Part shown: piece after piece, positions 1 through 5,276 of the stretch
Numbering within the stretch: position 1 is the stretch's first letter
How the letters are laid out: every line of letters begins with the position of its first letter
IMG/VR virus record: IMGVR_UViG_3300045988_121362
Coordinates: 1-5,276 of that record
Direction: 5' to 3' (one strand)
From: a virus
DNA: 5,276 nucleotides
Made by a program: the position numbers and the translations under genes
The notes under the pieces: model-generated
The model's database searches: none
Seen by the model: the letters and a program-made list of their open reading frames with translations, nothing else
Told to the model about the DNA's origin: nothing

Positions 1-93
1 AGAGTATTCCAAGGCAGACCGTCATCAGACAATCCAAGATTTTTGTAGTCAGAATTACGAGAAGTCTTATAATCATAGTCAGCCTTAGCAACA
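1..93. repeat. Terminal redundancy: nt 1..93 are identical to 5184..5276. This is the overlap of a circular genome written out linearly, unit length 5183 nt.
   Basis: Direct comparison of the first 93 nt with the last 93 nt shows an exact match (agagtattccaaggcagaccgtcatcagac...agccttagcaaca). ORFs run continuously across the junction. Confidence 0.95.
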
Positions 94-746
94 TTAGTTA
101 GCTGGGCATTATATGCAGCAGTACTATTAGCAGCATTACCTTGAGCATACATCATGGCAGCTTGAGCAGGCATAACTACATTCATCATATACTCTTGGGC
201 AAGCTTTTGAGAATCAATATATTCTCCTTGCTTTTTAGCATTTAAAAGATTCTGTTTAACCAGAGCCAAATTATCATTGTAAGAATCAGCAGCTAACTTA
301 TTGGCTAAAGAAATACCATAAGATTCAGCATCAAATTTTTTAGCACTAGCTCCAGCTAAAATAGTTTGGGCAGCTAAATTTTTTATCTGTTCATCACTCA
401 TTTTTTCAGCGATAGCAGCTTGACGATTAGCAGCCTTAGCAGAGTTACCAGCAGCAGTAGCAGACATACCGGCAGTCACACCTTCACCGATATTATAATT
501 TGCGGATAAAGCAGAAGCTCCATTAATAGAACCACCAATACCTTGAGTGGCAGCAAGCATAGGGTTCAATCCAGCTTTTTGCATATCTTCCATTGCCCAT
601 TGATAGCGATGCTGATAATTATAAATATTACGCTGGTTAGCTACCGTTGCAGCATGCCGAGCAGCAGAGTTAGACAAAGCACCACCAATGATAGATGAAA
701 TACCACCAGCAACAGCTCCAGCAGCAGATCCGAGAAAGGAACCCAT
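1..746 (-). CDS. VP2: VP2, the DNA pilot or minor capsid protein. This is the N-terminal 249 codons. The ORF runs off the window start and continues at 5183 across the circular junction, giving a full protein of 266 aa.
   Basis: ATG at 746..744 sits 6 nt after an AAGGAGTG site that overlaps the VP1 stop. I translated the '-' frame by hand from 746 to 1 and found no stop codons. The N-terminus is MGSFLGSAAGAVAGGISSIIGGALS, a Gly/Ala/Ser-rich start typical of gokushovirus VP2. The body is Ala/Gln/Asn-rich. Its position directly after VP1 matches Gokushovirinae. Confidence 0.8.
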   Translation of the reverse strand, partial: MGSFLGSAAGAVAGGISSIIGGALSNSAARHAATVANQRNIYNYQHRYQWAMEDMQKAGLNPMLAATQGIGGSINGASALSANYNIGEGVTAGMSATAAGNSAKAANRQAAIAEKMSDEQIKNLAAQTILAGASAKKFDAESYGISLANKLAADSYNDNLALVKQNLLNAKKQGEYIDSQKLAQEYMMNVVMPAQAAMMYAQGNAANSTAAYNAQLTNVAKADYDYKTSRNSDYKNLGLSDDGLPWNT

Positions 747-752
747 ATAGAT

Positions 753-760
753 CACTCCTT
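753..760 (-). promoter_or_regulatory. Shine-Dalgarno site for VP2 (AAGGAGTG). It overlaps the VP1 TAA stop at 761..759.
   Basis: Read on '-', the sequence is TAAGGAGTGATCTAT-ATG. This suggests VP1 and VP2 translation are coupled. Confidence 0.6.
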
Positions 761-2447
761 AGAAATGTCCAATCATACCAGGAATACCATACATAGGCAT
801 AGGACGGATACATTTAAGATTGAATTTAACATCAAGCAAGAAATGAGGATAGGACGGAACAGCAACAACACGGCTGATCGGAGGATGATCCTGTATAAAT
901 TCATCCGACAAAGTAGGCAGAGTAGCAAATTTTTGAGAAAGATGCCAAATGTCTAAAGGCTCCTTATAAGTTGAGCGGAATTGACCGGTAATCAAAGACG
1001 GCTTATAGCGATATTCAGCATAACGCTCTTGATAACCAAATACCTTTTTATCTTCATCATTGCCTTGGCAATAAATTTCAATATTTTCTATAGCCTGTTC
1101 ACCAAGGTGAGCAAAGGACGGCCAATAAAAATCCAACACATCCGAGCGTAACCACATTCTATTTATACCTTGCTGGTAAGTCAAATCAGCACGAACATTA
1201 ATCAAGCCAATAACATAACCAAATTCAGAGAAAGATTTTGTAAAGGCATGATAGCGTTGAGCATTTAAGCCATATGCAGCTAAATTACCTTGTGGAGTAG
1301 TAGAATCGGTGGAGCTAGTTTGAGTAACCGGGTTGATATTCATCATGCTGCTATGCGATCCGAGGAATTCCGGACGTTGCAAACGAGCATCAGGATTAGT
1401 TACACCGAAGTGAGCCTGAAGTTTTTCTGTGTAACGAGTGCCACCGCGAGCATCAATTTCATAGTAACGTTGCAACATGAAAGCCTGACGCAGTGAGTTA
1501 ATAGTTATAGAAGTTGCAGAAGACAAATCAACACTAACACCATTAACAGATTTAAGAGGGAATTCTTTAGGATTGGCACCAACACCATGAATAGTATCTG
1601 TTTCATAGTTATCAAAACCAAAAGAAGAAAGAGAATTAACGGAAAGATTAGTAGGGAAAAAACCATGATCAACATGAAAAGAAGATGAAATAGCTGCAAG
1701 ATAACCAGCAGGCATAGTTAAAGAAGCATTATCACCAACAACCAAAGCAGCAGTCTGTCCTAATGGCAGATCAACAGCAGGGCCTTTTTGTGGCCAAGGC
1801 AGAGCACCGGTGAAATAATCATATCTTTTTCCACGGGGAGCCGGGTCATACCAATTTTTTACGCCGGACGGCAAACCATAATTAGGATTAGCAGTAGATT
1901 GTCCCATTGGTTCCAAAACTGTATTAGTTTCACCTTTGGAAATCTTTACAGACTTCTGCAGATTTTCATCACGGAACCATTCGTTCCAAATAAGCCAATA
2001 CGAGCGGAAAGGCAAACAATTAACAGATACATTATTAAAATTACCAGAAGCACAAGCTATACCCATATAATCAGGCAGCTTGTTAGTCATATCACCGGTA
2101 AGAGATACAGTAGGAACAAGGTAGTCAGTGGAATCTTCGGGATTTTCCTGCTCACCACAAAGATTTACCCATTTATCATATACGAGCCTAGACGGAACGA
2201 AGAAGAAAAAAGACTCAATATAGATGTTATCCATAAAAGGAACAACCGGAGTAGCCAAACGGCAGAACTCAACAGGATTTAAAGTAAAAGTATCGCCTGG
2301 AATAACTTCATCCACAAAGTAAGGAATAAGCTGGCCTTCGTTAAAAGTAGTTTTGTAAACATGACTTCTATCAAAGACAGAACGGCGAATATTAGCTTGA
2401 GGAATCATCGCAAAATGCGACTGATTAACACGAATATTTCGAGCCAT
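759..2447 (-). CDS. VP1: VP1, the major capsid protein (F-like). It is 562 aa.
   Basis: ATG at 2447 sits 7 nt after AAGGAGA. The N-terminus MARNIRVNQSHFAMIPQANIRRSVFDRSHVYKTTFNEGQLIPYFVDEVIPGDTF matches the conserved gokushovirus VP1 start (RSxFDxSH..KTTF..G.LIP....EVLPGDT). It is the longest ORF in the genome. Confidence 0.92.
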   Translation of the reverse strand: MARNIRVNQSHFAMIPQANIRRSVFDRSHVYKTTFNEGQLIPYFVDEVIPGDTFTLNPVEFCRLATPVVPFMDNIYIESFFFFVPSRLVYDKWVNLCGEQENPEDSTDYLVPTVSLTGDMTNKLPDYMGIACASGNFNNVSVNCLPFRSYWLIWNEWFRDENLQKSVKISKGETNTVLEPMGQSTANPNYGLPSGVKNWYDPAPRGKRYDYFTGALPWPQKGPAVDLPLGQTAALVVGDNASLTMPAGYLAAISSSFHVDHGFFPTNLSVNSLSSFGFDNYETDTIHGVGANPKEFPLKSVNGVSVDLSSATSITINSLRQAFMLQRYYEIDARGGTRYTEKLQAHFGVTNPDARLQRPEFLGSHSSMMNINPVTQTSSTDSTTPQGNLAAYGLNAQRYHAFTKSFSEFGYVIGLINVRADLTYQQGINRMWLRSDVLDFYWPSFAHLGEQAIENIEIYCQGNDEDKKVFGYQERYAEYRYKPSLITGQFRSTYKEPLDIWHLSQKFATLPTLSDEFIQDHPPISRVVAVPSYPHFLLDVKFNLKCIRPMPMYGIPGMIGHF

Positions 2448-2454
2448 TTTAAAA

Positions 2455-2461
2455 TCTCCTT
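2455..2461 (-). promoter_or_regulatory. Shine-Dalgarno site for VP1 (AAGGAGA), 7 nt upstream of the ATG.
   Basis: The '-' strand reads ATTAAGGAGATTTTAAA-ATG. Confidence 0.6.
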
Positions 2462-2568
2462 AATTTTAATAAAAAGCCAAAAAGCACGAGAACGGCATTT
2501 TTGTTATCAAATCAGAAGGTAATTAAAAATAAATAAAAGGCTTATTTTTGAAGGTTTTTCTGATTTTG

Positions 2569-2616
2569 TGTCACCTTGACCAGTTACTATCAAGTAGGTA
2601 ACTGGTCAAGGTGACA
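2569..2616. repeat. Perfect 19-bp inverted repeat with a 10-nt loop: tgtcaccttgaccagttac [tatcaagtag] gtaactggtcaaggtgaca. It lies in the VP3-VP1 intergenic region.
   Basis: The arms at 2569..2587 and 2598..2616 are exact reverse complements. It is 38 nt downstream of the VP3 stop and 122 nt upstream of the VP1 start. Confidence 0.9.
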
Positions 2617-2654
2617 GGATTATTATTCTACATAAGTGAATATTAGCATATAAG

Positions 2655-3098
2655 TTATTTTTGCTCTGATTGAGGCTCTCCTGCTACCGAACCGACAGCT
2701 TCTACCGGACTGTCTACAATAGCCTTCTGTTTTAGGCCTAACTCCTCTAGTCTGGAAGTAACCTTAGGATCAGTAGAAGTCAGAGCATCAAGCAGCTGCC
2801 TTGGATCATTACCGAATTCAGCACGGACGCTGGAAGGCAAATCTGCAAATTCAGCATTAACATTTGCAACGAGGTTGCAGGCAGTTTCATAATCCGGCAA
2901 TAAGGTAGTATCTCCATATTGGAGAGTAGCCGGATCATGAGCACCAACAGAATCTACAATACCGGTAGTATTAAAGTTGGCTATAATATGATGAATATCG
3001 CATTCTTCAGCGAATGTCTGATCAGCAAGCGAAGGCTGCGTAATTTCTACGTGCGGTTTTGGCGGTTGTTCGTCATAAAGCGTATAAAACTTAGCCAT
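2655..3098 (-). CDS. VP3: VP3, the internal scaffolding protein. It is 147 aa.
   Basis: ATG at 3098 sits 8 nt after AAAGGAGAT. It carries the motif set I recall from gokushovirus VP3: ...EECDIHHIIANFNTTGI...LQYGDTT...EFADLPSSVRAEFGNDPRQLLDAL...LGL. The tail is acidic and Glu/Pro-rich. Confidence 0.8.
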   Translation of the reverse strand: MAKFYTLYDEQPPKPHVEITQPSLADQTFAEECDIHHIIANFNTTGIVDSVGAHDPATLQYGDTTLLPDYETACNLVANVNAEFADLPSSVRAEFGNDPRQLLDALTSTDPKVTSRLEELGLKQKAIVDSPVEAVGSVAGEPQSEQK

Positions 3099-3106
3099 AG
3101 CTTATT

Positions 3107-3115
3107 ATCTCCTTT
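3107..3115 (-). promoter_or_regulatory. Shine-Dalgarno site for VP3 (AAAGGAGAT).
   Basis: The '-' strand reads AAAGGAGATAATAAGCT-ATG. Confidence 0.55.
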
Positions 3116-3146
3116 CTTTACCCGACAAGGCACGAGCAACTATTTA

Positions 3147-3174
3147 TGTAAGCGTAGGCTTGCGCCGTGTTACA
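3147..3174. repeat. Imperfect hairpin: tgtaa/ttaca outer stem and gcgta/tgcgc inner stem, with loop ggct.
   Basis: 3147-3151 is complementary to 3170-3174. 3152-3156 pairs with 3161-3165, with one G-T wobble. Confidence 0.4.
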
Positions 3175-3216
3175 AAGTTATAATATAGGCGGAGTGACCG
3201 GCAGCTTAGCACAGTC

Positions 3217-3235
3217 ATACCGGCATAGCCGGTAT
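3217..3235. repeat. GC-rich hairpin ataccggc [ata] gccggtat: 8-bp perfect stem and 3-nt loop. It is followed on '+' by an A-rich run (ataaaaacaaaaaag).
   Basis: 3217-3224 is the exact reverse complement of 3228-3235. Confidence 0.8.
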
Positions 3236-3281
3236 ATAAAAACAAAAAAGACGTCCAACATTACGCTGAACGCCTTTAATG

Positions 3282-3325
3282 TGTTGTGGTATTACAACTT
3301 GCCTTGTTAGCATTATACCACAACA
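3282..3325. repeat. Hairpin with an 11-bp perfect stem (tgttgtggtat / ataccacaaca) and a 22-nt loop. The loop contains a 4-bp inner stem (acaa/ttgt) and the heptamer CAACTTG.
   Basis: 3282-3292 is the reverse complement of 3315-3325. Inner pairing is 3294-3297 with 3304-3307. Confidence 0.75.
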
Positions 3326-3354
3326 TACAAGAGAAGGCAAGCGAACGATTACAA

Positions 3355-3636
3355 TTACATTTTAGCAGTATCAGGGGGAGATGTCAATAATTCAGTGGCC
3401 GTAGAGAGGAGCAAAGTGGGAGATTGTGGGGAAAATACGCACGTTTTGTCATCAAACTCGCCAAGATACATCAAAACGAAGTCCTCATGATAATCATGAA
3501 TGATATTGGAACGCTCCGGAGTAGACGGCTGGTTAACCATAATCTGAAATTGACGGATAGCCATAGCATTATTTTGTTGGGTAAAGGGCGGGTTCATCAA
3601 CTCGCCCTTGCGGTCATAAATACAATAAAGTTTCAT
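3355..3636 (-). CDS. Hypothetical 93-aa protein (Y93) directly downstream of VP4. Its function is unknown. By position it may be a VP5-like protein.
   Basis: ATG at 3636 sits 5 nt after GAGGTG. It is on the same strand as all other genes. I recognise no motif in MKLYCIYDRKGELMNPPFTQQNNAMAIRQF... Confidence 0.6.
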   Translation of the reverse strand: MKLYCIYDRKGELMNPPFTQQNNAMAIRQFQIMVNQPSTPERSNIIHDYHEDFVLMYLGEFDDKTCVFSPQSPTLLLSTATELLTSPPDTAKM

Positions 3637-3641
3637 TTTTT

Positions 3642-3647
3642 CACCTC
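3642..3647 (-). promoter_or_regulatory. Shine-Dalgarno site for Y93 (GAGGTG).
   Basis: The '-' strand reads TTTGAGGTGAAAAA-ATG. Confidence 0.55.
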
Positions 3648-3733
3648 AAAATTTTTTTTCTTAAGCAAAGCAAGAAATTCCTGTTTTGCCAAATGCGGAA
3701 CAACATAATACAGTCCATCGAACAGAACAACCT

Positions 3734-4687
3734 TTATAAACCTAAATTATCAAAATCACGCTCAAATTGTTCCTGCCGATGCTTCATAATCTTCTCCTTG
3801 GCTTCCAGCCTTTTAGTATCGATAACGGCAGCCTTGGCATTATCAGCCTTATTTTGCTTGTATATACTATACCAAACGGGATTGCTGCGCTCAAATAATG
3901 TTTGATAATAACGAGGTATTTTATACTTAGCTCCATTGATAGTAACAAAACCAAGTTTAAAAATATCCTCAGAATAAAGACCGAAATAATCTGCACCTAT
4001 ACCAGGCTTTAAAGAACTGCCAACAAACTCCGGACTAATGCCGAGAGCATCATACATACAAGCGTTTTTACCGGTCTGCTTTTTAAGGCTATATTTAGCA
4101 ACATACCGAGCGGACTCAAATGTAATAGCTCCGACAGTATTATAACCATACGGCCAAAGTTTCTCCAGCGTGGGAGAGCGAAAGAGGTTATAGCCAGCTG
4201 TCAACGCCGAGATTTTGCGAACATCATCAGGAAACCAACCAAAGCACAAAATATGATAATGTGGACGAGCATTAAGATCGCCATACTCGCCGCAGCATAA
4301 AAAGCGGATCTTAGAATTATCATGATAATCTAAATAACGGCGAAGCCGTTTAAAAAACAACTGCAGGTGATCACGATGCAGCGAGTGATCCGCTGGCAAG
4401 CAATCGTCATTATAAGTTAAAGTGATAAAACAATTATGAAGATGCAGCTTTGCTTCGTGGACACAACGAATCGCCCAATCGTTAGCTTTATCCAAACGGC
4501 AGCCTAAACACTGACCGCAGGGAACAACAACAGCATAATTATTAGCTAACTCACTTTTAGCTATTTCAAGCGATTTACCGGACAGATCACGATAGGAAAC
4601 GAAATTAGATAGCTCATACTTACCATTAGCATTAGGAACAGCAGAGCGTTTAGCAAATAAAGGATGAAGGCAAGTCATAATACACAC
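3734..4687 (-). CDS. VP4: VP4, the rolling-circle replication initiator (phiX174 gpA-like superfamily endonuclease). It is 317 aa from the GTG at 4687, or 314 aa from the ATG at 4678.
   Basis: RCR motifs are present: CFITLTY (motif I), PHYHILCF (the HxH metal-binding motif II) and ARYVAKYSLKK (motif III, with two catalytic Tyr spaced as in phiX174 A, YVAKY). A Cys cluster PCGQCLGC is also present. The start is ambiguous. The first in-frame start is GTG and an ATG follows 3 codons later. Only a weak AGAAAG precedes either. Confidence 0.85.
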   Translation of the reverse strand: MCIMTCLHPLFAKRSAVPNANGKYELSNFVSYRDLSGKSLEIAKSELANNYAVVVPCGQCLGCRLDKANDWAIRCVHEAKLHLHNCFITLTYNDDCLPADHSLHRDHLQLFFKRLRRYLDYHDNSKIRFLCCGEYGDLNARPHYHILCFGWFPDDVRKISALTAGYNLFRSPTLEKLWPYGYNTVGAITFESARYVAKYSLKKQTGKNACMYDALGISPEFVGSSLKPGIGADYFGLYSEDIFKLGFVTINGAKYKIPRYYQTLFERSNPVWYSIYKQNKADNAKAAVIDTKRLEAKEKIMKHRQEQFERDFDNLGL

Positions 4688-4696
4688 ATCTTTCTA

Positions 4697-4810
4697 CTAC
4701 ATGCGGATACCGCCACGCATATTTCTTGACTTAAGATTTTTAAGCCGAGGGACAGCATGATTACGAAAGTTCCGACGAGAAGCACCACGAGAAATTTTAC
4801 TTCTTTTCAT
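4697..4810 (-). CDS. Small Arg/Lys-rich DNA-binding protein of 37 aa: MKRSKISRGASRRNFRNHAVPRLKNLKSRNMRGGIRM*. It is a functional analogue of phiX174 J and of gokushovirus ORF8.
   Basis: I translated it by hand. ATG at 4810 sits 8 nt after AAGGAGT (plus 4818-4824). The TAG stop is at 4699..4697. It has 13 R/K in 37 residues and no acidic residues. It lies between X89 and VP4. It is absent from the supplied track because it is under 60 aa. Confidence 0.7.
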   Translation of the reverse strand: MKRSKISRGASRRNFRNHAVPRLKNLKSRNMRGGIRM

Positions 4811-4817
4811 GACGTTT

Positions 4818-4824
4818 ACTCCTT
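4818..4824 (-). promoter_or_regulatory. Shine-Dalgarno site for the 37-aa basic protein (AAGGAGT).
   Basis: The '-' strand reads TTTAAGGAGTAAACGTC-ATG. Confidence 0.55.
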
Positions 4825-4848
4825 AAATAAATACCAAGAGTTAAAAGG

Positions 4849-5118
4849 TTAATTATTTTTTCCCAAAAAGCGGGAGTAGCTTTTCTCTTCCGCCTGCGCT
4901 GCTGCTGCATGGCGAAAGCCATTTACATCATCTGTACCTCTTTTCTGCGTATTGATAAGATCATCCTGCATAGCCAGAGAGATAGCTTTAAGGCTTGCGC
5001 TGCCTTCACGGTTATACTTGCCGGTACGAAACATATCAACGAAATCAACAACTTCTTGAATGAAAGGAATGACTGTAGATACGAGAAAAGTCAAAATAGC
5101 AGTAGTTTTGTTTGACAT
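4849..5118 (-). CDS. Small membrane-type protein of 89 aa (X89): MSNKTTAILTFLVSTVIPFIQEVVDFVDMF... It has an N-terminal hydrophobic helix and a charged C-terminal domain. It is a candidate lysis or membrane-associated protein.
   Basis: The internal ATG at 5118 of the 141-aa track ORF sits 6 nt after GAGGTG (plus 5125-5130). This RBS overlaps the VP2 TGA stop. The 52-codon extension upstream of this ATG lies in a different frame of the VP2 coding sequence and has no RBS. The hydrophobic stretch is at about residues 6-24. Confidence 0.6.
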   Translation of the reverse strand: MSNKTTAILTFLVSTVIPFIQEVVDFVDMFRTGKYNREGSASLKAISLAMQDDLINTQKRGTDDVNGFRHAAAAQAEEKSYSRFLGKNN

Positions 5119-5128
5119 AAAAAACACC

Positions 5129-5276
5129 TCACTTAGAAAAATAACTAGCAATGCTAGAAAACAAACGATTACCAGCACGGGCAAGAGTATTCCAAGGCAG
5201 ACCGTCATCAGACAATCCAAGATTTTTGTAGTCAGAATTACGAGAAGTCTTATAATCATAGTCAGCCTTAGCAACA
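5129..5276 (-). CDS. VP2: VP2 C-terminal end, duplicated by the window overlap. It ends ...GLPWNTLARAGNRLFSSIASYFSK* with a TGA stop at 5131..5129.
   Basis: The '-' frame is continuous with 1..746 through the junction, since window position 1 equals 5184. The stop codon is revcomp 'tca' at 5129-5131. Confidence 0.75.
   Translation of the reverse strand, partial: VAKADYDYKTSRNSDYKNLGLSDDGLPWNTLARAGNRLFSSIASYFSK
5184..5276. repeat. Second copy of the 93-nt terminal redundancy. It is identical to 1..93.
   Basis: Exact 93/93 identity with the window start. Window length 5276 equals 5183 plus 93. Confidence 0.95.

Follow-up and report, generated by a model that had tools for sequence, protein, structure and literature searches.

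The question raised by this 5,276-nt stretch of viral DNA (hereafter, the window) is whether it holds one complete circular phage genome, and if so, of what kind and in what state. Its final 93 nt (5184–5276) repeat its first 93 nt (1–93, within the VP2 coding sequence) at 93 of 93 positions, leaving a unit of 5,183 nt with the second copy redundant and outside it. A circular molecule of this size had been proposed in the first-pass annotation, and the proposal held up. When the sequence is circularized at 5,183 nt, as was suggested there, the 5′ part of VP2 (1–746, minus strand) and its 3′ end with the stop codon (5129–5183, minus strand) become a single 266-aa ORF across the junction, read from 746 to 1 and then from 5183 to 5129 (or, in the uncircularized window, from 5276 to 5129). 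Two further public assemblies contain this unit with 100% identity. Contigs k127_29798 (5,310 nt; 5,183 + 127) and k113_180482 (5,296 nt; 5,183 + 113) end in terminal repeats of 127 and 113 nt, which equal the k in the contig names. Because the overlaps track the assembler's k (93, 113, and 127) and the linearization point varies among assemblies, we take the 93-nt repeat as the mark of an assembled circle rather than a true terminal repeat. The source, by contig name, is a human gut metagenome (ERR688630.PRJEB7774).

These observations largely refute the reading of the window as a linear or integrated element, i.e., a prophage with a genuine direct terminal repeat, which we consider highly improbable. 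Such a reading could draw on the gokushoviruses of enterobacteria, among which those of the EC6098 type are temperate and use the host XerCD to integrate at dif sites (PMC7062461), and on 2 sequences that join the phage to bacterial genes, a 14.7-kb scaffold (L082) and a 2.3-kb contig (L085). The scaffold, however, contains 5,248 nt of phage sequence, more than one unit, before it enters a truncated response-regulator gene in high-GC DNA, and the contig switches to a different bacterial gene at almost the same low-complexity GCTGCTG tract; the behavior of both is that of assembly chimeras. No integrase gene was found in the 5,183-nt genome, and a search for dif-like sites gave 17–18 matches out of 28, not above shuffled sequences, whose best match was about 17.5 on average and 19–20 at most.

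We are confident that the window is the complete circular genome of an uncultivated human gut phage of the Gokushovirinae (Microviridae), given as its reverse complement and with a 93-nt overlap; this reading includes the nick and transcription model and the cassette deletion described below. The HMM and PDB matches and the best GenBank match were gokushoviral, as the first-pass annotation had supposed. Fifteen IMG/VR relatives (L002–L016; 5.39–5.56 kb) share the gene order of the window and are 76–88% identical to it in whole-genome nucleotide sequence. Placement in another lineage of the Microviridae (Alpavirinae, Pichovirinae, or Bullavirinae) could appeal to the size of 5.2 kb, which exceeds that of the 4 cultured gokushovirus genomes compared (4.4–4.9 kb). 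It is nevertheless very unlikely, given a VP3 of the Chlamy_scaf family, a VP5 of the Phage_ORF5 family, the RGGIR tail of ORF8 proteins, and top PDB and GenBank matches that are gokushoviral; in addition, no ORF of the genome matched a D, G, or E protein of the Bullavirinae.

Every supported gene lies on the minus strand, as had been noted before: VP4, VP5, VP3, VP1, VP2, ORF37, and ORF89. The HMM searches suggested earlier for VP1 and VP4 returned Phage_F and REP_ORF2-G2P, respectively, and the motifs quoted for VP1, VP3, and VP4 were all found, at the residues given below. VP4 (3734–4678, 314 aa; Pfam REP_ORF2-G2P, 4e-23; phrog_942, 1.8e-107) is predicted to be an HUH rolling-circle replication initiator (Rep), with the motifs FITLTY (residues 84–89), HYH (140–142), and YVAKY (192–196). 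Its start was placed at the ATG at 4678, an in-frame upstream GTG at 4687 being less likely, and the ENA calls likewise give 314 aa for VP4 and 266 aa for VP2. VP4 shares 92–96% amino acid identity with most of the 15 relatives (85% with L010, a partial match). VP5 (3355–3636, 93 aa) belongs to the ORF5 family (Pfam Phage_ORF5, 3.4e-21; phrog_1670, 4.6e-24). VP3 (2655–3098, 147 aa), the putative internal scaffolding protein (Pfam Chlamy_scaf, 8.6e-27; phrog_1642, 7.7e-35), contains ECDI (32–35), YGD (61–63), and LPSSVRAEFGNDP (87–99). The major capsid protein VP1 (759–2447, 562 aa; Phage_F, 6.8e-170; phrog_514, 1.7e-210) contains RSVFDRSH (22–29), KTTF (32–35), and EVIPGDT (47–53), and matched PDB 8DES, the solved gokushovirus capsid structure of EC6098, at 1.4e-163. 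It is 84–87% identical to its counterparts in the 15 relatives, and the conservation profile places a hypervariable segment at residues ~240–306 (window ~1529–1728). VP2, the DNA pilot protein (phrog_8693, 4.6e-41), is rich in glycine and alanine as described (29% together).

ORF89 (4849–5118, minus strand; phrog_23638, 2.8e-14) encodes a clade-specific protein of 89 aa, in which hydropathy indicates an almost invariant hydrophobic N-terminal helix followed by a variable C-terminus. Its 88 homologs were on contigs of microvirus size or shorter, with residues 1–33 near-invariant even at 40% overall identity, and an AF2 model predicts helices at 3–32 and 37–59 (mean pLDDT 65). The tiny arginine-rich protein reported earlier was recovered as ORF37 (4697–4810, minus strand; phrog_10695, 7.6e-6), with 37 aa, 35% Arg+Lys, and a pI of 12. 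By likeness, it is a small basic DNA-binding protein of the ORF8/J type: its C-terminus, MRGGIRM, resembles those of ORF8 in Chp2 (MRGGIRF) and Chp1 (FRGGIRF) and that of phiMH2K (MRGGIRL), and its variation is concentrated at third codon positions. A second Arg-rich frame, ORF41 (4797–4922, minus strand), overlaps the 3′ end of ORF89 and has a weak PHROG match (E = 0.075); its ATG is changed to ACG in 4 of the 15 relatives, a synonymous change in the ORF89 frame, and its status as a gene is doubtful. Antisense ORFs of at least 80 aa were not conserved in position among the 15 relatives and were absent from 3 of them.

The description of the genes as tightly packed was correct only in part, since 12.3% of the unit is non-coding, in 3 gaps of 97, 256, and 207 nt with conserved regulatory structures. 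Shine-Dalgarno (SD) sites were present as claimed, with AAGGAG upstream of VP3, VP1, VP2, and ORF37, and GAGGTG upstream of VP5 and ORF89; VP4, with a weak site, is the exception. The VP5–VP3 gap carries a conserved promoter/terminator module on the minus strand. A promoter-like sequence, TTGACA-17-TAAAAT with a TG extension, lies in the 3′ end of VP5 (3359–3387; an 11/12 match to consensus) and occupies the same alignment column in 14 of 16 genomes, while a second, TTGCCT-17-(TG)TATAAT (3312–3340), likewise recognized by its consensus match, is kept in all 16. Downstream, a predicted intrinsic (rho-independent) terminator (3236–3277) consists of a stem-loop (3277 to 3247) followed by TTTTTTGTTTTT; at 2 pairs of the stem, RNAalifold on the 16 genomes detected compensatory double changes, in 6–7 sequences. 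Adjacent to it is a conserved small hairpin, ATACCGGC-TAT-GCCGGTAT (3217–3235), with compensatory double changes at 3 pairs (4–6 of 16 sequences). Because strong SD sites occur together with an intrinsic terminator and conserved TTGACA/TGnTATAAT promoters of the sigma-70 type, the earlier suggestion that a host in the Bacteroidetes is unlikely seems plausible. No host link was found for the phage itself; one relative (SFFE01000042.1, L086) was binned in a Clostridiales MAG.

Between VP3 and VP1, a perfect 19-bp hairpin (2569–2616, minus strand) looks like the replication origin of the family. Read on the coding (viral) strand, the loop is CTACTTGATA and holds ACTTGATA, identical to the phiX174 origin nick motif, with a predicted nick at CTTG^AT. 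The DNA fold has an energy of −23.1 kcal/mol (z = −7.96), and compensatory changes were seen within the clade (L010, L013, and L015). Hairpins with a CTTG loop were found on the coding strand of 80 of 89 gokushovirus loci, compared with 3 on the opposite strand and 1.8 in shuffles, and 76 of these 80 lay outside long ORFs. In 68 of the 89 loci, CTTG stands in the loop of the genome's strongest hairpin; CAAG does so in none. The cultured phages Chp2, phiMH2K, SpV4, and Chp1 have such a hairpin as well. In IMG/VR, CAGTT-N-CTTGATGTAACTG occurs in at least 120 contigs, mostly of 3.8–6.2 kb; a few are of 6.7–9 kb, some with 2 copies about 4.6–5 kb apart. As this type of hairpin recurs in 80 of 89 gokushovirus genomes, we propose it as a candidate plus-strand origin.

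A different role for the hairpin is possible, if somewhat unlikely: it may instead serve as an origin or priming site for the complementary (minus) strand, signal packaging, or terminate transcription. For hairpins conserved between genes in other microvirus clades, a possible role as minus-strand origins has been suggested, on the model of the primosome site of phiX174 (PMC9865509). In phiX174 itself, the plus origin, placed at CAACTTG^ATA in the genome record, lies inside gene A and is not in a hairpin. Yet the loop motif matches ACTTG^ATA, at which the phiX174 Rep cleaves, and is strand-specific in the loci counted above. Moreover, it recurs in phages whose hosts are unrelated (Chlamydia, Bdellovibrio, Spiroplasma, and gut bacteria), a distribution more in keeping with recognition by the conserved Rep of the phages than with recognition by priming factors of the host. 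The lack of a T-run after the hairpin argues against an intrinsic terminator. We thus retain the candidate plus-strand origin as the preferred reading.

Relative to its clade, this genome is a natural deletion derivative. The gap between VP4 and VP5 measures 97 nt, versus 331–445 nt in 15 of 15 relatives, all of which keep a cassette of ~250–350 nt with 2–4 copies of a phased 11-nt repeat (AAAAGTTGYAA), a consensus promoter (TTGACA-17-TATAAT), and a gene of 83–115 aa ("MLKDY...") that is hypervariable. The window retains a remnant of 97 nt (3637–3733, minus strand), consisting of the last 32 codons of the accessory gene without a start codon, and including the VP5 ribosome-binding site GAGGTG; it agrees at 91 of 97 positions with the 3′ end of the accessory ORF in L005, which is 100 aa long. 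The deletion junction, TAAAGGTTGTT, shows TAAA(A/G)GTTGT microhomology. The first-pass annotation had been silent on both the cassette loss and the non-coding elements.

Such a deletion raises the alternative that the 5,183-nt molecule is defective and helper-dependent, or that the deletion is an assembly artifact, and that it is not an autonomous phage either way. In its favor, this genome alone of the 16 aligned is without repeats, consensus promoter, and accessory gene; the Logan contigs of the clade (L094 and L095) have a VP4–VP5 ORF or a contig-end ORF fragment that fits the cassette; the junction pattern was not found in IMG/VR; and microhomology at a junction is typical of replication slippage. 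With the strongest promoter of the clade gone and the SD site of VP4 unconvincing, autonomous viability is not certain. On the other hand, no core gene is disrupted, the deletion left the VP5 ribosome-binding site in place, and 4 other conserved promoter-like sites are retained, while the accessory gene is hypervariable and clade-specific, as expected for a dispensable gene. The junction is also identical in 3 assemblies of differing k, although their reads may be shared in whole or in part (L083 belongs to PRJEB7774, and the record name of L082 suggests the same study), so that the deletion may mark a genome that is defective or in the minority or, with lower probability, an assembly error common to all 3. 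Overall, we consider a non-autonomous or artifactual molecule unlikely.

We infer the ssDNA nature, the virion structure, and every biochemical step from homology. In the proposed life cycle, whose steps follow what is established for Microviridae except for the nick site and transcription, which come from the present analysis, a T=1 capsid of VP1 would package coding-sense circular ssDNA together with the ORF8-like basic protein ORF37, and VP2 would pilot the DNA into the cell. Host enzymes would then convert it to a double-stranded replicative form, on which VP4, an HUH endonuclease with the catalytic tyrosine pair of YxxKY, would nick the viral strand at CTTG^AT in the hairpin loop to start rolling-circle replication. 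VP3 would serve as the internal scaffold, and VP5 would act in ssDNA synthesis or packaging. Transcription would rely on promoters of the host sigma-70 type and on a leaky intrinsic terminator in the VP5–VP3 gap.

Among known systems compared, phiX174 (Bullavirinae) has in its gene A protein a Rep of the same general kind by the HUH motif and YxxKY, and the nick region of its origin, CAACTTG^ATATTAATAAC, is identical to the loop core ACTTGATA, whereas its origin lies in gene A outside a hairpin, and the window has none of its D (external scaffold), G (spike), and E (lysis) proteins. Chp2, phiMH2K, and SpV4 share the VP1–VP5 families, a basic ORF8 protein with a C-terminal RGGIR, and an intergenic hairpin with the loop TACTTG(A/T)T; they differ in genome size (4.4–4.6 kb), gene order, and their different and known hosts, and the annotated records of Chp2 and phiMH2K, compared by annotation, list no ORF of ~89 aa after VP2. 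EC6098 (PDB 8DES) has a VP1 homologous over its full length (1.4e-163) and the same virion gene set, but is temperate and dif-integrating (PMC7062461), whereas the window has no dif-like site above shuffles. By blastn, 880 Microviridae or gokushovirus records were matched, of which the nearest GenBank phage record is Gokushovirus WZ-2015a isolate 72Mk01 from mink feces (KT264820.1; ~70% nucleotide identity over 54% of the query genome). It has the same set and order of VP1, VP2, VP4, VP5, and VP3, a VP1 with 67% protein identity, and a CTTG-loop hairpin (CAGTGGGAACAGTA[CCCTACTTGATGT]), but is 5,596 nt long with a VP4 only 46% identical. Closest of all is the IMG/VR clade of IMGVR_UViG_3300045988_103061 (L014) and 14 others, which differ in their larger genomes (5.39–5.56 kb) and full VP4–VP5 cassette, where the window retains 97 nt, and share the order VP4-(accessory)-VP5-VP3-VP1-VP2-ORF89-ORF37, an ORF89 of 88–94% identity, and the same origin-like hairpin, terminator, and promoters. 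The genome is thus a further member of a known and well-populated phage group.

The first and last 93 nt of the window (positions 1-93 and 5184-5276) match exactly, so the non-redundant unit is 5,183 nt. The VP2 reading frame that runs off the left end resumes in frame at the right end, where it stops at 5129, giving a protein of 266 aa once the unit is circularised. Four ENA contigs encode the exact VP1 protein, and two of these are 100% identical to the unit over its full length: k127_29798, with 5,310 nt (5183+127) and a 127-nt terminal repeat, and k113_180482, with 5,296 nt (5183+113) and a 113-nt terminal repeat. The sequence is already present, unannotated, in public assemblies, and the contig name of the first of these (ERR688630/PRJEB7774) gives human gut as the source. 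The three assemblies are circularly permuted, with different start points, and in both named contigs the overlap is as long as the k that the name gives. As the overlap tracks the assembler k while the start points differ, the repeat is what a de Bruijn assembly usually leaves when the molecule is circular. A genuine direct terminal repeat, which the first-pass annotation had named as the outcome that would speak against its complete circular molecule, does not fit an overlap that varies from 93 to 113 to 127 nt. The complete circular molecule is thus confirmed by the exact overlap, the continuity of VP2, and the permuted, identical assemblies, and its size lies within that of the small circular genomes of the Microviridae (about 4-6.5 kb).

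A linear or integrated element was also considered. In two independent public contigs, L082 and L085, phage sequence is fused to bacterial genes, and such fusions might be mistaken for an integrated prophage. However, the phage part of L082 is longer than one unit (5,248 nt) and is followed by a truncated response-regulator gene in high-GC DNA, while in L085 the switch, a few bases from the L082 junction, is to another bacterial gene. Both joins fall in a low-complexity GCTGCTG(G) tract at the VP2 start (window ~700-740; L082:5236-5250; L085:~1805-1815). We therefore rejected the two contigs as evidence of integration and consider them assembly chimeras, formed at this tract with different high-GC bacterial genes. 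No integrase was found in the genome. Temperate gokushoviruses that integrate at dif carry a XerCD dif-like site, whereas the window has none above chance: its best matches reached 17-18 of 28 positions, and the best matches in shuffled controls averaged about 17.5 and reached 19-20.

Every open reading frame with any support lies on the minus strand, as had been proposed, and this arrangement of all genes on one strand is consistent with packaging of positive-sense ssDNA. VP1 (2447 to 759) matched Phage_F (PF02305) over the full profile (6.8e-170) and, in the PDB, the gokushovirus capsid 8DES (1.4e-163, full-length alignment), as well as 9CGM and the SpV4 capsid 1KVP. The replication protein VP4 (4678 to 3734) matched REP_ORF2-G2P (PF23343, about 4e-23) and phrog_942 (1.8e-107), and carries HUH motifs 1-3, including the two-tyrosine motif (FITLTY, HYH, and YVAKY); a sequence search of VP4 against the PDB gave no match. 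Scaffold protein VP3 (3098 to 2655) belongs to Chlamy_scaf (PF09675, 8.6e-27), and the 93-aa VP5 (3636 to 3355) to Phage_ORF5 (PF20577, 3.4e-21). VP2, which crosses the junction (746 to 1, then 5183 to 5129), is the DNA pilot protein (phrog_8693, 4.6e-41). Finally, the 37-aa protein of ORF37 (4810 to 4697; 35% R+K, pI 12) was assigned to phrog_10695, and its C-terminus, MRGGIRM, corresponds to that of the ORF8/J-like proteins in Chp2 (MRGGIRF), Chp1 (FRGGIRF), and phiMH2K (MRGGIRL). No ORF resembling the D, G, or E proteins of the Bullavirinae was found, with all coding-strand ORFs accounted for and Pfam returning gokushoviral families only.

Pfam, PHROGs, the PDB, and the ORF37 tail thus agree with the first-pass annotation in placing the genome among gokushovirus-like Microviridae, and the HMM searches it had proposed for VP1 and VP4 returned microviral homologues. 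Each protein motif it had quoted was found at defined residues, and so were the strong Shine-Dalgarno (SD) sites, with AAGGAG or GAGGTG located 6-9 nt upstream of VP5, VP3, VP1, VP2, ORF89, and ORF37; VP4 has a weak SD site only. Its description of the genes as tightly packed was partly right, with a coding density of 87.7%.

Few gut phages are more common than gokushoviruses, of which thousands have been assembled. By blastn, 880 microvirus records were matched, the best being Gokushovirus WZ-2015a (KT264820, mink faeces), with ~70% identity over 54% of the genome and 67% amino acid identity in VP1, while megablast against GenBank phages returned nothing close. Fifteen relatives in IMG/VR form a close clade, their whole genomes being 76-88% identical to the window at the nucleotide level. 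Their VP1 proteins are 84-87% identical, and their VP4 proteins 92-96% identical in most cases (85% over a partial match in one, L010). The window holds a complete gokushovirus genome of an ordinary kind, a new addition to an uncultivated clade that already has many members, and as a genome it adds little.

The strong SD sites, the -35/-10 promoter-like sites (mostly with a TG-extended -10 box), the phased A-tracts in the relatives, an intrinsic terminator, and a GC content of about 40% argue against a host in the Bacteroidota, by general knowledge of translation and transcription signals. The host is therefore probably outside this phylum, and the features would fit Firmicutes or Proteobacteria. 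Searches of genome collections matched only MAG-binned contigs that constitute a whole phage genome, in Clostridiales, Burkholderiaceae, and Gammaproteobacteria bins, and one Clostridiales bin holds a close relative of the window phage. We did not accept these bins as host assignments, since binning evidence is weak for a contig that is the phage genome alone.

Several further candidate genes were discarded. Antisense ORFs of at least 80 aa, among them one of 164 aa (1788-2282, plus strand), were not conserved in position in the 15 relatives, three of which have none at all. The arginine-rich ORF41 (4922 to 4797, minus strand) overlaps the 3' end of ORF89 and is probably not a gene, because 4 of the 15 relatives have ACG in place of its ATG, a substitution that is synonymous for ORF89. 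No tRNA or tmRNA was found by scanning. The sole Rfam match at E<=1, mir-582 (E = 0.5), is due to chance, and is simply the perfect hairpin of the VP3-VP1 gap.

ORF89 itself (5118 to 4849, minus strand) is a free-standing gene that starts 11 nt past the VP2 stop and is preceded by the SD sequence GAGGTG. It is present in 15/15 relatives with 88-94% identity, and its 88 database homologues all lie on contigs of microvirus size or shorter. An extension upstream into VP2 would give 142 aa; we rejected this in favor of the ATG at 5118, which has an SD site and yields a uniform length in the window (89 aa) and most relatives (89-92 aa in 14 of 15 by ORF finder; in L011 an open upstream frame brings the length to 160 aa). 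Its sole PHROG match was phrog_23638, a family of unknown function, and Pfam gave no match at E<=1. Residues 1-33, a hydrophobic helix in which Pro18 is invariant, are near-invariant down to 40% overall identity, while the C-terminal half varies freely among homologues. The AF2 model, two helices at a pLDDT of 65, was not confident enough to search for related folds. The architecture of phiX174 E is similar, with an N-terminal hydrophobic helix that is conserved and a C-terminus that varies. However, ORF89 does not belong to the E family by sequence, and E-type lysis genes are embedded out of frame in another gene, whereas ORF89 is not. By analogy, we would only hypothesize that ORF89 might encode an E-like, membrane-acting lysis protein.

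Among the structural proteins, residues ~240-306 of VP1 (window ~1529-1728) are hypervariable, with a column identity of 30-44% versus about 85% elsewhere. In Gokushovirinae, a large variable insertion loop of VP1 forms the threefold protrusions. The hypervariable block may correspond to this surface insertion loop, and it would be a candidate region for receptor binding. Above-average variability was also seen in VP2 (window ~1-700), compared with the remaining genome.

The gap between VP5 and VP3 carries two conserved sigma-70-type promoter-like sites and an intrinsic terminator, a GC-containing stem-loop (stem 3277 to 3247, minus strand) followed by a U-run (TTTTTTGTTTTT). At two pairs of this stem, both bases have changed in a compensatory manner in 6-7 of the 16 genomes. 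Directly 3' lies a small hairpin, ATACCGGC-TAT-GCCGGTAT (3235 to 3217, minus strand), with compensatory double changes at three pairs among relatives, which is a possible minus-strand priming site. One of the promoter-like sites, TTGCCT-17-TGnTATAAT, lies only ~30 nt upstream of the covariation-supported terminator. With a promoter so close to the terminator, a phage small RNA of ~67 nt is conceivable, or the pair (window 3340-3236, minus strand) could attenuate transcription of the late genes. The TTGCCT promoter-like site is flanked by the arms of an invariant inverted repeat, GCTTGCC...GGCAAGT. Across the 16 genomes, the 3' half of the same gap (window ~3100-3215, minus strand) falls into two strongly divergent alleles, a pattern suggestive of recombination; the window has the same allele as L003, L006, L008, L012, L014, and L016. 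Just upstream of the VP1 ribosome-binding site (2455-2500, minus strand), a short stem, (A/G)AAAA...TTTT(T/C), encloses GCCGTTCTCGTGC, and the relatives differ in it by a compensatory exchange of A:T for G:C. This stem may be an mRNA structure that affects VP1 translation or transcript stability.

The clearest difference from the relatives lies between VP4 and VP5, where the window has only 97 nt (3637-3733, minus strand) versus 331-445 nt in 15/15 relatives. The relatives carry a cassette that opens with two to four tandem 11-nt AAAAGTTGYAA repeats (also written AAAAGTTG), which form A-tracts phased at one helical turn and run up to the -35 box of a near-consensus promoter, TTGACA-17(TG)-TATAAT. 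A strong SD site follows, and then a hypervariable small ORF starting with MLKDY; its stop codon and the VP5 ATG share bases in at least some relatives, such as L005. This accessory protein received no family annotation, and its homologues are confined to the clade, on contigs of microvirus size or shorter only.

The 97 nt of the window are identical at 91 positions to the last 97 nt of the accessory ORF allele of L005. This remnant has no start codon and is out of frame with VP4, and it keeps the VP5 ribosome-binding site; the repeat motif was not found elsewhere in the window. The deletion junction, TAA|AGGTTGT (TAA|AGGTTGTTCTG), lies between the imperfect direct repeats TAAAAGTTGT and TAAGGTTGT of L005, which points to loss of roughly 280 nt by slippage or microhomology. 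As the cassette is present in all 15 relatives and only its end in the window, we consider the window a microhomology deletion variant. No other deletion variants were found, the junction pattern being absent from IMG/VR, and two shorter clade contigs (L094 and L095) appear to retain the cassette, judging by an ORF, or part of one, that separates VP4 from VP5. Four conserved promoter-like sites, identified as consensus matches only, are left in the window (-10 boxes at ~3871, 3364, 3317, and 1161). The deletion genome is likely, though not proven, to be autonomously viable; that the molecule is defective or an artefact seems quite unlikely. This natural deletion shows a possibly dispensable part of the clade genome, comprising its strongest promoter and a fast-evolving accessory gene, and is relevant to the design of minimal or engineered gut microviruses.

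The VP3-VP1 gap, which is among the best-conserved parts of the genome in the clade comparison, contains a perfect 19-bp hairpin (2569-2616; DNA fold -23.1 kcal/mol, z = -7.96). Its stem shows compensatory double changes in three clade genomes, and its loop reads CTACTTGATA on the coding strand, containing ACTTGATA. The decamer CAACTTGATA is the cleavage substrate of the phiX174 gene A protein. In the phiX174 RefSeq record, the viral-strand origin is annotated at CAACTTG^ATATT.

To see how widespread the hairpin is, we surveyed 89 gokushovirus loci, including the window, L001-L081, L086-L088, and the cultured phages L090-L093. The strongest perfect hairpin of the genome has a CTTG loop on the coding strand in 68 of the 89 loci, and its reverse complement in none. 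Counting stems of 8 bp or more, a CTTG-loop hairpin was found on the coding strand in 80 of the 89 loci, compared to 3 on the other strand and 1.8 in shuffles, and 76 of the 80 lie outside ORFs of at least 90 aa. The outer stems are wholly different between lineages, with their complementarity kept, while the inner stem and loop follow the consensus ..CAGTT AC CTA CTTG AT GT AACTG.. (loop yCTACTTGAT(G/A)T, or CTACTTGAT(G/A)T). All four cultured phages carry the hairpin: Chp2 (L090:2904-2941), phiMH2K (L091:3296-3335), SpV4 (L092:512-544), and Chp1 (L093:~2753-2780), where it is not among the hairpins annotated in the record. An exact-pattern scan of IMG/VR matched at least 120 contigs; among the matches listed, most are 3.8-6.2 kb, and some of the few that measure 6.7-9 kb have two copies ~4.6-5 kb apart.

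A description of a gokushovirus origin hairpin was not found in the searchable literature, including the eLife paper on EC6098; a prior description in the early phiMH2K, Chp, or SpV4 papers is possible. Conserved hairpins in other microvirus clades were cautiously tied to minus-strand synthesis in 2022 (PMC9865509), and the hairpin could likewise be a minus-strand origin, or serve in packaging. We consider this rather unlikely, however, as the CTTG loop is strand-specific, its motif is conserved among phages of unrelated hosts, and it matches the cleavage motif of the phiX174 Rep. For the same reasons, we favor a plus-strand origin, probably nicked at CTTG^AT. The family-wide hairpin thereby predicts, in a form open to direct test, where gokushovirus replication starts and where Rep nicks: VP4 would cleave after CTTG, with TGTCACCTTGACCAGTTACCTACTTGATAGTAACTGGTCAAGGTGACA as the candidate substrate. 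The CTTGAT-loop hairpin also offers a simple sequence marker to orient and circularly anchor gokushovirus genomes.

Compared with the phiX174 origin, the loop core matches the cleavage sequence CAACTTG^ATA on the coding strand of the window, but the AT-rich spacer and downstream "key" sequence (..TTAATAACACTATAGACCAC) do not, their place being taken by the hairpin 3' arm, GTAACTGGTCAAGGTGACA. Extended to the whole subfamily, the proposal is more tentative, and we put it forward as a possibility that falls short of an even chance: the stem-loop may be the plus-strand origin of the Gokushovirinae, a hairpin-presented version of the phiX174 nick site, with the hairpin of the window (2569-2616) as a textbook case. 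If so, the gokushovirus stem-loop would play the role that the nonanucleotide stem-loop plays in CRESS-DNA viruses.

Follow-up and report, generated by a model that had tools for sequence, protein, structure and literature searches.

Which step of the life cycle of a small phage is served by a long perfect inverted repeat placed between its scaffold and capsid genes is the question raised by this locus. The repeat lies in the window, the whole 5,276-nt stretch of virus DNA analyzed here, and four functions were proposed for it in an earlier note made from the letters alone: complementary-strand origin or primosome site, packaging signal, RNA processing or stability element, and operator of a regulator. 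The evidence points instead to a viral-strand (+) rolling-circle origin, i.e., the double-strand origin recognized by VP4, with the predicted nick site shown in the loop, and a probability of roughly 0.8 is assigned to this reading. It draws on comparative sequence analysis throughout: the φX174 site is matched on a specific strand, the element is conserved and its stem covaries, a second box keeps a fixed spacing, and VP4 has the catalytic motifs. The earlier list does not include it, and the loop had not been read there on the coding strand, where CTACTTGATA is the φX174 gene-A cleavage sequence.

The window belongs to a gokushovirus and has an exact 93-nt terminal direct repeat (1-93 = 5184-5276), an assembly overlap which shows that the genome is a circular unit of 5183 nt. 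All five of its genes are on the '-' strand: VP4, the Rep (4687..3734), with PF23343 (REP_ORF2-G2P) as its only Pfam match; ORF5/VP5 (3636..3355; Phage_ORF5, PF20577); the scaffold VP3 (3098..2655; Chlamy_scaf, 8.6e-27); the capsid protein VP1 (2447..759; Phage_F, 6.8e-170); and VP2, which spans the circle junction, has no Pfam match, and was assigned by its position and similarity to annotated VP2 genes. The names VP3 and VP1 had been given before any database search and are borne out by these Pfam matches. The closest GenBank phages share approximately 70% identity across half of the window genome only.

On the viral (coding) '-' strand, the hairpin is composed of the 5' arm TGTCACCTTGACCAGTTAC (2598..2616), the 10-nt loop CTACTTGATA (2588..2597), and the 3' arm GTAACTGGTCAAGGTGACA (2569..2587), and on the '+' strand 2569-2587 reads TGTCACCTTGACCAGTTAC and 2598-2616 reads GTAACTGGTCAAGGTGACA. 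The arms are complementary at 19/19 positions, and the coordinates, the perfect pairing, and the loop size were as first described. As ssDNA, the hairpin folds with -21 kcal/mol vs. -4.7 +/- 1.9 for 200 dinucleotide shuffles (z = -8.6), none of which folds as well (0/200), and no second long local hairpin was found in the genome, where the next perfect stem is 8 bp; the description "far beyond chance" is upheld by these values. The hairpin begins 38 nt past the VP3 stop (2655), as had been noted, while its distance to the VP1 start (ATG 2447) is 121 nt and not 122 nt. The 38-nt spacer (2617..2654, '-' strand) is 96% conserved among 16 close relatives, better than the flanking coding DNA, and may be part of the origin region. 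At permissive E-values, Rfam returned no family at the gathering threshold; its sole match, mir-582 (22.8 bits vs. 84, E = 0.5), was dismissed as a chance match of a generic long hairpin, far below the gathering score.

Microvirus genes are carried on the packaged strand, and since the window genes are all on '-', this is the strand on which the element has to be read. There, the loop CTACTTGATA is identical at nine of ten positions to the φX174 core CAACTTGATA (CAACTTG↓ATA). The φX174 RefSeq record reads cccCAACTTGATATTAATAACACTATAGACCAC and annotates the "origin of viral strand synthesis" at 4306, the A after CTTG, and according to a complete-mutagenesis study from 2026, the bond that protein A cuts and reseals is the one between G4305 and A4306, within a 30-nt ori+ (bioRxiv 10.64898/2026.07.25.740675). 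Because of this match, the window loop displays the cleavage sequence of the only biochemically defined origin of the family, and Rep is predicted to nick CTTG/AT between G2591 and A2590 of the '-' strand. A full-text literature search with the φX174 origin string gave unrelated primer matches only.

The distribution of the element, defined as a perfect stem of at least 8 bp enclosing CTTG[AT]T, was analyzed in a discovery set of 84 genomes (80 fetched via VP1 at 47-87% amino-acid identity and four cultured gokushoviruses) and in a held-out set of 74 genomes fetched via a VP4 profile at 36-46% identity. In the discovery set, it was found on the coding strand of 67/84 genomes and on the opposite strand of 1/84, with a mean of 0.2 in shuffled genomes; the corresponding values of the held-out set were 56/74, 6/74, and 0.1. 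Both sets together have 123/158 genomes with the element on the coding strand and seven occurrences on the opposite strand, while the bare hexamer CTTG[AT]T is equally common on either strand (362 vs. 343). The predicted nick of the unique hairpins always falls in the loop, at a distance of 2-7 nt (in most cases 2-5 nt) from the 3' arm. Written as arm-loop-arm, the hairpins of the cultured phages include Chp2 with CTAGCGTATAACAG-TCTACTTGAT-CTGTTATACGCTAG, φMH2K with AGTTCGGCTAC-GGACCCTACTTGTTGTAA-GTAGCCGAACT, and SpV4 with TGGGGCATAT-ATTACTTGTTATA-ATATGCCCCA; the chromosomal gokushovirus prophage of E. coli C5 has CCTGGCACAGT-GCCCTACTTGATGTA-ACTGTGCCAGG-TGACACC, with the hairpin at 3937-3973 of L160, 9 nt past a VP3-like gene. 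Under these strict criteria, the element is missing in 35/158 genomes (approximately 22%), Chp1 included, some of which are probably incomplete contigs or have variant motifs. Chp1 (L085) has no convincing CTTG[AT]T hairpin, nor the composite motif described below; a very large hairpin between VP1 and VP2 is annotated in its record as h1 (1386-1434 paired with 1448-1492), and its origin may be of another kind.

Conservation of the hairpin in related microviruses and covariation of its arms had been named by the earlier note as the check to make, and both were strongly positive. On an alignment of 40 sequences, the covariation score was 0.363 vs. 0.142 in shuffles (0/500 reach it) and 0.07-0.12 with the partners slid, and paired cells made up 68.5% vs. 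53.7% in shuffles and 31-38% with the partners slid. RNAalifold retains eight core pairs, with compensatory changes in 8/8. No stretch is better conserved among the 15 closest relatives than the hairpin, with 98.4% column identity vs. 85% for the VP3 end and 92% for the VP1 start, and three independent compensatory double substitutions were found in it (L009, L012, and L014). This pattern indicates that selection is on the pairing of the stem and not on its sequence, with the loop and box fixed. The earlier view of the hairpin as a DNA-level element of the ssDNA phage life cycle is probably correct. The same data bear on a site bound by something other than Rep, either an operator of a dimeric regulator or a Rep-independent packaging signal. 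The perfect dyad symmetry would suit such a site, and its orientation independence would accommodate the four inverted copies described below, but the half-sites, i.e., the stems, vary while their pairing is kept, which is the opposite of the operator pattern. Moreover, neither the loop nor the box is symmetric, both are strand-specific (123 coding vs. 7 opposite-strand), and a genome of five genes has no regulator gene, leaving this explanation with the slightest chance of all.

A second conserved element, the box (G)TGACAC(C), was found by aligning the sequences on CTTG. It starts at +17/+18 from the nick G in 51/59 unique sequences and at +16 to +19 in 54/56 held-out hairpins, while its distance to the stem end varies from -4 to +7, which shows that the box is placed relative to the nick site and not to the helix. 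In the window, TGACAC is at 2568..2573 of the '-' strand (GGTGACAC = 2575..2568) and starts at +18 from the nick G. At the same spacing, φX174 has GACCAC, with G-A-C at +18 to +20, and the pattern CTTGNN-N14-16-GAC[AC][AC] has a single match in φX174, at its origin. With an N14-15 spacer, the composite motif occurs in 72/85 on the coding strand, in six on the other strand, and in approximately 10 in shuffles. TGACAC is the candidate Rep binding ("key") sequence. Its reading as the -35 box of a sigma-70 promoter was rejected, with a TAnn[AT]T hexamer at 16-18 nt in only 4/53 sequences.

The window box is buried in the distal 3' arm (GGTGACA), where it pairs with TGTCACC of the distal 5' arm; the evolution of this pairing in the 5' arm accounts for the stem of 19-20 bp in the window clade, the longest among 92 unique hairpins, most of which have 8-12 bp. 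In parallel with the 19-bp stem of the window, stems were independently extended into the box in two other clades (L120, L122, L134, L141, L146, L149, and L155, CACCGGAACCAGTTAC[..]GTAACTGGTTCCGGTG-ACACC; and L017, GTGTCAC...GTGACAC). Such recurrent sequestration of the box in a helix may be functional.

The protein predicted to nick the loop is VP4 (3734..4687, '-' strand), classed as a rolling-circle initiator (HUH endonuclease) by PF23343 and its motifs. Motif 1 reads FITLTY in VP4 vs. FDTLTL in φX174 protein A, the HUH motif 2 reads PHYHILCF vs. LHFHAVHF, and the two-tyrosine motif 3 reads YVAKYSLKK vs. YVAKYVNKK, with YVAKY identical. The catalytic tyrosines of protein A are Y343 and Y347 (bioRxiv 10.64898/2026.07.25.740675), and these residues are invariant in an alignment of 12 VP4 sequences. 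A possible footprint of this activity was found in L030, where positions +1 to +12 (ATGTAACTGTTC) are exactly duplicated in tandem within 4882-4909, a 12-nt insertion relative to the closely related L038. The register of the duplication is unique, beginning exactly at +1 after CTTG, and the box is shifted to +29. This single case looks like the expected product of aberrant strand transfer or termination by Rep at G/A, in which the 5' A(+1) bound covalently to Rep would be joined to a newly made strand extended 12 nt past the origin; the start of the duplication coincides with the predicted phosphodiester bond.

In each of the 73 genomes examined for context, the element lies between genes, and its neighbors change: it is between VP3 and VP1 in 29 genomes, between VP3 and VP4 in 20, after VP5 in φMH2K, and after VP4 in SpV4, which fits an autonomous cis element. 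It is nearly always 0-90 nt past VP3, and given this proximity, it may have an additional or alternative role in gene expression. As an mRNA element, it would be a terminator, an RNase III or other processing site, or a 3' stabilizer of the transcript ending with VP3, and this is agreed with by its place 0-90 nt past the VP3 stop in both major gene orders, the use of φX174 intergenic hairpins as terminators (bioRxiv 10.64898/2026.07.25.740675), and a perfect 19-bp RNA stem that nears the size of an RNase III substrate. However, the stems of the family are typically only 8-12 bp, the hairpin follows other genes in φMH2K and SpV4, it is inverted, box included, in four genomes, and neither the conserved loop nor the downstream box is needed by a terminator. 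At least five T in the next 8 nt of the coding strand were found in 0/99 unique hairpins. An mRNA element is therefore very improbable as the main function. The intrinsic terminator was rejected outright, as it had been in the earlier note: the stem is followed on the coding '-' strand by CAAAATCAGAAAAA, which has no U-run, the tail taken for the terminator test (CAAAATCAG) has no U-tract, and the consensus scan made a terminator-like call on the non-coding '+' strand only.

Two circular gene orders were observed among L001-L080 and L082-L084, hp-VP1-VP2-VP4-VP5-VP3 and hp-VP4-VP5-VP1-VP2-VP3. They are related by a two-block swap with one breakpoint at the hairpin, and in either order, VP3 directly precedes the hairpin. 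Recombination may have a hotspot at the origin.

Bona fide inverted copies are present on the non-coding strand of L087 (1390-1419), L092 (4388-4419), L147 (2424-2452), and L158 (275-304). They have the loop ACTTGATGT and a correctly spaced box and occupy the usual VP3-VP4 slot, with the five genes on the opposite strand. Under the origin model, these phages would package the antisense strand, which is unprecedented in the family; otherwise, the inverted copies may be assembly or inversion artefacts.

One clade, L016 (4139-4164), L018, L030, L032, L038, L040, L041, and L045, has a second conserved hairpin, TAAGTGCAA-TACTCGTT-TTGCACTTA (arm-loop-arm), approximately 600 nt upstream of the origin-like hairpin. 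In L032 and L045, this second hairpin is present, and the CTTGAT hairpin was undetected. In the C5 prophage, dif-like motifs are at 2255 and 6741 of L160 with the hairpin internal, and a XerCD/dif attachment site was rejected since the hairpin is far from these junction motifs.

A complementary-strand (minus) origin or primosome site, at which host PriA, primase, or RNA polymerase would prime the second strand as at the φX174 n' site, G4 oriC, or a plasmid sso, was among the functions first proposed. The stable intergenic hairpin on the packaged strand is what such a site would look like; in φX174, a hairpin between genes F and G serves as ori(-) (bioRxiv 10.64898/2026.07.25.740675), and conserved intergenic hairpins of other small microviruses were tentatively read as primosome sites in a 2022 study (PMC9865509). 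Nevertheless, the conserved loop CTTGAT and box TGACAC match the plus-strand origin of φX174, and the stem sequences vary freely. An unchanged loop and box are also shared by phages infecting Chlamydia, Bdellovibrio, Spiroplasma, E. coli, and hosts from gut or marine settings, which argues for a conserved phage protein as the recognizer and not for host factors, the priming machineries of such unrelated hosts being different. In addition, the adjacent covarying structures at 2478-2566 fit an ori(-) better, and the hairpin itself has only a slim chance of being one.

Both structures in 2478-2566 lie downstream of the main hairpin, and each has compensatory changes within a group of 16 close relatives. 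On the '-' strand, a long-range stem pairs 2558-2566 with 2509-2517 around an AT-only hairpin (2525-2549), and its arms change from AAAUCAGAA/UUCUGAUUU to AAAUACGAA/UUCGUAUUU. The other structure, also on the '-' strand, is a hairpin at 2478-2503 in which CAAAAAUG..CUUUUUG changes to CGAAAAUG..CUUUUCG; past it come a T-rich run and AAGGAG, the ribosome-binding site of VP1. The two may serve as the complementary-strand origin or, alternatively, as a terminator or 5' UTR of VP1.

The viral-strand origin reading can be laid out as a cycle. In the supercoiled replicative form, the inverted repeat would extrude or breathe, so that CTACTTG/ATA of the viral strand turns single-stranded, and VP4 would dock via the TGACAC box 17-18 nt downstream of the nick. 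One tyrosine of YVAKY would cut between G (2591) and A (2590) of the '-' strand and become linked to the 5' A, and the 3' OH would be extended by a host polymerase together with a helicase of the host. After one round, the hairpin would re-form on the displaced strand, the second tyrosine would cut, and the strand would be circularized and, by analogy with φX174, packaged; packaging may be coupled to the origin as it is in that phage. Cleavage at the site, the role of the box, cruciform extrusion, and this coupling to packaging are what we infer from the sequences. That a hairpin is required is extrapolated from other rolling-circle systems, since φX174, the one relative with a biochemically defined origin, lacks one. 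The window box, paired inside its stem, might hinder rather than help the binding of Rep in the extruded form.

A wider proposal joins several of these points. The hairpin and box would be the ancestral and near-universal plus-strand origin of Gokushovirinae, whose orientation alone sets the packaged strand, and the virions of L087, L092, L147, and L158 would then contain the antisense strand. Recombination with its breakpoint at the origin would have produced the gene orders VP1-VP2-VP4-VP5-VP3 and VP1-VP2-VP3-VP4-VP5, and stems of the window type would sequester the Rep-binding box as a switch between initiation on the duplex and termination on the displaced strand. As a whole, this proposal is speculative and unlikely to hold.

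Gokushoviruses are among the most abundant ssDNA phages of gut, marine, and soil viromes. No description of a gokushovirus replication origin was found in the accessible literature, and an earlier mention in the original genome papers of φMH2K, Chp2, and SpV4 is possible. An origin of approximately 45-60 nt would give thousands of metagenomic genomes a natural zero coordinate and an annotation feature. Once defined, it would be a direct and testable substrate for VP4 biochemistry and the cis element needed for building replicons or phagemids from gokushoviruses in E. coli, where the system is tractable, and it would give a handle on the packaged strand of the rare inverted-element genomes. It also suggests an evolutionary link, in which the φX174 origin sequence is older than the split of the subfamilies and the hairpin was either lost in φX174 or gained in gokushoviruses.

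Among known systems, φX174 ori(+) shares with the window the core (CTACTTGATA vs. CAACTTGATA), which is on the viral (coding) strand in both, a second element with G-A-C at +18 to +20 (TGACAC in the window, AGACCAC in φX174), and a cognate Rep of the same lineage with HUH and YVAKY motifs. The two differ in that the φX174 origin is within the coding sequence of gene A, whereas the window element is intergenic; no stem of at least 5 bp encloses the φX174 nick site, whereas the window nick is in the loop of a covarying hairpin; and the φX174 spacer is AT-rich and unstructured, whereas that of the window is the 3' arm of the hairpin. Since it is intergenic and embedded in a hairpin, the element cannot simply be counted as a φX174-type origin.

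The double-strand origins of pC194/pUB110-family (Rep_1) plasmids have the same nick-site heptamer, CTTGATA, which is conserved in pC194-type origins (PMC10378824; the pC194 ori sequence is given in PMC7072734). Their initiator is Rep_1 (PF01446), whereas VP4 of the window matches PF23343 only, and they are plasmids, not phages, with unrelated flanking origin sequences. The hairpins at the φX174 n'/PriA site and F-G intergenic terminators and in the f1/M13 intergenic region are also between genes of ssDNA phages; however, it is host proteins that recognize them, and the CTTGAT/TGACAC signature is absent from them. A single intergenic region of f1 contains the plus and minus origins as neighboring hairpins, an arrangement that the window, with its hairpin and 2478-2566, may resemble.

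The origins of CRESS-DNA viruses (circo-, gemini-, and nanoviruses) and pT181-type plasmids likewise have the nick site in the loop of a conserved intergenic hairpin whose stem covaries between lineages. The window loop is CTACTTGATA (xxCTTG[AT]T in relatives) and not the nonanucleotide NANTATTAC of CRESS-DNA viruses, no iterons were seen at the window element, and the elements are not homologous, the CRESS Reps having a helicase domain and the pT181 Reps belonging to Rep_trans. By analogy, the window element probably functions like the stem-loop origins of CRESS-DNA viruses and some plasmids.

Follow-up and report, generated by a model that had tools for sequence, protein, structure and literature searches.

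Known single-gene lysis proteins of phages are usually fast-evolving, arise de novo and are often overprinted (PMC7693330). Gokushoviruses dominate among the microviruses of gut and environmental viromes. Besides occasionally acquired M15 peptidases, no lysis gene has been identified in them, and the release of their progeny is unresolved (PMC7062461; PMC3394797). A first, sequence-only reading of the DNA described here had started from this lack of a lysis gene, in agreement with the literature (PMC7062461). Lysis-associated accessory genes occupy the VP1/VP2-VP4 slot in other microvirus families (PMC9239249; PMC3394797). Phage Ebor encodes a 45-aa membrane protein beside its pilot gene, which was undetected in virions (PMC11980548). 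Small accessory peptides with no known function are common in microviruses (PMC9239249).

The window, i.e. the whole stretch of DNA analysed, comprises 5276 nt and represents a circular gokushovirus genome of 5183 nt. Bases 1-93 recur as 5184-5276, a 93-nt assembly repeat produced by wrap-around. The minus strand is the coding strand of the whole genome. It carries VP1 (2447..759; PF02305, E = 6.8e-170), VP3 (3098..2655; PF09675), VP5 (3636..3355; PF20577) and VP4 (4687..3734; PF23343, phrog_942). The DNA pilot protein VP2 (266 aa) starts with an ATG at 746, runs across the circular junction and ends with a TGA at 5131..5129; it was assigned by synteny with annotated VP2 genes of GenBank relatives. 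Its 3′ end covers 5129..5276 (minus strand), of which 5184-5276 duplicates 1-93. A VP8-like, arginine-rich DNA-binding protein of 37 aa is encoded at 4697..4810 (minus strand; phrog_10695, E = 7.6e-6), and neighbouring genomes carry VP8-equivalent proteins of the ...MRGGFRI type immediately after VP2. In the window, the gene X89 lies between the two, giving the order VP2-X89-VP8-VP4. All genes but VP4 are preceded by a strong AGGAG or GAGGTG ribosome-binding site. The third codon positions contain 52% T, which renders the +1 frame poor in stop codons and hydrophobic. Among GenBank entries, gut Gokushovirinae from the faeces of monkey, mink, pig and human come closest, sharing at most 67% VP1 identity.

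X89 is encoded at 5118..4849 on the minus strand, with 89 codons and the TAA at 4849-4851. The translation from ATG to TAA is MSNKTTAILTFLVSTVIPFIQEVVDFVDMF...SRFLGKNN. The 89-aa frame had been reported at 4849-5118 with the strand unstated, and its quoted junctions are found on the minus strand: TGAGGTGttttttATG at 5131..5116, and TGAGGTGTTTTTTATG exactly as given. A Shine-Dalgarno sequence GAGGTG at 5125..5130 (minus strand) is separated from the ATG by six T residues and overlaps the VP2 stop codon TGA at 5129-5131, as had been claimed. The proposed coupling to a late gene is likewise upheld, X89 being taken as co-transcribed with VP2, which it abuts, while having a ribosome-binding site of its own. 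Homologues show GGAGG, GAGGTG, AGGAG or GGAGA 6-10 nt upstream of the ATG in every locus (n = 84). X89 shares no bases with the core genes and has the stretch from the VP2 stop to VP8 to itself. A 141-aa ORF starting with TTG is open in the window in frame with X89. The N-terminally extended, holin-like isoform that it would encode, with two extra strongly hydrophobic segments, was rejected, since just 1 of 17 close relatives keeps the extension open, and in a relative with 94% identity an in-frame TGA lies three codons ahead of the ATG. Translation thus starts at the ATG at 5118. A terminator between VP2 and X89 was also considered and discarded, as the 5-bp hairpin at 5145-5157 is not kept in relatives.

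X89 is a genuine, strongly conserved and clade-specific accessory gene of gut gokushoviruses. Its family is already known in PHROGs and GenBank without an assigned function. The window protein matches phrog_23638, a function-less entry of PHROGs v4, with E = 2.8e-14, its residues 1-86 aligning with positions 1-73 of the 79-position profile, while a homologue from the second of two sequence groups, A and B, reaches E = 1.9e-50. GenBank counterparts are deposited as 'hypothetical protein', e.g. ARQ16039.1 in KX513874, and the ORF is unannotated in many records; a literature search found no paper on the family. Homologues were retrieved in 88 database clusters by single-sequence search and in at least 652 clusters (90% identity) by profile search. 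All of the best 120 of these 652 matches are 79-102 aa long and stem from microvirus-size contigs of ~5 kb. The lack of long homologues among these 120, and likewise among the matches listed by an exhaustive search, speaks against a fusion or fission with VP2 and against a helix that anchors larger proteins; a 463-aa match (P0104) was a spurious repeat protein. The family is present in 257 IMG/VR contigs and in 20 of 2545 VP1-matching GenBank gokushovirus records. A scan of 185,579 species genomes indicated a phage-restricted gene that is not host-derived.

X89 is intact, with ATG start and ribosome-binding site, directly after VP2 in 84 of 84 related loci, and no pseudogenised copy occurs among these 84 genomes. 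It precedes VP8/VP4 in all checked loci. The overall dN/dS is 0.16-0.20. X89-bearing genomes form two VP1 clades, with identities of 65-71% and 62-81% within and ~51-55% between the clades. A third VP1 clade is equidistant (51-58%); there, VP2 is followed directly by VP8 and VP4, with no gene at the X89 site. Conservation in related microviruses, which the sequence-only reading had left to be checked, thus extends to all 84 related loci and stops at the equidistant clade. This absence and the 20 of 2545 records characterize X89 as a lineage-specific accessory gene and not as the general lysis solution of gokushoviruses.

X89 is built of two conserved modules with a variable, charged linker between them. 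The N-terminal helix module (codons 1-30; 5029..5118, minus strand) is near-invariant, as judged from dN/dS and invariant residues. For residues 2-27, dN/dS is 0.023 in group A and 0.025 in group B, at dS values of 0.83 and 0.52, respectively. Between the groups, synonymous divergence of the N-terminal part is saturated (dS 1.28), with a dN of 0.16. Across 154 distinct sequences, I8, L9, F11, P18, F19 and D25 do not vary and K4, T6 and Q21 hardly do, a charged residue never appears at positions 5-20, and the conservation covers all faces of the helix. The first 30 residues share 70-75% identity between the window and group B, compared with 54% for VP1 and 33-42% for VP2, VP3 and VP4. The dS of 0.83 rules out a nucleotide-level cause, such as an overlapping element. 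Within the module, the uncharged hydrophobic core TTAILTFLVSTVIPFI (codons 5-20; 5059..5106, minus strand) is a candidate membrane-spanning or signal-anchor segment with borderline scores. Residues 28-80 vary in sequence and length, with a dN/dS of 0.20-0.37, and are essentially randomised between the groups. This charged middle contains a second helix predicted by AlphaFold (codons 37-60; 4939..5010, minus strand). The C-terminal motif S-R-F-L-G (codons 82-86; 4861..4875, minus strand) has the consensus [WY]-S-R-F-[LFI]-G, with basic residues next to it on the C-terminal side; the whole family shares an unvarying R83 and F84. The serine of SRF is encoded by both TCN and AGY and the arginine by both CGN and AGA. 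This switching between codon families shows conservation at the protein level and excludes a nucleotide-level cause for the motif. In group B, the codons TGG AGG after the motif double as the ribosome-binding site of VP8.

An AlphaFold model computed with 26 sequences comprises a helix at residues 3-32 (pLDDT 74-83), a helix at 37-60 (pLDDT 58-65) and a disordered tail, with a pTM of 0.30. A dN/dS of 0.02 on every helix face points to a specific conserved partner and away from a generic anchor or signal peptide. As read from these substitution patterns, the N-terminal helix must recognise some highly conserved partner, either a host envelope protein or a phage surface. VP2 identity ranges from 33% to 97% beside an unchanging X89 helix, the same X89 start adjoins two unrelated VP2 3′ ends, and recombination breakpoints lie at the VP2/X89 junction; the helix therefore does not co-evolve with VP2.

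The membrane-spanning character predicted for the helix is borderline. The sequence-only reading had described about 19 hydrophobic residues near the N-terminus. A hydrophobic stretch exists, but the quoted 19-mer contains Q21 and E22, and the uncharged core from T5/T6 to I20 measures 15-16 residues. In Kyte-Doolittle 19-mer scans, X89 scores 1.78 and its group B homologue 2.06, compared with at most 1.41 for the other proteins of the genome. The X89 segment is thus the highest of the proteome, exceeds the classical threshold of 1.6 and comes near to MS2 L (1.74) and LysM (1.98). On the Wimley-White octanol scale it reaches -4.9 kcal/mol, versus -10.4 for MS2 L, -13.5 for LysM and -17.3 for phiX174 E; a segment of the soluble capsid protein, with -6.8 kcal/mol, exceeds it. 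A naive sum on the Hessa translocon scale, without position weighting, gave +0.6 for a 15-mer and an unfavourable +5.0 for the 19-mer. The claimed N-terminal hydrophobic helix therefore stands by its Kyte-Doolittle rank, whereas its core is short and, on the Wimley-White scale, weak beside lysis proteins. K4 before the core and E22, D25 and D28 after it suggest an uncleaved signal anchor with N-in/C-out topology according to the positive-inside rule. Direct reading revealed no AXA-type site of a cleavable Sec signal peptide after the core, where QEVVDFVD follows, and the conservation continues through residue 26, unlike in signal peptides. The charged C-terminal domain of the sequence-only reading is indeed highly charged (~29%), although its net charge is near neutral or slightly basic (pI ~9.6 for residues 29-89).

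Homology searches gave few indications of function. X89 has no match in Pfam (E <= 1) or NCBIfam, including the holin families and PF04517. An hhalign comparison with phiX174 E resulted in a probability of 0.2% over 7 aligned columns. The resemblance to E that had been put forward is therefore architectural and is not borne out by PF04517 or by hhalign. The best matches of a sequence profile in the PDB were pilin alpha-1 helices (E = 0.68, not significant), and Foldseek found no match to the PDB with the low-confidence model (pTM 0.30). PADLOC reported a marginal match of a group B member to a 4TM effector (E = 0.006). Both weak profile matches, the pilin alpha-1 helix and the 4TM effector, are membrane helices. 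Homology to a virion-internal or scaffolding protein, which would have spoken against a lysis function, was not found in PHROGs, Pfam or the PDB profile search. No similarity by sequence or fold was seen to VP1, VP2, VP3, VP4, VP5, VP8, J, B and solved microvirus proteins.

Apart from X89, whose role in lysis is unproven, no candidate is visible for the lysis function that is missing in this genome. The seven ORFs of the genome are VP1-5, VP8 and X89, with neither an endolysin or peptidase gene nor spare coding space. No endolysin was seen among the listed ORFs of the relatives, which were inspected without a domain scan, and their listed unmatched ORFs of at least 70 aa include no further conserved gene except an accessory ORF between VP4 and VP5. 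An E-like lysis gene overprinted in VP1, VP4 or another gene was rejected, as alternative-frame ORFs are not conserved and, for 13 of the 14 combinations of gene and frame tested, are no longer than those of synonymous shuffles (p = 0.12-0.98). Frame +2 of VP3 departs from this with a 36-codon ORF, at a nominal p = 0.05 that is uncorrected for the 14 tests. A very hydrophobic ORF embedded in VP1 is covered in 4 of 10 matching relatives (17 searched) and was dismissed as a lysis gene. The apparent conservation of a VP4-embedded ORF stems from the conserved HUH-motif region. Chance ORFs of the length of X89 do occur, since synonymous shuffles of the individual genes gave mean lengths of 34-89 codons for the longest run without a stop in the +1 frame.

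The best single reading, held tentatively and at less than an even chance, is that X89 is a membrane-active late protein causing lysis via a host target. It is favoured by the membrane-like helix, the position in a slot of lysis accessories, the host- or clade-specific distribution, and the lack of an alternative candidate. X89 would share the transcript of the structural genes, and its translation would begin from a separate ribosome-binding site at the VP2 stop. The N-terminal helix (~3-32; core 5-20; invariant P18; acidic cap Q21-E22-x-x-D25) would serve as an uncleaved membrane anchor, with K4 ahead of the core and the acidic cluster behind it directing an N-in/C-out orientation. Engagement of a highly conserved host-envelope partner by this helix would then abolish wall integrity, resulting in single-gene lysis. 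Two routes are conceivable. A membrane enzyme of the lipid-II pathway may be blocked, as by phiX174 E and LysM. Alternatively, X89 oligomers may depolarise the membrane, so that host autolysins act. Membrane insertion, topology, host target and lysis itself are steps that we only infer for X89.

Several observations stand against a lysis function. It is weakened by the core of 15-16 residues, which on the Wimley-White scale is far weaker than the helices of validated single-gene lysis proteins (-10 to -17). By sequence comparison, it is not supported by homology to any lysis family. Related clades without X89 must still lyse, hence a core-encoded mechanism may exist. The strong conservation and the C-terminal docking-type motif are no less characteristic of proteins of the virion or its assembly.

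A virion-associated or assembly factor is the next reading to be considered, possible although on the unlikely side. The helix would dock onto a conserved surface of one of the phage's core proteins, VP1 or the inside of the procapsid being the most plausible sites, and the basic, aromatic C-terminal SRF motif would tether DNA or capsid like the C-termini of phiX174 J and B. In a variant, X89 might be released along with VP2 upon entry and, being membrane-active, assist the delivery of DNA. The gene lies within the structural module, between VP2 and VP8 and coupled to VP2, and the combination of a helix conserved on all faces with a short conserved C-terminal motif recalls bipartite docking proteins. 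The hydrophobicity of X89 falls in the range of buried soluble segments, purifying selection is at least as strong as on the capsid protein, and none of the 84 genomes has a pseudogenised copy. However, the equidistant clade shares the capsid architecture and has no counterpart of X89, which is unusual for a structural component. The invariance of the helix next to a VP2 of 33% to 97% identity, with breakpoints at their junction, indicates no co-evolution, and X89 resembles neither VP3, VP8, J and B nor any solved microvirus protein.

Protein K of phiX174 is small and non-essential, has a hydrophobic N-terminus and affects burst size. X89 may similarly act as a non-lytic membrane accessory, modulating burst size, excluding superinfecting phages or tethering replication or assembly, which is improbable as a single explanation. 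The clade-restricted, accessory distribution and the small size with one weakly hydrophobic helix agree with such a role, and microviruses commonly carry small accessory peptides of no known function (PMC9239249). Exclusion and host-interference proteins, however, are usually fast-evolving, whereas the X89 module has a dN/dS of 0.02 and is intact in every genome; moreover, the genome would then be left without any lysis candidate. Both the virion or assembly role and the non-lytic accessory role fit the weak hydrophobicity, the conserved docking-type C-terminal motif and the absence from sister clades. That X89 is a chance ORF or has a mis-called start, the real E-like lysis gene being overprinted elsewhere, is effectively refuted: the 52% T at third positions does cause frequent long hydrophobic pseudo-ORFs, e.g. 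1505-1699 (minus strand), and the 141-aa in-frame extension is open in the window, but ORF, start and ribosome-binding site are kept in 84/84 loci despite saturated synonymous divergence between the clades, codon-family switching of Ser and Arg preserves the SRF motif, the extension is open in 1/17 relatives, and alternative-frame ORFs stay within the shuffle null save for the nominal p = 0.05 of VP3 frame +2.

In the 185,579 species genomes scanned, X89 was matched once, on a contig that is an entire phage and had been binned in a Clostridiales MAG. Two joins of phage to bacterial sequence (L091, L092) were rejected as prophages and judged assembly chimeras, as they show mid-gene breaks on both sides or a wrap-around longer than one genome length. 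Gokushovirus-like gut clades have been reported as CRISPR-targeted by Firmicutes (PMC8530359). The strong use of ribosome-binding sites and this published targeting agree with a putative Firmicute host.

If X89 is the lysis effector, the near-invariant helix implies a conserved host target and would be of antibiotic interest, comparable to the pairs E-MraY and LysM-MurJ. A more far-reaching proposal, which is doubtful at present, regards the X89 family as the missing lysis gene of a widespread gut clade and as a new, sequence-unique 'protein antibiotic', whose 26-residue helix would lock onto a conserved envelope-biogenesis protein of gut anaerobes, probably Firmicutes. In that case, knowing the sequence of the helix would suffice to indicate a new druggable site. 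If X89 is a virion or assembly protein instead, it would be a previously unrecognised component of the particle. Under either reading, a pattern of selection that conserves a short helix more strictly than the capsid protein provides a clear and testable signal. X89 represents a concrete, clonable lysis candidate for one abundant gut clade, and I8, L9, F11, P18, F19, D25, R83 and F84 are targets for mutagenesis.

Small late proteins with a single hydrophobic helix are of a familiar kind in phages. The selection signature of X89 is unusually sharp, which makes it, as a candidate for gokushovirus lysis, a good target for experiments. The amurin E of phiX174 (PF04517, Microvir_lysis) is similar in length (91 versus 89 aa) and likewise combines an N-terminal hydrophobic helix containing a proline (P21 in E, the invariant P18 in X89) with a charged, poorly conserved tail. 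Both genes are located in the late region, just upstream of the gene for a small DNA-binding protein (J and VP8, respectively). Unlike X89, which is a free-standing gene, E is overprinted in another frame of the scaffolding gene D. E itself has an essential proline in its N-terminal transmembrane helix, and its SlyD-dependent inhibition of MraY results in septal lysis. The core of X89 is much shorter and weaker, its predicted topology is opposite, and the conserved C-terminal SRF motif is a feature of X89. The two proteins are unrelated in sequence, and the likeness is architectural, not evolutionary. In ssRNA phages, the single-gene lysis proteins (the MurJ inhibitors LysM and Sgl-PP7, and MS2 L) are small and act through one membrane helix, by which a conserved protein of envelope biogenesis is bound. 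By Kyte-Doolittle, MS2 L and LysM (1.74-1.98) are comparable to X89 (1.78), which is much weaker on the Wimley-White scale. They are also sequence-unrelated to X89 and, in contrast to its very strong conservation, typically evolve fast and are often overprinted (PMC7693330).

Holins and pinholins of dsDNA phages, including class III with one transmembrane domain, are small late proteins with a hydrophobic helix and a charged C-terminus, as is X89. Polar Thr and Ser residues along the helix could line an oligomer in both. In contrast to holins, X89 has no accompanying endolysin in this genome, no Pfam holin match and one marginal membrane segment only. The M15 peptidase genes of gut microviruses are, like X89, clade-specific accessories in the VP1/VP2-VP4 region and are associated with lysis (PMC3394797; PMC9239249). 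Gp1 of phage Ebor, a membrane protein of 45 aa, is encoded beside the pilot gene and went undetected in virions (PMC11980548). Compared with these two, X89 has no enzymatic domain and no homology to either.

The first 93 nt of the window (1-93) are repeated exactly and in direct orientation at its end (5184-5276). The genome is therefore circular with a length of 5183 nt, and the terminal repeat is an assembly wrap-around. The DNA pilot protein gene VP2 crosses the circular junction.

A recombination or module boundary appears to lie at the junction of VP2 and the gene of the 89-aa accessory protein X89 (window ~5131-5160). The same site was found in four related loci (L005, L014, L016 and L018). 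VP2 3' ends are unrelated among close relatives, yet adjoin an identical X89 start. In these relatives, VP2 is between 65% and 97% identical, compared with 88-97% for X89. In the relative L090 (KT264820.1), an extremely hydrophobic candidate ORF of 37 aa (2526-2639; MRFFLIFSLVLFDLFLVFSTFFILDFLNILAFFQRSI) is located between VP2 and the X89 homologue, preceded by an AGAGGT ribosome-binding site. Two metagenomic contigs, L091 and L092, join the X89 phage lineage to bacterial DNA. Both joins break mid-gene, in X89 at codon ~48 (L091, ~468) and in VP4 (L092, ~5160), the latter after more than one genome length. The contigs look more like assembly chimeras than prophages.

An arginine-rich, VP8/J-like DNA-binding protein of 37 aa (phrog_10695) is encoded at 4697-4810 (-). 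Several GenBank relatives carry this ORF without annotation, and the X89 homologue likewise. An alternative-frame ORF of 41 aa (4797-4922 (-); MAFAMQQQRRRKRKATPAFWEKIINLLTLGIYLRSKRHEKK) spans from the 3' end of X89 into the start of VP8 and reaches at least 85% coverage in 15 of 16 matching relatives (17 searched). Compared with synonymous-codon shuffles, the +1 frame of X89 shows no significant excess in length (p = 0.16); thus, the 41-aa ORF is probably fortuitous. Within the capsid protein gene VP1, a very hydrophobic pseudo-ORF of 64 aa (1505-1699 (-)) shows two apparent membrane segments. Other very hydrophobic +1-frame pseudo-ORFs are embedded in VP1, VP2 and VP4. These pseudo-ORFs are a consequence of the 52% T at third codon positions. 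For the embedded +1-frame ORFs of these three genes, no conservation was found in relatives, and their length does not exceed chance expectation.

The intergenic gap between VP3 and VP1 contains a hairpin (2569-2616) with a perfect 20-bp stem and an 8-nt loop (TGTCACCTTGACCAGTTACT...GGTAACTGGTCAAGGTGACA). The palindrome is kept in the relatives L092 and L093 and could act as terminator, complementary-strand origin or packaging signal.

Most relatives harbor, among the ORFs listed, an extra ORF of 79-121 aa between VP4 and VP5, e.g. in L007 (4862-5227), L005 (2233-2535) and L080 (3518-3757). No match to PHROG was obtained for it. In group A of the X89-carrying relatives it starts with 'MLKDY...', while group B has 'MLISEF...FRGSKYAAYRL'. 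The window lacks this ORF in the corresponding gap (3637-3733), which explains why its genome is ~200-450 nt shorter.
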